DNA from: a virus
Taxonomy: Duplodnaviria > Caudoviricetes
Length of the DNA stretch: 64,000 nucleotides
Strand: one strand, 5' to 3'
Virus record (IMG/VR): IMGVR_UViG_3300031951_000008
Notes under the pieces: model-generated
The model's input: only the letters and a program-made list of their open reading frames with translations
Databases searched by the model: none
Told to the model about the DNA's origin: nothing
Program-made: the position numbers and the translations under genes
Part shown: in pieces, positions 1 to 64,000 of the stretch
How the letters are laid out: the number at the start of each line of letters is the position of its first letter
Position numbering within the stretch: position 1 is the first letter of the stretch

Positions 1-1
1 C

Positions 2-358
2 GCAGGTAAGCAAGACTGGGACCCTGTTACTTTGGTTTGGTATGATTCTGAGCAAAATCCGGACATATCGAGAGGCCTTTATCACTGGCTTGAAACAGTG
101 GTGAACTTAACCAACTTGCACGTAGCACACCCAAGCCAGTATAAGAGACAAGCCTCTTTGGTAATGCTAACTGGCACCAACGGGGTGAGCGAAAGATGGC
201 GTATGTACGGAACTTGGCCGACTTCCATCAATTGGCAAGAACTTGATTATACTTCAGCAGATTTGCAAACCTGCGAGGCATCCTTGCGATATGACCGGGC
301 AGTAAGAGAGTGCTTCACCCCAGCAATCTCGACACTCCCACAAGCAAGTTGCGTCTAG
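2..358 (+). CDS. Tail tube protein (T4 gp19-like), 5'-truncated by the window edge
   Basis: Frame is open from nt 2 (AGKQDWDPVTLVWYD...WxxxGxWPTSINWQELDYTSADLQTCEASLRYDRA), the typical gp19 C-terminal pattern. Confidence 0.85.
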   Translation, partial: AGKQDWDPVTLVWYDSEQNPDISRGLYHWLETVVNLTNLHVAHPSQYKRQASLVMLTGTNGVSERWRMYGTWPTSINWQELDYTSADLQTCEASLRYDRAVRECFTPAISTLPQASCV

Positions 359-388
359 GCTCACGCCGAATCAATTTGAAGTATATAG

Positions 389-415
389 AATGGGACTCTA
401 ACGAGTCCCATTTTT
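389..415 (+). terminator. Intrinsic terminator
   Basis: AATGGGACTC-TAAC-GAGTCCCATT 10-bp stem followed by TTT, after the first tube gene. Confidence 0.8.
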
Positions 416-428
416 GTAGGAGAATTAA

Positions 429-1013
429 ATGCCTGGGTTCAAAATACCATTAAACGATTACACTGATAAGTGCAATGATGCAGGCAATGCGATTATAGCT
501 GCTACGGGGCCTTCTCATACCAGAGAGACGGCACGTTCCTACAGATATGAAGTTAGCTTACGTCTGATAAAATCGTTGAATAAGTCCCAGGAGATAAGCT
601 TATTTGCTAAAACATGCCAAAGGCCCTCACCCGAATTTGATGAGATAACTATACATCATAAGCACGAAGAGATTTATAGGCCTGGAAAGATAAGATGGAA
701 CCCTATCGATATCGTGTTTTACGAAGCACTAGATACCGATTCTGGAACCGACTTGACCGCTCAGACTATATATGATTGGTGGTCTAAATCGATATATAAT
801 GTAAGCACTCAAAGGCAGGTGACTGTGAGAGAAATATACGAAAACAACTGTACAATATCGATGCAAAATGGGGCAGGCACGATATGCTGGAAGTACAACC
901 TATATAATGCTTGGCCCCGAAAGATATCAGCCAAAGACTGCGATTATACTGGCTCAGACATATCTGAAATAAGCGTGAACGTAAAATATAATAAAGCAAC
1001 AGAAGAGAAATAA
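429..1013 (+). CDS. Tail tube-like protein, paralog 2
   Basis: gp19-like motifs: YRPGKIRWNPIDIVFY, IYDWW, WKYNLYNAWP, DCDYTGSDISEISVNVKYNKA. Confidence 0.75.
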   Translation: MPGFKIPLNDYTDKCNDAGNAIIAATGPSHTRETARSYRYEVSLRLIKSLNKSQEISLFAKTCQRPSPEFDEITIHHKHEEIYRPGKIRWNPIDIVFYEALDTDSGTDLTAQTIYDWWSKSIYNVSTQRQVTVREIYENNCTISMQNGAGTICWKYNLYNAWPRKISAKDCDYTGSDISEISVNVKYNKATEEK

Positions 1014-1015
1014 AT

Positions 1016-1567
1016 ATGGGTGGATTTGCAATAGCCAATGGTGTAACCGGGTTTACAGTAAGCCCTAATAATACTAGGCAGAACGTAGATCCAAATGTCG
1101 AGTTATATCATACTTATACTTGGGAGCTTTTCCAGATATTAGATGAGCCAACTGCACGCAGACAGCAGCTGATAGTTCTAAAGGACGCTACAACACCGAC
1201 TTTCACAGTCAATAAAGAGACATATGTAGCTGCAAGCGTAGAGTATAAGTTCGCGAAGAGTGTCACTTGGGACGATATCAAATTGTCATGGTATGATACT
1301 GTAGGTATGTTCGATTATTTGATGAAGTGGAGATCTAGTGTTTGGGACCCTAAGGTAGGTCTGTCGTCTGCAGAATACTACAAGAAGAAGACTGTACTTA
1401 GGTGCTTTACTCCAGACGAAGACAATTATTATGGTTGGAGCCTAGTTAACAGCTGGCCATCGACTATCAGATATGGAGACCTTACTTACGCCAGCAGTGA
1501 TGCAAAATTGGTAGAAGTGACATTATCATATGATTGGGCCGAAGAATTTAAGGGAACTGGTACATAA
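1016..1567 (+). CDS. Tail tube-like protein, paralog 3
   Basis: KFAKSVTWDDIKLSWYD, WSLVNSWP, GDLTYASSDAKLVEVTLSYDWA. Confidence 0.75.
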   Translation: MGGFAIANGVTGFTVSPNNTRQNVDPNVELYHTYTWELFQILDEPTARRQQLIVLKDATTPTFTVNKETYVAASVEYKFAKSVTWDDIKLSWYDTVGMFDYLMKWRSSVWDPKVGLSSAEYYKKKTVLRCFTPDEDNYYGWSLVNSWPSTIRYGDLTYASSDAKLVEVTLSYDWAEEFKGTGT

Positions 1568-1613
1568 TAAGCTGAGTATATAAGTAGTCAAACGCTTCTA
1601 ATAGGATCTAAAT

Positions 1614-2612
1614 ATGACGAAAAACGATGATGAAAATCTGTTAGGCACAAGTACACCTGAGCATGTTGATGTGCAGATGCAGCAAAAAAAGCATAGCATC
1701 ATCGATAAGACAGAAGGATTGTCGAACAGAGATTTGCTCGAAACATATATGAACGCCCCGGAAGATAAACTCCTTCCGTGGGAAGATGTTAGACTTCCGA
1801 GTGATGGCATTTATTACGGTTGGATAGATGGGACTGTTAAAGTTAGGCCGATGGGCACGGCTGCAGAAAAGGTATTGACCAACCAAAGACTCGCACAAGA
1901 TGGTCAGAATATTGACTACTTGTTTAGAGAATGCGTAATGCTCCAAAACGGCATGGACCCAGCGGACCTGCTGATCGGCGATAGGGCATTCTTGTTATAC
2001 TATATTCGCGGTTTGACGCATGGTAATATATATGAGTTCATGTTTACTTGCCCTAACGAAAGCTGTGGAAAATCAACCACATACAATTATGACCTGAACG
2101 CATTAGCTGACACTATCAAGTGGGCAAATCATAGCTTGGGTGCTGAGCCTTTCAAAATCGATTTGCCCTATGCTTCGCAGATACTTAGCCATAACGTATC
2201 GGTAGAGATAAGATTTTTAAGGGCTGTAGACACCAACAACATGATCGCCATGCGTAAAGCAAGGAAGAACATGTTTTCGCAGGGGTTGGTAAGGAACAGA
2301 ACACAGAATAAAGCTCAAGGTAACTTCAGCCGCACGCAAGATGCTGAAGACATGATCACCGATAATTTGGCTCGCATGATAGTTAGCGTGCTGGGTGAGA
2401 CCGATGAGTTTACAATCAAAAGATTCGTAGAAAAGATGCACGCTAGTGACACAGCGACTATCAGAGAATGGCTACGCGAGAACACACCCGGCATTGATAA
2501 TACTGTTATTATTACTTGCCCGTCATGCAATAATGATTTCACAGTAGAGCTTCCGATGACCGAAGGCTTTTTTCGCCCGGCAAAGTCCGGAACAATACGA
2601 AAACCAACGTAA
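1614..2612 (+). CDS. T4 gp26-like baseplate hub / tail assembly chaperone
   Basis: LPSDGIYY, VRPMGTAAEKVLT, LLIGDRAFLLYYIRGLTHG, two CxxC-type motifs (CPNESC, CPSC), and a C-terminal LPMTEGFFRP, all typical of this family. Confidence 0.7.
   Translation: MTKNDDENLLGTSTPEHVDVQMQQKKHSIIDKTEGLSNRDLLETYMNAPEDKLLPWEDVRLPSDGIYYGWIDGTVKVRPMGTAAEKVLTNQRLAQDGQNIDYLFRECVMLQNGMDPADLLIGDRAFLLYYIRGLTHGNIYEFMFTCPNESCGKSTTYNYDLNALADTIKWANHSLGAEPFKIDLPYASQILSHNVSVEIRFLRAVDTNNMIAMRKARKNMFSQGLVRNRTQNKAQGNFSRTQDAEDMITDNLARMIVSVLGETDEFTIKRFVEKMHASDTATIREWLRENTPGIDNTVIITCPSCNNDFTVELPMTEGFFRPAKSGTIRKPT
2565..2576 (+). other. Candidate +1 programmed ribosomal frameshift site GGC_TTT_TTT_CGC
   Basis: The +1 frame is open from 2560 to 2805 and joins the downstream ORF in frame. 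UUU_CGN is a known +1 shift motif. Confidence 0.6.
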
Positions 2613-2619
2613 AGCCTTA

Positions 2620-2805
2620 ATGGAGCAGGAGTATATATTAAAGAGAGAAGCAGGGCTTTCTCTGTTCGAAATAGCTTTTATGTCTGCAGAAGATAGATTA
2701 TGGTGGTTGCGACGGATTAAGGAGGATCGCGAGAAGGAAAAAGACGCGGCCAAGACTAGTCAAAACACGCCTAGAATGCCGTCCGTTCCTAGAATCCGAC
2801 GTTAA
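2620..2805 (+). CDS. Small tail chaperone C-terminal partner, probably translated as a frameshift extension from 2575
   Basis: EQEYIL...SLFEIAFMSAEDRLWWLRRI resembles the short ORFs that follow gp26-like chaperones. The frame is open 60 nt upstream of the ATG. Confidence 0.65.
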   Translation: MEQEYILKREAGLSLFEIAFMSAEDRLWWLRRIKEDREKEKDAAKTSQNTPRMPSVPRIRR

Positions 2806-2830
2806 TAAAATATAATATAACGGAGGATTA

Positions 2831-3688
2831 ATGATGTCGTTTCCAGAGTTGGCGAATGCTTATCCTAGAATATCGGCTAGAGTTGGGCAGCTTGTAGATC
2901 TCAATGTAGACTTCTTACATGCTGGTGTGCTAGCAGACCCTTATGCGATAAGATATGTTGAAATATACAAGACACAAGTTCTGCCACATAATAAAGTAGC
3001 AGTAATCCCAATATTAGATCCAGACGATGTAAATTATCCAGCGCCTGTATTCCAAGAATATACAATGACAGAAGAAGGAGCCTGTGGAACAGAGCCTACC
3101 GGACCTATATCAATGGTGCCAGGTAAGTACCATTTGCCTTTTACTGTTCCAAGTGATTTTGCTTCACCAGATGTATACTTTGATGTTTGGTACTATTACC
3201 CTACAAATCCTTGCGAGAGTATAACTGGTTGCGATTTGGATAGTAGCGAGAATGCTGCCAAATTGTTGAAGTGCTGCCATAGGTTCTGGGTTTATCCAGA
3301 TGAATGGTTATGCTCCGATAAGCTTCAAACTATAAGGTTCGGATTTGAGCCTTTGGATCAGAAGTTTTTTACACCTGAGTTTAGGCCGCTTGAGGTAGGC
3401 CTGATGCCATTGCCTCTGTATGATTATAATTTTAATTTAGTCAATCCGATGATACCATTTCTGCAACCTACTATCAACGTAAGGACTCAGCATAATGAAT
3501 TACTCATTAGTGATGAACCGTGTAGAATCGGAATTCGTCAGGGATCATATCGATCTAATCCCTGGGTGATACAGTATGATTTAGATACAACACGATTTTT
3601 GAAGGGAACTTACAGTTATAATATTAAGCTAACACTACCTGATGGTACTAGTCGTGTAAGTCGTCAATTTATATTCACAATACAATAA
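2831..3688 (+). CDS. Hypothetical protein, probably a beta-rich virion protein
   Basis: 285 aa, GGAGG RBS, upstream TAAAATATAA; located in the tail module. Confidence 0.6.
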   Translation: MMSFPELANAYPRISARVGQLVDLNVDFLHAGVLADPYAIRYVEIYKTQVLPHNKVAVIPILDPDDVNYPAPVFQEYTMTEEGACGTEPTGPISMVPGKYHLPFTVPSDFASPDVYFDVWYYYPTNPCESITGCDLDSSENAAKLLKCCHRFWVYPDEWLCSDKLQTIRFGFEPLDQKFFTPEFRPLEVGLMPLPLYDYNFNLVNPMIPFLQPTINVRTQHNELLISDEPCRIGIRQGSYRSNPWVIQYDLDTTRFLKGTYSYNIKLTLPDGTSRVSRQFIFTIQ

Positions 3689-3742
3689 ACGTATTGTAGC
3701 TACTGGCCACAGATAGCAGTAACTGTTTTGGTAGAATAATAT

Positions 3743-4909
3743 ATGCCAAATTATGATCAGTTCAAAGACAAGCTTAAATCGACTTATAGGCGACTGCCTG
3801 TTAGTAAGATAGAAGCTTGGATTAAAAAAAACTTTCGAGACGAGTTTAAAACCCGTAAAAATGGCACAGAATATATTATTTGTAATCCTTTCAACGGAGA
3901 TACCGGGTTCCATTTTAATATAAACCCCGAAAAGAATAAGTGTCACGATTGGAGAGGCAATGAGTGGGCAGGCCCAATCAACCCTGCAACTAATAGTAGG
4001 AATTGCTCTTTTGTCAAATTCGTTCGTCTTTTTAAGAAGTGTTCGTACTCTGAAGCCATAAAAGACATTATGGGCGAAGAGGTCGACATCCGGGAATATC
4101 TTAAGCCAGAATCGAGAATCACAGACACAGATTCTAAGTTATACTTTAATGTTGAGCTACCAAAAGGCACAGAGCCATTAGTGCTACATAAGTCAGATAT
4201 GCAAGCTAAAATATTGATAAAATGGCTCAAGAGCAGAGGATATACGGACCAGACTATAGAAAAAAGCGACTTAAGATTTATGGGCATGGACGTATACTGG
4301 CCTTATTTTGAATTCGATACTTTGGTATACTGGCAAAGCAGATCTCGATTAAATAAAGTATTTAACTTCCCATCGTTAGACGTTTATGAAAACAATAAGT
4401 TGATTGGTCATCTTAAGGCCACCAAAGGAGACTACTTCTATGGGTTCGATGACGTAGATCAGGCCTCTTATTTAATAATCACGGAGGCTATATTCGATAA
4501 AAACACCATAGGGCAGCAGGCACTAGCTTCTGGAGGTGCCGTCTTGACTTCAACGCAGGTTAAGAAATTAAAGCTGTTAAGCCCAATTAAAGGTATTATC
4601 TTGTCTCCCGATGCCGACGAAGCTGGCCTTACTAGTATAATTAGCAATGCGGAGTTATTAGAGCGAGCTGGCTATAAACTATATTATAGTATACCGCCTG
4701 ACATGAAGTATAAAAATGAAAACGGAATCGAGGTAAGCGTCAAAGATTGGAACGAGCTTGGTCAATTTGTAGTAGGGTTTGATGATGTAAGGAAGCATCA
4801 CGACAAGCTAATTAAGCCTTTGAACACACAAGCTAAAATTGACATACAACTTAGAGTAGCAGAAATGAAGGAACGTAAGCGTAGACAAGCCATTCCTAAG
4901 TCATTCTGA
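3743..4909 (+). CDS. DNA primase (DnaG-like: Zn-binding domain plus TOPRIM)
   Basis: N-terminal CNPF...H...CHDW Zn-finger-like segment; YWQSR; TOPRIM motifs IITEAIFD, SGG, LSPDADEAG, KDWNE. Confidence 0.85.
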   Translation: MPNYDQFKDKLKSTYRRLPVSKIEAWIKKNFRDEFKTRKNGTEYIICNPFNGDTGFHFNINPEKNKCHDWRGNEWAGPINPATNSRNCSFVKFVRLFKKCSYSEAIKDIMGEEVDIREYLKPESRITDTDSKLYFNVELPKGTEPLVLHKSDMQAKILIKWLKSRGYTDQTIEKSDLRFMGMDVYWPYFEFDTLVYWQSRSRLNKVFNFPSLDVYENNKLIGHLKATKGDYFYGFDDVDQASYLIITEAIFDKNTIGQQALASGGAVLTSTQVKKLKLLSPIKGIILSPDADEAGLTSIISNAELLERAGYKLYYSIPPDMKYKNENGIEVSVKDWNELGQFVVGFDDVRKHHDKLIKPLNTQAKIDIQLRVAEMKERKRRQAIPKSF

Positions 4910-5413
4910 TAAGTCACTATATGTGGATTGGCATTGGCAATGACATTTCCAGTGGTCTACTTGACCGCCAGTGACGACTGTCTCAAATTTGAGCCCTAAG
5001 CAAGCTCCGCATGTCGCTTTCTCTATAACAACCCAGTCTCCATTCTGATCAGTAGACTCCGAGGAAATCCGAGAAGGCAATACTGGCTTATTAAGAGCAA
5101 GCAAACCTCCCAATGAGTCTGTGACCTTTTCGTCTTTGATGATGATAATATCTCCGTATATGCTATGATCAGAACCGATCTCGACCATTTGACTACTGTA
5201 TGTGAGGATATGAATTTGATCACGATTGGACCTAAGCCATTCTGTCACATTCCGAAGAGGCGTTATGGTCGACTTAGGTATGTTAATATGCAGAAGAAAT
5301 CTCATTAAGTCTACGCCATTAGATGCTCTGTGAGGAAAATCCCAAGAAACAGGGACTATAACATCTAGGACATCACATCGTATGGCTGCTACCATAATTG
5401 GCTTAATGATCAT
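4901..5413 (-). CDS. Hypothetical protein with C-terminal Cys cluster
   Basis: 170-aa ORF fills the gap; CGAC...CHCQC. Confidence 0.55.
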   Translation of the reverse strand: MIIKPIMVAAIRCDVLDVIVPVSWDFPHRASNGVDLMRFLLHINIPKSTITPLRNVTEWLRSNRDQIHILTYSSQMVEIGSDHSIYGDIIIIKDEKVTDSLGGLLALNKPVLPSRISSESTDQNGDWVVIEKATCGACLGLKFETVVTGGQVDHWKCHCQCQSTYSDLSE

Positions 5414-6314
5414 CTAAATATCCTGTTGGAACGCTGGTAATTTTGGACTTATGTACTACGGAGCCTGATCTCAATTTGACGATCGGCTTTGCTCTATTAG
5501 GACCTGTCCAGAATAAAGCATAATGAGCATTTCGATAGTGCGGTATCTTCTCGATTGATTGACCTAGATTGAAGCCGTTTTTGCCTCGTCTTTTGGCCTT
5601 GTCTATTAAAGCTTGTTTTTTCTTGTCGTCTGACATATCAAATATGACACGATCTTTAGCAAGAATGTCAGGTGTTACGAAGTTTGGATCGTCATAGATA
5701 AGACAAATTGTAGTAACCAGCTTAACAACGCTTTGTACTATTGGGTCTGGTATGCTCTTACCGAGAAACCAAGTATTGTGAGATGCAAGAGCTTCTGTAG
5801 CATCTTCAAGGCTAACACCAGGCAGAAGAGGAAAGATTTTAAATGTATAGCATGGGAAACCGCCGTAAGTTTCACCAATATCGAATAAGATAGTGAGCCC
5901 ATCTATAAGGTTTTGAGAACCGGCCTGTTCAGCTACCTTCTGAACACCGAATAAAACGGTTTTTACTTCACAACCGTCGAATACGTATGGGTTATTAGGG
6001 TGAGTAGGAAGCCGTAGACATATTGTATGTGTAGGTGGCCTAATTGCGTCGCATGGTATGCTAAGCTTGACTTTACTGACCATATCAAAAACGGCTGGCC
6101 ATATATTATAATATGGTTTATCGTGTTTTGACCAATCAGATTCGAGAATAGATTGTCGATAGGCGAAAGGGTTATTGGTAGAAGCACCTGCTTCCTCTAT
6201 GACCTCATAAACCTCTTCTTGTGATATATCTCTTTTTAAGCCTTGTTTTTTGGCCGCTTTTCGAAGCACAGCCACACAGTCTTGAAAATCATGAAATTGC
6301 ATATTATCCTCCAC
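5403..6314 (-). CDS. Conserved phage hypothetical protein
   Basis: 303 aa, GGAGG RBS; C-terminal PHYRNAHYALFWTGPNRAKP resembles the PHxRxxH..W.G motif seen in uncharacterised phage proteins. Confidence 0.65.
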   Translation of the reverse strand: MEDNMQFHDFQDCVAVLRKAAKKQGLKRDISQEEVYEVIEEAGASTNNPFAYRQSILESDWSKHDKPYYNIWPAVFDMVSKVKLSIPCDAIRPPTHTICLRLPTHPNNPYVFDGCEVKTVLFGVQKVAEQAGSQNLIDGLTILFDIGETYGGFPCYTFKIFPLLPGVSLEDATEALASHNTWFLGKSIPDPIVQSVVKLVTTICLIYDDPNFVTPDILAKDRVIFDMSDDKKKQALIDKAKRRGKNGFNLGQSIEKIPHYRNAHYALFWTGPNRAKPIVKLRSGSVVHKSKITSVPTGYLDDH

Positions 6315-6337
6315 TATTATGTGGCGGTTGCGGCTGT

Positions 6338-6619
6338 TCAGAGAATATGCGTTTTGATTATCTCTACTTTATCGAGACTAAGAGTTCTAAAGCCATTTTT
6401 ATAAGCCGTAGGGCAATGTGTCCGTAGCCAGGCAGATAATCTATCATTTGCTAGTGCTTTAAGGATAGGCCTATTATCCATAAGCAGCCTGTGCTCTTTT
6501 TCATTGAATTTGTCGGACAGGATGCCAACGATTTTATTACCACGCTGGCCCAAATATAGCAGTAGTAAGTATTTGGGTGGCTCATTCTGAGATTTATAAG
6601 ATAAGTGTAACAGTTCCAT
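6338..6619 (-). CDS. Hypothetical protein (93 aa; start reassigned from 6871 to the ATG at 6619)
   Basis: MELLHLSYKS... fills the 6315-6617 gap exactly. The longer ORF's first 84 codons are antisense to the 6618 gene. Confidence 0.6.
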   Translation of the reverse strand: MELLHLSYKSQNEPPKYLLLLYLGQRGNKIVGILSDKFNEKEHRLLMDNRPILKALANDRLSAWLRTHCPTAYKNGFRTLSLDKVEIIKTHIL

Positions 6620-8009
6620 GGCGATAGACGATCTGATATCGAGAAATAACCCTAGGACTTTATCGTCGTCAAGTGCGACGAATAGCCCTACTGATTTTAA
6701 TTTTGAATCCTTATCCGAGCCAATAGCCGAAGCAAGACCGCAAGTCGATATAATTATACATATAGGAAAGGAGAAGCTATCTATCGGTAGGTATTTTAGC
6801 CGGTTCGAATTTAAAGCTATGGTAAATGGTGGATATATTATCAAGGCTAATGTGTTCGACGCACATTTCAATATTCATAGCCGTTTAATGGAGTTAGGAT
6901 ACTTTAACATAGCCAGGAGACAGCCAGTACGCATTGACTTTAGGATAATGTACGGGCCTGAAACAGATAGTTTTAACAGTAAGAATCAGACCAAAGTACA
7001 ATCTGCTGTTTTAGTCTCGTTTAATATATTGAGTGATGGAAACGATAAAGCCAATTTAGTCTTGATAGCAGTCGACCCGCCATCTTACTTTTTAAACATG
7101 GGAGATGCTAGTGGACGGGTAATAACCGGAACTGTATCGCAGGCGATAGAACAGATAATAGAAATTTATGCACCGGAGATCCAGAGGGAAGTATCAAAAA
7201 CGAATGGGTCCGATAAGATGAAGTGGTACATGATGAGGCAAGACCCCAAAACCTTTATTAAGTCTTTAACTGAATGGTCATCGTCATTAACACTAAAGAA
7301 AACCAATTGGCTAACAGCTGCTGATGGCTATAGTTTAAAGGTGAAAGAACAAGCCGAGTGGATTAGTAGACAGCGAGCATACTACAGATTCATGAAAGAG
7401 GGCAGATCTAGTATCAAATCATGTACAATAGTGTCTGATAATGGTTTATCAGTAGTGCAGTCGAAACTGGTAACACAAGGAACATCGGCAGTAGCAGGAA
7501 GATATTTAGACCCAAGAATAGATGTTGAAAAGCTCTCTGTGATGCCTAGAACTACTCCTAACAAAAAAGTCGCACAGGTTACTGATTGGCAATCCTATAG
7601 AGAGCCAACAGAGGGTCTACGACCACCGTTAGTTGGCTTTAGCTCTATTAAATCTATTCCTGAGGTAGGCTCAGGTGGTGACTTAGGTGTAGACTATGAG
7701 GATTATATAGATGGTAGGGCAAGACAATATTGGCTAGATATGAATCATAGAATTATAAAAGCTAAATTTACTATACTCGGCCATGGGGAATGGGATAGTA
7801 ATATAGGGCTAGGCGTGGATACCATATTTGTTCGATGGTCTAAAGAGCCTACAACAGTATTCGGCGTAGCACCAGGGCCAGATGATCTATATTGGGTAAC
7901 CGGAAATTGGTTAGTATATGGATTCCATCACATAGTGACAAGGAAGAAGTGGGATACTGATATATTCTGCTCTAGATATGATTATGTGACGTTGAATAAT
8001 AGATCTTAG
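6618..8009 (+). CDS. Baseplate hub / tail-tip protein (gp27 or late-control-D-like)
   Basis: 463 aa immediately upstream of the tape measure gene; ends with hub-like GNWLVYGFHHIV; WYMMRQDPKTFI. Confidence 0.5.
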   Translation: MAIDDLISRNNPRTLSSSSATNSPTDFNFESLSEPIAEARPQVDIIIHIGKEKLSIGRYFSRFEFKAMVNGGYIIKANVFDAHFNIHSRLMELGYFNIARRQPVRIDFRIMYGPETDSFNSKNQTKVQSAVLVSFNILSDGNDKANLVLIAVDPPSYFLNMGDASGRVITGTVSQAIEQIIEIYAPEIQREVSKTNGSDKMKWYMMRQDPKTFIKSLTEWSSSLTLKKTNWLTAADGYSLKVKEQAEWISRQRAYYRFMKEGRSSIKSCTIVSDNGLSVVQSKLVTQGTSAVAGRYLDPRIDVEKLSVMPRTTPNKKVAQVTDWQSYREPTEGLRPPLVGFSSIKSIPEVGSGGDLGVDYEDYIDGRARQYWLDMNHRIIKAKFTILGHGEWDSNIGLGVDTIFVRWSKEPTTVFGVAPGPDDLYWVTGNWLVYGFHHIVTRKKWDTDIFCSRYDYVTLNNRS

Positions 8010-8503
8010 CCCCCACCGCCCAGAATTTGACCTATTCGCTTACCTACAGCATTGTTGATGTCCCATTTTAAGGCGAATTGTGTGGCACGGTCGGACAGAA
8101 TGCTATTGACAAAGTTATTTCCATCGTTAAGGCCGACTTCATAATCGTCTAGTTCATCTTCAAGATCATCGTAATCGTCTCTTAGATTATCATAATCGGC
8201 TCTAAGGCTCAAAAGCTGACTTTGTAAATGAGTTATCGTCGCCAATTGCCCGGCGATAGTAGCATTCTGAGAAATAACTGTTTGTTGAAGTGTTGAAATT
8301 GCAGATAGGTTATCTTGTACTGCATTACGGTATATTATGCTTCTTTCTATGGCAATATAATCGATCATGTCAAAGTAGCGAGGATCGCTAAGCCTGTCGT
8401 AATGCTCTTGTACAGCGGAATCGCCGTGCCCGTCCATGATTGAATTGCATTTGTCGGCTAACTCGTTATCAAGGTTAAGCCGAATTCTTTCTACGTATTG
8501 CAT
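8006..8503 (-). CDS. Hypothetical coiled-coil protein
   Basis: Heptad-like LQSQLLSLRADYDNLRDDYDDLEDELD; 4-nt stop overlap with the 6618 gene. Confidence 0.6.
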   Translation of the reverse strand: MQYVERIRLNLDNELADKCNSIMDGHGDSAVQEHYDRLSDPRYFDMIDYIAIERSIIYRNAVQDNLSAISTLQQTVISQNATIAGQLATITHLQSQLLSLRADYDNLRDDYDDLEDELDDYEVGLNDGNNFVNSILSDRATQFALKWDINNAVGKRIGQILGGGG

Positions 8504-8601
8504 TCAGATATCTCTGTGTAAGACTAGTGATTACTTAGATATATATTTGTGGCAGAAATCGTCCTATTAAGAATATGGACGAAAATATAGATTAGTAGGA
8601 G

Positions 8602-11600
8602 ATGCCGATGGACCCCCAAGTATATGCTTTAAATATAATGCTGCAGCTTGAAGCAGAGGCGGCATATGAGAGTTTGAACCAATTTGAAGAGAAACTTCTG
8701 CAGATAGAGCAGAGTGTTAGTGATACTGCCGTCGCTGCGATGAATACGATCACTACAAATGTGCAGAATACGAACGCTGTTTTAGAGTTGACAAATAGAG
8801 CATTTGTGGACATCAGAGACAGAAATACTGAGATTTCAGCTAGTATACAGGATTATACCAACTATTTAGAAAATGTAAGCGGTTTTCTAGCTGACATGCA
8901 GATTAGTAGCATGGGTATAGCTGAGAGTATGGGCGTATATAACGAATTTTTGAAACAGATAAGGAAAAAGTCAGAAGACGATCTGGACAAGCTGACTAAA
9001 ACTACAGATCTATGGAAGGATTTAAAGGAGCATCACGAAGAAATTAGCAAGTCTTTAAAAGATGAGCGAGATAACTTCGAGCACATATACAAGTTGGCAG
9101 AAAGCTATCAAAAAGAGATTAAGTCAAAGAACAAGTTACATGATGACGAAAATAAGCTTGTTGCTAAAGAAGACGGGTTGTGGATAGGCTTGCTGAAAAA
9201 ATCAGGTTTATATAGCGAGAATATTGAAAGAATCGCCGGTAACTGGGACAGAGTTTATGGAAGATTACAGAGAATAGTCGCGGCCCTGCGTGCTCTTGAT
9301 AGTGAAGTAGAACAATTTATAGAGATAAACTATCGAGCATATGGATCACAGCAATTGTTAGCACAGTCGTCGATTAATTTGGCGATGGAAGTAGGATTGT
9401 TACGCGGCAGGGCAGTAGAGGCTTATAAAGCACTAGCAGATACTAAGATACCGAGAAATGAACTGGATAAGTTAGCTAAGACAGTAGTTTTGGTTAACAA
9501 GTATACTGGTATGGCAATACCAACACTGGCTAACTTTGCCAGATCACAGCGACAAATAGGCTTAGATAGCGTCTCCGTAATGAGACAGCTCAACTACGCT
9601 GGCGAGGCGATGCGTAAGTACGGCTTGACTTCCGAAGATACGTCTAAGTTGCTCGGTGTTGCATCAGATGGTGCAAGAACGATGAAAATGCTTTTTGCAG
9701 GTGCAGTTGACCCTGCCGCAGAAGTAGAAAAATTTAATAAGATACAGCTTGGCTTAGGCGGGCTGGCTAAAACTTTAGGCTTCACTTCTGACCAAGTAGC
9801 TCAGTTTCAGCAACAGTTAGCCGACCCAGTATTCATGGCTAAATTTCAGATGGTTACTGGGACTCAGATAAAGTCCGCTGAAGATGTGACTAAGGCTTAC
9901 CTAGAAGGTGGCCGTATGATGGCCGAGGAATACAAGAGAGTCGAGGAAGCAAGTAAGCAAGGCGTAGCAGCGGCAGCAATCGCCACGGCGAAATACCAGA
10001 AAATGGGCGAGAAGATGTTTGGATCAGCCGCCGCAGCTGATATGATGAGGATGACATTTGAGAAGGCAGCCGCAGAAACTAAGGCATTAGGCAAGGATCT
10101 AGACGAAGCGACGCTCGAAGCCGGTCTAATGGCTGCAATGGAGAAAGACGCAGCAGAAGCCTCGAACACCTTAGAAGCCCAATTAGTACGACTAAACGAA
10201 CTATTAAGCGGCCCTATTGGTACTGTACTCAGCTTCTTTAGAGATGGATTGAGAGATATAGTATTTGTTATAAACGAACTACTTGAAGTTATTAGCCCAT
10301 TTATCGGATGGTTGGGTACATTGTCGGAGACATTAAAGGAAACGAGCCCATTATTATATAGAGTTTACTCTGTTTTTAGGGCTCTGATAACCGCTGTCGG
10401 TATATTTATAGTAGTCGCATCCGGTTTAGCAGGAGTGAGAGCACTAATTAGGGCAGTAGGTCAGGCAGCAGCAGAAGCTGCTGCTCAAGTAGGTTCTGGT
10501 TTAGGTAGAGGTTTGGCAGCATTAGGAGAGGCCGTTCGAAGGCACGTAGTGGTTTTAATAGGCTTAGCCTTCGCATTTACTCTTGTAGGGGCTGGGATCT
10601 ATTTAATGGCATCAGGCTTAGCACAGCTTAAAGATGCAGGCATGCAAGCGATTGGAATGTTAGCGGGCCTATTGTTTGTTACAGGCTTGTTTATGGTGTT
10701 TTTAGTCGGATTAGGGACAGCCGCTAACTTAGCAGTACCAGGCTTGTTAGCTATCGCGGCTGTCTTGGCTAGCATAGGTTTAATGATTTATTTGGTAGGA
10801 GCAGGTATACAACTGGCTGGCCAAGGCTTTGAGATGATGAGTAAATCGGTTACCATGGAGTTAGCTGGAAGCCTATTAGCTGTAAATGCAGCGTTGGCTA
10901 CATTCGTAGTATCGGCATTTGCTACTGTGCCTGCGGTGTGGGCATTGGCGGGATCGTTCAAAAAACTTGCTACTAGTGCTAGCACTATATCTGAGTCCAT
11001 GACTTTGATAAATGACTTTGTACAAGCACTAAAGGGCTTAGATCTAGGAAGCTCGATAGACAAGTTTGTTAATTCTTTAAAGCAACTGAGCGAAGGCGGA
11101 GTTATAACAGAAGAGGGCATGGAGGCTCTAAGAAGGGTATCCGGCAAAATCGCTGAGGTGGCGAGGGTTTTATTGCCAGCAACTTTGATGCTTGGTGTTG
11201 TTTCGGCTGTAATGGGCTTTAGTGGGCTCGCATTCAAGACTGGTGCGGTTGCACTAAATGAAGGTGCTAAGTTGCTTGGTAGTACTGCTGATATGATGAT
11301 AGCGGCGGCCCCGAAGTTAGGAGAGGCCGTTAAGATTTTAAGCCCATTGATGCCTGACCTAGTCGATATCGCCATGAGAATCGGTGGGATAGGCGTTATC
11401 TTGATAGTAGCGTCTGGATTCTTCTTAGCAGGGTCTGCCATTTTGCTAGCTGGCTCAACAGTTTTTGCGTTGGCTGCCTCCGCTATTAGGCTAGGCTCAG
11501 GCTTGCTTTTAACCAGTTCAGAGTTCGTGTTAGAATCTAGTAAAAATTTACAGACAGCAGGCACACTGTTACTGCAGGGAGTGACACAGCTTTTGCCAGC

Positions 11601-12273
11601 ATTGGTTATGCTTATACCCATTAGCGGTCTAATGATAGTCGCTGGAGCATCGATGGTAGCCGGTGGGGTCTTGATGCTATCGGGTTCGACGATGATTATG
11701 GTCTCATCATTGGCATTGTTCGGAGCATTGATGATGCTTCAAGGAATAACAGGAATATTCGATACTACTATTGAAAAAGTGTCTAAGCTAGGGCGTGGTA
11801 TAGAAGGCATTTCATTCGGATTTGCTAACTTAGCTAGATCAGTGCTAATAGGCACAGCTTTACTTAGCGGCATATCATCAACATTGGGCTCTGAGTTAGA
11901 AAAATCAACGAGAATCTTAGATCAGTATGCTTCAGTCTTTGAATCAACTGCCGATCGAATTCAGTCGGCTATATCCGATAAGATAATACCTTCAATGAGG
12001 GCCGCACAAGAGGCTGGCATCATTGAGACTTTGAGGACAGAGACGATTATTACCAGTCCACCGATGAGAGAAGTCGGCGAGAAAGAGTCCGTAGCTACAG
12101 AAGATCAGTCAGCTAATGCCGCCGATGTTTTATCGGCTATTAGTGAGAAATTGTCTACTATCATAAGTAGCTCAAATGCTAAAGACATACTAGATCTATT
12201 ACGTGATCATTTGCCCAACGTCTCTGGTGAGAGGGGCGATACTGGTTTATCCTCACATATGAATGGGTGGTAA
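8602..12273 (+). CDS. Tail tape measure protein
   Basis: 1223 aa, Ala/Leu/Gly-rich helical sequence with hydrophobic segments, upstream of baseplate genes; AGGAG RBS. Confidence 0.85.
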   Translation: MPMDPQVYALNIMLQLEAEAAYESLNQFEEKLLQIEQSVSDTAVAAMNTITTNVQNTNAVLELTNRAFVDIRDRNTEISASIQDYTNYLENVSGFLADMQISSMGIAESMGVYNEFLKQIRKKSEDDLDKLTKTTDLWKDLKEHHEEISKSLKDERDNFEHIYKLAESYQKEIKSKNKLHDDENKLVAKEDGLWIGLLKKSGLYSENIERIAGNWDRVYGRLQRIVAALRALDSEVEQFIEINYRAYGSQQLLAQSSINLAMEVGLLRGRAVEAYKALADTKIPRNELDKLAKTVVLVNKYTGMAIPTLANFARSQRQIGLDSVSVMRQLNYAGEAMRKYGLTSEDTSKLLGVASDGARTMKMLFAGAVDPAAEVEKFNKIQLGLGGLAKTLGFTSDQVAQFQQQLADPVFMAKFQMVTGTQIKSAEDVTKAYLEGGRMMAEEYKRVEEASKQGVAAAAIATAKYQKMGEKMFGSAAAADMMRMTFEKAAAETKALGKDLDEATLEAGLMAAMEKDAAEASNTLEAQLVRLNELLSGPIGTVLSFFRDGLRDIVFVINELLEVISPFIGWLGTLSETLKETSPLLYRVYSVFRALITAVGIFIVVASGLAGVRALIRAVGQAAAEAAAQVGSGLGRGLAALGEAVRRHVVVLIGLAFAFTLVGAGIYLMASGLAQLKDAGMQAIGMLAGLLFVTGLFMVFLVGLGTAANLAVPGLLAIAAVLASIGLMIYLVGAGIQLAGQGFEMMSKSVTMELAGSLLAVNAALATFVVSAFATVPAVWALAGSFKKLATSASTISESMTLINDFVQALKGLDLGSSIDKFVNSLKQLSEGGVITEEGMEALRRVSGKIAEVARVLLPATLMLGVVSAVMGFSGLAFKTGAVALNEGAKLLGSTADMMIAAAPKLGEAVKILSPLMPDLVDIAMRIGGIGVILIVASGFFLAGSAILLAGSTVFALAASAIRLGSGLLLTSSEFVLESSKNLQTAGTLLLQGVTQLLPALVMLIPISGLMIVAGASMVAGGVLMLSGSTMIMVSSLALFGALMMLQGITGIFDTTIEKVSKLGRGIEGISFGFANLARSVLIGTALLSGISSTLGSELEKSTRILDQYASVFESTADRIQSAISDKIIPSMRAAQEAGIIETLRTETIITSPPMREVGEKESVATEDQSANAADVLSAISEKLSTIISSSNAKDILDLLRDHLPNVSGERGDTGLSSHMNGW

Positions 12274-12275
12274 GA

Positions 12276-12917
12276 ATGGAATACGCTGAGGACGATAAGA
12301 GGCTGAATAATTTTGTAACATTACAATTCCAGACGGGGGTCGATAAGAATAAGAGAGCCATGTGGGAAAGTGTCGAATTTCAGTTTCCTCCGAAGGTTTT
12401 ATCGGACAGTAGACGTGGCACGTGGGATGAACAAGACGTAATGGGAACCGAGCCGATCGCTATTTATGGTGGCTCTGGTCCTAGAAATATTTCTATGCAG
12501 ATTACATACTTAGTCGACGGCGACCGGCAGGGAAGTTGGAATTGTACAAAGATTACCAAGCAGATCAGGCTCATGCGAGGATACTTCCAGAGAATACAAG
12601 ATTATAAAGCCGCACAGCGAAATTTGGTGGTGAAATTAAAATTGTGGTGTATAGGCGGTAGAACTCCAATGACTTTTAGGTTACGTAGTTGCGACGTGAA
12701 GTATGGCGAAACTATGATTACAAATAAGATGCAAAGGGATTCTAGCGTCGAGAGTTCGACATATTTTCCTTTGAGAACTGATGTAACTCTAGACTTAAGT
12801 TCCTGGACACAAGGTGCATATATTGAGCCAGGAGCAGACGGTGGAGTAAGGGTAAATCAGGGTGCCAATCAGTTTATTGAGGATTTAGATTTGAATTTAA
12901 TTGAGGCTTGGTATTAA
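12276..12917 (+). CDS. Tail tube initiator / baseplate protein (gp48/gp54-like)
   Basis: FQFPPKV.SDSR...W...DVMGTEPIAIYGGSGPRNISMQITY; directly after the tape measure gene. The ATG at 12276 is preferred to the GTG at 12267. Confidence 0.65.
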   Translation: MEYAEDDKRLNNFVTLQFQTGVDKNKRAMWESVEFQFPPKVLSDSRRGTWDEQDVMGTEPIAIYGGSGPRNISMQITYLVDGDRQGSWNCTKITKQIRLMRGYFQRIQDYKAAQRNLVVKLKLWCIGGRTPMTFRLRSCDVKYGETMITNKMQRDSSVESSTYFPLRTDVTLDLSSWTQGAYIEPGADGGVRVNQGANQFIEDLDLNLIEAWY

Positions 12918-13222
12918 TGAGCTACTCACGCTACACAACAACACCTGAGACAGAGTACGATGGAGCACATACTTATGGCAAGTGGAAATCGTACAATTTT
13001 TTGACAGAGTCATTGGCAGAGAATCAAACACGTACATTATATATAACTAATGCTTATGAGGGTAGACCCGACCTAATATCGCAGCAGATATATAATACAA
13101 CTAAACTAGATTGGGTGTTGATAGCTTTTAACAAGGTACGTAACCCATTAAATTGGCCTAGAGCTGGTGATATTATCAGGTATCCACTAGAATCAGTGGT
13201 AATGACGGAGATATTGCAGTGA
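12917..13222 (+). CDS. Baseplate wedge protein (gp53 / LysM-like)
   Basis: YEGRPDLISQQIYNTTKLDWVLIAFN...GDIIRYP. Confidence 0.75.
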   Translation: MSYSRYTTTPETEYDGAHTYGKWKSYNFLTESLAENQTRTLYITNAYEGRPDLISQQIYNTTKLDWVLIAFNKVRNPLNWPRAGDIIRYPLESVVMTEILQ

Positions 13223-15420
13223 GAGATATAACGGACGTAACGTGGGATAGATTTTTTACAGAGAGATCTAAACCGTTAGCCGAAAGATTTCCAGGGTTTT
13301 ACAGAGCCCAGGTAGTTGAAACAAATGACCCATTGAACATCGGTAGGCTACGCATAAAATGCCCTGACTTACATGATTCAACCTTAAGGCCCGGTGATTG
13401 CCCTTGGGCCACCACAGCATACGATACTGGTGGATTTAAAGCTGGGAGATTTAGCAGTCATTGTATAGGAGACTGGGTATGGGTATCGTTTGAAAAGCAG
13501 CATCCGTATGCGCCTATAGTGGTTGGATCTGCGGACCCAACAAGAACTGCTAATTATAGCCTGCCTAGCGTTCATATAGAGACACCTTCAAGGCTGAACG
13601 TTGGTGTGAACGACAAGAATTCAGATAAGCGTTTCACGCGGCTGCAGGACTATAATAAGGATTATTTGCCAAAAGACCGTAGACCAATGGCTCACGGATG
13701 GGTCGATAGATATGGAACTATGGACGTTAGCTCATCTGTAGGATACTTTCCAGTAGAGCACGATGTCACACCTCCGCCTCCAGATCATGATGCTTTGCAG
13801 AATACGGCCTTTAACTATAATGCTAATAAACCGGTAGTCAATAACCCAGATAAGAAGTATTCTGCGAGAATTACTAAGTATGGACACATGTTTATAATGG
13901 GAGATCAAGGTTATTATTGGCGAAAAGAGGCAAACTCAGAACTAGGAGAATTTACTGGCAATGGTGAGCTAGACTTGAATTGGGAGCAGAAGAGGTGGCT
14001 AAGCCTTCAGAAATTTATAAATGAAGGCAAACCAGACACAAATAAAAGCCAAAGCGATCAGCGAAGAGTCGAAGTTCAAACTAGATATGGTCATAAAATA
14101 GAGATGCGAGATGTAGGGTGGGCTCAAATGGGTCCCATCAAGTCGAAGTCAAGAGAAGGTGAATTTGGTGAACCTAGAGTATTGTCCAAGGAAACTAAAA
14201 GCGATCAACGCTGGATTAAGTTAAGAACAAAGGGTGGAATGCTCTTTCAAGCTTATGATAAAGGGTCCGATCCTAGTAAGGATAAATTCATTACACGTAG
14301 TAATAGTGTAGAAAAAGGCTTTGGAAGCGAGAAGGAAGATAAATATTGGGCTAATAAGGATGCACGATGGGTGAGATTAGTAACGAGACATGGCTTCAAG
14401 ATAGTCCTAGATGATAGAGGCTCAAGTAGTACAGATGCTGACAATAAAGAGACACCAAGGGGGAACGGTGTTTTAATTAAGGGTCGTCGTTCTCCAGGGT
14501 CGAAAGCTAGGGTAACGAAGGGTGATCCCAGAGGGTTCTTTTGGGAGTTCAATGAGAATGATGCTGCGAATCATACTACTTGGGGTACACCTCTTGGCCT
14601 AGCTGTAGAAATGAACGATAGATATCAGTACATGCTTCTAGCAGCTTCGCTTGGGAAAGGATACTCAAAAAAGTATCGTGGCCTTGCTGAGAATGAATTC
14701 GTAGGTGAGCCAGCGATGGCAAGGAATCCTGAGCGTAATAGTCATCATCTAAAGATAGACCATGATAATGCCTATATTAGATTTAAAACAAGAGGAGGGC
14801 GTGGCACTAAAGCCGACAGGCAAGCAAACCCATCTGGAGTTACTAGGTCAGAATTGAATCAAGGGTTTGAAGCTAGAGATGGTGAAAGGGGCGACGGACC
14901 GTGGGTTGAACTTGTAGACAGCCAAGAACGTGGCCTTTGGCTTTCGAAGAAGTATAGAATTGGCGTTTGGCGTGCTAGAAACAGCCGACAGATGTACATG
15001 TATATGGAAGAAGATAAAAGACATATTGTCATCTTCAATAACGAACAGGCAGGTAAAATCACATTGTTTTCTAATGCCGATATAGAGATAGTTTCTAATA
15101 AGAATATACATTTACAGGCCCAGAACCATATATTTATGAAGGCCGGTCGATCTATTACGATGCAGGGAGGTGCTACTTCATGCCGCTTGGCTAATAATAA
15201 GATAGACACCAACGCTATTATCAACGCAGATACGGTATTTGCTAGACTACCAAATACTCTGCCTGGTGCTATCGGCGGTGAGAGTCGTCCCGTGGCTACC
15301 CAGGTAGAAACAGTTGATGCGCCAATTTTACCAAGTAAGCTTAAACCATCAGATCGAGGTGAAACATACAATAAGCCATTTGAAGCTTGCCCTAGAGAGG
15401 AAATAGAGCATCCGATATGA
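13219..15420 (+). CDS. Baseplate central spike (gp5/VgrG-like)
   Basis: N-terminal OB fold GFYRAQVVETNDPLNIGRLRIKCP...CPWA...GDWVWVSFE; repeated TxxGxxxxxxD beta-strand units (TKYGHMFIMGD, TRYGHKIEMRD, TRHGFKIVLDD, TPLGLAVEMND). Confidence 0.8.
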   Translation: MRDITDVTWDRFFTERSKPLAERFPGFYRAQVVETNDPLNIGRLRIKCPDLHDSTLRPGDCPWATTAYDTGGFKAGRFSSHCIGDWVWVSFEKQHPYAPIVVGSADPTRTANYSLPSVHIETPSRLNVGVNDKNSDKRFTRLQDYNKDYLPKDRRPMAHGWVDRYGTMDVSSSVGYFPVEHDVTPPPPDHDALQNTAFNYNANKPVVNNPDKKYSARITKYGHMFIMGDQGYYWRKEANSELGEFTGNGELDLNWEQKRWLSLQKFINEGKPDTNKSQSDQRRVEVQTRYGHKIEMRDVGWAQMGPIKSKSREGEFGEPRVLSKETKSDQRWIKLRTKGGMLFQAYDKGSDPSKDKFITRSNSVEKGFGSEKEDKYWANKDARWVRLVTRHGFKIVLDDRGSSSTDADNKETPRGNGVLIKGRRSPGSKARVTKGDPRGFFWEFNENDAANHTTWGTPLGLAVEMNDRYQYMLLAASLGKGYSKKYRGLAENEFVGEPAMARNPERNSHHLKIDHDNAYIRFKTRGGRGTKADRQANPSGVTRSELNQGFEARDGERGDGPWVELVDSQERGLWLSKKYRIGVWRARNSRQMYMYMEEDKRHIVIFNNEQAGKITLFSNADIEIVSNKNIHLQAQNHIFMKAGRSITMQGGATSCRLANNKIDTNAIINADTVFARLPNTLPGAIGGESRPVATQVETVDAPILPSKLKPSDRGETYNKPFEACPREEIEHPI

Positions 15421-16160
15421 TAGTCAGATATCCAACAGGTTTATATGGAGATCTGCTGCAGACCAGCCAGTCTATTACTTATACAGTAAGCAATCAAGAC
15501 CCGCCTCGAACTGATTTGATCTATGCTAAGATACCTTTGGGTGTGGTGCTAAAGCAGCGAGAGCCGAAGGATGAAGATGTTGTCGCGAGAAGGAATAAGA
15601 CTTTTGGTGATCTAATTTATACTATATCGCAGGCTTCTAGGTCATTAGAAGGGAACAATCAGTCTCAATTTGAGATAGGACAGGTATTGGAGTTCAGCGT
15701 AGAGACAGGAAAGGATGTAGATCCTATGCTGGTTAATCCGTTGATAGAGATTCAACATAATACCAATATTTTAGATCTAACTAGTCTGGGCTTAACAGAG
15801 TCAGAGCAGGGATCGTTGGCTAATATAGTATTGGCCACACAGATAAGTATCACGAATCAGCTAAACAAAATAAAGGAATTACGTTACAACGCAGAACAAG
15901 ATGTGACGACCAGCCAGAAGCAGATCAACGATTTAAGCAAGGCTATAGAATCGTTAGAGATAGCGTTGAAAAATGCCCCTGCGTATAGTAGCTTGTCGAC
16001 TGAGTTGCAAGATTTAGAGACTTTAATCGACAAGTTAAAGGGCGAAAGAGATGCTGCCTTTATTAAACGCGATGATGCTATTCAGCAGGCTAATACCTAC
16101 GCTGGTTTAGCCACAGGCCTTGCTGATGAGCTAAGAAAGGTAGGCCAGTTAGTAAAATGA
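15417..16160 (+). CDS. Hypothetical baseplate-region protein with C-terminal coiled coil
   Basis: 247 aa, start/stop overlap-coupled between the gp5-like and gp25-like genes. Confidence 0.6.
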   Translation: MIVRYPTGLYGDLLQTSQSITYTVSNQDPPRTDLIYAKIPLGVVLKQREPKDEDVVARRNKTFGDLIYTISQASRSLEGNNQSQFEIGQVLEFSVETGKDVDPMLVNPLIEIQHNTNILDLTSLGLTESEQGSLANIVLATQISITNQLNKIKELRYNAEQDVTTSQKQINDLSKAIESLEIALKNAPAYSSLSTELQDLETLIDKLKGERDAAFIKRDDAIQQANTYAGLATGLADELRKVGQLVK

Positions 16161-16549
16161 GTAAGGCATTAGCTTTTGGATTTAACCCACCTTTCTTTGG
16201 AGGCCAAGAGAAAGTTTTGTCTCGTCAGGAAGATGAGCGGTTAATTAAGAACGACATATTACAATTATTGTTAACTGTTCCGGGAGAACGTGTACACCGG
16301 CCTAATTTCGGTGTGAATCTTCGCAATTTCGTCTTCGAGGCATTAACCGATCAAGATTTATTGATCCTAGAGCAAGAAATAACTGCGAAGCTAAGAACGT
16401 ACGAAGACAGGGTAACACTCGAAAATTTGGAACTAATACCGGATGAGAATAATTATGGATTGAACGTTAAACTAGTAACCAAGTTGCGGTCAGATCCGAG
16501 AATATACATTACAGTAGAGCGATTTTTCAAGGATTTAAATAATGGCTAA
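16157..16549 (+). CDS. Baseplate wedge gp25-like
   Basis: IKNDILQLLLTVPGERVHRPNFGVNLRNFVFE...YEDRV. Confidence 0.9.
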   Translation: MSKALAFGFNPPFFGGQEKVLSRQEDERLIKNDILQLLLTVPGERVHRPNFGVNLRNFVFEALTDQDLLILEQEITAKLRTYEDRVTLENLELIPDENNYGLNVKLVTKLRSDPRIYITVERFFKDLNNG

Positions 16550-18155
16550 CGAGACCACAGATACAGCATTCGTATTGCCGCAGGAGCCAGAGCAATATGG
16601 TACTGTATTGGTTAATTCGAATTTGAGGAAAATAGACTTTAGCGGTCTTGATTTTGATACGAGTCGACAGGCTATTTTAGAATATATCGCCACATATTTT
16701 CCTAACGATTTCAATGACTTCGTAGCCAGCAACGGCATTATAATGCTGACAGAAATCGTGGCTAGTGCTACTGCTAAGCTGGCACTTAGGTCTGACTTGT
16801 TAGCTCAAGAAGCAACTTTGCCTACGGCTTTGACTGAAGAAGCAGTAGTGAACCACTTGGCATTGATTAACCAGCGTATAAAAAGACAGAGCCCTGCTAC
16901 TGTGCTTATCCAGGCTACTATCGACAGGCCTGTCAACTCTGATATCGAGATAAATCCAGGAACGAAATTCCAGGTTTCGGGGCCTGATGGTAAACCTGTA
17001 ATATATGAGATATATAAGGCACCAGGCGATTACGTTAGTAAGATGTCTATACCGGCAGGCAAAAGAGGTGTAATCCTTTATGCTATTGAAGGTGAATTTG
17101 CTCAAGCGACGACCGTTATGAGTTCAGGTGCTGCGAATCAACAAGTAATAATCACTGCCACAAACGCCTTAGAGTTTCCTATATTTATATATGCAACGTT
17201 GGGGGGAGTGGTGACAGAGTGGTACGCGATAACAGAGCCAATTGAGAGATACGGGCCTAACGATAAAGTTGTGGAAGTCAATTTTATCGAGGATAAAATT
17301 GTACTGCGGTTCGGTGATAACGTCACTGGCTCGATACCGCCCTCAGGATCGAGTATAGAAATACGCTATAGAGTAGGTGGTGGACGAAGAGGAAGACTGG
17401 CAGCCGGACAGCTAGAGACATCACTGACTTACACGCCCCTTCCTCCGGCCTCCGCTCCTATTTCCGTGCTATTCAGGAACATTAACGCCTCAGAGGGCGG
17501 ATACGATAAAGAAACGTTAGAAGAGGCCAAAAGAAGGGCTCCGAAAGATTATGCTCTGCAGAGGAGCATAGTAACGCCAGAAGATTACGCCCAAGCTGTT
17601 ACTAATTTTAGCCATCCTACCTTCGGCATAATTAAGAAGTCAATAGTCACACTCAGGTCTAGTATCAATGCTAACTTGGTAGAAATATATGTGTTGTCAG
17701 AAGGCCAAGATGGTTTGCCTGTGGCAGCAAATGAAGGCCTCAAAAGAGCATTGGCGACCTACATCGACCAATTAAATGTGGCGACTGATAGTATACAGGT
17801 TTTAGATGGTAAAATTAAGCCTGTAGATGTTGAATTAAACGTGGTCATCAATAAAAATGCAGACGCTTCTATCGTTAGGCAGAAAGTGGAGAATGCTATA
17901 ACTAGCTATTTTTCATTAAATAATTGGAATATGGGAGAGGCATTTTACACTTCTCAATTTATAGATCAGTTACAAAGCATTGATGGAATTTCATTTGTTG
18001 ACTTGTTTAGTCCTAATGATAACATATTACCAACAGGCCAGCTAGGTGACGGAGATCCACTAAAGATAGGATTTAACGAAGTTATTACACTAGGAAGCAG
18101 GAAGACGAGTTACTATTATGAGCGAACTCCACCTCCTGCCGGATACGGCAGATGA
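16542..18155 (+). CDS. Baseplate wedge gp6 / baseplate-J-like
   Basis: DFSGLDFD, FNDFVASN, LRFGDNVTGSIP, YRVGGG, GGYDKETLEEAKRRAP, RSIVTPEDY. Confidence 0.9.
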   Translation: MANETTDTAFVLPQEPEQYGTVLVNSNLRKIDFSGLDFDTSRQAILEYIATYFPNDFNDFVASNGIIMLTEIVASATAKLALRSDLLAQEATLPTALTEEAVVNHLALINQRIKRQSPATVLIQATIDRPVNSDIEINPGTKFQVSGPDGKPVIYEIYKAPGDYVSKMSIPAGKRGVILYAIEGEFAQATTVMSSGAANQQVIITATNALEFPIFIYATLGGVVTEWYAITEPIERYGPNDKVVEVNFIEDKIVLRFGDNVTGSIPPSGSSIEIRYRVGGGRRGRLAAGQLETSLTYTPLPPASAPISVLFRNINASEGGYDKETLEEAKRRAPKDYALQRSIVTPEDYAQAVTNFSHPTFGIIKKSIVTLRSSINANLVEIYVLSEGQDGLPVAANEGLKRALATYIDQLNVATDSIQVLDGKIKPVDVELNVVINKNADASIVRQKVENAITSYFSLNNWNMGEAFYTSQFIDQLQSIDGISFVDLFSPNDNILPTGQLGDGDPLKIGFNEVITLGSRKTSYYYERTPPPAGYGR

Positions 18156-18576
18156 TTGGGTCGATAAATGTTGGGGCAAAACCCGCACTTTAATCGATAC
18201 TACATATTATTCTAAGCACGAACTAATGGTTAGAGCTGGCGGTTATTGTTCTTTACATTATCACAAATATAGAGCTAATAGCTTTACTGTTACTGGCGGG
18301 TGTGTAGATGTAGTTATGTTTATGGGACCTATACTAAAGAGATATAGGCTTGACAGGGACAATAATAAGCTTGTGGTTCCGTCTTTAGTGCCGCATATGT
18401 TTATGGTTGTGAAAGATGGGATCATAATAGAAGAGTATTTTAGTGATAGAAAAGAGGGAGAGGTACAGTCTAATGATATATATAGGATAATTGAAGGAGG
18501 AAGGACACAGGTTGAGGACTTTGATCATTTACCAATGTCGATTATGAAAGATAAATTATGCATGACAATAATTTAG
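18118..18576 (+). CDS. Cupin-fold protein (sugar-isomerase-like)
   Basis: KCWG...CSLHYHKYRANSFTVTGG...VPSLVPHMF; cupin HxH...H metal motif. Confidence 0.7.
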   Translation: MSELHLLPDTADDWVDKCWGKTRTLIDTTYYSKHELMVRAGGYCSLHYHKYRANSFTVTGGCVDVVMFMGPILKRYRLDRDNNKLVVPSLVPHMFMVVKDGIIIEEYFSDRKEGEVQSNDIYRIIEGGRTQVEDFDHLPMSIMKDKLCMTII

Positions 18577-18938
18577 TATACTGGACAGTTGTATATGACA
18601 ATAACCCAGAACAGGTGTTTTATTATGTCGACAAAAGTAAGCTACTCGCAAATGTAGAGTCTTCTCTGCATGGGTATAACTTGGAAGACAATGAGATAGT
18701 AACAGAAAGTATAGAAAAATGTATGGAGAAGATTAAAGAATATTTTAATATGCCTTGCATACCGATTTTGTTTGGTAGTATGCAGATAGTTATTAATCGT
18801 TGGAGCATGGACAAGACCTGCCCCATTCATCAAGTCTTACTTGAGGCGTATGATAAGACAACCGATGACGACTTAAAGGCCAAGATAGATAAATTATTTA
18901 ATAATTATCAGCCTGATTCGCCTGGATGTAGTTCGTGA
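18558..18938 (+). CDS. Hypothetical protein
   Basis: 126-aa ORF coupled to the cupin gene. Confidence 0.55.
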   Translation: MHDNNLVYWTVVYDNNPEQVFYYVDKSKLLANVESSLHGYNLEDNEIVTESIEKCMEKIKEYFNMPCIPILFGSMQIVINRWSMDKTCPIHQVLLEAYDKTTDDDLKAKIDKLFNNYQPDSPGCSS

Positions 18939-19213
18939 TATAATTGTGATCTCATCTGTTCCACTATATGAGCCAGCATTTTAGCTACATCGAAATCATG
19001 TCCTTTCGAATATATATATGGCATTCCATCTTTAATCATAATTGAGAAAGCCAAGTCTGGCTGAATCTCAGTTATTACTGGTTGTAATCCATCTGAGAAG
19101 ATTTTGTATCGTTTGTCAAAGATGGCTTTGGCGTTATCTTCAGTACTGTTCTCTTGTGTGTTTGGGGGTACAGAATTGTCTGTCACTAAGTCGTCTTGTA
19201 TTGATTCTGACAT
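18908..19213 (-). CDS. Hypothetical protein
   Basis: 101-aa ORF filling the gap; natural-looking composition. Confidence 0.55.
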   Translation of the reverse strand: MSESIQDDLVTDNSVPPNTQENSTEDNAKAIFDKRYKIFSDGLQPVITEIQPDLAFSIMIKDGMPYIYSKGHDFDVAKMLAHIVEQMRSQLYHELHPGESG

Positions 19214-19853
19214 GATTACTGAAGAAAGGCTTTGGACGGTTTATGGGTGGTGTGCTACAGCATATCTACAACACGGTATAAAAATTGCATTCCCAGCCAA
19301 TACAGACCCACGTAAAACTTATCAGTGGCGTTATCTCAATTCGTTGGTTAATAAGCTCAATGAATGGGAATTTGATGATGAAACGTCTAAGAAGTTTATA
19401 GCGATAGCTGTTAGCCAAGCAAAGCAGAAAAAGGTTCTGAACAAAGGCTTGGCTTGCTTTTTACAGAGCAACTTATTAGACATTTGCTATCGTAAACTAA
19501 CTGCACAAGCTAAGGAAGACTGCAGCAAGTTAGATGCTCTAAAACAGATGAAGACTTGGTTCGATTTACAAACTGGCGACAAAGACCCGTTGCGGTGTCT
19601 ACTTCATAGATCTAGCCCTAGGGCTTTTTCTAATATAGTAATGTGGCATCAATCTAATAGGATATCGCCATTGTTTATCGCTTTGTCTAAAAGCTGCAGT
19701 AAGGCAGTATTCCAATTACAAAGTAACGATATTGAATCTAATCTGCTGCCGAGCCTATCGACATTGTATTTGACGAGGGTTAATTTTTTATCCGAATCAA
19801 ACAATCTTAATTTCGTTTCAACACTTTTTGGCACTGACTGGAGAAGTAAATGA
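19212..19853 (+). CDS. Hypothetical protein (start reassigned from 19104 to the ATG at 19212)
   Basis: MITEERLWTVY...; the first 36 codons of the longer ORF are antisense to 18908-19213; stop overlaps the RNR start. Confidence 0.65.
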   Translation: MITEERLWTVYGWCATAYLQHGIKIAFPANTDPRKTYQWRYLNSLVNKLNEWEFDDETSKKFIAIAVSQAKQKKVLNKGLACFLQSNLLDICYRKLTAQAKEDCSKLDALKQMKTWFDLQTGDKDPLRCLLHRSSPRAFSNIVMWHQSNRISPLFIALSKSCSKAVFQLQSNDIESNLLPSLSTLYLTRVNFLSESNNLNFVSTLFGTDWRSK

Positions 19854-22051
19854 CGGTTTTAGCTGCAAACGACGCTTATCAAGCGATTAGTTATAACGAG
19901 AATGCTGAGAATAGAGCCGACAGATTTAGGCTCGACAATGAATTCTTGAAGGGATTTAGAGGCAAGTCTCCAAAGTTCGGCTACAACGGCTTAGGAGAAC
20001 TTGTTTATTATCGAACATATTCGAGAACAATGCCTGATGGTCGCAAGGAGACTTTCTGCGACACGGTTCAGCGTGTAGTAGAGGGCTGCTTTGAGATCCA
20101 ACGCAGACACAGCAAGAAGATACACATACCATGGGACTACGATAAAGCTCAAAGATCAGCACAAGAGATGTTCCAAAGGATTTGGGACTTTAAGTTTTTG
20201 CCCCCAGGCCGGGGTTTATGGATGATGGGCACGGAATTTATGTGGACAAGAGGATCTGCAGCTTTGAATAACTGCGGCTTTGTCAGCACGAGCGATATTG
20301 ATACAGACCCAGCAGAGCCCTTCTGCTTCTTGATGGACATGTCGATGCTCGGCGTTGGAGTCGGATTTGATACTAAAGGGGCCAAAAAAGTAAAGGTCAA
20401 CGAACCGGCACCATTCTCACGGATTCATGTTGTCGGCGATTCACGTGAAGGTTGGGTCGAGTCTGTAAGGCAGCTTATCTTCTCATATACGACTCGATCA
20501 GAGGATGGCTTTGTAGACTTTGATTACAGCGAGATTCGTAAAGAAGGATCAGATATCAAAGGCTTTGGCGGCAAAGCATCCGGACCTAAGATTCTTCGAG
20601 AGCTTCATGGATTGATAGCGAAGCACTTAGACAAGAAAATTGGGAAGCACTTGTCAAGCGTAGACATCACCGATATTATGAATTATATCGGCAGATGCGT
20701 CGTTGCTGGCAATGTAAGGCGTACAGCGGAAATAGCATTCGGAGAAATCGACGATATGGAATATGCGTCGATGAAGAATTACAAGCGGACTCTCAAAGAT
20801 GAAGACTTAGGAGCGTTTTACGAAGTCACTGGCAATCTCTGGGCAGCAGAGCTAAACCGCAACAAGGATAATGCTTGCCCACAAGCTAAATTATCTGACT
20901 TTGAGCTAAACGGCGAGCTAAGAATACCTGAGGATAGATTGATCCCAGCCATCGAGACCTGGAATGCTGTTAATATGCAACGGTGGGCATCGAATAATTC
21001 AATCTTCGCCAAGGTTGGGATGAACTATGATGCCATAGCCGAACAAATCGCTGTCAATGGAGAACCAGGATTTATTTGGTTAGATAACGTCAGAGATTAC
21101 GGGAGAATGAAAGACGGTTATAAGCCAGGTATCGACGGAAGGGTTAAAGGTAGTAATCCTTGTGTCGAGCAAAGCTTAGAGAGCTACGAGCTTTGCAATC
21201 TTGTCGAGACTTTCCCAGCTAATCACGACGATGCAGAAGATTATATGAGGACACTCAAGTTCGCATATCTTTATGCTAAAACTGTTACGTTGCTGCCAAC
21301 TCATAACGCGAGAACTAATCAGGTCACTTTGAGAAACAGAAGAATCGGCTTGTCTCAAAGTGGTATTGCTCAGGCATTTGCTAAATTTGGTAGGAGAAAC
21401 GTTCTTAATGACTTCTGCGATGCTGGCTACAATGAAATTCGCCGTTGGGATAAGATTTATTCTGAATGGCTTTGTATCCCAACATCTATCAAAGTCACCT
21501 CTGTTAAGCCAAGTGGTACTGTAAGCTTGCTAGTAGGTGCTACTCCTGGTATTCACCATCCAGAAGCCAGACACTACTGGAGAAGGATGAGATTAGCTAA
21601 AGATAGTCCATTAGTCCCAATCTTGATCGAGGCTGGGTATCACATTGAGCCAGTTCTAAGTGATCCAGATCGTACTGTTGTTGTCAAATTCGCTATTAGT
21701 GACCCAAGAGTTCGACCAGTGGCTGATACTACTATTTGGGAGCAGATGGCAAATGCTTCAGATTACCAGTTGTTCTGGGCCGATAACCAAGTATCTTGTA
21801 CTGTCAAGTTCAAGAATAGCGAAAGAGATCAAATCGCTCTTGTGCTTGAAGCTTATGAAGACAAGCTGAAGGGTATTAGCTTCTTGCCTGCTACGGATCA
21901 CGGTTATGCACAAGCTCCTTACGAGCCGTGCACAGAACAAGAGGTTATTGAATACAACATGAAGGTCAAACCAGTTGATTATTCAAAGTATTTAGTCGAT
22001 GCCGTGGGAAGTGTTTATTGCGATAACGATTCTTGTGAAGTCCGCAAATAA
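19850..22051 (+). CDS. nrdJ: Class II (adenosylcobalamin-dependent), monomeric-type ribonucleotide reductase
   Basis: YYRTYSR, FLPPGRGLW, ALNNCGF, GGKASGP, GSNPCVEQ, ELCNLVE, RRIGLSQSG, VKPSGTVSLL, C-terminal YCDNDSC. Confidence 0.93.
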   Translation: MTVLAANDAYQAISYNENAENRADRFRLDNEFLKGFRGKSPKFGYNGLGELVYYRTYSRTMPDGRKETFCDTVQRVVEGCFEIQRRHSKKIHIPWDYDKAQRSAQEMFQRIWDFKFLPPGRGLWMMGTEFMWTRGSAALNNCGFVSTSDIDTDPAEPFCFLMDMSMLGVGVGFDTKGAKKVKVNEPAPFSRIHVVGDSREGWVESVRQLIFSYTTRSEDGFVDFDYSEIRKEGSDIKGFGGKASGPKILRELHGLIAKHLDKKIGKHLSSVDITDIMNYIGRCVVAGNVRRTAEIAFGEIDDMEYASMKNYKRTLKDEDLGAFYEVTGNLWAAELNRNKDNACPQAKLSDFELNGELRIPEDRLIPAIETWNAVNMQRWASNNSIFAKVGMNYDAIAEQIAVNGEPGFIWLDNVRDYGRMKDGYKPGIDGRVKGSNPCVEQSLESYELCNLVETFPANHDDAEDYMRTLKFAYLYAKTVTLLPTHNARTNQVTLRNRRIGLSQSGIAQAFAKFGRRNVLNDFCDAGYNEIRRWDKIYSEWLCIPTSIKVTSVKPSGTVSLLVGATPGIHHPEARHYWRRMRLAKDSPLVPILIEAGYHIEPVLSDPDRTVVVKFAISDPRVRPVADTTIWEQMANASDYQLFWADNQVSCTVKFKNSERDQIALVLEAYEDKLKGISFLPATDHGYAQAPYEPCTEQEVIEYNMKVKPVDYSKYLVDAVGSVYCDNDSCEVRK

Positions 22052-22073
22052 AACTCGCTCGGTATATTGTATC

Positions 22074-22110
22074 GCTTAGGCAACAAGGCATACGATCTTG
22101 TTGCCTAAGC
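22074..22110. repeat. Perfect 14-bp inverted repeat (hairpin)
   Basis: GCTTAGGCAACAAG-GCATACGAT-CTTGTTGCCTAAGC; no U-tract on either strand. Confidence 0.85.
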
Positions 22111-22186
22111 AAGAGATGCTGGTGATCACTCAAAAATCCTTAGCCAGCGATTGTAATTATTATCTTCGTTATAGTATTTTAATATT

Positions 22187-23776
22187 ATGATAGCTCGCAT
22201 AGTCGATAACAAGTTCATACAGCTTCACAGTATTACTGACCATGAGGATCAGGTGTTATGGGAGGCTTTTAGTGTTTCAGAGCCCGGTACCTATATTGAC
22301 AATTCTTATTATTCTAACTGGGATGGTGTTTATCGCAAGTATAATAGAGCAAGGAAACGGCTTGCCAGGCCTTTGTTAGGCATGCTCCGTGAAGTTTGTG
22401 AAAAGCATAAATTGCCACTGTCTGTCGAAGATATACGAGATCCTTGGAAGTATACCACAGTAAAGCAAGAAGATATAGACGAGAACTTCTTAGCTAATAT
22501 TAAGTTGGAAGACTATCAGATAAATGCTATAAGGAGTTGCATTGACAATGAATGTGGAATAGTCGACGTGCCGACTGGTGGAGGTAAGGGAGAGCTAATT
22601 TGCGGCTTTTGCAAGGCTATACAATGCCCTACTCTAATATTAGCTGATCAAAGGGTCGTAGTAAAACAACTCAAAGAGAGGTTAGAACTAAGAGATATTA
22701 CTGATGATGTTGGTATATTTTATGCCGGTAAAAGGCCAGATGGGCAAGTTATAGTAGTAGGCCTAATTCAAACTTTAACGGCCAATAAAAAGCCACCAGA
22801 GCTACCAGATAGGAAAAAGGATGAGACAGATAAAGCATACAAAAAAAGACTCGACCGTTATGAAGCTTCTCTCAAAGCTTTCAAGACTAGGAAAAAGAAC
22901 GTCAAGTTCTTAAATGAGTATGTCAAGAAAGCAGAGATGATAATTGTAGATGAATGTGACAAAGCTGCAAGTGAGAGTTATAAAAACCTTTTTAGGCATT
23001 CATTTCAAGGCCGAAGACGGTATGGTTTTTCCGGAACCCCGTTTGATCCTGATAAACCTGTTAACGAGATTGTAATTAAGGAGCATCTCGGATCTATAAT
23101 ATATAAAGAGCAAAGAGAAACAATATTAAACAGAGGCCGTATAGTCCCAATTACTTATAACATGTTAGCGTTCGGATTGGAAGGCAATCCAAACGAAGGC
23201 TCAGCTTATGATATAGCTTATGATGAATGGATAATTAACAACAAGAAGTTCCATCATCTCATTTATAAGCTGTGTGCAAAGTTTAATACAGTAGGTAAGC
23301 TAATTCTCGTCGATCGCAAAAACCTCGGTTATTCGCTTAGGGATACCATACAAGAGCATGGAATTGAAGCTCACTTTATACATGGTGACACGCCTACTAA
23401 AGAGCGTGACGCTACATTGAAACGGTTTGAAAGACGGGAATTCAGCGTACTTATAGGTGGGAAGATTATTAACAGAGGTCTTGACTTAGCTGGTGGTTGT
23501 GAGGTGCTGATACTAGCTGGCAGCAATAAGGATCGATCAGATCTGCTGCAGCGGGTAGGGCGGGCTTTCAGGCGTAATGAATTAGGAAGTAGTAAAATTT
23601 ACGACTTCTTTTTCAGATGCAATAGATACCTTTACGATCACTCAAAGCAAAAGCTAAAGATTATGGTTAATAATAAGTTCGACACTAAAGTAATATTTCC
23701 AGGTGGTGTTATCGATGGATCAGAATTCATTAGTAAACGATTTAGAGTCGATAAGCGACTGCTCGGAAACAAATAA
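22187..23776 (+). CDS. uvsW: SF2 DNA helicase (UvsW-like)
   Basis: Walker A VPTGGGKGE, IIVDECD, GFSGTP, RGLDL, QRVGRAFR. Confidence 0.85.
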   Translation: MIARIVDNKFIQLHSITDHEDQVLWEAFSVSEPGTYIDNSYYSNWDGVYRKYNRARKRLARPLLGMLREVCEKHKLPLSVEDIRDPWKYTTVKQEDIDENFLANIKLEDYQINAIRSCIDNECGIVDVPTGGGKGELICGFCKAIQCPTLILADQRVVVKQLKERLELRDITDDVGIFYAGKRPDGQVIVVGLIQTLTANKKPPELPDRKKDETDKAYKKRLDRYEASLKAFKTRKKNVKFLNEYVKKAEMIIVDECDKAASESYKNLFRHSFQGRRRYGFSGTPFDPDKPVNEIVIKEHLGSIIYKEQRETILNRGRIVPITYNMLAFGLEGNPNEGSAYDIAYDEWIINNKKFHHLIYKLCAKFNTVGKLILVDRKNLGYSLRDTIQEHGIEAHFIHGDTPTKERDATLKRFERREFSVLIGGKIINRGLDLAGGCEVLILAGSNKDRSDLLQRVGRAFRRNELGSSKIYDFFFRCNRYLYDHSKQKLKIMVNNKFDTKVIFPGGVIDGSEFISKRFRVDKRLLGNK

Positions 23777-24683
23777 AATAGACCTAACGCCACAGGCCAG
23801 TACTAGAAAATTATACTTTATAAACGAAATAGTGGAATGGCAACTAACACAATATATATGGACCGGTTGTACTGATGTAAAACTGCGTGATGAGATAATG
23901 TCACACGCAACAGAACTAATCCGGCAGATAATAAGAAAGCAAGGTTTACATCAGATCTACCCAGGCCAGGATGAATCATCATTTGGCGACCTTTTACAAA
24001 CAGCATGGGTACAAATAGAAAGAACGTTATATAAGTATCGTGCTAGGCCGCATTGCAGGAGATGCTACAACCCAGATAGGCCTAATGACTCAGTGCTATA
24101 TAATCCAGGTGTCGTTGAATATGGTATCAAGACTATAGAAGATACTATTACAATGCATGATGGTAAGTGCCCTAAGTGTAGGTATGCTTTATACGACATA
24201 CCAATAATTAAGCCAGTGCAAGGTCTTTTTGCCGGTACAGAAACAATTCTTTATCGGGGTATGTCTAAAGTGTTTAATATGTGGTCTCAGGTCGCTAGAA
24301 CAGTAATATTAGCACATATCAAGAAAGAAGGCAGAGATAGAAAGAATTCAGGGTCATATGTCAGTCATTTAGGCAATAAGCAGAAACCAATATCTGGCAT
24401 TATAGAACGTTTCTTGAATGAATTGCGTGAAATAAATCGTTTTGACGATACGAATTTAAAAATAATAGAGGCCTTAGAGCAGATTATAAACAATGATGAA
24501 AAGCCGCATGACGGACTAATCAGCAAGCTAGTTAATCAGTCTGGATTTTCAAGGCAAGCAGTGACAAACTTCCTGAAAGTGACAAAGTTACGTAGCTTTG
24601 AGTTGACTGACTCTCCGGTTAATAGAACGATAGAGCCTAAGATAGATAATAGAAAAGCTGCCTTAGAGGTCGAAGAAGAATAA
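23703..24683 (+). CDS. Phage RNA polymerase sigma factor (gp55-like / sigma70 region 2) with Zn-ribbon insertion
   Basis: KLYFINE...LRDEI...DLLQTAWVQIERTLYKY / SKVFNMWSQVARTVILAHIKK match phage late sigma region 2; the insert carries CRRC...CPKC. Confidence 0.7.
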   Translation: MVLSMDQNSLVNDLESISDCSETNKIDLTPQASTRKLYFINEIVEWQLTQYIWTGCTDVKLRDEIMSHATELIRQIIRKQGLHQIYPGQDESSFGDLLQTAWVQIERTLYKYRARPHCRRCYNPDRPNDSVLYNPGVVEYGIKTIEDTITMHDGKCPKCRYALYDIPIIKPVQGLFAGTETILYRGMSKVFNMWSQVARTVILAHIKKEGRDRKNSGSYVSHLGNKQKPISGIIERFLNELREINRFDDTNLKIIEALEQIINNDEKPHDGLISKLVNQSGFSRQAVTNFLKVTKLRSFELTDSPVNRTIEPKIDNRKAALEVEEE

Positions 24684-24689
24684 CTCTAT

Positions 24690-24698
24690 CAAATATAT
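24690..24698 (+). promoter_or_regulatory. Candidate late promoter element CAAATATAT
   Basis: Intergenic, 20 nt upstream of 24719; the same motif precedes several other genes. Confidence 0.5.
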
Positions 24699-24718
24699 GT
24701 TATCCAAAGGAGAACAGT

Positions 24719-25372
24719 ATGAGCATTTTCGAAGACCAGTTAGAGCATTCGTTATCACAAGTAAACATTCATAGGACTTTGAATCAGCAGTTAGTTAACC
24801 TTCTAGAGGGTCAGTCTCTCGATCCAGCAGCGTTGATCGATGTGAGTTTAAATGAATGCCTCACAGAGGGGTTCGGAGAGGGCTTGAAAAATAGACTTAA
24901 AAATATGTGGTCAGATCTTGTATGGCAAAGGCCGAAAGATCAATCGAAAGTCGATAAGAGTGCCGAGCGTGCCAAAGCTAAACAAGATAAAATTTCACAG
25001 CGAGCACGACAGAAGGCAGATAGAACCGCTAGCAGAGCACAGGCAGCATATGCTAGAATGCCTGAAGATCAAAGGCGGGCTGTAGCGAAGTATGCTAACC
25101 AAAACAACCAGTTGGCAGCTTTAACTACTAAAGTTAAAGATTACTATAAAAATCAGGTAAATAATTTATCGCGTAACGCCTATCAGATGGCAGATGACTC
25201 GACATCGCAGGGTCGTAACTTGCAAACTGTGTTATCAGCTTTACATGATCGGCTAATGGCTAGCATCGAGAATTGGACCCCATCTTTGGCTAAGGCTGGA
25301 GAAAAGGGGTATACCAGACAGTCTTCCGGCTTATATAAATCAGCTGGAGGTATGAATGACTACTCAATCTAA
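24719..25372 (+). CDS. Hypothetical protein, probable internal head protein
   Basis: AAAGGAG RBS; L-x-E sites (LLEG, LNE, LTEG) precede a basic helical region. Confidence 0.55.
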   Translation: MSIFEDQLEHSLSQVNIHRTLNQQLVNLLEGQSLDPAALIDVSLNECLTEGFGEGLKNRLKNMWSDLVWQRPKDQSKVDKSAERAKAKQDKISQRARQKADRTASRAQAAYARMPEDQRRAVAKYANQNNQLAALTTKVKDYYKNQVNNLSRNAYQMADDSTSQGRNLQTVLSALHDRLMASIENWTPSLAKAGEKGYTRQSSGLYKSAGGMNDYSI

Positions 25373-25943
25373 GCCCGACAGTTTGGATGTCGTACTGAAG
25401 AAGATCGAAGAGCAGAAAGTAACTGTTAGCGATTTTAATCAGTTGATTTCCGAGTCTACTCCGGAGGCTATAAGAGATCGTCTAAGGCGGCGTACTCTCA
25501 AAAGCGAGACAGAGTCTCACATAGACAATAAAACCGGCCATCAAGGCATGAGTTTACCGCATTTTCAGAAGCGAGTAGCACCGAAAAGAAAGCCAGAAAA
25601 TCAGCAAAACCATGGAAGGTCTAAAGTGGCTAATAGGCATAGCCAGAGAACGCAAGCTAGACAAAGAGCTGCTACTGAATCTACTACTAAGCCATCGGCT
25701 AATACTGAACCAGCTACTACACCAGCGTTGTTGGAAGGTACTGGATTCGACTTTAAGCTGAGCCGCGATAATGCAGGCCTAACTATGATCATAGAGCACA
25801 ATGGTCAAGAATTAGCTAGAGCAAAGCATAATAAGAATACTAACAAGTGGGATATAGTAAAGCCCACAGATGATCAGGTCAAATGCGTGAGCCTGGTCCA
25901 ATTTGATGGTTACGACTGGAATACACTTTTCGGTGCTATTTGA
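25356..25943 (+). CDS. Hypothetical protein, probable head-associated
   Basis: GGAGG RBS; ISES, LLEG sites; basic central region. Confidence 0.55.
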   Translation: MTTQSKPDSLDVVLKKIEEQKVTVSDFNQLISESTPEAIRDRLRRRTLKSETESHIDNKTGHQGMSLPHFQKRVAPKRKPENQQNHGRSKVANRHSQRTQARQRAATESTTKPSANTEPATTPALLEGTGFDFKLSRDNAGLTMIIEHNGQELARAKHNKNTNKWDIVKPTDDQVKCVSLVQFDGYDWNTLFGAI

Positions 25944-26557
25944 TGGAAGATTTAGACTCGCTATTGCAGCAAATTGATGAGCTTGATGCAAAAGCTGGTG
26001 AAAGTATACAGGAACCGGCTCAGCCATCTGAATCGTTTGCGGAATCAGATTCAATAATCGATCCAGACGATCCGATTTTGAATAAAAAGATTGAAGAGAA
26101 GATTACGATAGTAGATGTACAGGATGACATAAAAGTCAATTTAGATGTTATTCCAACAGAGATTACTCCTGTTGTGCAAGCAGAAGAGCCGTTGATAGAT
26201 ATTAAGAAGTATCTAAACAAGCTCGATACTGTTACTGATTCTATTCTGGAATCATGTAATGCTGATAGGCAAGAAGCACAAGACATTATAAATATGTATA
26301 GGAGAGAGATTGATTCTGCTATAACGAATTCTAGGCAACCTCAGAGGATGTTTGTTGATGGCTTGGTAAAGGCATTGGAAGTAAAGTCTAATGTAAATAT
26401 GACAGCGGTTAAAGCTTTAGAAGCTACAGCGAAGATGATCGCTACTACCAAGGCTGGTTCTAGTGTGCAGGTCAATAATTTAAACGTAGGACCAGGCAAT
26501 AGCTCTGATTTAGAATCTGTCCTGGCATTGCCTTTGTCCCAAGACGATGAATACTAA
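25940..26557 (+). CDS. Terminase small subunit (probable)
   Basis: Directly upstream of terL; acidic N-terminus, helical core, and C-terminal QVNNLNV strand. Confidence 0.6.
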   Translation: MMEDLDSLLQQIDELDAKAGESIQEPAQPSESFAESDSIIDPDDPILNKKIEEKITIVDVQDDIKVNLDVIPTEITPVVQAEEPLIDIKKYLNKLDTVTDSILESCNADRQEAQDIINMYRREIDSAITNSRQPQRMFVDGLVKALEVKSNVNMTAVKALEATAKMIATTKAGSSVQVNNLNVGPGNSSDLESVLALPLSQDDEY

Positions 26558-28524
26558 TGGCTATAACATCGCAACAGAAACAAATAATTAAAAATTGCCA
26601 ATCATCTGTAACATATTTCTTACGGAATTATGGTAAGATCAAGCATCCATCTGCTGGTATCATACCATTTTATCCATTTTCTTATCAAAGAAGAGCTATT
26701 AAAGCTTTCAGGACGAATAGGCTGAATATATTTAGGAAGTGCCGACAAGCAGGTGCTTCAAAAATCGCTGGCGCGTTTGCTTTGTGGTTCGCGATGTTTA
26801 ATAACCACAAAACAATTCTAATCGTATCGAGAACTGACGAAGATGCGATGGGTTTCTTGCGGGAGCAGATAGTCTTCTTATTCGAGCATTTGCCTGAGTG
26901 GATGCAGAAAGTATGGAAGCCTACCAAGCTCAACGAGCACGAGATTATGTTTCCTAATGGCTCTAGGATAAAGAGCCTTACATCTCACCCAGAAGTATTG
27001 CGGTCTAATGCATCATCGTTAAATATTATTGACGAAGCTGCGTTTATTCAGGGTATGGAAGCTATGTGGGCTGGTGGCTGGCCTACGCTTCAGCACGGTG
27101 GTAACGTCATCGTTATTTCTACGACCAATGGTGTTGGCAACTGGTATTGGGCGACTTGCACTGAAGCAGAAGCTGGTGCGAACATGTTCAATCCGATAGT
27201 TATTAACTGGTATGACATGGACTGGGTCATTGAATATACTGACCCAATATCACGAGAATTTAAGAGAATAGCACCTTTAGATGGTATCAAGAAATGTACG
27301 ACAAAAGAACAGATCCTAAAATATGGACCATACTGGTCTCCTTGGCTGGAACAGCAATATAAAGCATTGCAGTTAAAGGGCGAATCGCATAAATTTAAGC
27401 AAGAAATTTTAGCATCATTCATAGGTTCTGGTAACACGGTACTGCCAGAAGAAGTGCTAGCATACATTGCTACGACGGTCAAAGAACCGGAGATGAAAGT
27501 TTGCGGTAGCCAGACTTATGTCCATCCTATCTCAGGAGAATCTGAGCTGCTAGACTTCGATTTTGATGAACCAGAAGAGGGTTTATGGATATGGCAAAAG
27601 CCGGTATTAGCTAAGCCTGAGAAGAGACGTGGTAATGAGATAATTGAGGCTAGCTCTCCGGCCCATGCCTACGTGATGGGGGTTGATACGGCTACTGGTA
27701 AAGGCAAAGACTTCCACGCCATTGAAGTTTTCGACATATACACCAGAGAGCAAGTTGCAGAGTTTATGGCTCGATGCTTGCCTAGGGATTTAGTAAAGTA
27801 TATTGATCGTATAGGCAGGTGGTATAACTGTGCATTGGCCGTAGTCGAAAGCAACAATGGCGGCCATATAATAATAGATCAGCTACGTTACGACTACATG
27901 TACCCTAGATTATATCGCAAGAAGGACCTCAATGATAAGCCTTCTGCCGGAACAAGGAAAAAACAGCGGACATTAAAGGTAGCTTCATACGGCTTCGCAA
28001 CCACGTTAGCAAGTAAGCCTATTTTAAATCAATATTTAATGAACTATATAAGGGATAACGCAGAAGATGGGTATACTATTTATAGCACCAGATTGCTAAA
28101 ACAATTTCATACGTATGTTAGAAAGAGAGATCGTCTGGGGCATGATACCTCTAGGACGGAAGCGGAAGAAGGTGTTGGTAATTTCGATGACTTGGTTATA
28201 GCTACAGGTTTAGGGTTGGTCGGCACCGCAGACTCGTTCATAGTAGATGCTGGTAACATGACACCTTTTAATGCCGAAAACAGTTTTAAGAGTATGACTG
28301 GACCGACTATATTAAATAATGATACAGTTCTTAAGAACACAGAGGATTGGTCTAAGAGCGGTGGTCAGACTCTATTAATGCCGATTGCATTGGCTCCGGA
28401 TGAGATACCAGAAATAGCCGCTCAGAGGGTGATAGATAATTACGCTGTACAGCTTGGTGGTATACCAATAAGTGAGGGTAAACCTATAGTTACCCCGCAA
28501 AAGTATTTTTATGAGCGAAAATAG
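26557..28524 (+). CDS. terL: Terminase large subunit (gp17-like)
   Basis: FYPFSYQ, Walker A KCRQAGAS, Walker B NIIDEAAF, coupling motif ISTTNG, nuclease MGVDTATGKGKDF, VVESNNGG, FDDLVIA. Confidence 0.95.
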   Translation: MAITSQQKQIIKNCQSSVTYFLRNYGKIKHPSAGIIPFYPFSYQRRAIKAFRTNRLNIFRKCRQAGASKIAGAFALWFAMFNNHKTILIVSRTDEDAMGFLREQIVFLFEHLPEWMQKVWKPTKLNEHEIMFPNGSRIKSLTSHPEVLRSNASSLNIIDEAAFIQGMEAMWAGGWPTLQHGGNVIVISTTNGVGNWYWATCTEAEAGANMFNPIVINWYDMDWVIEYTDPISREFKRIAPLDGIKKCTTKEQILKYGPYWSPWLEQQYKALQLKGESHKFKQEILASFIGSGNTVLPEEVLAYIATTVKEPEMKVCGSQTYVHPISGESELLDFDFDEPEEGLWIWQKPVLAKPEKRRGNEIIEASSPAHAYVMGVDTATGKGKDFHAIEVFDIYTREQVAEFMARCLPRDLVKYIDRIGRWYNCALAVVESNNGGHIIIDQLRYDYMYPRLYRKKDLNDKPSAGTRKKQRTLKVASYGFATTLASKPILNQYLMNYIRDNAEDGYTIYSTRLLKQFHTYVRKRDRLGHDTSRTEAEEGVGNFDDLVIATGLGLVGTADSFIVDAGNMTPFNAENSFKSMTGPTILNNDTVLKNTEDWSKSGGQTLLMPIALAPDEIPEIAAQRVIDNYAVQLGGIPISEGKPIVTPQKYFYERK

Positions 28525-29218
28525 CTATTCAATTATTATACCCACTTACAATAATTTTAAATTTATCGATGAGTGCTTGAATTCTGTAGTTAAAAGCTTT
28601 AAAAACCGTGATTATGAGATATTGGTAGGAATAGATAATTGCCCTAAGACTAGGAAGCTATTGCTTTCAAAGAGCTATCAGAACACCAAAGCATACTGGT
28701 CTAATGCTAACGTTGGGCCGTTTACAATTAAGAATAATCTGGTTCAGATAGCTAAAAATGATTATCTGGTGTTCTTTGACTCAGATGATATAATGTATGA
28801 GAGTTGTGCTGCCGAATTACATAATGTATCAAGCAATAAACGATATATTCGTTTTAAGTATGATCAATTTATGCATAGCAAGGGCCAAAGCAGCAAGTCT
28901 TTGTGCGGTTTATCATTTGCTGAAGGTGTCTTTTGTATTGAATCGGCATTATTTAAAGAATATGTCGGCTTTATGCCTTGGCGTTGTGCGGCAGACTCCG
29001 AGTTTTATCTTCGTTTGCGCAATATGGGTGAAGATTATACTGTAATAGGCGAGCCATTATTTTTGAGGAGGCTGCATGGCGATAATTTAACTATGAGCCA
29101 GGATACGAATCATGTATCGGTTATCAGGAAGGGCTATATAGAAATTATTAACAGTAGGTCTGCAAGCGGTCAGTGGGATAACCCAGAAATACACAAGATA
29201 GAATTGGAGTTATTATGA
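28511..29218 (+). CDS. Glycosyltransferase family 2
   Basis: SIIIPTYNN...ILVGIDNC...NVGPF...VFFDSDD (DxD motif)...ADSEF. Confidence 0.85.
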   Translation: MSENSYSIIIPTYNNFKFIDECLNSVVKSFKNRDYEILVGIDNCPKTRKLLLSKSYQNTKAYWSNANVGPFTIKNNLVQIAKNDYLVFFDSDDIMYESCAAELHNVSSNKRYIRFKYDQFMHSKGQSSKSLCGLSFAEGVFCIESALFKEYVGFMPWRCAADSEFYLRLRNMGEDYTVIGEPLFLRRLHGDNLTMSQDTNHVSVIRKGYIEIINSRSASGQWDNPEIHKIELELL

Positions 29219-30081
29219 AGTTTAAGCTACCTGATTTCGACTGTTCGAAATACCCCAAAGTCTACGCTGGCACTGGGTCAAGGTACGCTACTGCTACTGC
29301 TGTCGCATATGTAAGTAATAATCAGCTACTTGCTGCCCAGTTTTTAAATAGAACTATTTATTTGTTAAATTTAGAACATAACGGTTCACATACAATTGTC
29401 AGCAGTACTAAAACAACTTACTACCCTGACTTAATGGATTATAAGGGAGGCTTAATTGCTACAGCGAATTTTCCTTCTCTTGAATTTGCAGATGGGTCTT
29501 TGTCTTTATTCAGATTAGAAGGATCTAAGATAGTCCACGACAAGGATATTGTTCTAAAGGGCATGAGGTGCCACGGCTGCCGAATTATTGACGAAAACAC
29601 TGTTATAGTGACGAATACAGGCGATAATAACAGAGGCTTACTATTTGTGAATACTAATACAGGCTCATATGAGCTTTTCGATGATTTTCTATATTATCCT
29701 AAAGACATACTTATAAGAGGTAATAGTCTTTATATAAGTAGCTCGGCTAGTAGGCCTAATCTCAAACCGGTAGAAATACTTGATTCTATATTATATAGAT
29801 TTAATAAAAGCACTTTGGAGAAGGAATCGGAGCTAGTCTTCCACGGTCAGACAGATGCTATAGCAGTCGATGAGAATGATATATTTATAACATTGCAGGG
29901 ACAGCATTGTTTAGCTTATTTAACAGATCTAGAGGAGATAAAATTCGTAGGTTATATAGGCGGATATGATTTCCCGCATGGTATAGCTTCTAAAGCTGGT
30001 AACATCTGCGTGAGTAACTATGGCGACAATACTATTGACATACAACACAAGACAACTTTAATACAAAAACAGGCGGTATAA
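29215..30081 (+). CDS. Beta-propeller (NHL/YncE-like) protein
   Basis: Repeated blade motifs: YPDLMDY, CHGCRI, YPKDILI, TDAIAV, FPHGIA...ICVSNYGDNTI. Confidence 0.6.
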   Translation: MKFKLPDFDCSKYPKVYAGTGSRYATATAVAYVSNNQLLAAQFLNRTIYLLNLEHNGSHTIVSSTKTTYYPDLMDYKGGLIATANFPSLEFADGSLSLFRLEGSKIVHDKDIVLKGMRCHGCRIIDENTVIVTNTGDNNRGLLFVNTNTGSYELFDDFLYYPKDILIRGNSLYISSSASRPNLKPVEILDSILYRFNKSTLEKESELVFHGQTDAIAVDENDIFITLQGQHCLAYLTDLEEIKFVGYIGGYDFPHGIASKAGNICVSNYGDNTIDIQHKTTLIQKQAV

Positions 30082-30090
30082 ACCGCCTGT
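30065..30090 (-). terminator. Intrinsic terminator for the HU gene
   Basis: ACAGGCGGT-loop-ACCGCCTGT 9-bp stem followed by TTTT on the minus strand. Confidence 0.7.
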
Positions 30091-30117
30091 AACAAAAGTC
30101 ATCTTAAGAGCAGTGTC

Positions 30118-30450
30118 TTACTTTGATTCGATGTGGAATTTGCTAACCGCTTCTTTAAGATATTTCAAAGCTTTGACTTTAACCACGCTATAAGCAGGTT
30201 TGGCCTCGACTTTCACTTCTTTCTTTGTGAAAGGCGAGATTTTGACCCCGGCTTCAGTGGCTGGCTTATCGACCTTGTTGATCTTTACAAGCCCTGGTAG
30301 GGTAAAGGTACCTGTTATGTTTGTTTGTTCTATCGCAACGGAAGCGAGAGCATCGAGCACCGACTTGACTTGATCGACGCTTAATTCACAAGTACTTGCT
30401 AAGCGTGATCTTAACTCTGATAGAGTCATTGGTTTTTGTTGTTCCGACAT
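30118..30450 (-). CDS. hup: HU-family DNA-binding protein
   Basis: MTLSELRSRLA...FTLPGLVKI..VDKPAT...SPFTKKE...AKPA...VKVKALKYLK; GGAGG RBS. Confidence 0.9.
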   Translation of the reverse strand: MSEQQKPMTLSELRSRLASTCELSVDQVKSVLDALASVAIEQTNITGTFTLPGLVKINKVDKPATEAGVKISPFTKKEVKVEAKPAYSVVKVKALKYLKEAVSKFHIESK

Positions 30451-30474
30451 AATTCCTCCAGTAAAAAAGAGACC

Positions 30475-30483
30475 ATATATTTA
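30475..30483 (-). promoter_or_regulatory. Candidate late promoter element TAAATATAT
   Basis: Upstream of the HU gene on the minus strand. Confidence 0.45.
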
Positions 30484-30508
30484 CTATTGATACTTATTCA
30501 ACGTAACA

Positions 30509-30517
30509 CAAATATAG
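30509..30517 (+). promoter_or_regulatory. Candidate late promoter element CAAATATAG
   Basis: 3 nt upstream of the ATG at 30521. Confidence 0.45.
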
Positions 30518-30520
30518 CCT

Positions 30521-31129
30521 ATGAAACTTAATCACATATTAAAAGAAATACGATCTGGGTTCATTTATCCTGCAAATCACAAGTTAGATGTTATCAAGAG
30601 ATCTAATAAGCTATCTGTAGTGCTAGGCGAAGAATATAATAGTAAGATTATTGTGTACAAGGGAGTCTCTAAGACTACCGGTTTAATGAATTGGCCGGTC
30701 CGCACCGTTGGCGGTGTCGGTTATCATATACCAGGCTTTATGTCAGTTTATGATATCGCTGTGGTTTATTCAGAACCATCATTGACTGGTTCCGACGACC
30801 AGCACTCGATGATAGTGAAGGTAGAGTTAGATAGTAAAGAGGTAGAGAATCGCTCCGAGGAGTATGCTGAATGGTGTCGTGACAATAACATATCGAAACC
30901 GGACATTAGTGTAAATCTTCCTGAACATTGGAGAAATGATAAAAAGATTTGGACAATTGTAGAAAGCGGCTCTGGCCATAGCGGTGTAAGCTGCTATGGT
31001 AATGCGAGTTTTGTTTATTCGGGTATACCAGTAGAATATGAAGTCGTGAAGTACTACGAGAATCAGAATGAGTGGGAGGAGGATAATATGGCCCTCCTTA
31101 GAAGCTGGCAAGCTGGGGTTAAAAAGTGA
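30521..31129 (+). CDS. Hypothetical protein, probable internal head protein
   Basis: N-terminal MKLNHILKE resembles cleavable head-targeting leaders. Confidence 0.55.
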   Translation: MKLNHILKEIRSGFIYPANHKLDVIKRSNKLSVVLGEEYNSKIIVYKGVSKTTGLMNWPVRTVGGVGYHIPGFMSVYDIAVVYSEPSLTGSDDQHSMIVKVELDSKEVENRSEEYAEWCRDNNISKPDISVNLPEHWRNDKKIWTIVESGSGHSGVSCYGNASFVYSGIPVEYEVVKYYENQNEWEEDNMALLRSWQAGVKK

Positions 31130-31160
31130 GAGCTGATGCATTCAACGCTAGATTACCATG

Positions 31161-31169
31161 TAAATATAT
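31161..31169 (+). promoter_or_regulatory. Candidate late promoter element TAAATATAT
   Basis: Intergenic, upstream of the portal gene. Confidence 0.5.
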
Positions 31170-31209
31170 GATACATTGCATAGCTTGAGAACTTGAAGAA
31201 TCATTAATT

Positions 31210-33135
31210 ATGCCTAATAATTGGTTGGTATTTGATAGAATCAGGGCCTTAACTAGGCAAAACCAATTATATCAAGCCGAGCGCACATATCAAGACCAGC
31301 CTAGCATAGACAGGCTGACAGCCGGTGGCGAGTTCTTAGATATGAATCAGCAGGCTGCAATATTGGATCAAACCAATTTGCAGATCAATAGGCTTGAAAG
31401 GTACAAGGATTACGAGCAGATGGATCAAATGGGCGAGATTAGTCTTGCTCTAGATCTATATGCGGACGAGACGAGCTTAGTGGACCCTGAGAGGAAGCAC
31501 ACATTAGTAATCAGGGCGAGAAATAGAAGACTAAGAAAAGAATTAGAAAATTTATTCTTTAATATATTGAGATGGGATACTTACAATAGGCCCACTACTA
31601 GATATCTCTGTAAGTACGGCGATGCACCATTTGAAGTGATATTAGACGCTGATCGATCGGGCGTGTCATCTCTGAAGTTTATGAATGTCTATAACTTCAC
31701 AAGAATTGAGACCAGATACGGCGACTTAGTCGGCTTCTTTTATATGGATGCACTCTATCCAAGGCCGCAATTCTTACACCCCTGGCAGGTAATGCATTTG
31801 CGATTGACTAGCTTTGAGAATATCTATCATCCTTACGGTCGGGCAGTATTAGACGGCGGCAGAAAGGCTTTTAAGCAGCTTAGGCTGATGGAGGATGCGG
31901 CCTTAATATATCGGATAACTAGAGCCCCAGAAAAGAGAAAATTTAGTATACCTGTAGGGAATATTCCTCCAAAGGAAGTGCCTGAGTACATGCAGATGAT
32001 TGCACGTAACTTCAAAAGGCAACGATTTTACAATCCTACGACTGGCACATTTGATGAAAGATATTCGCCGTTAATACAGGAAGATGATATCTTCTTACCA
32101 CGTCGCCCAGACGGGTCAGGTCCAGACATAGATGTCTTGCCTGGTGCAGAGAATCTGGACCAGATCGCCGATATTGAATACTTCAAGAAGAAGATGATAG
32201 CCCCTATGAAGATACCATTCGCGAGAGTGGGAATTGGAGAGGGCGGTGGAGAGTCCAGCGAGAAATCGTTATCTCAATCGCATGCTGAATTTGCTAAGGC
32301 TGTGCAGTGGATACAGAGAGAAGTCGCAACAGGCTTAACCAAAATAGCCATTATCCATCTAGCATTAAGAGGATACAGAACAGAAGATTTAAGAGGCTTT
32401 GAACTTGCCCTGACAGCCACTTCTGCTATGGAAGAGCTGTACAGGATCGAAACCTGGCAAACAAGAGTTGGTGTGATGGCAGATCTAAAGGAACTTGGAT
32501 GGTTCCCCAAAGAATGGATCGTCACACACTTTACTGATCTTTCGCCAGATGAGATCGAAGAACTGGAGGAGATGGAAGGTATAGCCAACACTCCAGATGA
32601 GCAGCAAGGGCAGATAGGTGGTGCACCATCTGGTGGATTGGGAGGAATGGGTGGTCTGCCTCCAGATATCGAAGAAAATGACGAAGAAGCAGAAGCACCG
32701 CAGGCAGAAGCCGAACCTATGCCTGGAGCAGCCATGGAGGGATTAGACTTAAGCTCTAGATCAGAGTTATTGCTTGAGATGAAGAATGCTGATAATAGAC
32801 AACAACGACAACGAATTTTGAAGCGTTGGGCTGATAGACTCGGCAGACTTGCTGAAAGCAGAGAATTTAGTTCAGGATTCGACCATATATTAGAATCGAA
32901 GGAATTAGATGGATTATCGAGGAAAGAACAAGTATCTCATGAATCCGGCACTATATTAGAATCTATCACTGACCCAAACTTAGATGGTGATAATATATTG
33001 GTTCGATGGTCAGTAGATAAGAAATTACGCGATGAGACAATTAAAGAAACATATGATCTGTTGGTCGGCGAAGAACTTGATGTCGGCGATGATATTGAGG
33101 AAATCCAAGAAGAGGATTTGCCGATTAAAGACTGA
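31210..33135 (+). CDS. Portal protein (gp20-like)
   Basis: RLERYKDYEQMD, ALDLYADE, RYLCKYGD, PWQVMHLR, PYGRAVL, LMEDAALIYRITRAPE, EDDIFLP, LPGAENL, IEYFKKK. Confidence 0.95.
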   Translation: MPNNWLVFDRIRALTRQNQLYQAERTYQDQPSIDRLTAGGEFLDMNQQAAILDQTNLQINRLERYKDYEQMDQMGEISLALDLYADETSLVDPERKHTLVIRARNRRLRKELENLFFNILRWDTYNRPTTRYLCKYGDAPFEVILDADRSGVSSLKFMNVYNFTRIETRYGDLVGFFYMDALYPRPQFLHPWQVMHLRLTSFENIYHPYGRAVLDGGRKAFKQLRLMEDAALIYRITRAPEKRKFSIPVGNIPPKEVPEYMQMIARNFKRQRFYNPTTGTFDERYSPLIQEDDIFLPRRPDGSGPDIDVLPGAENLDQIADIEYFKKKMIAPMKIPFARVGIGEGGGESSEKSLSQSHAEFAKAVQWIQREVATGLTKIAIIHLALRGYRTEDLRGFELALTATSAMEELYRIETWQTRVGVMADLKELGWFPKEWIVTHFTDLSPDEIEELEEMEGIANTPDEQQGQIGGAPSGGLGGMGGLPPDIEENDEEAEAPQAEAEPMPGAAMEGLDLSSRSELLLEMKNADNRQQRQRILKRWADRLGRLAESREFSSGFDHILESKELDGLSRKEQVSHESGTILESITDPNLDGDNILVRWSVDKKLRDETIKETYDLLVGEELDVGDDIEEIQEEDLPIKD

Positions 33136-33242
33136 AGCAGATATTATGTTCGTTCAAAATTAGACGTAGTCATCTAAAACGTAATTCATATGATAGAAAT
33201 TAATCTATCTGAAGAAAGCGTGATACTAGGAGTTAAAGAAGC

Positions 33243-36197
33243 ATGCCAAAGCCGGTGAAAATCGATAGTCGTAAGTTTTTGAGTGCCATCAATGAGTCTG
33301 CACAAGCGAATGTGGCACTTTATGAAGAAAAGGTTAGCCAGCTAGGACGCAGTGCCGGTAAAAGCTGGAAGCTGGCTTCTTTAAACAACAAGAGTTTGTA
33401 TATTGAAGACTCTCAAAGCAACACTTATTACGTTGCAGACCATAGCAAAGAACATGGTAAGGTAACAATCACGAATATTAGACCGCTCCAGATCGTTGAA
33501 GGCGAGAAAGAGGGCCTGTTCGCAGAGAACTGCTTAAAGCTAGTGCAAGCTATTTCTGAGAACGATCAAAAAGGAATGCAGACCGTATTCGATCGGATGA
33601 AAGCCCAGAGATTTTCTTCGCGAGCAGTGCCTCATTCAGGATCTGTAAAATGCAAGGATGGGGTTCTACGTAAGATTAATATTGTCCCAGAGAGTGCTAC
33701 ATTCACTGAAAGTGAAAGACGCAAGTTAATTTCGACGATTGTTGAAAGCTTGTCGGACAATGTGATCGTAGAGAACGGCAACATCGTAGGTGGCACATTT
33801 AACGACGGCGAACCGATCAAGCTTCCAGTGACCAAGTGGGCATCAAGGAAACTTGTAGCCAAGCGGATGTTAGAATCTGCAAAGAACGCATACTGGTCAG
33901 AAGGATTCCAAAAGAGAATCTACGATATCTCACGGTTAGTCGCTGAGTCGAAAATCGAACAAGCTGTACATGCCGTTGCTCCATTCTTGGACGAAATGGA
34001 AGAGTTTACTCTTTTAAACCAGAACCAATGGCAGGAATTGGTGGAAAACGCATTAGCTGCAAATGCTGTTTTCAATCAACAGCTATGCGAAGACACAGCG
34101 ACTTTGATGTTCAAGACGAACATGCGAATTAGCCGCGAGAAGATCGTGAAAGAATGGCGTAACATTGCTGTGAAGACAGAACACCCTGTTTTAGCGGAAA
34201 ATGTGAGCGTTCTGGCTGATTCGCGCAATTTTGAGTCTTCCTATCAGAAGTTTTTATCTCTGATCTTTGAAGCCGTATCGAACAGAGAAATAACCGCAGA
34301 AGCTCTAGCTACTACTTTAGAAGTTTTGAAGAACAAGACTCCTAAAATTAAAGAGTCTCATGATTTGTCCAGTAAGCTTGACAACTTGGTAGCACGCTTG
34401 AAAGATTCGAACTTAGATGATGCTGCGATCTACGAAGCAGAAGACTTAATAGCGACAATCCAAGAAGAGCTAACAGCTAACGACTCACTCCAAGATTTTG
34501 ATCAGATGCCCGGATTGGGCGGAGGCGATGCTGGGTTAGATGTAGAGGCAGGTAGCGGAACACCGGTAATCAACATTAACTCTCCACTCATTCAGATCGG
34601 TGGAAGCAGCTCGGCAAGTGGCGATCAAGGTGAAGATGATCTTAGCGATCTAGATATGGGCGAAGAGATGCCAAGCGAGGAGGAAAGCTTGGATGACTTA
34701 CTTGGCGCAGCCCCAACGCAAGCACCTGCCGCTCCTGCTGCTGCACCAGCACAGGCCCCAGCTGCTCCTGCAGCCGCCCCCGCTTTTGAAAGCAGACTCA
34801 AAGGCCGTGCTGTGAATGAGTCTCGTCCGGTTCATTATGAGATGAAAGACGAAAATGACGATGACATGCCAGGTGAGGAAGAAGAGATTGAAGAATCCAA
34901 TGATCCATATTCTTACAATGGTGGCTCTGTTGTCGAGCATACCTTGTTAAATGACTATGGTTCTCCTGTGATATCAGACAGAGCAGACTTGGCTAAGATC
35001 ACCAACGTCATGAGAAGATTAGCTGTCACAAGAAGACTTACTGGTGAGATGCTAGAGCACAATCTGCCAAGCATGGCTGAAGCGAGTATCAAAGCATTAG
35101 GCATCAGACTTCATGAATCGAAGATGCCGAGAGCTATTGAACAAGCAATCGAGTTGTTCAATGAAGAATCAGGAAAGAATCCTTTCCCTGGGGCTGCACC
35201 GCCTTTCGGCAAGAAGTCTTCTGTTGATAATGATGGCGACGGCAAGTTCAACTGGGAAGATGAAGATGAGAGCGAAGACGATAGCGAAGATGAAGGAATG
35301 GCTGAAGAGCAATACCATAAGCCAAGCATTCCACAGAGAGGATACAAGAAAGCTAGCGTTCAACAGTTAGAAGAGGGTATAGCTTGGGGGACTTCTCAAG
35401 CAGATGCTGTACTCGGTGAGTATCGTGGTGTCCCATTCATCTTCGACCATGGTGGAGATAATCAAGCATTATCACCAGTAATCTTGAGTGAAGATGGATC
35501 GGTCGAAATTCCAATTCCAGCTAATCTGGTGGAGAGTGCTTTCGCTGCTGCTAATATGGCCAGTGGATCAGGAGAAGCATTCTGTCAATGGCTTGGCGGT
35601 TCGATCGAGCAACTGCGTCCTATTACTGACGACGAGGATTTGTCGATCAGTGAGGCGATGGCAAAGATTACTACTGGCCCAGATGGGTCGATATCAGTCG
35701 AAGTTTCAGATGACGTTGAAGTCAATGAGCTTGGGGACGATATGGACGATATGGACGATATGGGCGATATGGAAGATGAGGGAGAATCAGAAGCAGAATT
35801 TGACTTAGACAATGACGGTGAAACCGATGTAGAAGTCGAAATGGACGACGAAATGCAGCCAGTTGATGCAGTGGATGTCTCAGTGGTAGATTCAGAAGCT
35901 GGCGACGAAGATGAGATGCCAGATTTTGACGATGAAGAGTCCATGGATGATGACGGCTCAGATGAGTCAGAGGACTTCGGCGACGAATCTGATGAAGACG
36001 AAGGCTTGGCAGAGGACAATGATATCACTGATCCAAAGAGTGCTAAGTACGCGAAGCACACGAAGGAGAACTTGCGTGATATGCCGACACCAAAGCTCCC
36101 AAAGAAGTCAGATGACCAACTAGACAAACTCGGACCGACGCTTAAAAACGACGACGGTTCGGGCACGAAACCACCAGTAGCAAGGAAGGGCAGCTAG
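33243..36197 (+). CDS. Large acidic prohead core / scaffold-like protein
   Basis: Lies between portal and protease; many (I/L/V)-x-E-S sites; AP-rich linker and very D/E-rich C-terminal third. Confidence 0.6.
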   Translation: MPKPVKIDSRKFLSAINESAQANVALYEEKVSQLGRSAGKSWKLASLNNKSLYIEDSQSNTYYVADHSKEHGKVTITNIRPLQIVEGEKEGLFAENCLKLVQAISENDQKGMQTVFDRMKAQRFSSRAVPHSGSVKCKDGVLRKINIVPESATFTESERRKLISTIVESLSDNVIVENGNIVGGTFNDGEPIKLPVTKWASRKLVAKRMLESAKNAYWSEGFQKRIYDISRLVAESKIEQAVHAVAPFLDEMEEFTLLNQNQWQELVENALAANAVFNQQLCEDTATLMFKTNMRISREKIVKEWRNIAVKTEHPVLAENVSVLADSRNFESSYQKFLSLIFEAVSNREITAEALATTLEVLKNKTPKIKESHDLSSKLDNLVARLKDSNLDDAAIYEAEDLIATIQEELTANDSLQDFDQMPGLGGGDAGLDVEAGSGTPVININSPLIQIGGSSSASGDQGEDDLSDLDMGEEMPSEEESLDDLLGAAPTQAPAAPAAAPAQAPAAPAAAPAFESRLKGRAVNESRPVHYEMKDENDDDMPGEEEEIEESNDPYSYNGGSVVEHTLLNDYGSPVISDRADLAKITNVMRRLAVTRRLTGEMLEHNLPSMAEASIKALGIRLHESKMPRAIEQAIELFNEESGKNPFPGAAPPFGKKSSVDNDGDGKFNWEDEDESEDDSEDEGMAEEQYHKPSIPQRGYKKASVQQLEEGIAWGTSQADAVLGEYRGVPFIFDHGGDNQALSPVILSEDGSVEIPIPANLVESAFAAANMASGSGEAFCQWLGGSIEQLRPITDDEDLSISEAMAKITTGPDGSISVEVSDDVEVNELGDDMDDMDDMGDMEDEGESEAEFDLDNDGETDVEVEMDDEMQPVDAVDVSVVDSEAGDEDEMPDFDDEESMDDDGSDESEDFGDESDEDEGLAEDNDITDPKSAKYAKHTKENLRDMPTPKLPKKSDDQLDKLGPTLKNDDGSGTKPPVARKGS
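35736..35771 (+). repeat. 9-bp tandem repeat (GACGATATG x3 plus one variant)
   Basis: Encodes DDM DDM DDM GDM in frame. Confidence 0.85.
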
Positions 36198-36198
36198 C

Positions 36199-36981
36199 AT
36201 GCTACCAAGTCGCAGTGCTTATATTGGTAATGGGATGATTATCGATAGGAAACTGATAGCAGAAACTGGTGTAATACCAGTAGGTCTACAGCTGATTACA
36301 GATACCTTCCCATTCCAAGTCATCGATAAAAAAGAAACGGTGACAGAAGATGTAAATGGTCGAGAAGTACCGGTGATGAGAGTTACCGGCCTTTTCCAAA
36401 TGGGCGATAAGGAAAATGCTAACCAGCGTTTTTACTCTACCAAAGATGTTTTAGCTCCGGCTGTACAAAGCATCCAAGAAGATGTAAGTGGTAGGGCGGT
36501 GATGGGCGAGTATGATCACCCCGCCGATGCTAAGATCCACTTAGATCGCGTAAGTCATCTCATAACGAAAATATGGATGGATGGACGCAAGGTCTTTGGA
36601 GAAGCTGAGATCTTACACAAGTTACCACTAGGTGCATGCCTTAGAGGACTATTCGAGCATAAAGTTCGAGTCGGTATCTCTTCTAGAGGCGTTGGTGACA
36701 TGGAGGTAGCTGAAAACCACGGGCAACAGATCTACCGCGTCATGCCAGGCTATGCTTTCGTTACTTGGGACGCAGTAGCAGAACCATCGGTTAGCGGAGC
36801 TATCCTTAATATTCAAGAAGGTCTGAACAGACGCTTGAATCCCATTAAGAAGTTACGGAATCAATTTACGCCAGAGACTTATAACAACTTGGTAGTAGAA
36901 GAAATAAACGACTACTTCGGGTTGAATAAGAGAGGCCCAAAATCAGGTTTGAATACTAGAAGCTTGCGAACGCGTAGCTAA
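36199..36981 (+). CDS. Prohead protease (gp21-like)
   Basis: GLFQMGDKENANQRFY, GEYDHP, VSHLIT, GVGISSRGVG-like ISSRGVGD, TWDAVAEPS. Confidence 0.93.
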   Translation: MLPSRSAYIGNGMIIDRKLIAETGVIPVGLQLITDTFPFQVIDKKETVTEDVNGREVPVMRVTGLFQMGDKENANQRFYSTKDVLAPAVQSIQEDVSGRAVMGEYDHPADAKIHLDRVSHLITKIWMDGRKVFGEAEILHKLPLGACLRGLFEHKVRVGISSRGVGDMEVAENHGQQIYRVMPGYAFVTWDAVAEPSVSGAILNIQEGLNRRLNPIKKLRNQFTPETYNNLVVEEINDYFGLNKRGPKSGLNTRSLRTRS

Positions 36982-37029
36982 TATTATTCGTGCAAAAATA
37001 ATTTCAGCAGTTCCAGGAGCAATTTGACT

Positions 37030-37728
37030 ATGAAAATCAAGAACCTTTTAGTTAAGGCAGGCTGTAACCCAGAGTTGGTTGACAGCATTGTTGAGTCTTT
37101 GGAAACTTACAAAGCATCTGTCAGAGATGAATTTGAAGCAGATTTCAAGGCTCGGATTGAGCAGGCAAAGAAAGTCTGCCTGGAAGAAACTGAAGCATAC
37201 AAGAGAACACTCGCGAAGCGAGTGCAGACCTTTTGTGAGACGAAAACTGCTGCTGTTGAAGCAAGCGTTGCTAAGCAGTCGGCCCTTAATGAGTCTGAAG
37301 CAGCCTCCAAGCTACGCCAGTTAAGCAATATGCTTAGCGGCTATGCAATGAATGGTGCTGATAATGGACAAATTACAGCCGCGTTGGGTAAAGAAAAACG
37401 CAGAAGCCAGCAGTTGAGCGAAGAGAAGAGTAAGGCGATTGAAGTCGCTAACCGTCAAACCGAAATTGCCAAAAAGGCTCTTAAGGAAAACCGACGTTTA
37501 GCTACTGAGTTAGCGAACGCTAAGAAGCAAATTGCAGAGGGTGTAGTACCTCAACGCAATTCTACGCGGATCGACGAGAGCCGCAAGCCTGCTTCGACCC
37601 CACGCACTCACCGCCCAACGCTTCTTGAGAATCAGGATCGGAGAGCTAAACCGGCACAGCCAACCGCTCTTAATAAGCGGACTGGCATTTCGGCCATTGC
37701 TGAAACAATGGACACTGACCTGATCTAA
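37030..37728 (+). CDS. Capsid scaffolding protein (gp22-like)
   Basis: Coiled-coil protein between protease and major capsid; AGGAG RBS. Confidence 0.75.
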   Translation: MKIKNLLVKAGCNPELVDSIVESLETYKASVRDEFEADFKARIEQAKKVCLEETEAYKRTLAKRVQTFCETKTAAVEASVAKQSALNESEAASKLRQLSNMLSGYAMNGADNGQITAALGKEKRRSQQLSEEKSKAIEVANRQTEIAKKALKENRRLATELANAKKQIAEGVVPQRNSTRIDESRKPASTPRTHRPTLLENQDRRAKPAQPTALNKRTGISAIAETMDTDLI

Positions 37729-37779
37729 TAGTAGATCGATTGTCGAACCAACAAAACCCAACGCCAGGAGAAACTGAAA

Positions 37780-39381
37780 ATGGCTTTACGTTCAAGAATG
37801 GTACAACGCGGTGGTCGGCACCTCGTTGAGAGCACCAATGCAAGACGACCTATTAACGAAGTCGTCGATCCACACGCTGCAAGCGTTATGCGGGAGTCGA
37901 AGAAGAACGGCCTCGTTAAAAAGTGGTCCCCAGTTCTGCAGAAATGCCAAGAAGTCACGCCAGGTAAATTTGGCTTGATGGCGGCAATTCTGGAGAACCA
38001 GTACAACCACAACAGCCCAACCAATCGTTCGATCATTCTCGAAGATCAAACGACCACTGCGAACATTGCTGACTTCACCCGATTCGCCTTGCCTCTGATT
38101 CGCAAGTCGTATCCGAAGCTCATCGCTGATAACCTTGTCGGTGTCCAGCCAATGAGCCAACCAGCCAGCTTGATTTTCTACATTCGATACCGATACGCTT
38201 TGACCAAGGGTCAAACTGTTGCTGGTACTCAAATCATGCGTCAGAACACGGCTCAAGGATATGCTCGCCAAAACGGTTGGGCACTTGATCCGTACTACTC
38301 GTCGCAAGAAGTCCGTGGCGAAGACGCTACGATCGTCGGCGGCACAGTAGTTAGTGCTACTCTCGCACACCGACCTGTATTGGCCGGTACCGTGATGGTC
38401 GAGGTTTTTGCTAGCGAAGCAGATGCCAGCCCAAGCTGCGACGATGCTGAACCATGCTTGCGAGTTACTTTCGATGCCAACGGCGATGCCGACAACGTCA
38501 TCATCGGCGATTGCACCGATTTTACCTCCACGATCTCGGTAGACGTTTCGACCCCAGGTGCGACAGCTTTCAACCACACCACCGGTGCAGTACAGATCAG
38601 CCTTGACGGCGGATCGTTCCCAGTTGGAGCTGTTGCTCGCGTCAATTACGACTATGACCTCGAAGCGAATCCTTTCCAGCCAGAGGTGACTCTGAGCATC
38701 GATAGCGATTCTGTCGCAGCGATTACCAGAAAGCTCAAGACTTCTTGGTCGCTTGAAGCCGCTCAAGATCTCAAGGCCGTCCACAACATCGACGCTGAAA
38801 GCACGCTGACCGATCTGATGGCTGATGAAATGGTCGCCGAAATCGACCGGGAAATCATCAATGACCTCATCATCGCTGCTGCTATCCGTGCTAACCACAA
38901 CTTTGCGACTGCTGCTGGTGCCTCGGTTAACTTCACCGACCGCAACATCGCCCTGATGTACAAGGCACTGGAAGTCGCGAATATCATCCACAGAACCACC
39001 CTCCGTGGTCCTGCGAACTGGATGGTTATGTCATCCGACATCTGCTCGAAGTTCGAACAGCTTAACGACTTCCGAGCATCCGATGCTTTCACGACTGAAG
39101 GCGTTGATGTCGGGATTATGAACGTTGGTACGATCCAAGGCAAGATGAAGATCTACAAAGATCCTCTCTTCCCGAACTGCAAGATTTTGATGGGCTTCAA
39201 GGGATCTAGCGTTTTGGATGCTGGTTACTTCTACGCACCATACATTCCATTGCTCTCGACCCCAACCGTTCTCGATCCGAACAGCTACACTCCGTCTAAG
39301 GGTATCATGACCCGATACGGCAAGAAGCTCATTGAAGACGGTGGTCTTTACTACGCGACGATCAACGTCAGCAACCTGTAA
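37780..39381 (+). CDS. Major capsid protein (gp23-like)
   Basis: ILENQ, LVGVQPMSQPASLIFYIR, RKLKTSWSLEAAQDLKAVH, EIDREII, RGPANW, YFYAPYIP, KGIMTRYG. Confidence 0.97.
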   Translation: MALRSRMVQRGGRHLVESTNARRPINEVVDPHAASVMRESKKNGLVKKWSPVLQKCQEVTPGKFGLMAAILENQYNHNSPTNRSIILEDQTTTANIADFTRFALPLIRKSYPKLIADNLVGVQPMSQPASLIFYIRYRYALTKGQTVAGTQIMRQNTAQGYARQNGWALDPYYSSQEVRGEDATIVGGTVVSATLAHRPVLAGTVMVEVFASEADASPSCDDAEPCLRVTFDANGDADNVIIGDCTDFTSTISVDVSTPGATAFNHTTGAVQISLDGGSFPVGAVARVNYDYDLEANPFQPEVTLSIDSDSVAAITRKLKTSWSLEAAQDLKAVHNIDAESTLTDLMADEMVAEIDREIINDLIIAAAIRANHNFATAAGASVNFTDRNIALMYKALEVANIIHRTTLRGPANWMVMSSDICSKFEQLNDFRASDAFTTEGVDVGIMNVGTIQGKMKIYKDPLFPNCKILMGFKGSSVLDAGYFYAPYIPLLSTPTVLDPNSYTPSKGIMTRYGKKLIEDGGLYYATINVSNL

Positions 39382-39414
39382 GCTGTTGATATTCGACTAA
39401 GCTACTTAGAAATT

Positions 39415-39446
39415 AAGAAAGCCGATCAGAGATGGTCGGCTTTCTT
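39415..39446 (+). terminator. Terminator after the major capsid gene
   Basis: AAGAAAGCCGATCA-GAGA-TGGTCGGCTTTCTT. Confidence 0.85.
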
Positions 39447-39487
39447 CGTATTATGATGTTGGGCACGATAATAAATAACCAACATGT

Positions 39488-39940
39488 GTGTATTGTCGTA
39501 GCATGGAAAATGCTATACTCGATTACTTACGTAATAACCTCAAGCTCGATCGTCAAGACTTAATTGCTGTAGTGACAACAGGTTCTTCTGCTGAAAAGCG
39601 ATACTATGCTCTAAGTGATCAGATAGACTTCCATAGATCAGAGGCTTGTCGGCATGAAAACGGCAATGGGATTCTTATTGAATTGTATTACACAAAAATA
39701 GCAAATTCTTGTCTTGCTAATGCTATCGTCCCAGATTATGACAAACGTATCGGTAACTTCATTACTATTCAAGTTACCTTAGACTTCGTCAAGATAACTC
39801 ATTATGAAGACACTTGGTTTAGCGATCAAGCGTTTCCAACGGGATTAGAGCCTCCATTCCCGGCGACTGAGTATATTTGTATTCATGATCAACAGGTATT
39901 AGATAAGATAATTAAGAAAGTATTAGGATTTTTAAGATAG
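39488..39940 (+). CDS. Hypothetical protein
   Basis: 150-aa ORF; the start may be the ATG of MENAIL. Confidence 0.55.
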   Translation: MYCRSMENAILDYLRNNLKLDRQDLIAVVTTGSSAEKRYYALSDQIDFHRSEACRHENGNGILIELYYTKIANSCLANAIVPDYDKRIGNFITIQVTLDFVKITHYEDTWFSDQAFPTGLEPPFPATEYICIHDQQVLDKIIKKVLGFLR

Positions 39941-39952
39941 CTGCGATATTCA

Positions 39953-41281
39953 TTATACGTGTTCTTGCCAGGTGACGGCCCCAACAGCATCGTCGTTGTT
40001 GTTGGTAGCAATTGCTGCTAAACACCAGATATCAGAGATGCCTGATATTGATCTACCGAGCTGTTGGCTAAAGTCAACATCCGTACTGCTCACGCTAGCC
40101 GTGCCACCCTTATTCGAGCCAACAAATATTCCTTGGTCTAAAATATGGCCACCACTTAGTGCTGATGCAGAAATATCATATTCAACAGAACTCGTAGAGC
40201 CAGCAGAGGTCCAATTGGGGTCTGTCAACGTTGGATTGAGAATTAGCCTATATCCAAACGCAGCTTGCTGTAAACCGTAAATGTCAAATTTTGTAGGAAC
40301 TACGATGCTATCTATATTTGATGATTTTAATCTTAAGCATACCAAAGGAGTATAATCTAACTGGCTTAAGTTTTTACCAGAGAGACTGGTTCCTATTGCC
40401 CTGCTGATGCTGCGATTGGCATAGCCACCTTCAGATATGACCGTAGAACAAATGGCCTTCATCGAACCAGATGCCCCCGATGACGAAATTTCATATCTGA
40501 CTGGTAAGCATGCAGTGGTCATGTAGACTTTATCGAGTATATTCGCATGATGGAATGTATGACATATAATGAAATTGCCATCAATAACAAAGCCAGACCG
40601 CACATCGCCCACGCCTAGCCACTCGACATCGCACCACCAGATCTGTGCTTTGCTAAGATCAAGGTTTATACCGCTTGGCCCATTCCCGTCGAGGCGGTCT
40701 CCATTCCAATTAGATCTCGAAACTTTTTCTGATGAGTCGTCGACAATTCCGCTAGTATACTTCCGGATAACTAAGTTAATAGTGGTGCCGTCTAATTCTA
40801 GGTATACACCATTTTGTGCACCGAAGTAACCTACTCTCTGCCTAAGATTAGCAGTCGGTGCGTTAAATACAAAAGTAGCTAGCACAAGAAGGCTCTTGCC
40901 GGGTTGATAAGCAAATACTTGCTTGCTTTGGCGGGTAACAGAGTCACCACTACCTGTAACTGTCATTTGGACTGAGCATTCGTTAGGAAGAAATATAGAA
41001 GTTGCAGATCCTATATCGACTTGATCCCATGCCAGCACATCTTCACCGTATCTCAAAGCCCCGTCCCATAGTGTAAATGGCTGGCTAACTCTTAGTCTAC
41101 AAAACGCATCAGTAGCAGCAGGGCCAAATTTGATAATAGGACTATTTGAGACTGATATGCTACCATCAACTGTAATGCTACTGCCGCCATCGGAGACCGG
41201 TATTGGGTTACCTTCGTCATTCGCGATTTCTACTTCATTTGTGACAGTAACTTCTTTAATATATGTCATATTATGTTCCAC
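39953..41281 (-). CDS. Beta-rich virion protein (fibre/decoration-like)
   Basis: DAFCRLRVSQPFTL, YQPGKS, QIWWCDVEWLGVG, LPVRYEI motifs seen in phage structural proteins. Confidence 0.65.
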   Translation of the reverse strand: MEHNMTYIKEVTVTNEVEIANDEGNPIPVSDGGSSITVDGSISVSNSPIIKFGPAATDAFCRLRVSQPFTLWDGALRYGEDVLAWDQVDIGSATSIFLPNECSVQMTVTGSGDSVTRQSKQVFAYQPGKSLLVLATFVFNAPTANLRQRVGYFGAQNGVYLELDGTTINLVIRKYTSGIVDDSSEKVSRSNWNGDRLDGNGPSGINLDLSKAQIWWCDVEWLGVGDVRSGFVIDGNFIICHTFHHANILDKVYMTTACLPVRYEISSSGASGSMKAICSTVISEGGYANRSISRAIGTSLSGKNLSQLDYTPLVCLRLKSSNIDSIVVPTKFDIYGLQQAAFGYRLILNPTLTDPNWTSAGSTSSVEYDISASALSGGHILDQGIFVGSNKGGTASVSSTDVDFSQQLGRSISGISDIWCLAAIATNNNDDAVGAVTWQEHV

Positions 41282-41856
41282 TCCGTACCATCGTAAACCA
41301 TAGCGAATGATTCTCTTGCTTTGACTGTTGGGTTTACTTCGCTATCAACAGTAGCCAAGATTGTGACCGTTTCTGACGGCGTTGAGTTTTTTACAACTAC
41401 CCGATATCCTGCAGAAGGTTCAGCTGGTAGTGTGACATTTAGAGTGTCTTTGCAGACCACTATAGTGGGGTTGTGAACGACGGTATAATCATCAGTTACG
41501 ACTACTAGTTGTTCGCCTACACCACCAGTGACGCTTATAACACCTTCTGCGACATCGATGCCTGTGCCTATCTTTACCTTGCCATATACTGTTTTTGAAG
41601 TATAGGGTATAAAGTCCATAAAATGGTCTTCAATATAGGAAATACGCTTACCTGTTAACCAGTCAATAAAGTCCTGTAATTTATCGCTAATGACTACTTC
41701 ATTGATGAGCTGATCGAGTTTGTCTCTAGGAATATCGACATCTAGCTGGTTATCCTTGAGATTTATTAAAAATTCCCACGTTGTGTCATCTGTATAAGCT
41801 ACTCTTGAAATAAGAGCATGCAATATGAGGCTGCGTATATTGTTCATAAGATTCAC
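41266..41856 (-). CDS. Virion protein with tail-fibre-like C-terminal domain
   Basis: YGKVKIGTGIDV, VTLPAEPSAGYRVVVKN, MVYDGTEWNII. Confidence 0.6.
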   Translation of the reverse strand: MNLMNNIRSLILHALISRVAYTDDTTWEFLINLKDNQLDVDIPRDKLDQLINEVVISDKLQDFIDWLTGKRISYIEDHFMDFIPYTSKTVYGKVKIGTGIDVAEGVISVTGGVGEQLVVVTDDYTVVHNPTIVVCKDTLNVTLPAEPSAGYRVVVKNSTPSETVTILATVDSEVNPTVKARESFAMVYDGTEWNII

Positions 41857-41912
41857 CGTTTAAAGTATATTTGTTGTAGGAGATCAAAAATAGTAAAATA
41901 AGGAGTAATGAG

Positions 41913-42122
41913 ATGCCTTGGAGTGTTGTTAAATCAGGTAGCGGTTATAAAGTTCGCAATAAGGACACCGGCAAGACATATAGTAAGAAGTCTATGACAA
42001 AGGAAAAGGCCAATCGACAACTACGTGCTCTATATGCGAACGTTAAAGAGAGCCGCAGTCATTTCGATAAGTTGTTGCAAGAAGCATTGGGCAAATTGGA
42101 TGCAGACAGGACAAGTGATTGA
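41913..42122 (+). CDS. Small basic phage protein
   Basis: MPWSVVKSGSGYKV..K.TGK......KEKA..QLRAL, a recurrent phage small-protein pattern. Confidence 0.65.
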   Translation: MPWSVVKSGSGYKVRNKDTGKTYSKKSMTKEKANRQLRALYANVKESRSHFDKLLQEALGKLDADRTSD

Positions 42123-42585
42123 GAATTTTAGATTGGTTTTAGAGAATCCTCCTAATAATAGTAATAGTATAGCCAGGAGGACTAGATGTAATGTGTACAT
42201 TCTAAGTGATATCTTACTGACACCTGAGCTATGTGAAAGGCATCGCGGTAAAGTATTCGTTTTTGCTGATAACTCTGAAAGATGGGGCAAAGCTGGACAA
42301 GCTATAATCCGTGATTGTCCTAACAGCTTTGGTATAAGGACTAAAGTAAGCCCTAGAGTTTATGTAACCGACCAAATGTTCGAGAAATATTGTTCTTGGG
42401 TCAAGGACGACTTAGAGACGCTATTGCAGATGAATCATTTTAGGGATGTAGTATTGCATGCGTCAGGATATGGTAATGGATTGGCCGATATGCCTAAAAG
42501 AGCACCGAAGTGTTATGAGTATTTGAACTTAGCATTGAATAAGTTTTGTGGTGGCAATTACTTCGATATTCACGCCACAAGCTAA
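42100..42585 (+). CDS. Macrodomain-like phage protein (start uncertain: 42100 or 42115)
   Basis: VFVFADN..R.G..GQA.IR..PN..GI.TK..P...GYGNGLA..P.RAP pattern. Confidence 0.5.
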   Translation: MQTGQVIENFRLVLENPPNNSNSIARRTRCNVYILSDILLTPELCERHRGKVFVFADNSERWGKAGQAIIRDCPNSFGIRTKVSPRVYVTDQMFEKYCSWVKDDLETLLQMNHFRDVVLHASGYGNGLADMPKRAPKCYEYLNLALNKFCGGNYFDIHATS

Positions 42586-42667
42586 ACGACCACATGTTAT
42601 CAGAATGAGCCTCTAATAATTAGTGTCGTGTTGGGCCATCAACATGATTTGTATAAGGAGCTATGTA

Positions 42668-43213
42668 ATGAGCAGTTGGAAATGGATTTGTGCAGCGATG
42701 TTAAGCTGCTTGTCTGTCGGTTCGGCCTTTTCGCAGGACTGCGTTAATGGTCTGTGTTCGCTGGAGAGGATCAGCCGTGTTGAAAGAATCGACACATCAG
42801 GGATCGTACTTGCCCCTGGCGAAGTGTTGGTCTCCGTGAATGGTGTACCAGTAAACCAAACCGGACCTGTCCGACAGGTAGTGGGTGAGGCGATGGCCGT
42901 AACGGGATCGGTGGTCACTGGTACAGTCCAGGCTGTTGGGCACGTTTTTGGAGCTATCGGAGGCAGAGCAGTCAACCGCGATCCAGTAGCTTATGAGCAC
43001 GCATTACGTGAGGCACAGATCTTAGCTTCTCGCAGAATGCATGGCCATCCACTTGGCGTGGCCCCTGGGTGTTCATACTCTGGTACTGGTACATCGTTTA
43101 GCTCAAATTCGCCCAACCATTGCTACATGAACTTGGGAGAAGATCGGCTCGTAGCGAGGGCATTTGTGCAAGGAGCGGACGGTAAATATTACTGGTCAGC
43201 ACACTACCGCTAA
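42668..43213 (+). CDS. Secreted protein with a degenerate CAP/SCP-like C-terminus (planctomycete-type)
   Basis: AAGGAG RBS; signal peptide ending AFS-QDCVNGLC; C-terminal H...G...HCY...G..G..YW...YR. Confidence 0.6.
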   Translation: MSSWKWICAAMLSCLSVGSAFSQDCVNGLCSLERISRVERIDTSGIVLAPGEVLVSVNGVPVNQTGPVRQVVGEAMAVTGSVVTGTVQAVGHVFGAIGGRAVNRDPVAYEHALREAQILASRRMHGHPLGVAPGCSYSGTGTSFSSNSPNHCYMNLGEDRLVARAFVQGADGKYYWSAHYR

Positions 43214-43218
43214 CGTAA

Positions 43219-43254
43219 AAAGTGGCGGCGGCTGGGCAAAAACAGTCGCCACTT
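43219..43254 (+). terminator. Hairpin / possible terminator
   Basis: AAGTGGC..GGCTG / CAGTCGCCACTT stem with a 3-nt bulge. Confidence 0.5.
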
Positions 43255-43342
43255 AGGAATACTGTGTAGATACAAGGCTGAGTCAGTTCAACGGTTCGAA
43301 GACCTGACAAGACGGCCATCAGCAAAATCGCGGTATTCAGTA

Positions 43343-43413
43343 AGGGTCGTAGCTCAGACGGCAGAGCGGAGAATATATTTCTCAGGACGATGGTTCGACT
43401 CCATCCGATCTTT
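43343..43413 (+). pseudogene. tRNA-like element with a 5-nt anticodon loop
   Basis: Acceptor AGGGTCG/CGATCTT, D arm GCTC-AGACGGCA-GAGC, anticodon stem GAGAA/TTCTC with loop TATAT, T arm GATGG-TTCGACT-CCATC. Confidence 0.75.
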
Positions 43414-43419
43414 GTAATA

Positions 43420-43504
43420 GGGGCTGTGGCGGAACAGGCATACGCAACAGACTTAAAATTTGTCGGGAGTTAATCCCATGTGGGTTCGAATCCCATCAGC
43501 CCCA
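43420..43504 (+). tRNA. tRNA-Leu(UAA)
   Basis: Acceptor GGGGCTG/CAGCCCC, discriminator A, anticodon arm ACAGA-CTTAAAA-TTTGT, long variable arm GGGA/TCCC, T arm GTGGG-TTCGAAT-CCCAT; CCA not encoded. Confidence 0.93.
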
Positions 43505-43520
43505 TTGCTGAGTAAAAATT

Positions 43521-43910
43521 ATGACACAAGTAGATTGGGACCAATTCAAAAACGGCTGGGCGACAGGCTCAATGACATGCCGGAAGTGTGGCAAGATATT
43601 CGAAGGAGTCAGATTTAGGTATTCATGTCACGACAAAGTCGAAGGCGAGTGGCCTGAGTGCTGTGGTGATTCAGCTAAATTTAATAACGACTGGCATCCT
43701 GATAACAACGTTGATCTGCAGACTTGCACAGATATAGAAAAGTGTGAAGATTGCGGTACAGTTAAGATAGAACAAATTCGACAAGGTGGACTTTGGTCAA
43801 TAGTGTGTAACTGTAGGTCGGTTACATCAGCAACGCCGCTGGGATGTAGGCGGAAGTGGGAAGCCAAGCAAAATGCTATACGGTTCGATAGGTCCACAGA
43901 GCAGTTTTGA
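43521..43910 (+). CDS. Cys-rich (Zn-ribbon) protein
   Basis: CRKC, ECC, CEDC, CNC motifs. Confidence 0.6.
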   Translation: MTQVDWDQFKNGWATGSMTCRKCGKIFEGVRFRYSCHDKVEGEWPECCGDSAKFNNDWHPDNNVDLQTCTDIEKCEDCGTVKIEQIRQGGLWSIVCNCRSVTSATPLGCRRKWEAKQNAIRFDRSTEQF

Positions 43911-44242
43911 AGGAACGCCGAAGAGTGTCTGAAACTACTTTTGTTAATGGCGGTAAGGTATTACTACAATTTGTTGAGACTAAATGGAATGGCAGCCGAT
44001 GGCAGTTGGCCCATCTTCTTGGGTGGCCTGAAAGCAAGTTATCTAAGATATTAAATTCTATATATACTTGCAGTTACCAAGATTTCTGTGCCGTTGTTAC
44101 CGCAGTAAAAGGAGAAGACCCAATGATCATTGCGGACATGCTAGCCAGAGTTTATATGATGGATATCAGTATGGTCTGCGGAGATATGCCGTTATTTTGG
44201 AGCATATTACTTAACAAACTTAATAGTAATACTGGTCGTTGA
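43907..44242 (+). CDS. Putative HTH (XRE-like) DNA-binding protein
   Basis: SRWQLAHLLGWPESKLSKILN helix-turn-helix pattern. Confidence 0.55.
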   Translation: MKERRRVSETTFVNGGKVLLQFVETKWNGSRWQLAHLLGWPESKLSKILNSIYTCSYQDFCAVVTAVKGEDPMIIADMLARVYMMDISMVCGDMPLFWSILLNKLNSNTGR

Positions 44243-44613
44243 TGCAAACGCTTCGAAAGGCAGTATGCCAAGATATGGAAGATCGGTTCAGTTCTGAGAC
44301 TATTGAGATATCTTTTGGGTATCTAGCTGACGCACTACCATATTGCATCACGGTTGAGTCTACAAATGCAAGTTGTCCAAGGTGCTTCTCTCAGCACGCA
44401 GGCAACAGAATCATACTATGCGAAGTGATCTTTCATGAAGATCTTACACTGAGTCTGGCTGTCTTTAATAATAAATCGCAAGTAGCCAAGCACATAAAGC
44501 AAGTGAGCAGGTACGATATAACAGATCCTGATGCATACCTAAGTTTATGCGATATATTATCTGGAATTATCAAATCATGGGATGGCTGCGGCAAGTTCTG
44601 CAACTACCAATGA
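44239..44613 (+). CDS. Hypothetical protein
   Basis: Overlap-coupled ORF containing CPRC. Confidence 0.5.
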   Translation: MMQTLRKAVCQDMEDRFSSETIEISFGYLADALPYCITVESTNASCPRCFSQHAGNRIILCEVIFHEDLTLSLAVFNNKSQVAKHIKQVSRYDITDPDAYLSLCDILSGIIKSWDGCGKFCNYQ

Positions 44614-45741
44614 CTAATAACAGTATCTAATGCGACCATAAGGCGTAATGTTGGATATGAGTCCCTTTATAGTCTGCTTGAGATGTACTTTGTCTTTAGT
44701 ACTGTAGCTTAAAACATTAGGCTTATTTGGCTTTGGTACTATCGGTAGTGGACCTTCTACCATCATTTTGTGAGCTTTAGGGGCGTAGTTAGAGACGCAC
44801 TCAAATTGTGATGTAGCATGTGTTAGGAAGATGATCTCATACGCTAACTGATCTTTAGCCCTCTGAGATAAACTATTATCAATTAACTGAAGTAAATCAG
44901 TATACTCGTCAATAAAATCTGAGGTCACAATAATCGGGGATAAGTTGATGTGCACCTCGAACCCTTTTTCGACTAAATCGTTAACAGCCGCGAGTCTGCT
45001 TGTGATAGTAGCAGTGTTTATCTCTAGCGCCTTTCTGTGATGTTCGGGCATGAGAGAAAGACGTATTCTGTGGTGAGAAGGCCGCTTGATGTCGCTTAAG
45101 AAACGGTTGAACTGTGATGACTTAGTGGCGAAAGATGTTTTAACGCCAGGAATCAATGAGACTTGATTCATAATATCAATAATGTGCCCACTATATCCTG
45201 CGTGTGACGTTAACTGGTTGTCAAGTACACAGTCACTATCGCATCCAAGATCAAATGTGATGTTGTTACAATGGTTATTGTCTCTATGTTTTTCAAAGTC
45301 TTTTTTGGCAACGGCTAGCATCTTTTCACGCCAGGCCTGCTCGCTATTGATAGTTTGCTTAATCATTTCTACGACATTAAAGGCATCATCATATAGTTTC
45401 AGAAAGTTATTAGGAAAGTGACGCTCAGTATAGCAGTAAGTACAACCGAACCCACAGCCTTGCGAGATCATTAGTCCAGGCAAGAAGTCTGTAGAATTGC
45501 CGTTAGGATCAGGCTTCCATTTAGCTTCTCTGTGCAGAAGAGCAGCTTTAGTCTTCTTCTCTCTAAAGTGCTCAGATGGCCTGTGGTCAGATAAACCATA
45601 CATGCTATTGTATGATTCTGTATTATGTTTAATAAGTACTATCTCTGCAGATGGGTGGGCTGCAGTGATATGATTATACAATTCTGTTTCGATTGACTTA
45701 GAATTAACATAGATTGTATTTGGGTGAATTAGTGCTTCCAT
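44614..45741 (-). CDS. splB: Spore photoproduct lyase-like radical SAM enzyme
   Basis: CGFGCTYC (CxxxCxxC), FDLGCDSD, SFATK, RIRLSLMP, RLAAVNDL...GFEVHINLSPII, EIIFLTH. Confidence 0.8.
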   Translation of the reverse strand: MEALIHPNTIYVNSKSIETELYNHITAAHPSAEIVLIKHNTESYNSMYGLSDHRPSEHFREKKTKAALLHREAKWKPDPNGNSTDFLPGLMISQGCGFGCTYCYTERHFPNNFLKLYDDAFNVVEMIKQTINSEQAWREKMLAVAKKDFEKHRDNNHCNNITFDLGCDSDCVLDNQLTSHAGYSGHIIDIMNQVSLIPGVKTSFATKSSQFNRFLSDIKRPSHHRIRLSLMPEHHRKALEINTATITSRLAAVNDLVEKGFEVHINLSPIIVTSDFIDEYTDLLQLIDNSLSQRAKDQLAYEIIFLTHATSQFECVSNYAPKAHKMMVEGPLPIVPKPNKPNVLSYSTKDKVHLKQTIKGLISNITPYGRIRYCY

Positions 45742-45749
45742 GAAGCATC

Positions 45750-45803
45750 TGTGGCAGGTTTGGGTTTAACAGCGAATTCGCGTCTTACCCAACACCTGCC
45801 ACA
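45750..45803. repeat. Long imperfect inverted repeat filling a divergent intergenic region
   Basis: TGTGGCAGGT-TTGGGT / ACCCAA-C-ACCTGCCACA (16 bp, one bulge) with the inner palindrome GCGAATTCGC. Confidence 0.85.
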
Positions 45804-45815
45804 AAAAGATACAGT

Positions 45816-46073
45816 ATGGGAAAGTTCAAGCCAAATCAGATAACTGCTATATTTGTTATGCTGTGTAGCTTCCTATACGTAGCATACGACTTTATCGCAT
45901 TTAGCTTATGGGGTGGTGAGGCGACTATCAGTTATGTATTTAATAGCTACGCATGGAGTCATCCTGTGGGGCTATTTTTAACAGCTTTTGTTTGTGGTGG
46001 TTTGACCGTCCACTTTTTAAGGTGGGCTCCTTTAGAGAGACAAGTTAATGATAATAGGGACGAAAAACAATAG
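45816..46073 (+). CDS. Small two-TM membrane protein (holin-like)
   Basis: Two hydrophobic segments and a charged C-terminal tail. Confidence 0.5.
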   Translation: MGKFKPNQITAIFVMLCSFLYVAYDFIAFSLWGGEATISYVFNSYAWSHPVGLFLTAFVCGGLTVHFLRWAPLERQVNDNRDEKQ

Positions 46074-46503
46074 TCTAGTCGCAGTAGAAGCTATAAAGCA
46101 ATGTGGAGATGGTTTAGACACGCTACTAAAGCGATTTGCTGATAAGTCTACGATTAATGCCCATTTAATCACACATGAAGTGCACTTTCTGACGGATAGT
46201 GTAGCGAAGAGCAAGTCACACTTGTTTCTCGCTTCTCCAGGTGCGGTAGTGTTGGTGCATGCTGTGGTTGGCATAAATGCTGCGGCTATAAATTTAAACC
46301 CAAACCAAGAGATCTTTATAGACCATTTAGGCAAGAAGGTATATGAGCGACTATCTGCTACTAAATTAAATTACACGAGCCAAGGTGGCCAGAAGGCTAA
46401 TCGAGGAGTTAGAGTAAGGATTAATAACAAGCTGATATATTTTCTTCGTGAATTGCCTGGTCAATATGAGGCATTCGCTGATGTTTTTGCAGTACTAGTA
46501 TAA
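46048..46503 (+). CDS. Hypothetical protein
   Basis: 151-aa ORF overlapping the previous stop. Confidence 0.5.
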   Translation: MIIGTKNNSLVAVEAIKQCGDGLDTLLKRFADKSTINAHLITHEVHFLTDSVAKSKSHLFLASPGAVVLVHAVVGINAAAINLNPNQEIFIDHLGKKVYERLSATKLNYTSQGGQKANRGVRVRINNKLIYFLRELPGQYEAFADVFAVLV

Positions 46504-46504
46504 T

Positions 46505-46533
46505 AAAAAGTTGCCCTCATTTCTGAGGGCAAC
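46505..46533 (-). terminator. Intrinsic terminator (minus strand; possibly bidirectional)
   Basis: GTTGCCCTCA-GAAA-TGAGGGCAAC followed by TTTTT on the minus strand. Confidence 0.8.
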
Positions 46534-46575
46534 AGCGCACATATAGCGGGATTCACGCTAATCCCATTTATTAAG

Positions 46576-46800
46576 CGTCTTGTCCTGGATGACTCAAGTG
46601 ACTCTCCGGTACTTGGAATGATATTTATTTGACTAAGATGCCAGCTTGCTTGTTGTTACAAGTGATGCTCTTTTTTAGAGCTTTCAAGGTTTGACCATCT
46701 TTTTAAGGAGAGAGCCAAGCAACACTAGCCAATCTCCATATCATTACCGACAGCGAATCAGCCAGCCTATACTACCGACCGATCTAGCTTCGACAACACA
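46576..46800 (-). ncRNA. Candidate rod-like structured non-coding RNA
   Basis: No credible ORF in 46534-46866; nested long-range helices that need G-U pairs on the minus strand; ends just before a minus-strand terminator. Confidence 0.5.
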
Positions 46801-46866
46801 TCATAAGCGAGGGGCATTTGTCTATTCAATTGATTTGTGCAGAGGTATAGCAGGATCATTAAGGCC

Positions 46867-47439
46867 TTACCATGCTTCTTTTTTGCCGCCGTCATAAGGT
46901 TTAGCAAGCTTGTTATTAATTAATAATTGGCCTAAATTATAGCCATCAACTATAACATCTGCATCTAGTCTGAAGTATTTGTCACGTTTGATGTTCTTTA
47001 GTTCTATAACACTACTACTGGCGAGTGTTTGAGTCACAAATCGTTTAGCATTTTCAGCTAACTTTTTGATGCCAGGGTCTTTAGAATCGATTTCAGGTGT
47101 GTCTACCCCATTGATTCTTATCGGCATAGCTGTGCCTATAACGGGTGGCCAGTCTTTAATGTCAACGGTAAGAGTGTCACCATCGTATACTCGTACGACT
47201 CTTTGTATTATTACTTTGTATTGTTGAGTAGGTTTTTTGGCGGCTTGAGGTACTATCTCAATCTTTGATGGTTTGCCGATGTTTTTATTAAGTACTAGAT
47301 ATAATAGATAAAATACGAAGACGATAATAAATAGGGTGAAAAACGATTTAGGCATCTTAAAGAACGTAGGGATAATAGGTCGCCTTTTATCACTGCCTGT
47401 ATTGTGTCTTCTGTTCAAAATTCTTCTTATCAGCCGCAT
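46867..47439 (-). CDS. Membrane-anchored thermonuclease (SNase-like)
   Basis: TM segment FFTLFIIVFVFYLLYLVL; RVYDGDTL, IRINGVDTPE, DKYFRL, YDGGKK. Confidence 0.85.
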   Translation of the reverse strand: MRLIRRILNRRHNTGSDKRRPIIPTFFKMPKSFFTLFIIVFVFYLLYLVLNKNIGKPSKIEIVPQAAKKPTQQYKVIIQRVVRVYDGDTLTVDIKDWPPVIGTAMPIRINGVDTPEIDSKDPGIKKLAENAKRFVTQTLASSSVIELKNIKRDKYFRLDADVIVDGYNLGQLLINNKLAKPYDGGKKEAW

Positions 47440-48136
47440 CGAATCTCTCCATCATAGCACTCACTAACTTGTGTCGTACTATATCTTTTAATGTAAATGT
47501 GAAAGTACCAATGCCTGTTAGGCCTTTGAGATTTTCAAGTATAGACTGAAGACCACTGTCTGGTATGTCTGCTTGTGTTGTATCACCACATATAATTATC
47601 TTACTGCCATTGCCAAAACGGCTAAGATATAGCTTTAATTGCTTGTATGTGCAGTTTTGGGCTTCATCTAATATATGTATACTATCTTCAAAGGTAACGC
47701 CACGCATATAAGCTAATGGTTTTGTGACGATCTCTATGTGCCCCTTACCTATCTTAGTAGCGCAATTATCAATAGGCTCCATGAACGGTGCTACCTTATC
47801 CTTGATTTCTCCAGGCAGCCAACCTAAGTGTTCATGTGCTTCTACTAGAGGCCGAGTTATAACGATCTTTTCATATTGCTTAAGCTTAGATGCTTGTATA
47901 GCATAGGCTGTGGCGATATGCGTCTTCGCTGTACCTGCTGGACCGACTAAAAAAGTTATCAGATTATTTTTAATGGTATCCCAGGCTTTTTGTTGAGCTT
48001 GGTTCTTTGGACGGAATCTTTGATCTACTAGATCTTGCTTTGGTGCTTCTGCCCGCGACTTTGGTGCTTCTGCCCGCGACTTGGAATTGCGTGGTGCTTG
48101 ACTACGTGGTCTTGGTTTAGAATTACGTTTAGACAT
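47390..48136 (-). CDS. phoH: PhoH-like ATPase
   Basis: VGPAGTAKT, ITRPLVE, LGWLPG, PLAYMRGVTF, ILDEAQN, CGDTTQAD, DIVRH. Confidence 0.93.
   Translation of the reverse strand: MSKRNSKPRPRSQAPRNSKSRAEAPKSRAEAPKQDLVDQRFRPKNQAQQKAWDTIKNNLITFLVGPAGTAKTHIATAYAIQASKLKQYEKIVITRPLVEAHEHLGWLPGEIKDKVAPFMEPIDNCATKIGKGHIEIVTKPLAYMRGVTFEDSIHILDEAQNCTYKQLKLYLSRFGNGSKIIICGDTTQADIPDSGLQSILENLKGLTGIGTFTFTLKDIVRHKLVSAMMERFDAADKKNFEQKTQYRQ
48039..48080. repeat. 21-bp perfect tandem duplication in the phoH 5' region
   Basis: TTTGGTGCTTCTGCCCGCGAC x2; encodes KSRAEAP twice. Confidence 0.9.
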
Positions 48137-48226
48137 TTTGGCTACTAGCAAGTCGAGTTTAGTTTATAACTAATTTATATTTTAGATCGTAAATAATTGG
48201 TAGGATTGAGAATTATTCTAGAGGGC

Positions 48227-49147
48227 ATGATGAGCAAAAGAATAACTGTTGTGCTGATGGGCAGCCGAGGCTATATCGGATCACATATTTTGCAAGGGCT
48301 TAAAGCTCGTTCTAGCAGTTATGCAGACATCAAAATTTGTGATAGGGCCGAAGGCTTATCAGAGTTATTGTCTAGTATACCTTTTAATAGTGCCGTACTA
48401 CCGTGTGGCAGCGATAAAGTATATGTAATTAATTGCATTGGATACGTCGGCAAGCCAAATGTAGATGCATGTGAAGACAATAAAGAAGTTTGTTATAATA
48501 CGAATGTCGTTCTTCCCTTAAAATTAGCAGAGATATGTAGGAGGGCTAGTGAGTCTCCGCGATTGAAGGTAGTATATGGACATGTGTCTTCCGGTTGCAT
48601 CTACCAAGGCACTAACAATGGTGCTGGGTTTAAGGAAAGTGATGAGCCCAACTTCACATTTACCACCGGTGGAAGCTATTATAGTGGTTGTAAAGCTGAG
48701 GCTGAAAAACTATTGACACCTTATGCAGAGAAGTATGTTTGGCGAATTAGAATTCCTTTTGATAATGTAGACGGGGACCGAAATTATATAACTAAATTAA
48801 TGAAGTATAGTAAATTGCTAGAAGTCGACAACTCTATATCATTCCTACCAGATGTTGTAGACTCGATATTAGATTGTTGCGGTGAACGGCATATTGAGTA
48901 CGGAACTTATAATTTAACCAATTCAGATAGTGTCAAAGCGAGCCAGATTATAGCGTTGTTAGAAAAGCACAATATGGTAGATGCGAAGAAATACAATTAT
49001 CTATCAGAAGACGATTTTAGGCCATTAGTGCGTGCACCTCGGTCTAGCTGCGTTCTGGACAATAGCAAGGCTATCGAAGCTGGTTTGCCCTTAGGATCTG
49101 CTTTGGCGAGACTCGAATGGAGTATTAAAAATTGGAAAAAATCTTAG
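48227..49147 (+). CDS. NDP-4-keto-6-deoxyglucose 3,5-epimerase/4-reductase (UER/NRS-ER-type SDR)
   Basis: GSRGYIG, NCIGYVGKPNVDACE, SSGCIY, GFKESDEPNF, YYSGCK (YxxxK), WRIRIPF, RNYITKL. Confidence 0.75.
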   Translation: MMSKRITVVLMGSRGYIGSHILQGLKARSSSYADIKICDRAEGLSELLSSIPFNSAVLPCGSDKVYVINCIGYVGKPNVDACEDNKEVCYNTNVVLPLKLAEICRRASESPRLKVVYGHVSSGCIYQGTNNGAGFKESDEPNFTFTTGGSYYSGCKAEAEKLLTPYAEKYVWRIRIPFDNVDGDRNYITKLMKYSKLLEVDNSISFLPDVVDSILDCCGERHIEYGTYNLTNSDSVKASQIIALLEKHNMVDAKKYNYLSEDDFRPLVRAPRSSCVLDNSKAIEAGLPLGSALARLEWSIKNWKKS

Positions 49148-50061
49148 TAACTGGCGGTGCGGGCTTTATAGGCAGTAATTTTGTCAAACTATATCAGAAT
49201 GATTATGATATAGTCGTTGTTGACAATCTCACGTACGCTTCTAATCTGCCTTATCTAAAGCAGTTCAAGCATACGTTTATAAAGGGAGACGTTAGAGACT
49301 ATGAGTTTATTCATGATGTAATATTATGTAATAAGCCTAGTGTAATTGTAAATTATGCTGCTGAAACCCATGTCGATAATTCAATTAGAGACCCTATGTC
49401 GTTTGCACAGACAAATGTGTTTGGTTTATGTAATATAGTAGAGACAATGAGACTACATGATCTCGAAACAAGGTTGATACATATTTCTACCGATGAGGTA
49501 TATGGCTCTACAAGGGATGGCTTGTTTAGTGAGTCTTCTAATATATCGCCTAGTTCTCCGTACTCGGCTACTAAAGCTGCGTCAGACCATATAGCGTTGG
49601 CTTATCATCGCACATACGGTCTGGATATAATCGTTACCAATTGCACAAATAACTACGGACCTAACCAACATAAAGAAAAGCTGATTCCCACTATAATACG
49701 CAATATGCTAGAGTCCAAACCAATTCCGGTTTACGGCGATGGTCAGAACGTCAGAGATTGGATACATGTTGATGATCACAACTACGCAATTAGATTATTA
49801 ATAGATAAAGGTGAAAAAGGACATAGGTATAATATTGGCTGTGACAATCAAGTGTCTAATATAAGACTTGTAGAAAAAGTGTGCGACTATGTACAAGAGG
49901 TAGCAGGTATACAACGGTCTGAAATTAGGTACGTGGAAGACCGTAAGGGTCACGACTTTAGGTATGCGGTCGATAGCAGTAAACTTCGATCATTAGGATG
50001 GATGCCTAGATACAATTTTGATCGAGGCCTTCGAGAAACAGTAGAGTGGTATTGCAGATGA
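49132..50061 (+). CDS. rmlB: dTDP-glucose 4,6-dehydratase
   Basis: ILVTGGAGFIG, DNLTYA, AAETHVDNSI, HISTDEVYG, PSSPYSATKA, NNYGPNQHKEKLIP, GHDFRYA. Confidence 0.95.
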   Translation: MEKILVTGGAGFIGSNFVKLYQNDYDIVVVDNLTYASNLPYLKQFKHTFIKGDVRDYEFIHDVILCNKPSVIVNYAAETHVDNSIRDPMSFAQTNVFGLCNIVETMRLHDLETRLIHISTDEVYGSTRDGLFSESSNISPSSPYSATKAASDHIALAYHRTYGLDIIVTNCTNNYGPNQHKEKLIPTIIRNMLESKPIPVYGDGQNVRDWIHVDDHNYAIRLLIDKGEKGHRYNIGCDNQVSNIRLVEKVCDYVQEVAGIQRSEIRYVEDRKGHDFRYAVDSSKLRSLGWMPRYNFDRGLRETVEWYCR

Positions 50062-50837
50062 CTGTTAAAGGAATCATATTAGCTGGCGGCTCCAGCACAA
50101 GGTTGAGCCCTCTTACTAAAGCTATAAACAAGCAAGCTTTGCCTGTTTATAATAAGCCGATGATATACTACCCGTTGTCTACGTTGATAGATGCCGGGAT
50201 CACAGATATTTTAATAATATCAACCAAGGATGGAGTCGATGTGATATCAAGAATGCTAGGTGATGGAGGTGATTATGCCTTAAAGCTCAGCTACAAGGTG
50301 CAAAACAAGCCAAATGGGATCGCAGAAGCTTTCATTATAGGCGAAGAGCACATAGGAGGCGATGATGTGGCACTGATATTAGGAGATAATATATTCTACG
50401 GTAGCAATATGCCTAGAGTTTTACGCAGTGCTATAACAAAGATGCAGAAGTTTGGTGCCTGTATCTTCGCTTATCCGATGCGAGACCCAAGGAGATATGG
50501 TGTTGTAGAACTTAAAGACGGCATTGCTGTGAGCATCGAAGAGAAACCTGCACATCCCAAGTCTAAATTTGTAATACCTGGTCTATATTTTTATAATAAT
50601 AGAGTCGTAGAGATTGCTAAGACTTTGAAGCCTTCAAGCAGAGGTGAGCTAGAAATTACAGATGTGAGCTTAGCGTATATGTACGACAATGAGTTAGCGG
50701 CTATACAGCTAGATACGGGTTACATGTGGCTAGACATGGGTACATTCGAATCATTGCTCGATGCGAGTAATTTTGTTAAAGCAGTAGAAGAGAGACATGG
50801 AATAGATATAGCCGATATAGCTAGGCTAAAGTATTAA
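50058..50837 (+). CDS. rmlA: Glucose-1-phosphate thymidylyltransferase
   Basis: KGIILAGGSSTRL.PLT...NKQALPVYNKPMIYYPL, QNKPNGIAEAF, LILGDNIF, RYGVV, IEEKP, SSRGELEITD, WLDMGT. Confidence 0.95.
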   Translation: MTVKGIILAGGSSTRLSPLTKAINKQALPVYNKPMIYYPLSTLIDAGITDILIISTKDGVDVISRMLGDGGDYALKLSYKVQNKPNGIAEAFIIGEEHIGGDDVALILGDNIFYGSNMPRVLRSAITKMQKFGACIFAYPMRDPRRYGVVELKDGIAVSIEEKPAHPKSKFVIPGLYFYNNRVVEIAKTLKPSSRGELEITDVSLAYMYDNELAAIQLDTGYMWLDMGTFESLLDASNFVKAVEERHGIDIADIARLKY

Positions 50838-50843
50838 ATTTAT

Positions 50844-51104
50844 ATGAAGAAAGAACGCAGAATAGTAACTACTCCACATGGCGATATAAGAGTGGTTCGA
50901 CATAATACTATCGCCATTACTTTGGTCAGGACACGAAGGTCAATTAGATATCATAATATTAATTATGAAGCAAAAGCAGTAGCTCACATAGAGCATCAAA
51001 AAATTCCTAAGAGTCTACTGGTGGTTAAGTCTAATTGTGCAGGCTGGGGTGATCCAATAGCTACATATGATTTACGCGGTTGCGAGATACATTTGAAAGG
51101 ATAA
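50844..51104 (+). CDS. Hypothetical protein
   Basis: 86-aa ORF filling the gap. Confidence 0.45.
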   Translation: MKKERRIVTTPHGDIRVVRHNTIAITLVRTRRSIRYHNINYEAKAVAHIEHQKIPKSLLVVKSNCAGWGDPIATYDLRGCEIHLKG

Positions 51105-52831
51105 TCTTGAACTATACTTTACAAGACTTGGTCGATAATTTTAAAAGACCCCTTCCAAAAAAACAAGAGTATAAGCAGAGACTTATCAGAGAACTCAAGC
51201 TAATTAAAGACAGAGGGTTCGTTAAAGTCTTCATACAAGTGAAGACGATATTAGATCTAACAATAGATATACCGCATGTTATTAGAGGATCTGCGGGTAG
51301 CTCTTTAGTATGCTACTTGATGGGTATTACCGATATTGACCCTATATTGTACAATATATCATTAGCTAGGTTTATGCATGAAGAAAGAGCAGATAATCCT
51401 GATATAGATATAGATTTCCCATATAATAGAAGAACTGAGGTCTTTAATAGGATTTACAAGCATTTCGGAAAGCATCGCGTGGCAAGGATATCTAATCACT
51501 TATACTATAGGGCTAAGTCGGCAATACGTGAAGCGGTGAGAATGCATGGCTACCGGAAGCAGTATGGTAAACATGATGACTTAGTGGACATATTAGGTGA
51601 GGAGCTAACACTAAAGGTAGTAGACACAGCTAGGGATTTATATAAAACCTTCAGGGGATACTCATTACATTGTGGTGGCATTGTCATTTTTGATGATAAG
51701 ATACCCAATAATCTCATATTAAAAGGCAACCAGATTAGGCTCAATAAGGACGAAGTAGAAGAAGCTGGATTTATAAAGATTGATATACTGTCTAATAGAG
51801 CTTTAGCACAATTAGCGGATCTAGACCTAAAAAAGCTTAACAGTTACCCTGAAGAGGACGAGTTAACAAGCCAGTTATTGTCAACAGGCAACAATATGGG
51901 AATCACTATTGCTGAGTCACCAGCAATGCGTAAAATATTCACTTCGATGAAGCCAAAGAATCGCAGTGATGTGGCGTTTGCCCTAGCTTTATTGAGGCCA
52001 GCAGCGGCAGCAGATGGGAACAAGGATAAGATATTAAACGGCCATGACCCGGTTTTGGTGTTCGATGATGATGCTATAGATAGATTTAGAGACATGATAG
52101 GGTGCACAGAAGCCGAGGCCGATAACTACAGAAGAGCATTTGCTAAGAATAAACAAGACAAGATAGAAGAGCTTATGTCTAGGCTCGAAAACGATGAAGA
52201 TAGGAAGCTTGTAGCCGACAATTTTAAGCGTTTAAGTTTATATTCTTTCTGTAAATCACATGCCATATCTTACGGGCAGTTGGTTTGGGCTTTAGCTTAT
52301 CAAAAGGCCAGAAGACCAAAAGATTTTTGGCTGACCGCTCTTAATCATTGCGAATCAATGTATCACAAATGGGTGTTTTTCAGACACGCTGTCGCCGCTG
52401 GGCTTAATATTACTTTAGGCAAAGCACCATGGCGTTTAGAAAATAGCACGATCATTTGTGATGACACTGAATACTCAGAAGGATACAGAGAGGACTTTTA
52501 CAAATTTGGTTATTGGATTACACCTGAATTTATACCAAACTGCTATTATATAGAAGAGGTAGTTGGTGATAAGGTTTATGTTAAGTTCAGGGGTTTAATA
52601 GCCACGTATAGGAAATATACAGGCGAAAGGCAGAAAAAAGATGGTGGCAGTGCGCAGTATAAGGTAATGTTTGTCACATTAGGATACGACAATGATAAGA
52701 TGCTTGATATAGTTATCCACGGTAGGCCTGCCATCGGTAAGTATCATATCATAGAAGGAGAAGGCATTAAAAAGTCTTGGTGCAATTCATCACATATACA
52801 GGTGGTCAGATATAAGATGTCTAAGGTATAG
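51080..52831 (+). CDS. dnaE: Minimal C-family DNA polymerase (DnaE-like, no PHP domain); start may be the TTG at 51107
   Basis: RGSAGSSLVCY, ITDIDP, RF...PDIDIDF, HCGGIV, KIDIL, ALLRP, YSFCKSHAISY; C-terminal OB-like segment. Confidence 0.85.
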   Translation: MRDTFERIILNYTLQDLVDNFKRPLPKKQEYKQRLIRELKLIKDRGFVKVFIQVKTILDLTIDIPHVIRGSAGSSLVCYLMGITDIDPILYNISLARFMHEERADNPDIDIDFPYNRRTEVFNRIYKHFGKHRVARISNHLYYRAKSAIREAVRMHGYRKQYGKHDDLVDILGEELTLKVVDTARDLYKTFRGYSLHCGGIVIFDDKIPNNLILKGNQIRLNKDEVEEAGFIKIDILSNRALAQLADLDLKKLNSYPEEDELTSQLLSTGNNMGITIAESPAMRKIFTSMKPKNRSDVAFALALLRPAAAADGNKDKILNGHDPVLVFDDDAIDRFRDMIGCTEAEADNYRRAFAKNKQDKIEELMSRLENDEDRKLVADNFKRLSLYSFCKSHAISYGQLVWALAYQKARRPKDFWLTALNHCESMYHKWVFFRHAVAAGLNITLGKAPWRLENSTIICDDTEYSEGYREDFYKFGYWITPEFIPNCYYIEEVVGDKVYVKFRGLIATYRKYTGERQKKDGGSAQYKVMFVTLGYDNDKMLDIVIHGRPAIGKYHIIEGEGIKKSWCNSSHIQVVRYKMSKV

Positions 52832-52900
52832 AATTTACGTCAAAACTATTATGGTTAAATGTTTTGGTTTACTCTAGATCTCACAAAATGGAGCTATGCT

Positions 52901-53284
52901 ATGAAGAGATTTATGTTAGCAGCAGTTGCGGTATTCGTTATGGCCCACCAAGCCAGTGCTACAAACCAACAATTTGTGCAAGTACCACAGAAAGTTGTTG
53001 TACAGAATGCACCGGTTGTGCAGAGACAAGTTGTGCGACAAAGAACAGTTCCCGTTGTACAGCGTCAGGTAGTACGGCAGGTAACACCCGTTGTGCAGCA
53101 AAAGGTGGTACAACAACGTGTAGTACAACAATTAGTGCCTGTTCAACAGGTACAACAGGTACAACAAGTTCAGCAAGTTCAACATGTGGCTGCACCAGTT
53201 ATTCAGGCTGTACCAGTTTACCAAGCAGTTCCAATGCAATTGCAATTTCAGCTGGTTCCGCAAGCAGTAAGTGGCTGCAATTAA
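52901..53284 (+). CDS. Secreted Gln/Val-rich low-complexity protein
   Basis: Signal peptide MKRFMLAAVAVFVMAHQASA; VQQ/VVQ repeats; GGAG RBS. Confidence 0.7.
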   Translation: MKRFMLAAVAVFVMAHQASATNQQFVQVPQKVVVQNAPVVQRQVVRQRTVPVVQRQVVRQVTPVVQQKVVQQRVVQQLVPVQQVQQVQQVQQVQHVAAPVIQAVPVYQAVPMQLQFQLVPQAVSGCN

Positions 53285-53308
53285 AAAGTAATTGTTGCTA
53301 TAATATAT

Positions 53309-53338
53309 AAGGGTGGCGGGAATTATCCCGCCACTCTT
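53309..53338 (+). terminator. Terminator-like hairpin
   Basis: AAGGGTGGCGGGA-ATTA-TCCCGCCACTCTT. Confidence 0.75.
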
Positions 53339-53356
53339 GTAGTAGAATTTAAAGCA

Positions 53357-54277
53357 GTGAGTGAAGCTATGCTGGGATCATTAAACAGAAAGTCTTGCCT
53401 TGAAGAGGCTTTAGATGCGGTTTTCAATGGTCCAATAAGTGAGTGTACTTCAGTCGGAATCTCAATAAAGAATAAGCTACTATTAGCTAAGAACAGAGAC
53501 AGGACTTATAATCCTACGATTAAGATTGTAAGAGAAATAATTGACGGCACTGAAGTAATATATATGTATGATATAGATACTGATTACTCTGAGGGCATGA
53601 ACGAGCACGGAATAGGCATCGTCAACACAACCCTACAAGGAAAGGAAGACGAGAAAGAGTTAAAGATCACGACAAAGCACAAAAAACTTAGTGCAGATGG
53701 GCACAAAATAAGGAAAGCGTTGAGTCTAAAGAGTGTAGACAAGATAGTTGATGTGCTTGATCTGTATAAGAGAGGACTCGGAGGGCATACGACGGTTGCA
53801 CATAATGGAGGATATACGTGCATTGAGAAGATTAAGATGGGCAAGCCTAAAATAAGTGAGTTTACGAAAAAAGATGTAATAGTAAGAACTAATCACGGTT
53901 TAGCTTATCCAGATCAAGGATATCAGCATGGCGAAGATAGAGATTCGTCTATCTCTAGAGCGTTTTATGCTACTAAAGAAGCTAAGAATGCGAAAGATCC
54001 AGATGATCTACTATCAAGGATGAGGACGCACCATGGCATAGCTGGATATCTAGAACCTTATCGAACTAATTACAAGGTCTGGACTTCTTCACAGATAATG
54101 CTAAATCTGACCGATTTAGAAATGACATTTGTAGTTGACGAGAATACTAAATTTTTGGGTATAGAAAACAGATTGCCGATAGGATATAAGCCAAAATTAA
54201 AGCTTAAATTGCATAAGCTGGACACTGAATATAAAGTCTCTAGCATTGATGAAGTAGAAGCTATACCACATGTTTAG
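53357..54277 (+). CDS. N-terminal nucleophile (Ntn) hydrolase with propeptide
   Basis: C30-TSVG...LAKNRD, SEGMNEHGIGIVN, VRTNHG; Cys-nucleophile family pattern. Confidence 0.75.
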   Translation: MSEAMLGSLNRKSCLEEALDAVFNGPISECTSVGISIKNKLLLAKNRDRTYNPTIKIVREIIDGTEVIYMYDIDTDYSEGMNEHGIGIVNTTLQGKEDEKELKITTKHKKLSADGHKIRKALSLKSVDKIVDVLDLYKRGLGGHTTVAHNGGYTCIEKIKMGKPKISEFTKKDVIVRTNHGLAYPDQGYQHGEDRDSSISRAFYATKEAKNAKDPDDLLSRMRTHHGIAGYLEPYRTNYKVWTSSQIMLNLTDLEMTFVVDENTKFLGIENRLPIGYKPKLKLKLHKLDTEYKVSSIDEVEAIPHV

Positions 54278-54516
54278 GTTAGGCCTTGACTTATCTTCTT
54301 GATTTTATCTGCGTGAAGCTTGGTACAGCTTGTGACTCTTACAAACCAGCCTTGCTTGGTAAGTACATGGTCATTAGCGTCCTGCTCGGCTTCTTCAGTT
54401 GCTTGCGATTTTTTGTTCGCTCTGTAAGTAACAGCGGTTGTGATCATTCCATCTTGAACATCAATATTCATCCTACGGTTATGGAAATATATTACTTCAA
54501 AGTGCCAATCGTGCAT
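54274..54516 (-). CDS. Hypothetical protein
   Basis: 80-aa ORF filling the gap. Confidence 0.45.
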   Translation of the reverse strand: MHDWHFEVIYFHNRRMNIDVQDGMITTAVTYRANKKSQATEEAEQDANDHVLTKQGWFVRVTSCTKLHADKIKKISQGLT

Positions 54517-54598
54517 TTAGTCGCCTTTATTTGTACGTGTGTACAAATTATTTTTGGAATTGTTGTTGATTAACACAAGTAGTATTACAGGAGCAAAA

Positions 54599-54802
54599 AT
54601 GGCTAGGCTGGATTATAATGAGCTACCTACTGAAATAAAGGCAGCGTATACTAGTAAGGAGGTGCACAAAATAGTCAAGCCTTGCCAGACGAGCATTGCT
54701 GTCCATTTAAAGACGCACGATAAGCATATCTGGCAAAAATCCGGTAAGGCTTGGCACAAACAAGCATTGGAGACACAGCAAGAAGATGTTCGTGATATAT
54801 AA
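54599..54802 (+). CDS. Hypothetical protein
   Basis: AGGAG RBS before MARLDY. Confidence 0.5.
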   Translation: MARLDYNELPTEIKAAYTSKEVHKIVKPCQTSIAVHLKTHDKHIWQKSGKAWHKQALETQQEDVRDI

Positions 54803-54968
54803 TCGTATAACCGGCCTGTATTTTAAGAACTACGAATGGGTTGACAAGTCTCAGTTTGCTGAGCAGTTGACTTATCCCCGCGCGTCAGAGATATTGGATT
54901 CTTTGATACTGCAAGTAAGCAAGGGTTGGATCAAGGGCGATTACGTTATACAAGAATATGAAAAATAA
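54786..54968 (+). CDS. Hypothetical protein
   Basis: 60-aa coupled ORF. Confidence 0.45.
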   Translation: MFVIYNRITGLYFKNYEWVDKSQFAEQLTYPRASEILDSLILQVSKGWIKGDYVIQEYEK

Positions 54969-55347
54969 CAATAAGAAGGTTTATTCGACTGCTGATCTTT
55001 TGAATTATCTCTGCAGATATCTAAAGCAGATAACGACTAAAGACGGCGAAGTGATAATGTTATCATCGCTAAATTTACCACTTGCTGTAGAGTTTCATAT
55101 GTTGAGCCAAAAGACAAAGCTACTGGCTTTTCTTGAGATGCTTAATGTGAGAGAATTTTACAAGGCTGGAGAAGAGCCTCCAGATTATAGAGCTTTCACC
55201 GCAAGCTGCTGGCTAAACACTCTATGCCGGTATACGAAGGCTAATGAGCAAAGCCTGCAGTCGTTGAGAGGTATACTAGAGTCAACTCAACTTGACTTGG
55301 ATACAGTTGGTTGGAGTCCGGAAGATATATTATTCGATGTAACATAA
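54958..55347 (+). CDS. Hypothetical protein
   Basis: 129-aa coupled ORF. Confidence 0.5.
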   Translation: MKNNNKKVYSTADLLNYLCRYLKQITTKDGEVIMLSSLNLPLAVEFHMLSQKTKLLAFLEMLNVREFYKAGEEPPDYRAFTASCWLNTLCRYTKANEQSLQSLRGILESTQLDLDTVGWSPEDILFDVT

Positions 55348-55399
55348 TGCGATCAGATAATAACATACACGTTTACTTGTTATAGAGCGAATATAAAGT

Positions 55400-55816
55400 A
55401 TGAAAGACGCGAATTTGGAATATATAGATCTCGATCAAGGATATGACGAGAGCCCAAAGGTTTACAAGATCACCTATAAGGTATACGGCATTAATTCTGC
55501 TAATGTTGAATTTATCATCTTACATGAAAAGAATGCTCATGTCGTAGGAGTAGACGTAGCAGATATTAAAGAAGAACTTAAGAAAGAGCATATAAATAGT
55601 GAATTTAATTATTATATTGATAACGAGCTTTATCATGCGATAGGCACAAAACTAGTGGTTTTGAGCGTAGTGTTGTTAGGCCAGCTAGTTGGTGTTACCG
55701 ATAAGTGTCTGGAGATAATCAATAATGAAGTAGACCCTAGTGATTATGACCCAGACGACGACTCTGCAAACGGGACAGATGGTGATGGCATTGAGTCATC
55801 CGACAAGAGTAATTAA
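55400..55816 (+). CDS. Hypothetical protein
   Basis: 138 aa with an acidic tail. Confidence 0.5.
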   Translation: MKDANLEYIDLDQGYDESPKVYKITYKVYGINSANVEFIILHEKNAHVVGVDVADIKEELKKEHINSEFNYYIDNELYHAIGTKLVVLSVVLLGQLVGVTDKCLEIINNEVDPSDYDPDDDSANGTDGDGIESSDKSN

Positions 55817-55887
55817 TGTGGGAATGCCCTCCCTTAACTTGCTAAGCTGATACGGGCATTTATCAGCCAAATGATGAGGATTTAGGC

Positions 55888-56352
55888 ATGAAGAATTTAG
55901 TAATGGCCGCATTAGTGTTGGCCGCTTCGGCAGCTCAGTTGCTTGCTGGAGAAAGTGTTTGTTGCGAGACACAGCGTTGCACACCAGTACGCAGTTTACT
56001 GTCTGCTAGCGTTGAATTAGCAGCAAAAGCAGTGGCGGTACCGTTGAAGGTAGCGGCGGCTCCAGTCAAGGCGTTGCATAATTGCTGCGAGAAGACTGCT
56101 TGCCATCCTGCTCCTGTAGCTTGCCCACCTGCTCCTGTAGCTTGCCAACCTGCTCCTGTAGCTTGCCCACCTGCTCCTGTAGCTTGCGAGAGTGCATATG
56201 CAAAGGAGCGATGTGCACCAGTGAAGAAGCTGCTGAAGCACGCTAAAGCTAAGTGTGAAGCAAGAAAATCTCAACGGGCAGTGCAGTGTACTTGCATTCC
56301 ATTGTGTGAGCCAGTTGTCGTAGAGCAAGTCAAAAAGCCCTGCGGCTGTTAA
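55888..56352 (+). CDS. Secreted Cys-rich repeat protein (planctomycete-type)
   Basis: Signal peptide MKNLVMAALVLAASAAQLLA; CC motifs; PAPVAC repeats; C-terminal KKPCGC. Confidence 0.7.
   Translation: MKNLVMAALVLAASAAQLLAGESVCCETQRCTPVRSLLSASVELAAKAVAVPLKVAAAPVKALHNCCEKTACHPAPVACPPAPVACQPAPVACPPAPVACESAYAKERCAPVKKLLKHAKAKCEARKSQRAVQCTCIPLCEPVVVEQVKKPCGC
56107..56190 (+). repeat. Four 21-bp tandem repeats
   Basis: CCTGCTCCTGTAGCTTGC + CCA/CAA/CCA/GAG; encodes PAPVAC-x. Confidence 0.95.
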
Positions 56353-56417
56353 AAACACGTCGGTGCTCCAGGCTTGTTGGGCAGCGAATTAAAAACTCAA
56401 CAAGTCATACCACGCGT

Positions 56418-56452
56418 AATGGCTGTGCGTTCAACGACGCACAGCCATTTTT
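56418..56452 (+). terminator. Intrinsic terminator between convergent genes
   Basis: AATGGCTGTGCGT-TCAACG-ACGCACAGCCATT-TTT. Confidence 0.85.
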
Positions 56453-56455
56453 ATA

Positions 56456-57019
56456 TCATCGAAAGTTGCTAGATTTCCAGATCCTAGTGCGATCAAATGT
56501 CATGAAATCAATGCAAGCCTCGTTCACAGCGTCCATCACTCCGGGATGGCGTGAGCAATAATCATGCCCAATCATAAAGCCATGATTATTTAGTTTACGG
56601 CTCCAAATTTCAATATCTGCTTTACATTCTGCATATTCATGGCAGGCATCGATATAAATGACATCGGAGCTTCTTGCTTCAACTGCTGCTTGTACACTTG
56701 GCTTGTATATTTCAATAATTGTGATATCTGGCTTGTGTATTTTGATCTGTTCTAAGGTTAGGCTTAAAACCTTTTTGCCATATTCAGGTGAAGGAAACGT
56801 GCCATATTCCGATAGATCATCAACAATGGTAATGGTAGCGTTCTTGCCTAGAGCAAGTGATGCGACGAATAATGACTTTCCGCAGAAGACACCAACTTCT
56901 GTGTAGGAATTCTTACCATAGCAAGAATCGTAAATAATTCCGAGTTCGGTAGGCCAGCAGTTGCCTGGTATAAGATAAGACTTGCTAATGATCGTATTAC
57001 GAGGCTCAAAAGGTATCAT
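56456..57019 (-). CDS. Class I SAM-dependent methyltransferase (Methyltransf_24-like)
   Basis: YTEVGVFCGKS, IYIDACHEY, GFMIGHDY...HPGV..AV. Confidence 0.85.
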   Translation of the reverse strand: MIPFEPRNTIISKSYLIPGNCWPTELGIIYDSCYGKNSYTEVGVFCGKSLFVASLALGKNATITIVDDLSEYGTFPSPEYGKKVLSLTLEQIKIHKPDITIIEIYKPSVQAAVEARSSDVIYIDACHEYAECKADIEIWSRKLNNHGFMIGHDYCSRHPGVMDAVNEACIDFMTFDRTRIWKSSNFR

Positions 57020-58099
57020 ATGAATTGCCTGTTTAGAGGTGAGAAGATCATGCCGACATTTAGCGGCATCAAAGCATTTGAATGTTTTAACGATAAGGTA
57101 TCTACTAAACTCTGTACACTAGAGGAGAAAGGCAGCGAAGCTATAGCTAGGTGTGCTACTTGTAACCAAAGGACAGAGTTTCATGATCCTATTACGTTTG
57201 ACGACAAGTGGCAATATATTAAGACCTCTAAGCTTGTAGAAGACAGTCTCAGATTGGCTAATCAGATTCCGAGTGACTGCTCTGGAATAATAGGAGTGGC
57301 TAGATCAGGAATATTGCCTGCGACAGTTATTTCCACGCATTTGCAATTACCATTGTATACGGTTCATGCAAGAGATAGGCTCTTTATAGAAGAAATTAAG
57401 TCACAGTCATTACAACGAGGATTAGACTACAGAACGATTAAACCTAAAGACGGACCTAAGGTAATAATAGACGATACAGTTCACGGAGGTGGCAGCTTTG
57501 GAGTTATCAAAAGCCTGGCTATAGAAAATTATAAATATGCTGCAGTATATGTCAGGCCAAACAAGACGAGTGCTGTTGACTATTATGTAGAAACATTGAA
57601 TTCACCTCACTTTTTGGAATGGAATATGTTCAATAACAGTTATGTTTGTGGTGGGCCTGAGTATAGCCCTTTCTACGGAGGAATAGCTTTCGATTTTGAT
57701 GGGATACTATGCAAAGACCCGGAGGCTGGTGTAGACAGAGGAGACCCAAATAAATGGATTATGGAGCTTCAGCCTACGCATATCCGCCCATTGCACTATA
57801 AGATACCACTAATTATAACCAATAGGCTTGAATCATGGCGTGAACCAACCGTGAAATGGCTTAATAAGTACTCGATTAATTATGATAAAATAGAAATGTA
57901 TCAGAAGTCGCTAGATGAACGTGATGCTAATTTTATGCAAGCCGTGATTGAGCATAAGGCCGATAAATTCAAGAGATCTGATTGTTACTTGATGGTAGAA
58001 TCAGACCCCCAACAGGCTCAGCTAATACATCAATATTCACAAAAACCAGTCTTATGTCCCGCAGAGGGTAAGTTTTACATGACTTCCTTCAAGTCATGA
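57020..58099 (+). CDS. Phosphoribosyltransferase + HAD-like fusion protein (start may be 57050)
   Basis: CATC; GVARSGILPA and VIIDDTVHGGGS (PRPP loop); AFDFDGIL (HAD motif I), ITNRLE, VESDPQQA. Confidence 0.75.
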   Translation: MNCLFRGEKIMPTFSGIKAFECFNDKVSTKLCTLEEKGSEAIARCATCNQRTEFHDPITFDDKWQYIKTSKLVEDSLRLANQIPSDCSGIIGVARSGILPATVISTHLQLPLYTVHARDRLFIEEIKSQSLQRGLDYRTIKPKDGPKVIIDDTVHGGGSFGVIKSLAIENYKYAAVYVRPNKTSAVDYYVETLNSPHFLEWNMFNNSYVCGGPEYSPFYGGIAFDFDGILCKDPEAGVDRGDPNKWIMELQPTHIRPLHYKIPLIITNRLESWREPTVKWLNKYSINYDKIEMYQKSLDERDANFMQAVIEHKADKFKRSDCYLMVESDPQQAQLIHQYSQKPVLCPAEGKFYMTSFKS

Positions 58100-58494
58100 T
58101 CTTGATACTTAATCGGATGGTGTATATCATCATCAATATATCCAGCTAGAGATTCAACCATCCCTGTATGCTCATGGATGAATGATATGACACTAGACCC
58201 TTTATGTTGAATCTCAACCACATGGATTCTGCTTGTGGCTCCTACACCCTCTCTCATAGTAGTACGCAGTCTATAGATAATCTTGTCACCAGGCATAACG
58301 TATGCTGTAAAGACTGTTTTCTCTTCGTCTGGTATGCCAAGACAGAATCTTCTGATTCCGTTTTTGTCAAGATCTTTAAAATTAGGACTACTAGCTTGGT
58401 GCTTAACCGTGTTATCCTCGTAGAACGCTATCCACATGTATTTGATCGGGAAATCTTCGCTGCTTGCACTATAATCGTTAACTATTTTCGTCAT
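58075..58494 (-). CDS. Hypothetical protein
   Basis: 139 aa, natural beta-rich composition. Confidence 0.6.
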   Translation of the reverse strand: MTKIVNDYSASSEDFPIKYMWIAFYEDNTVKHQASSPNFKDLDKNGIRRFCLGIPDEEKTVFTAYVMPGDKIIYRLRTTMREGVGATSRIHVVEIQHKGSSVISFIHEHTGMVESLAGYIDDDIHHPIKYQDHDLKEVM

Positions 58495-59077
58495 GAAATT
58501 GATACCTTCAGTTGAAGAACATTTTAAAGAACTACGGTCAATGACCGAAGGTGCAGACCAAGTTCTAATTTCGACATATGGTATTTACGCCGGTATTACT
58601 CATTATGGTCAAGACCTGAACGGTCAAAGTTCAAAGTATACGGCATACGCCAAAGAATTTTTAGATAGCTTAATTGGCGTTAGTAAAGTTAATATTGTCG
58701 TAGGTCTTTATCCATATTCGAGCTGCAAGGGAACGGTCCGATGTGTCTACTGTGAATCACGATATGTTAGAGGCTTGCTACGGCTGTCTAGTCATAAAGA
58801 CCACTTTAGTAGCTTCAAATGGCGAGTCAAGCCAAATAATCATCTAAAATCTGTTCTGGCTATTAAAGACAACTCGTTTGAAGGCATAGTCGGCGGTAGG
58901 AATCTCAGTGATTCTAATTGGAATGATCTCACTTTTCGATTAGAGCCTGAAGATGCTAAAGAAGTATTCAAAATGGTTATCCCTATTTGGAAAGAGGCAG
59001 AAGACTTAACAGATGATATATTAAATAGTCTTTTGGATCGGTACGAAATATCAAAGCATTCGATGGAATTAGTATGA
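58493..59077 (+). CDS. Phospholipase D-like (HKD) nuclease family protein
   Basis: VLISTYGIY, HLKSVL (HxK, Asp absent), IVGGRNLSDS; internal C-x5-CxxC. Confidence 0.6.
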   Translation: MKLIPSVEEHFKELRSMTEGADQVLISTYGIYAGITHYGQDLNGQSSKYTAYAKEFLDSLIGVSKVNIVVGLYPYSSCKGTVRCVYCESRYVRGLLRLSSHKDHFSSFKWRVKPNNHLKSVLAIKDNSFEGIVGGRNLSDSNWNDLTFRLEPEDAKEVFKMVIPIWKEAEDLTDDILNSLLDRYEISKHSMELV

Positions 59078-60204
59078 AAAAACTACCGCTTGCGGCTGCG
59101 TTACGGCCCAAAACCATAGATGAAGTAATAGGCCAAGACCATCTTACGGACAAAGGTATGCCTCTTCGCCAAATGTTAGAGAAAGGCTTGTTTAAGAGTG
59201 CGATAATATGGGGACCGCCTGGTACCGGGAAGACATCTCTTGTGACCGCTCTTGCGTCTCAGAGTGGCTCAAGCTATATAAAGCTTAATGCTACCGAAGC
59301 TACGATAAAAGACTTAAGGAAGGTCATTTCTGAAGCTGCCGCTAGAGATAGCCATACTTTTGTATTCGTAGACGAGATCCACAGGTGGAACAAATCTCAA
59401 CAAGACACAATGCTGCCTTCAGTCGAAGACGGCACGATAACATTGTTTGGTGCTACCACAGAAAATCCGAGATTTGCGGTCAATAGCACCATATTATCTC
59501 GGTGTATTATCATGGAGGCCAAGCCATTAAATGCAAAAAGTGCATCGCAATTAATGCTTAAGGTTAAGGATTATTACAAAGAACATGGCAAAATTGTAAA
59601 GATCCAACAAGATGCCGCCAAAACAATTATTAATCGTAGTAGTGGAGATGCTAGAAAGTTAATCACAGCACTAGAAACGTGCATTGAGATCTTATCCGAC
59701 GACGGTAATGTAACACTAGACATGGTCAATATAGCTATTCCAGATAAGCATCTAGTATTCGATGCGACCGGCAACGACCATTATGATCTAGCTCACTGTT
59801 ATCAAGAAGCAATTCAAAACTCGGATGGTGATTCAGCGATTTATTGGTTAGCTAAATGGCTGAGTTCAGGAGAAGATCCTGCTTACATTTGTAGAAGAAT
59901 GCTTATTACTGCATTTGAGGATTGTGCTGCTAATCCTCATGCCGTTACTACTACCATGGCTGCGTGTTATACCGTAGAGAAGACTGGTATGCCTGAATGC
60001 ATGATACCAATGGCCTTAGCAACCTGTGTTATGGCCCAAAGCGAAAGGAGCAAGTATGCATACTTCGCTATCAAAGAGGCTATGTCTGATGTGGCTAATA
60101 ACGCGACTGTCCATGTTCCGCCTGCTTTAAGGGCTGGCACGAGAGGTTATGTTAAGGCTATTAATAAGGTATATATAAAGAATTATGACGACTATGCTGA
60201 GTGA
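59074..60204 (+). CDS. rarA: Replication-associated recombination protein A (RarA/MgsA AAA+ ATPase)
   Basis: PLAAALRP...VIGQDH, WGPPGTGKT, FVDEIHRWNKSQQD, GATTENP, ILSRC, GDAR, HYD, GEDP. Confidence 0.92.
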   Translation: MKKLPLAAALRPKTIDEVIGQDHLTDKGMPLRQMLEKGLFKSAIIWGPPGTGKTSLVTALASQSGSSYIKLNATEATIKDLRKVISEAAARDSHTFVFVDEIHRWNKSQQDTMLPSVEDGTITLFGATTENPRFAVNSTILSRCIIMEAKPLNAKSASQLMLKVKDYYKEHGKIVKIQQDAAKTIINRSSGDARKLITALETCIEILSDDGNVTLDMVNIAIPDKHLVFDATGNDHYDLAHCYQEAIQNSDGDSAIYWLAKWLSSGEDPAYICRRMLITAFEDCAANPHAVTTTMAACYTVEKTGMPECMIPMALATCVMAQSERSKYAYFAIKEAMSDVANNATVHVPPALRAGTRGYVKAINKVYIKNYDDYAE

Positions 60205-60664
60205 TATATTTACTAATATATGTGATCAACATGGTGCTAGCTATATTGATCTTTCTCCTATGCTTCAAGCATCCGACCAATTATCTATAATGCTTACATA
60301 TGATACCGTCAAATGCGGGTCACATTTACGATTTAACTATTACGCACATTGGGTGTTAGATAATTTCAAAGCTAGTATATGTTATTATGGCTTGACACCC
60401 GTACGTAGTGTATCGCAGGCCATAACCAGCTGCCCATTCTATGTTGAGACACATCACGAATATGTATGCTGTAAATCCGTTTATATTGATTGTATGGCGA
60501 TTGATAGCATTGAACATATTATATCACGCCTAAGTGCCAGAACCACGATTGAGGATCATGTATCGCTGGGAAATACTAAGGTCCAATATATATTTAAAAT
60601 AATAGATAGGTATAAAAATAAGCATAAACCATTCATCACCTCAATACACACCTCAATAAAGTAA
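60185..60664 (+). CDS. Hypothetical protein
   Basis: 159-aa coupled ORF. Confidence 0.45.
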   Translation: MTTMLSDIFTNICDQHGASYIDLSPMLQASDQLSIMLTYDTVKCGSHLRFNYYAHWVLDNFKASICYYGLTPVRSVSQAITSCPFYVETHHEYVCCKSVYIDCMAIDSIEHIISRLSARTTIEDHVSLGNTKVQYIFKIIDRYKNKHKPFITSIHTSIK

Positions 60665-60681
60665 AGCATATAACGAGACAG

Positions 60682-61242
60682 TTATAAGTGCTGTCCTATG
60701 ATCATTTTATTGTGCCTAATAGTAGGCCGGTGCTTCATAAGGTTATTTATATAGATAAAATCGCTATACTTAGTCTTATTAGTGGGCCATGCCTCTTTCA
60801 AAGCCAGATCTCTCTTTACACAGATGCACATTGTGTCTATATCGCCCATTGTCGGTTCATCATATATTGGTATTACCATGTCTAAATGATAAGTACGACA
60901 TATACCAATATCGTTATCTAGAGCCGTGGTGTAAAGGGCAGCAATAGCATGGTTATAATATATATTATCATCATCCCAAAATACCACATATTGTCCTGTA
61001 GCAGATTTGAGGCCTAAGTTACGGGCTACGCAACCATAATCATAGTGTGGCTTTGATCGTATGATAGTAGCATTGGCTAGTATCGGAGATTGGACCATTC
61101 TAAATGGTACTTGGTTATACGATTCTTGTATTATAATTAGCTCGATAGCCAACCCGTTATGTGATTGGCTTTGTATCTGATTTAAAAGTTGTGCTAGCTT
61201 TTTAGGGCTGTTAGTAGGAGATATTATTGATATATCGATCAT
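60682..61242 (-). CDS. Glycosyltransferase family 2 (A-like)
   Basis: ISIISPT, ARNLGLKSATGQYVVFWDDDN, IDTMC, YSDF. Confidence 0.85.
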   Translation of the reverse strand: MIDISIISPTNSPKKLAQLLNQIQSQSHNGLAIELIIIQESYNQVPFRMVQSPILANATIIRSKPHYDYGCVARNLGLKSATGQYVVFWDDDNIYYNHAIAALYTTALDNDIGICRTYHLDMVIPIYDEPTMGDIDTMCICVKRDLALKEAWPTNKTKYSDFIYINNLMKHRPTIRHNKMIIGQHL

Positions 61243-62069
61243 TTGCTTAATATATAATCAATACTGTGGATATTCATAATTTTCTTAGCTTCAACGGGTA
61301 CCGGCCAGATGTTTTTAATGATGATTTGTTCGATAGCGGGTTTAAAGTATATTACTTTACGATTTATATGCTGTGTGATTATGCTAAGACCGGCTTGGTG
61401 AATCCATTCAGCATATGTTGCTAGCGGTGTTATAACCTTATTGTTTATACAAGGTTTTACAGCAACTTGATCGCTTTCGCTATTATAACCATTATGATAT
61501 ATTTCGCTAAGCACATGGGCGTAAGCTAAGTTCATGCCAATACTGCTTTGAAATCCTCCGTTGGGCGAAGACCAAGGTCTAAATCGAACATATAGCTTTC
61601 CGCCTTTGTTAAGTCTATTTGTCAGGGCGGCTAGTGTAGCTGGGGCATCTCCAGTTAGTTCTAGGCTCTCATTAGCGATTATAAGGTCATAATCGGTATC
61701 GGTATCTTGTAGACTATCACAGATTCGCAGATTTTTATTATAGCCAGGCTCAGGCTTACAACCTTGATAAACAATATGATAAGCGTCTGCTGGTATGTGA
61801 GCTATCAGCGAGCTTTTGTTGAATGTGTCAGTAATGAATTCTAGAGCTTTTGACACATGCCCGAATTGGTGAGGTATTGCAAATGTGTAGTTGGCCAATG
61901 GCAGCTTATTTAGCTCAATACTGTCAAGAAAGTGTAATTTATTACAAATAGACACAGGAGCAGATACCGGTGTCTGTAGATTAGCAGTTTTAAGCAATTT
62001 AGAGACTTTAGAGCAAGCGTCGGCTAGCTCGGCTAAGGCATTACTTAATTCGTTATATTCCATTTTCAA
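61239..62069 (-). CDS. Degenerate class I methyltransferase-like protein
   Basis: YDLIIANESLEL...L...LNKGGKLYVRF.PW....GG; SAM motif I eroded. Confidence 0.55.
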   Translation of the reverse strand: MKMEYNELSNALAELADACSKVSKLLKTANLQTPVSAPVSICNKLHFLDSIELNKLPLANYTFAIPHQFGHVSKALEFITDTFNKSSLIAHIPADAYHIVYQGCKPEPGYNKNLRICDSLQDTDTDYDLIIANESLELTGDAPATLAALTNRLNKGGKLYVRFRPWSSPNGGFQSSIGMNLAYAHVLSEIYHNGYNSESDQVAVKPCINNKVITPLATYAEWIHQAGLSIITQHINRKVIYFKPAIEQIIIKNIWPVPVEAKKIMNIHSIDYILSK

Positions 62070-63219
62070 CTACTATAAAGCTAATTAGATAACCCGGTAA
62101 ACTAGACCTTAATCGAGCACGATTTTGTTGTGGCACAATTTGCGTAGTGAATAAACGCAAAAAGTAGCCATGCGTCTCGACGCGAACGATAGTATCTACG
62201 TGGTCTAGAATAGCCTGTCGTCTTTCATTACTCTCAATTGGTGTAACACTCCTATCACGTGACCTGCTAACTTCAAACTCTCTATAATACCTACCACATT
62301 CACACAGTTTAAAATCACTGGATATGTTACAATAGTCGCCATTCCAATAATTATAAAACGGATAAGCGACAGAGTAATAGTCGTAGCTAAATAGTTTGCT
62401 ATCCACGCATTCGGCCCAGCTTAGACCATCTAAAAGATGCCTTGTTTGGTGTTTGCACGTGATAAAGGTCACACCTCCGTCCCAGCATCTCATGTGATCA
62501 CACCAATAGTCTGCTAAACCGAGTGTTACATATTGGTCCAGATCAGATTGATATGCTTTCGAGTTTGTGTTGCTGAGCAGCCGACAAATGGGGGCAGTGA
62601 TATTCAACAGCTTGTAGTTATATAGCAGTGATGCTGTTGTTTGACCATTACATAATATTAGATCTATGCTGTTTGATTGTAAGAAATTAAGTATTGTTTG
62701 ATAATACTGGTAATAATTACACATATATAGATTGTTCGCATGTGCTTTATAGATTGTAGCGGTGCTACCCAAGCCGTGTGATTCGACTGGGTTATTAGAT
62801 TGGTGCTTGGTAATAGTTGGTTTGTCTTTCTCTATGCTGCTAAGCGTCAGATCGAGTATTGAAGCATCTTTGGGGATGTTAAATTCGTCGCAAATCAATT
62901 TATAATGACATTTTGACTCTATCTTATGGTATGTGTCTAGCCATATGCAGTATTCGAACGGTGGACCGGTGGTGCCAGTGGTTCTGTTAACAAATGAGGC
63001 AAACTTAGGATTAACCTCAGATTTAATATTGCTCTTATCGTTAGGTTCTAAGCTAGCGGCCATACTGCTGAGATGTCGCTTACAATAATCTCTTACAGAT
63101 ACTATTAGGTTCGGTTCGTAATAATTTAGCAGGTGGGCTTGATTAACAAAGGCAAGCAGGAACTGAATATAGTCATCTTGGTATTTAATTAAACTAGACG
63201 GGTCTTCCTGTAGAAGCAT
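62053..63219 (-). CDS. Adenylate-forming enzyme (phenylacetate-CoA-ligase / CapK-like)
   Basis: TTGTTGPP P-loop, DHMRCWDGG, YWNGD, CECGR. Confidence 0.65.
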   Translation of the reverse strand: MLLQEDPSSLIKYQDDYIQFLLAFVNQAHLLNYYEPNLIVSVRDYCKRHLSSMAASLEPNDKSNIKSEVNPKFASFVNRTTGTTGPPFEYCIWLDTYHKIESKCHYKLICDEFNIPKDASILDLTLSSIEKDKPTITKHQSNNPVESHGLGSTATIYKAHANNLYMCNYYQYYQTILNFLQSNSIDLILCNGQTTASLLYNYKLLNITAPICRLLSNTNSKAYQSDLDQYVTLGLADYWCDHMRCWDGGVTFITCKHQTRHLLDGLSWAECVDSKLFSYDYYSVAYPFYNYWNGDYCNISSDFKLCECGRYYREFEVSRSRDRSVTPIESNERRQAILDHVDTIVRVETHGYFLRLFTTQIVPQQNRARLRSSLPGYLISFIVVENGI

Positions 63220-63415
63220 TTATGCCAATTATCTCTCCATCGAAGAGGCCGTTGCGTATATTGCCAATTTCTGGGTAGCTGTCATTCAGCTTATGCCATG
63301 AATTGTCTTTATTTAGCCATTCGTAATAATAGATACTAGCTGCTGTGTTAGGAACGAGTGACTGTTCTGTAGGTGTTTTTCCACCATCTTGAGAATCTAT
63401 TGGCAATAAATGCAT
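63194..63415 (-). CDS. Hypothetical protein
   Basis: 73-aa ORF overlapping the ligase start. Confidence 0.45.
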   Translation of the reverse strand: MHLLPIDSQDGGKTPTEQSLVPNTAASIYYYEWLNKDNSWHKLNDSYPEIGNIRNGLFDGEIIGINASTGRPV

Positions 63416-63958
63416 GACAAGATATCCGATTTAGAGGCTTTGTACGCTTTAGATGATTATTTTGTTATAGATCCTTCTAATCCAAATTTGCCAGATTTAC
63501 TACGTAAGTCTTTGCGAACTTGTCTTTTAGGCGATTATAATAGACCTATAACTTTGATAATATTTACTACCACTGAATTGGACAATCCAATATCAGAGCC
63601 CATAGGGATGTATTTCAAGAACGGTAATAGGAGGTACTACTGGCGTGATAAACATTGGGCAGAGTATGATATTTCGCATATTTCTCGCAGTCTTAAAAGT
63701 CTTTATTTGATATCCTCTGATTATCAAGCTATACTTAACAACCAATCTGACTTAGGCAACTTAAAAGAGTGTCCGTCGTCTATAACAAAATATCCTGGAC
63801 CAGCACCTAACTCATTGCCTTATTCACAGCAATTAGGTACATTTTATAAGAGATATGAGAGTATATCAAAAACAGCTTATGTCCCAGATGGTTCTGTAGG
63901 TAGCAGCAAATTCAAATGTTTTGCTAGGGCGTTACTGCAAGCTCCAAGTGACTGGTGA
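63410..63958 (+). CDS. Hypothetical protein
   Basis: 182-aa ORF. Confidence 0.55.
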   Translation: MHDKISDLEALYALDDYFVIDPSNPNLPDLLRKSLRTCLLGDYNRPITLIIFTTTELDNPISEPIGMYFKNGNRRYYWRDKHWAEYDISHISRSLKSLYLISSDYQAILNNQSDLGNLKECPSSITKYPGPAPNSLPYSQQLGTFYKRYESISKTAYVPDGSVGSSKFKCFARALLQAPSDW

Positions 63959-64000
63959 TATTCACGCCTCTTAAAAGGTCTGCCACAAAATTTTGAGGTT

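Follow-up and report, generated by a model that had tools for sequence, protein, structure and literature searches.

Within a window of 64,000 nucleotides from a Caudoviricetes virus (IMG/VR record IMGVR_UViG_3300031951_000008), a gp26-like gene ends shortly behind the run TTT TTT CGC and the +1 frame stays open past its stop codon. This raises the question whether the locus holds two separate genes or one gene that is read in two ways. Comparison with related loci indicates that a single gene of this phage, a giant from fresh water, very probably yields two helper proteins of tail assembly, because a fraction of the ribosomes slip by +1 at UUU_CGC. The features concerned are the following:

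429..1013, + strand: second gp19-like tail tube paralogue (Pfam and PHROG matches)
1016..1567, + strand: gp19-like tail tube paralogue directly upstream of the gene (Pfam and PHROG matches)
1614..2612, + strand: zero-frame gene, 332 aa, the putative short gp26-type isoform, with a PF12322 domain and two CxxC pairs; C-terminus ...ELPMTEGFFRPAKSGTIRKPT
2557..2559, + strand: TGA closing the +1 frame upstream (seen in the sequence)
2568..2576, + strand: candidate shift site TTT TTT CGC; UUU 2571-2573 would re-pair as UUC 2572-2574, with CGC as the A-site codon
2575..2805, + strand: +1-frame extension, 76 codons plus stop, the putative gp51-type C-terminal domain
2610..2612, + strand: zero-frame stop TAA, end of the short isoform (seen in the sequence)
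2620..2622, + strand: ATG that a gene caller would take as the start of a 61-aa ORF, more likely an internal Met of the long isoform

The frame arrangement described in the original prediction is borne out by the sequence. The ORF at 1614-2612 reads GAA GGC TTT TTT CGC in frame at 2562-2576, and the +1 frame is free of stops from 2560 to 2805, where it closes with a TAA (2803-2805). The 61-aa ORF, with its ATG at 2620, lies inside this open stretch. Translation likewise gives the predicted 396 aa for the shifted product versus 332 aa for the unshifted one. The TGA at 2557-2559 and the zero-frame TAA at 2610-2612 therefore confine any shift to positions 2560-2612. Skipping C2574, so that TTTC is read as one step, yields the 396-aa protein ...EGFF-ARQSPEQYENQRKALMEQEYIL...PRIRR, whose junction is GFF-ARQSPEQY (junction peptide GFF-ARQSPEQYENQR). 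The extension of the window phage consists of a helical core, ...ALMEQEYILK..GLSLFE..MSAEDRLWWLRRIKED, followed by a Pro/Arg-rich tail. On its own the 61-aa ORF matches no family in Pfam or PHROGs. The 332-aa protein has a 99%-identical copy in three public sources, on two contigs. We found no DNA similarity of the locus to deposited phages, and relatives were detected at the protein level only.

A protein search returned 306 homologues, of which the 120 closest were listed (approximately 50-60% identity, 290-377 aa). Among these 120 closest of the 306, none is fused in frame with the extension or covers it. We fetched 80 IMG/VR loci, of which 75 reach the end of the gene and 62 of those 75 are distinct, at approximately 37-60% protein identity. 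All 75 complete loci, and thus all 62 distinct ones, carry [TTT or TTC] TTT CGN, encoding Phe-Phe-Arg, so the conservation of TTT_CGN that the original prediction proposed to check was found in 62 of 62 distinct loci. Throughout the 75, the zero-frame stop comes 2-29 codons behind the site, and the open stretch of the +1 frame measures 61-105 codons. The windows in which a shift is permitted, from the upstream +1 stop to the zero-frame stop, intersect to about eight codons around TTT TTT CGN. At the protein level, the zero-frame C-terminus contains an ELPIT.xFFR motif that is invariant in 26 homologues and these proteins end a few residues later.

The codons of the site are conserved beyond the amino acids that they encode. 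The second Phe codon is TTT in 62/62 distinct loci versus a background of 53% in the same genes, the Arg codon is CGN in 62/62 versus 62%, and it is CGC in 48/62 versus 14%. CGC is also rare in the window, where it makes up 7% of the Arg codons. Third-position identity at Phe, Phe and Arg is 0.91, 1.00 and 0.76, respectively, and 0.30-0.76 over the 30 codons upstream; across the 62 distinct loci synonymous-site conservation is highest at the slip site. Ahead of the shifting UUU stands UUU in 56 loci and UUC in six.

The +1 frame behind the site has the marks of a coding sequence. Its peptide is conserved as ..E(Y/F)(D/E)(R/K)..(Y/W)..LMEQQFQLK.YG.LSLFEQ..M.AE(D/E)R.WW.KR.., with a tail rich in Pro, Ser and Arg behind it. 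Over the stretch from the usual zero-frame stop to the position of the Met, entropy at codon positions 1-3 is 1.02/0.77/1.65, which is the periodicity of coding DNA. In this stretch the +1 frame has a stop in 0/49 loci, the zero frame in 48/49 and the -1 frame in 37/49. The expectation that the +1 frame would be coding between the slip site and the ATG is thereby upheld, and both frames are under purifying selection.

The locus could also be read as two ordinary genes, a gp26-like gene with its end at 2612, followed by a 61-aa 'mini-gp51' translated independently from ATG 2620. An ATG is indeed present at the position of 2620 in 40 of the 58 loci analysed, and the records of the cyanophages P-SSM2 and Syn9 annotate a separate small gp51 gene. 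Cyanophage gp51 was described as having about 20% of the length of T4 gp51 and as matching its C-terminal region (Sullivan et al., 2010, PMC3037559). We nevertheless consider two genes quite unlikely. The +1 frame is already coding and conserved for 15 codons upstream of the ATG, with no start codon within them, and the distance from the site to the conserved domain contains no ATG, GTG or TTG in eight distinct loci (L011, L015, L023, L024, L041, L055, L057 and L062). The Met of position 2620 is replaced by Leu in loci without a start, and by Gln or Arg in others. A Shine-Dalgarno 4-mer precedes the ATG in only 1/40 loci, versus 34/62 starts of the gp26-like gene, and in the window no GGAG, GAGG or AGGA was found upstream of ATG 2620. 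The fixation of the synonymous TTT and of CGN at the site also speaks against two genes. In Syn9, conserved residues (LETYYESNFAL) lie 5' of the ATG annotated for the mini-gp51. Independent initiation at ATG 2620 is therefore an unlikely source of the extension. Some independent initiation may occur alongside the shift, because the ATG is present at 2620 and in 40 loci.

Fusion of the same domain in frame in distant relatives argues against two genes as well. In an exhaustive profile-free search, five relatives with 21-27% identity (P0181, P0188, P0198, P0204 and P0257) were found to encode the PF12322 domain and the extension in one ORF, and about 30 further relatives have the extension in frame, so that by comparison the long form appears elsewhere as an ordinary ORF. 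P0181 (304 aa) is encoded directly after a 273-aa PF12322 paralogue that ends in ..KLFWPNSDID, a short form, on two groundwater contigs. Genomes with an in-frame long form can therefore also carry a separate short form.

The extension follows the end of the PF12322 gene in another frame in several further phages, of which eight are cultured or complete genomes with the same break:

Bacillus phage SP-15: TTT TTT CAC at the gene end, extension in the +1 frame
Listeria phage LIS04: TTT TTT AGT at the gene end, extension in the +1 frame
Bacillus phage HSE3: TTC TTT CGT at the gene end, extension in the +1 frame
Streptococcus phage GXN1: TTC TTT CGT at the gene end, extension in the +1 frame
Flavobacterium phage immuto: TTT CTT TGG at the gene end, extension in the +1 frame
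Microcystis phage Mel-JY01: TTT TTT TGG at the gene end, extension in the +1 frame
Huge phage LR756508: TTT CTA at the gene end, extension in the +1 frame
Xanthomonas phage Xoo-sp13: T7 run at the gene end, extension in the -1 frame
Cyanophages P-SSM2 and Syn9: T_TTT_TTC at the gene end, extension in the -1 frame

Re-pairing of tRNA-Phe from UUU to UUC is feasible at almost all of the +1 sites; in LIS04 and Mel-JY01 the tRNA would re-pair from UUU to UUU. The joined product is annotated in none of the records for these phages (SP-15 to Syn9).

The sites also bear on whether the slip could occur in the RNA polymerase, with one U of the T6 run lost in a fraction of the mRNAs. An uninterrupted T6 is present in 56/62 loci, and Mel-JY01 and Xoo-sp13 have T7, which speaks for such slippage. 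However, the site is TTC TTT CGN in 6/62 loci, TTC TTT CGT in HSE3 and GXN1, TTT CTT TGG in immuto and TTT CTA in LR756508. These runs of three to four T's are too short for the polymerase, and still UUU_C is kept. Productive transcriptional slippage usually needs about eight or more A or T. Furthermore, an effect in the ribosomal A site accounts for the fixed CGN behind the run, and transcription does not; we regard transcriptional slippage as very unlikely. An assembly or sequencing indel, or a gene broken in this genome, would suit the T6 homopolymer, which is a classic place for such errors, but is effectively refuted by the comparative data, since the same break occurs in 62 distinct loci from many metagenomes and in the eight cultured or complete phage genomes, no fusion occurs among the 120 closest homologues listed, and both frames are under purifying selection.

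Ribosomal slippage at UUU_CGC accounts best for the locus. Most ribosomes would stay in frame over TTT TTT CGC and reach the stop 12 codons further on, releasing the 332-aa gp26-type protein. A minority would pause with tRNA-Phe on UUU in the P site and the A site empty over the rare Arg codon CGC. The tRNA-Phe would then re-pair one base forward, from UUU to UUC, and translation would continue in the +1 frame for 76 codons to give the 396-aa gp51-type long protein. That the shift is ribosomal and in the +1 direction we infer from the pattern of conserved codons and frames. RNAalifold predicted no conserved pairs downstream of the site in 32 loci, the downstream RNA of the window itself folds no better than its shuffles, and no consistent Shine-Dalgarno-like element was seen upstream. 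Because there is neither a conserved downstream RNA structure nor a consistent upstream element, the efficiency may be low. A -2 shift may instead occur on the T6 sites, where it would reach the same frame with one extra Phe at the junction; the predicted junctions differ, with ...GFFARQSPEQYENQR for +1 and GFFFARQ... for -2.

The sequence UUU_Ynn is a known +1-prone site in bacteria, and the site of influenza PA-X is UCC_UUU_CGU with no evident stimulator (Atkins et al., PMC5009743). The original prediction called the shift PA-X-like. The motif itself agrees with this, as TTT CGN is present in 62/62 loci; UCC in the E site is absent, with UUU or UUC instead, and the closer precedent is the bacterial UUU_Ynn (PMC5009743). 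As in Yersinia YopN-TyeA, an example of UUU_Ynn, and in PA-X, a P-site tRNA-Phe would move from UUU to UUC before a slowly decoded CGN codon, and no 3' RNA structure is evident. A shift of the PA-X type acting on tRNA-Phe would differ from PA-X itself in its E-site codon and in that the ribosome is bacterial. Unlike the known UUU_Y sites, it is conserved here across a large phage clade and would serve a function in structural assembly. A +1 shift in a myovirus tail chaperone gene has a likely parallel in the Halorubrum myovirus HSTV-2, where the shift is 'very likely +1' (PMC5009743), although the host of that virus is archaeal.

The identity of the two products follows from their families. 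The 332-aa protein matches PF12322 (T4_baseplate) with 48.3 bits (cut-off 24.5), residues 73-321 aligning to profile positions 12-219, and this match confirms the label gp26-like. C146, C151, C302, C305, F319 and F320, which form two CxxC-type pairs and a hydrophobic FF motif where the domain ends, are invariant in 26 homologues, and the second cysteine pair (CPxC) aligns with the pair of T4 gp26. T4 gp26 (208 aa) and T4 gp51 (249 aa), 20% identical to each other across 161 residues, each match PF12322 from end to end, with residues 1-206 and 1-201, respectively. In phrog_150 ('baseplate hub', 282 positions), T4 gp26 covers positions 14-235 and T4 gp51 positions 13-280. Because of this coverage by PF12322 and phrog_150, gp51 is an extended gp26-like protein with about 48 extra C-terminal residues. 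In gp51 homologues this extra part matches a second, newer Pfam domain, PF28602. The 332-aa protein of the window covers positions 10-234 of phrog_150 and the shifted product reaches position 256, and P0181, P0204 and P0257 match the profile to approximately position 279, like T4 gp51.

Seven of 42 extension peptides match phrog_634 ('baseplate hub assembly catalyst'), with a best E-value of 2.9e-4, and this is the family matched by most. In hhalign comparisons the extension profile aligned colinearly with residues 202-250 of T4 gp51, at a weak probability of 6-16%, and with the annotated 'gp51' of P-SSM2 at 69% probability (E 4.5e-5, 50 columns). When the whole clade was aligned with the gp51 family, only the N-terminal part aligned, and weakly. 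Two near-complete relatives on IMG/VR contigs (408 kb and 354 kb) each have a single PF12322 gene. Taken together, these data make gp26 the probable counterpart of the zero-frame product, and gp51 that of the shifted one. The correspondence of the shifted product to gp51 was absent from the original prediction.

T4 gp26 and gp51, chaperones of hub assembly, offer a close comparison, as members of the same Pfam and PHROG family. The short form ends just past the FF motif, like gp26, and the long form would have a helical C-terminal domain of about 50 aa, like gp51. Unlike the window phage, which would use one gene for both, T4 has two diverged paralogous genes and no recoding. P-SSM2 and Syn9 resemble the window phage in having a single PF12322 gene followed by an ORF of about 50 aa that is homologous to the C-terminus of gp51. 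Preceded by a T6C run, this small ORF lies in a different frame from gp26 and either overlaps the end of that gene or directly adjoins it. It differs in that it is a -1-frame ORF behind the classical heptamer T_TTT_TTC and is annotated as an independent gene. We found no mention of frameshifting for the cyanophage mini-gp51 in the literature searched.

Whether the two proteins act as a tail-chaperone pair can be addressed through gene order and fold. G/GT chaperones are canonically encoded behind the tail tube gene and ahead of the tape measure gene. LIS04, HSE3 and immuto have the order tail sheath, tail tube, PF12322 gene with extension, annotated tape measure gene. SP-15 and Mel-JY01 have the same layout, and the next large gene is labelled 'putative tail protein' or 'hypothetical protein'. 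The window's own gene comes after the two tube paralogues and is succeeded by a 285-aa ORF of unassigned function and a primase-like gene. An ORF of about 180 aa (167-238 aa) ends just 5' of the gene in 49 distinct loci, and the window's copy of it is gp19-like. The original prediction placed a tape measure gene about 6 kb downstream, and this was not confirmed, as the ORF at 8602-12273 matches no tape measure family in Pfam or PHROGs. No tape measure gene adjoining the PF12322 gene was identified in the clade of the window.

AlphaFold models were obtained for the in-frame relative P0181 (pLDDT 90) and for the short form of the window (pLDDT 81). With VIA-align, the three best of 48,161 chains for the window model were HK97 2OB9 (Z 6.0), 3FGX (Z 5.5) and YqbN 3KLU (Z 5.1), over alignments of 86-90 residues (90 for 2OB9) whose ranges vary and whose Z-scores are all below 8, in the inconclusive zone of the tool. 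The same three chains ranked 1, 7 and 49 for the model of P0181, which is 26% identical to the window protein, again with Z below 8. All three, namely 2OB9 (HK97 gp13), 3KLU (YqbN) and 3FGX (Rbstp2171), are tail assembly chaperones (PMC9603447). The likeness of the modelled fold to tail assembly chaperones is suggestive, and we find it difficult to ascribe to chance that it recurs in two models with 26% identity. Foldseek gave no match in the PDB at E <= 0.001, and sequence profiles found no solved relative of either the domain or the extension. In the P0181 model the extension is helical (residues 243-257 and 264-268, and a long helix at 272-302).

The gene order in cultured relatives, these weak fold matches and the literature on T4 gp26 and gp51 (PMC3004832) support the original view of a tail-chaperone pair, and together point to a role like that of lambda G and GT. 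The pair would then act as chaperones that handle the tape measure and the hub and are absent from the virion; in a pair of the G/GT type, both proteins bind the tape measure and the extension binds the tube protein. As with lambda gpG and gpGT, one gene would give a short product and a rarer, C-terminally extended one through a shift near its 3' end, the gene follows the tail tube gene and in cultured relatives directly precedes the tape measure gene, and neither of the T4 counterparts has been confirmed as part of the virion. The weak fold similarity of the PF12322 models to the HK97 chaperone would be a further likeness. In contrast, lambda shifts by -1 at X_XXY_YYZ and the window phage would shift by +1 at UUU_CGN; the PF12322 proteins, with approximately 250-330 aa and two zinc-ribbon-like CxxC pairs, are much larger than gpG; and no adjoining tape measure gene was found in the clade of the window. 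We hold with considerable confidence that a slip at UUU_CGC yields a short gp26-type and a long gp51-type protein, and that this pair probably acts in the manner of G and GT.

Frameshifting in tail chaperone genes is textbook recoding and nearly always goes in the -1 direction. The conserved frameshift in the tail assembly chaperones of long-tailed phages was described by Levin (1993) and by Xu, Hendrix and Duda (2004), according to the summary in PMC5009743. What is new here is that this known kind of frameshift would occur as a +1 shift at UUU_CGN and in the gp26/gp51 family; a frameshift in genes of the gp26 family was not found described in the open-access papers and preprints searched. 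A large and conserved clade of bacterial viruses with a +1 UUU_CGN site and no detectable stimulator would let +1 shifting on bacterial ribosomes be studied cleanly in a natural setting.

More widely, we lean slightly towards the view that PF12322 is the G/GT-type chaperone of T4-like phages, cyanophages and many jumbo myoviruses, and that its two isoforms are obtained interchangeably by a +1 shift (UUU_C), by a -1 shift (T_TTT_TTC or T7) or, as with T4 genes 26 and 51 and in L090, by duplication. Related phages would then have answered one functional need in three ways, two of them recoding (+1 or -1) and the third duplication. T4 gp26 and gp51 would be linked through an ancestral chaperone, of which they are the short and the long form, and a fifty-year-old question on T4 hub assembly becomes testable; that T4 makes the same pair from two genes points to a job for the long-puzzling gp26 and gp51. 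Annotation is affected as well. The 61-aa ORF, the cyanophage 'gp51' mini-genes and the stretches left without annotation in LIS04 and immuto most likely encode the C-terminal domain of a product made by recoding. If PF12322 is indeed of the G/GT type, the long isoform is wrongly annotated in dozens of deposited phage genomes, either as a separate tiny gene or as a gap.

Apart from the two tube paralogues upstream of the PF12322 gene, a third gp19-like tail tube paralogue, partial, lies at positions 2-358 of the window.

In the T4-like cyanophages P-SSM2 and Syn9, the classical heptamer T_TTT_TTC is found at the extreme end of gp26, ahead of a mini 'gp51' ORF of about 50 aa that is homologous to the gp51 C-terminus and annotated as a separate gene. 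In Syn9, the annotated ATG removes conserved residues from this mini 'gp51'. The gp26-mini 'gp51' arrangement of both phages is likely a -1 programmed frameshift that has so far remained unannotated. A T7 run (GCT TTT TTT ATT) precedes the -1 frame in the gp26/gp51-family gene of Xanthomonas phage Xoo-sp13, whose annotation lists the small ORF as a hypothetical protein in its own right.

L094:2185-2372, mini 'gp51' ORF region of P-SSM2, -1 frame relative to gp26
L095:2188-2390, mini 'gp51' ORF region of Syn9, -1 frame relative to gp26
L084:3300-3555, T7-run and small-ORF region of Xoo-sp13, -1 frame

Between the 'baseplate hub' and tape measure genes of Listeria phage LIS04 and Flavobacterium phage immuto lie annotation gaps whose +1 frame encodes the conserved gp51-type extension; the gap in LIS04 contains no annotated genes and that in immuto only a 36-aa ORF.

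L088:3736-3965, gap in LIS04
L087:3715-3976, gap in immuto

Contigs L070 (3848-4042) and L069 (1891-2085) are nearly identical but diverge over a few residues of the +1 extension, MEREDRPVQKQASHLKYHRNFKH in L070 vs MEREYWHLQEQAFLLKYHCNFNL in L069; L070 appears to carry local indels or sequencing errors here.

Upstream of the window's putative tail chaperone gene, three gp19-like tail tube paralogues (Pfam PF06841) follow one another, and a Toprim/primase-like gene (phrog_47) lies about 1 kb downstream of it. This gene interrupts the tail module, which is contiguous in other myoviruses.

2-358, gp19-like tail tube paralogue (PF06841)
429-1013, gp19-like tail tube paralogue (PF06841)
1016-1567, gp19-like tail tube paralogue (PF06841)
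3743-4909, Toprim/primase-like gene (phrog_47)

On the groundwater phage contig L091, a short and a long PF12322 gene form a pair, and a gene of the Acb3 anti-defence Pfam family (PF25187; L091:3594-4295) follows them at a distance of about 1 kb. Lastly, ARAGORN predicted two adjacent tRNAs in the window (43342-43504), a tRNA-Tyr with the unusual anticodon ATA beside a tRNA-Leu(TAA).

What the first reader, a model, noticed from the sequence alone, without database searches (positions are those of the whole stretch)
46576..46800. ORF-free ~180-225 nt rod-like RNA, possibly a 6S-type RNA polymerase decoy
Seen: in a genome with almost no intergenic DNA, 46534-46866 has no credible ORF. On the minus strand nested helices form (plus-strand coordinates): 46755-65/46585-95 (CTGGCTGATTC/GAGTCATCCAG), 46745-50/46606-11, 46738-44/46618-24, 46725-32/46629-36, 46716-22/46646-52, and an outer 46792-800/46576-84. 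Five positions are G-U pairs on the minus strand but A-C mismatches on the plus strand, which fixes the strand. The enclosed loop holds GCTCT/AGAGC and TCAA/TTGA hairpins. A further hairpin (GGGATT/AATCCC) and a U-tailed terminator follow. The core rod is 181 nt, the size of 6S RNA. The strings CCTTAAAA, ACCTTGAA and GGCATCT appear in the order I recall from enterobacterial 6S RNA (unverified), but the topology is not canonical 6S. Inference: a phage structured ncRNA that could titrate host sigma70 holoenzyme in favour of the phage sigma, or a new RNA class.
Basis: partly seen in the sequence, partly recalled or inferred. Interest (0 to 1): 0.78.

Follow-up and report, generated by a model that had tools for sequence, protein, structure and literature searches.

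The report
Expressed orphan structured RNA, giant phage
The gene-free gap in this uncultured freshwater giant phage makes a real, abundant, well-conserved folded RNA of about 240-290 bases, but it is not a recognisable 6S RNA, occurs only in this phage and one close strain, and its job is unknown.

Summary
The observation mostly holds. Region 46504-46866 lies between convergent genes and has no credible ORF. All six helices exist as written, and their five G-U pairs become A-C mismatches on the plus strand. Only three of the six helices survive thermodynamic folding of the full-length RNA, which gives a four-way junction rather than one rod.

New evidence:
- Two freshwater metatranscriptomes from different studies each hold one stand-alone contig that lies only on this gap (46537-46771 and 46537-46699) and nothing on the flanking genes.
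- In the only variant strain, 46504-46800 differs at 4 of 297 positions. Third codon positions of the two flanking genes differ at 8% and 15%.
- Homology between the strains stops at about 46801, where the outer stem begins.
- The variant's changes fall in loops or turn a G-U pair into G-C.

Minus-strand folding beats shuffles (z -2.25; plus strand -0.40), and a canonical minus-strand terminator follows.

The RNA sits in a lineage-specific cassette that is absent from six related phage lineages. No homologue was found anywhere, so covariation cannot be tested.

6S membership fails: there is no Rfam hit, the RNA is too long, and alignment to E. coli ssrS is no better than shuffles, although the three recalled strings are truly there in order.

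Verdict: a real orphan phage ncRNA of unknown function. Earlier notes of this scan proposed 6S-like rod RNAs in other phages; none resembles this sequence.

The parts
46537..46800 (-). Body of the ncRNA (264 nt if the 5' end is at about 46800). The part seen as RNA is 46537-46771.
   Evidence: RNA contigs X19 (46537-46771) and X20 (46537-46699) lie wholly on it. The block is conserved up to about 46800. Fold z is -2.25.
46792..46799 (-). 5' strand of the outer closing stem. It pairs with 46577-46584.
   Evidence: Pair probabilities are about 0.95. Homology with strain L005 stops 1-3 nt upstream of it.
46577..46584 (-). 3' strand of the outer closing stem.
46756..46784 (-). 5' hairpin of 11 bp with 5 G-U pairs and a 7-nt loop. 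It forms on the minus strand only.
   Evidence: p 0.86. The L005 change at 46760 turns a G-U pair into G-C.
46615..46748 (-). Long imperfect arm (two 8-bp helices and smaller ones) ending in a weakly structured, A-rich apical domain of about 77 nt.
   Evidence: Helices 46745-38/46624-17 (p 0.88-1) and 46732-25/46636-29 (p 0.3-0.87); apical helices p 0.07-0.24.
46667..46681 (-). GCUCU-A6-AGAGC hairpin in the apical domain.
   Evidence: p 0.95. The L005 one-base deletion falls in its loop.
46587..46607 (-). Small third arm of the junction.
   Evidence: p 0.98.
46547..46566 (-). Hairpin in the 3' tail (GGGAUU/AAUCCC).
46505..46533 (-). Intrinsic terminator: 10-bp stem with 6 G-C pairs, then a run of five U (UUUUUAUUAU). 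It serves the RNA and the PhoH-SNase operon. It is not covered by the RNA contigs.
   Evidence: Identical in L005. The RNA contigs stop at 46537.
46801..46866 (-). Variable spacer between the SNase stop codon and the RNA. It holds a weak sigma-70-like site (TTGAAT-18-TATGAT, 46829-46800).
   Evidence: In the variant strain 46801-46860 is replaced by 26 unrelated bases. The promoter-like site matches 9 of 12 and is no more than chance. It is not kept in L005.
46048..46503 (+). 151-aa protein of unknown function, convergent with the RNA. It belongs to the same lineage-specific cassette.
   Evidence: 17 nucleotide differences to L005, 12 at codon position 3. No Pfam or PHROG match. Distant homologues in other phages have no RNA beside them.
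45816..46073 (+). 85-aa hydrophobic protein. It replaces the unrelated 86/87-aa gene of related phages.
   Evidence: 17-22% identity to the relatives' protein. No homologue beyond its own cluster.

Best explanation
The gap holds a functional gene for a stable, structured non-coding RNA.

Inferred transcription: the RNA is read from the minus strand, either from a start just upstream of 46800 or as the tail of the PhoH-SNase transcript. It runs into the intrinsic terminator at 46533-46505. It accumulates as a molecule of about 235-265 nt whose detectable part is 46771->46537.

Predicted fold of the full-length form: an outer stem closes a four-way junction with three arms. These are a G-U-rich 5' hairpin, a long imperfect arm with an open, A-rich tip, and a small hairpin. 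A tail hairpin follows.

Shown: the RNA is far more abundant than the neighbouring mRNAs, and almost every base is conserved between the two known strains.

Inferred function: it acts in trans as a folded RNA, most likely by binding and holding a protein, not as a short-seed antisense RNA. The partner is unknown. It belongs to a lineage-specific accessory cassette, so a host-takeover or anti-defence role is the most plausible setting.

It is not a member of the 6S family or of any other catalogued RNA family.
For: Expression: RNA run X19 holds 0.61 of the sampled words of the 363-nt gap but only 0.13 of the 1501-nt stretch. X20 holds 0.42 and 0.09. So all their words lie in the gap. Laid on the window, each run gives one contig, 46537-46771 and 46537-46699, with no mismatches, no loose ends and nothing on the flanking genes. 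The two runs are from two studies.

Selection: 46504-46800 has 3 substitutions and 1 single-base deletion in 297 nt against strain L005/L006. Third codon positions differ at 12 of 152 in the 151-aa ORF and at 28 of 191 in SNase (Fisher p 8e-4 and 7e-9). Homology ends at about 46801, where the outer stem starts.

Structure:
- Minus strand z -2.25, plus strand z -0.40.
- The window and L005 give the same full-length architecture, at -76.4 and -76.1 kcal/mol.
- The four differences fall in an internal loop, a bulge and a hairpin loop, or change G-U to G-C.

Strand:
- A canonical terminator with a U-tract exists on the minus strand only.

Non-coding.

Accessory cassette: five related lineages (L002, L004, L124, L128, L130) have SNase abutting an unrelated 86/87-aa gene, with no gap. 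An IMG/VR relative holds no copy.
Against: - The strand is not shown directly. The contigs carry no strand information.
- Both RNA contigs stop at 46537, 3 nt short of the terminator stem. That could equally be a plus-strand 5' end.
- The RNA contig stops at 46771, inside the loop of the 5' hairpin. The outer stem and the 5' arm of the hairpin may therefore be absent from the mature RNA.
- No promoter is conserved between the two strains.
- There is only one variant strain with four differences, so there is no covariation test.
- The fold z-score is modest, and it is lost (-1.29) for the truncated form.
- RNA depth is low (3-5x), and the evidence is contigs, not reads.
- Protein binding is an inference from size, abundance and full-length conservation. 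Nothing identifies a partner.
Confidence: 0.5

Rival explanations
1. One reading: a 6S-type decoy. A rod-like RNA mimics an open promoter and titrates host sigma-70 holoenzyme, favouring the phage's own sigma factor.
For: With the 5' end at 46775 or 46771, near where RNA contig X19 ends (46771), the MFE in this strain is one long rod. CCTTAAAA, ACCTTGAA and GGCATCT occur in the same order in E. coli ssrS; 64 of 3000 shuffles reach such a chain. The RNA is abundant and stable.
Against: No 6S hit, or any Rfam hit, even at E up to 10. Local alignment to ssrS equals the shuffle mean. The RNA is at least 235 nt. The rod is 15.7 kcal/mol worse than the MFE of the full-length RNA. It is not the MFE in strain L005, where the 46760 change puts a C-A mismatch next to an existing C-U mismatch. 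There is no mid-rod central bubble. The truncated form folds no better than shuffles (z -1.29).
Confidence: 0.08
2. The RNA is on the plus strand. It would be a processed tail of the 85-aa/151-aa mRNA with its 5' end at 46537. It could pair through GCUUGUUGUUA (46648-46658) with UAAUAACAAGC, which is present in both flanking mRNAs.
For: Both RNA contigs share a sharp end at 46537 while the other ends differ. In random-primed libraries sharp ends are more often 5' ends (general knowledge). No plus-strand terminator follows the 151-aa ORF apart from a weak hairpin. The 14-nt string ATTAATAACAAGCT lies in both convergent genes (46420-33 and, on the other strand, 46907-20) and is 10 of 11 complementary to 46648-58.
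Against: The plus-strand fold is no better than shuffles (z -0.40 and -1.06). Ten G-U pairs become mismatches on the plus strand. There is no promoter-like site before 46537 and no terminator near 46775-46800. Complementarity of 11 nt is common in this region.
Confidence: 0.17
3. A base-pairing small RNA derived from the 3' untranslated region of the PhoH-SNase transcript. It would be chaperone-dependent and regulate phage or host mRNAs through a short seed.
For: It lies between the SNase stop codon and the only minus-strand terminator. It carries an AAC-AAC-AAG stretch plus a terminator U-tract, features of Hfq-type sRNAs (general knowledge; sequence). No conserved promoter of its own was found.
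Against: At 235 nt or more, with many helices, it is much larger than typical seed-type sRNAs. The whole 297 nt is conserved, not just a seed. The RNA contigs do not include the terminator U-tract. No complementarity beyond chance (12 nt) was found to the rest of the window. The host is unknown.
Confidence: 0.12
4. There is no function of its own. The signal would be a nuclease-resistant remnant of the long 3' untranslated region, and the region would be a recombination scar in a variable site.
For: The cassette is lineage-specific and mosaic. No homologue was found anywhere. The fold z-score is modest.
Against: The sequence is six to eleven times better conserved than neighbouring synonymous sites. 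Conservation ends exactly at a predicted helix. The adjacent 60-nt spacer was freely replaced.
Confidence: 0.1

Closest known systems
6S RNA (SsrS; Rfam RF00013)
   Same: An abundant, stable, largely double-stranded RNA. The termini can pair in the truncated form. Three short strings are shared with E. coli ssrS in the same order.
   Different: No covariance-model match. No alignment above shuffles. It is 50-100 nt longer. The predicted four-way junction or branched rod has no central bubble. It is phage-encoded in a strain-level accessory cassette. RNA polymerase binding is untested.
Intergenic non-coding RNAs of jumbo phage PhiKZ found by Grad-seq (PMC8545117)
   Same: Non-coding transcripts from intergenic gaps of a giant phage, recognised because they behave differently from phage mRNAs. 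Their function is unknown.
   Different: The PhiKZ example quoted in that paper is about 100 nt. There is no sequence relation: the phage collection gave no match to this gap.
Phage T4 stable RNAs C and D (species 1 and 2) (general knowledge; named in scan note e1-5390565)
   Same: Stable, structured, non-tRNA RNAs of a T4-type phage with unknown function.
   Different: The T4 RNAs lie in the tRNA cluster and are processed with the tRNAs.
Orphan rod-like RNAs of other uncultured jumbo phages noted by this scan (e1-5374283, e1-5374280, e1-5401275)
   Same: RNAs of 185-320 nt in gaps of giant phage genomes, with no Rfam family, compared with 6S by their readers.
   Different: Those are reported as conserved in a dozen or more relatives, with compensatory changes in at least one of them. 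This one has no relatives beyond one strain and shares no sequence with any noted stretch. Those reports were not checked here.

Membership tests
6S RNA (RF00013 and related Rfam 6S models) | Match to the family covariance model | tested here: not met
   No match at gathering scores over the whole window. No 6S match at E up to 10 on 46400-46950, both strands.
6S RNA (RF00013 and related Rfam 6S models) | Length of about 150-200 nt | tested here: not met
   The RNA contig alone spans 235 nt. The conserved block suggests 264 nt before the terminator.
6S RNA (RF00013 and related Rfam 6S models) | A single rod with a large central bubble between a closing stem and a terminal stem | tested here: not met
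   The full-length MFE and centroid give a four-way junction. The rod is the MFE only for a truncated RNA of one strain, and even there it carries a 3'-side branch instead of a central bubble. These are predictions only.
6S RNA (RF00013 and related Rfam 6S models) | Sequence similarity to a reference 6S (E. coli ssrS, L007:1984-2166) | tested here: not met
   Three 7-8-mers are shared in order, reached by 64 of 3000 shuffles. The Smith-Waterman score is 16, against a shuffle mean of 16.2.
6S RNA (RF00013 and related Rfam 6S models) | Binds sigma-70 holoenzyme and templates product RNAs | not testable with these tools
   Needs pull-down, gradient or small-RNA data from infected cells.
tRNA / tmRNA and tRNA-like phage RNAs | Cloverleaf or T-arm recognised by ARAGORN or Rfam; for this genome's tRNA-like set, the shared GGATCGG end stem | tested here: not met
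   ARAGORN finds only the two tRNAs at 43342-43504. There is no Rfam tRNA or tmRNA hit in the gap. GGATCGG is absent from the gap.
Terminator-ended stand-alone bacterial or phage small RNA gene | No ORF, a discrete transcript and an intrinsic terminator | tested here: met
   no conserved ORF; discrete RNA contigs; terminator. A promoter of its own is not established.
Any Rfam 15 family | Covariance-model match | tested here: not met
   Only three snoRNA chance hits at E 8-9.

The most novel reading that the evidence does not exclude
The RNA is the founding member of a new kind of phage protein-trapping RNA. It would be made as a four-way-junction precursor, cut in the loop of its G-U-rich 5' hairpin, and refolded into a rod with paired ends that sequesters a host factor during takeover. 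That factor could be RNA polymerase holoenzyme or a defence or RNA-decay protein. The evidence does not exclude this. The RNA-seq ends (46771 and 46537) coincide with a terminal stem in the rod form, while conservation extends through the precursor-only part.
Probability: 0.1. Interest if true: 0.75.

Novelty: new member of a known kind. Interest (0 to 1): 0.4.

Why it matters
Giant phages carry many unexplained non-coding RNAs, and few have direct evidence of expression. This is an uncultured phage's orphan RNA with three independent lines of support: stand-alone transcripts in environmental RNA, strong purifying selection between strains, and a strand-specific fold. It also sits in a swappable accessory cassette, where host-takeover and anti-defence functions usually reside. 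If it traps a host protein, it would add an RNA-based weapon to the phage repertoire. As it stands it is one more well-documented orphan RNA, confined to one phage species, and the attractive 6S label does not hold.

Tried and rejected
Searches for homologues, all negative:
- blastn (word 11) of the gap against 50,697 phage records found no match.
- The scan's own index found no look-alike.
- nhmmer against the loci of related phages found nothing.
- A BLAST scan of the 136-kb IMG/VR relative found nothing.
- No paralogue was found in the window.

Neighbour-based routes:
- SNase relatives at 40-49% identity were fetched. None has the gap.
- The 151-aa protein has only a 97% twin in the word-indexed search. 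The exhaustive search adds two distant phage homologues, and no RNA lies beside them.
- The 85-aa protein has no relatives.
- AlphaFold of the 151-aa protein was unusable (pLDDT 35). The Atlas gave nothing usable.

Unavailable data:
- No whole genome is held for this window.
- The 324-kb JGI record could not be scanned with the 6S model.

Ideas rejected:
- A CsrB-like decoy. I counted four GGA in 264 nt by eye from the sequence, which is the chance expectation.
- A mobile element with terminal repeats. No terminal inverted repeats lie at the cassette borders.
- A small peptide gene.
- A late-promoter-driven RNA. No YAAATATA lies upstream of the RNA.

Failed run: my first shuffle script timed out. 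The tool's own shuffles were used instead.

Full report
**Setting**

The window is part of an uncultured freshwater giant phage. The protein of the neighbouring nuclease gene is recorded on a contig of 320,971 bp. No whole genome is held for the window. The gap has no match in the phage records, and its two neighbour proteins have no close relative there or in IMG/VR.

The finding lies between two convergent genes. One is a 151-aa ORF ending at 46503 on the plus strand. The other is a staphylococcal-nuclease-type gene (46867-47439, minus strand), which follows a PhoH gene.

By a crude gene call the window is about 96% coding. This 363-nt gap is its largest stretch without a gene or a tRNA.

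Each of two helices has one mismatch. Five of their pairs are G-U on the minus strand and A-C on the plus strand.
- No ORF in the gap is credible.
  - The longest, a 68-aa plus-strand frame with a TTG start, takes all three inter-strain substitutions as amino-acid changes. It loses its C-terminal half in the variant strain.
  - A 13-codon AUG frame on the minus strand acquires a stop at codon 3 there.
- Folding 46537-46800 gives -76.4 kcal/mol on the minus strand. Shuffles average -65.2 (z -2.25; 5 of 200 fold as well). The plus strand has z -0.40.

The topology is not the one proposed. In the ensemble of the 264-nt RNA, three of the six helices are strongly populated:
- 46738-44/46618-24;
- 46725-32/46629-36;
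- the outer stem 46792-800/46576-84.

The other three have probabilities below 0.1.

The predicted full-length architecture has these parts:
- an outer stem closing a four-way junction;
- an 11-bp 5' hairpin with five G-U pairs (46784-46756);
- a long imperfect arm (46748-46615), whose 77-nt tip is weakly structured apart from the GCUCU hairpin;
- a small hairpin (46607-46587);
- a tail hairpin (46566-46547);
- a canonical minus-strand terminator (46533-46510 plus a U-tract).

**Expression**

Among public runs, two freshwater metatranscriptomes from different studies hold part of the region.

| Run | Share of sampled words, 1501-nt query | Share of sampled words, 363-nt gap |
|---|---|---|
| X19 | 0.13 | 0.61 |
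| X20 | 0.09 | 0.42 |

So essentially all their words lie in the gap. Laid on 46200-47200, each run contributes exactly one contig: 46537-46771 (235 nt) and 46537-46699 (163 nt). Both are identical to the window, have no loose ends, and leave the two flanking genes uncovered.

DNA contamination would not single out the gap twice. The region therefore yields a discrete RNA that is much more abundant than the neighbouring mRNAs.

Limits of this evidence:
- These are contigs at 3-5x depth.
- They carry no strand information.
- Both stop at 46537, 3 nt before the terminator stem. This may be a true processed end. It may also be an effect of the stable hairpin on cDNA synthesis. I cannot tell which.

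**Selection**

Only one variant strain was found. It appears as L005 (a JGI contig of 323,894 bp), as L006 (ENA) and as the contig of DNA run X14.

| Region | Differences to the variant strain |
|---|---|
| 46504-46800 | 3 substitutions + 1 single-base deletion in 297 nt |
| 151-aa ORF | 17 in 456 nt, 12 at third codon positions |
| Nuclease gene | 46 in 573 nt, 28 at third codon positions |

Against third positions the gap is significantly better conserved (Fisher p 8e-4 and 7e-9).

The 60 nt between the RNA and the nuclease stop codon are replaced by 26 unrelated bases in the variant. Homology resumes within 1-3 nt of the first base of the outer stem.

The four differences fall as follows:
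- 46736 lies in an internal loop.
- 46797 lies in a bulge.
- The deletion at 46671 lies in a hairpin loop.
- 46760 turns a G-U pair of the 5' hairpin into G-C.

Both strains give the same full-length fold at nearly the same energy. This is consistent with the junction model. Four changes are too few for a covariation test.

**Which strand, and which ends?**

For the minus strand:
- the asymmetry in fold z-scores;
- ten G-U pairs that are mismatches on the other strand;
- the only canonical terminator;
- the fact that the minus strand must be transcribed here anyway, as the tail of the PhoH-SNase operon.

For the plus strand:
- the shared sharp end at 46537, which in random-primed libraries is more typical of a 5' end;
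- the lack of a good plus-strand terminator after the 151-aa ORF.

I put the minus strand at about 70-75%.

The 5' end is open. Conservation runs to 46800, but the RNA contig stops at 46771, in the loop of the 5' hairpin. If the mature RNA starts at 46775 or 46771, its 5' end pairs with the 3' end at 46537. That form folds no better than shuffles (z -1.29).

A precursor that refolds after a cut in the hairpin loop would reconcile both views. That is speculation.

No promoter is established:
- The sigma-70-like site at 46829-46800 matches 9 of 12 positions. The count of such sites in the region scanned is no more than chance. The site is not kept in the variant.
- The YAAATATA motif, noted by earlier readers, is enriched in intergenic DNA of this window (7 of 19 copies). 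It is absent upstream of the RNA.

**Where it comes from**

Five related phage lineages have PhoH-SNase followed at once by an 86/87-aa gene on the other strand, then the spore-photoproduct-lyase-like gene. Their nuclease is 40-49% identical to the one here. None has a gap.

In this phage the 85-aa gene at that place is an unrelated hydrophobic protein (17-22% identity). The 151-aa ORF and the RNA are extra. So 45742-46866 is a lineage-specific replacement at a variable site.

The 151-aa protein is a real gene. It has distant homologues (about 30% identity over most of its length) among small early-type genes of other uncultured phages, and those have no RNA beside them. The RNA is therefore not tied to it.

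No homologue of the RNA was found in any of these places:
- the phage records;
- the scan's index;
- the pattern scans of viral, metagenome and genome collections;
- the relatives' loci;
- the 136-kb IMG/VR relative;
- the window itself.

The exact-pattern scans are a weak way to find diverged RNAs, so absence is not proven.

**The 6S question**

E. coli ssrS, taken from the annotated K-12 record, contains CCTTAAAA, ACCTTGAA and GGCATCT in that order. A collinear chain of that size is reached by 64 of 3000 dinucleotide shuffles.

Everything else fails:
- Rfam gives no 6S or other hit, even with relaxed thresholds.
- Local alignment to ssrS scores exactly like shuffles.
- The RNA is at least 235 nt.
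- No predicted form has a mid-rod central bubble.

Membership is rejected. Whether the RNA works like 6S, as a decoy for RNA polymerase, is untested. I give it under 10%.

**Mechanism**

Shown:
- a discrete, abundant RNA;
- purifying selection over nearly the full length;
- a minus-strand-specific fold shared by both strains;
- residence in an accessory cassette.

Inferred:
- minus-strand transcription ending at the terminator;
- action in trans as a folded RNA that binds a protein, not as a short-seed antisense RNA.

The inference rests on three points. The RNA is large. The whole sequence is constrained, not just a seed. It far out-accumulates its neighbours. The partner is unknown.

The rivals are given with odds in the report sections: a plus-strand RNA, a 3'-UTR-derived base-pairing sRNA, and an inert remnant.

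**Verdict**

This is a genuine, expressed orphan ncRNA of a giant phage. It is another instance of a known kind of thing (phage stable RNAs of unknown function, as in PhiKZ; PMC8545117). It is not a 6S RNA, and for lack of relatives it does not yet define a class.

Noticed in passing
window 46420-46433 and 46907-46920: A perfect 14-nt inverted repeat (ATTAATAACAAGCT) lies in the 3' parts of both convergent genes, in the same codon phase, so both encode INNKL. It brackets the RNA gene and is kept (15 nt) in strain L005. No dinucleotide shuffle of 500 gave 14 nt or more. The INNK residues in the nuclease are specific to this lineage (relatives have KQG or DKG). A third, 10-of-11 copy lies inside the RNA at 46648-46658. 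Possible readings: a template-switch conversion, a long-range RNA stem, or a shared binding site. None was tested.
   Followed up: partly
window 45757-45769 and 46294-46306: A second perfect inverted repeat of 13 nt joins the leader of the 85-aa gene to the middle of the 151-aa ORF. The whole 64-kb window has only five such repeats of 13 nt or more within 1.5 kb, and two of them are in this 1.2-kb cassette.
   Followed up: partly
window 45742-46866 compared with L002, L004, L124, L128, L130: The site between the spore-photoproduct-lyase-like gene and the nuclease gene is a variable slot. Relatives carry a conserved soluble 86/87-aa protein there. This phage carries an unrelated hydrophobic 85-aa protein, a 151-aa protein and the RNA.
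   Followed up: yes
window 46048-46503; L252:4001-4453, L254:4001-4441: The 151-aa protein has no Pfam or PHROG family. It does have distant relatives (30-41% identity) in other uncultured phages, there next to ResIII/SWI2-SNF2 helicase or WGR-domain genes among small early-type genes.
   Followed up: partly
window 6551, 8549, 24690, 30483, 30509, 31161, 41873: YAAATATA is strongly enriched in intergenic DNA: 7 of 19 copies lie in about 4% of the sequence. This fits a T4-like late promoter, as earlier readers proposed.
   Followed up: partly
window 43342-43414: ARAGORN calls a tRNA-Tyr with the unusual anticodon AUA, 6 nt upstream of tRNA-Leu(UAA).
   Followed up: no
window 46556-46775 in run X12: A run labelled as probable DNA holds a separate low-depth contig that nearly coincides with the RNA body, next to a deeper contig on the nuclease gene. 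This may be chance at 2.5x depth, or the run may contain RNA.
   Followed up: no
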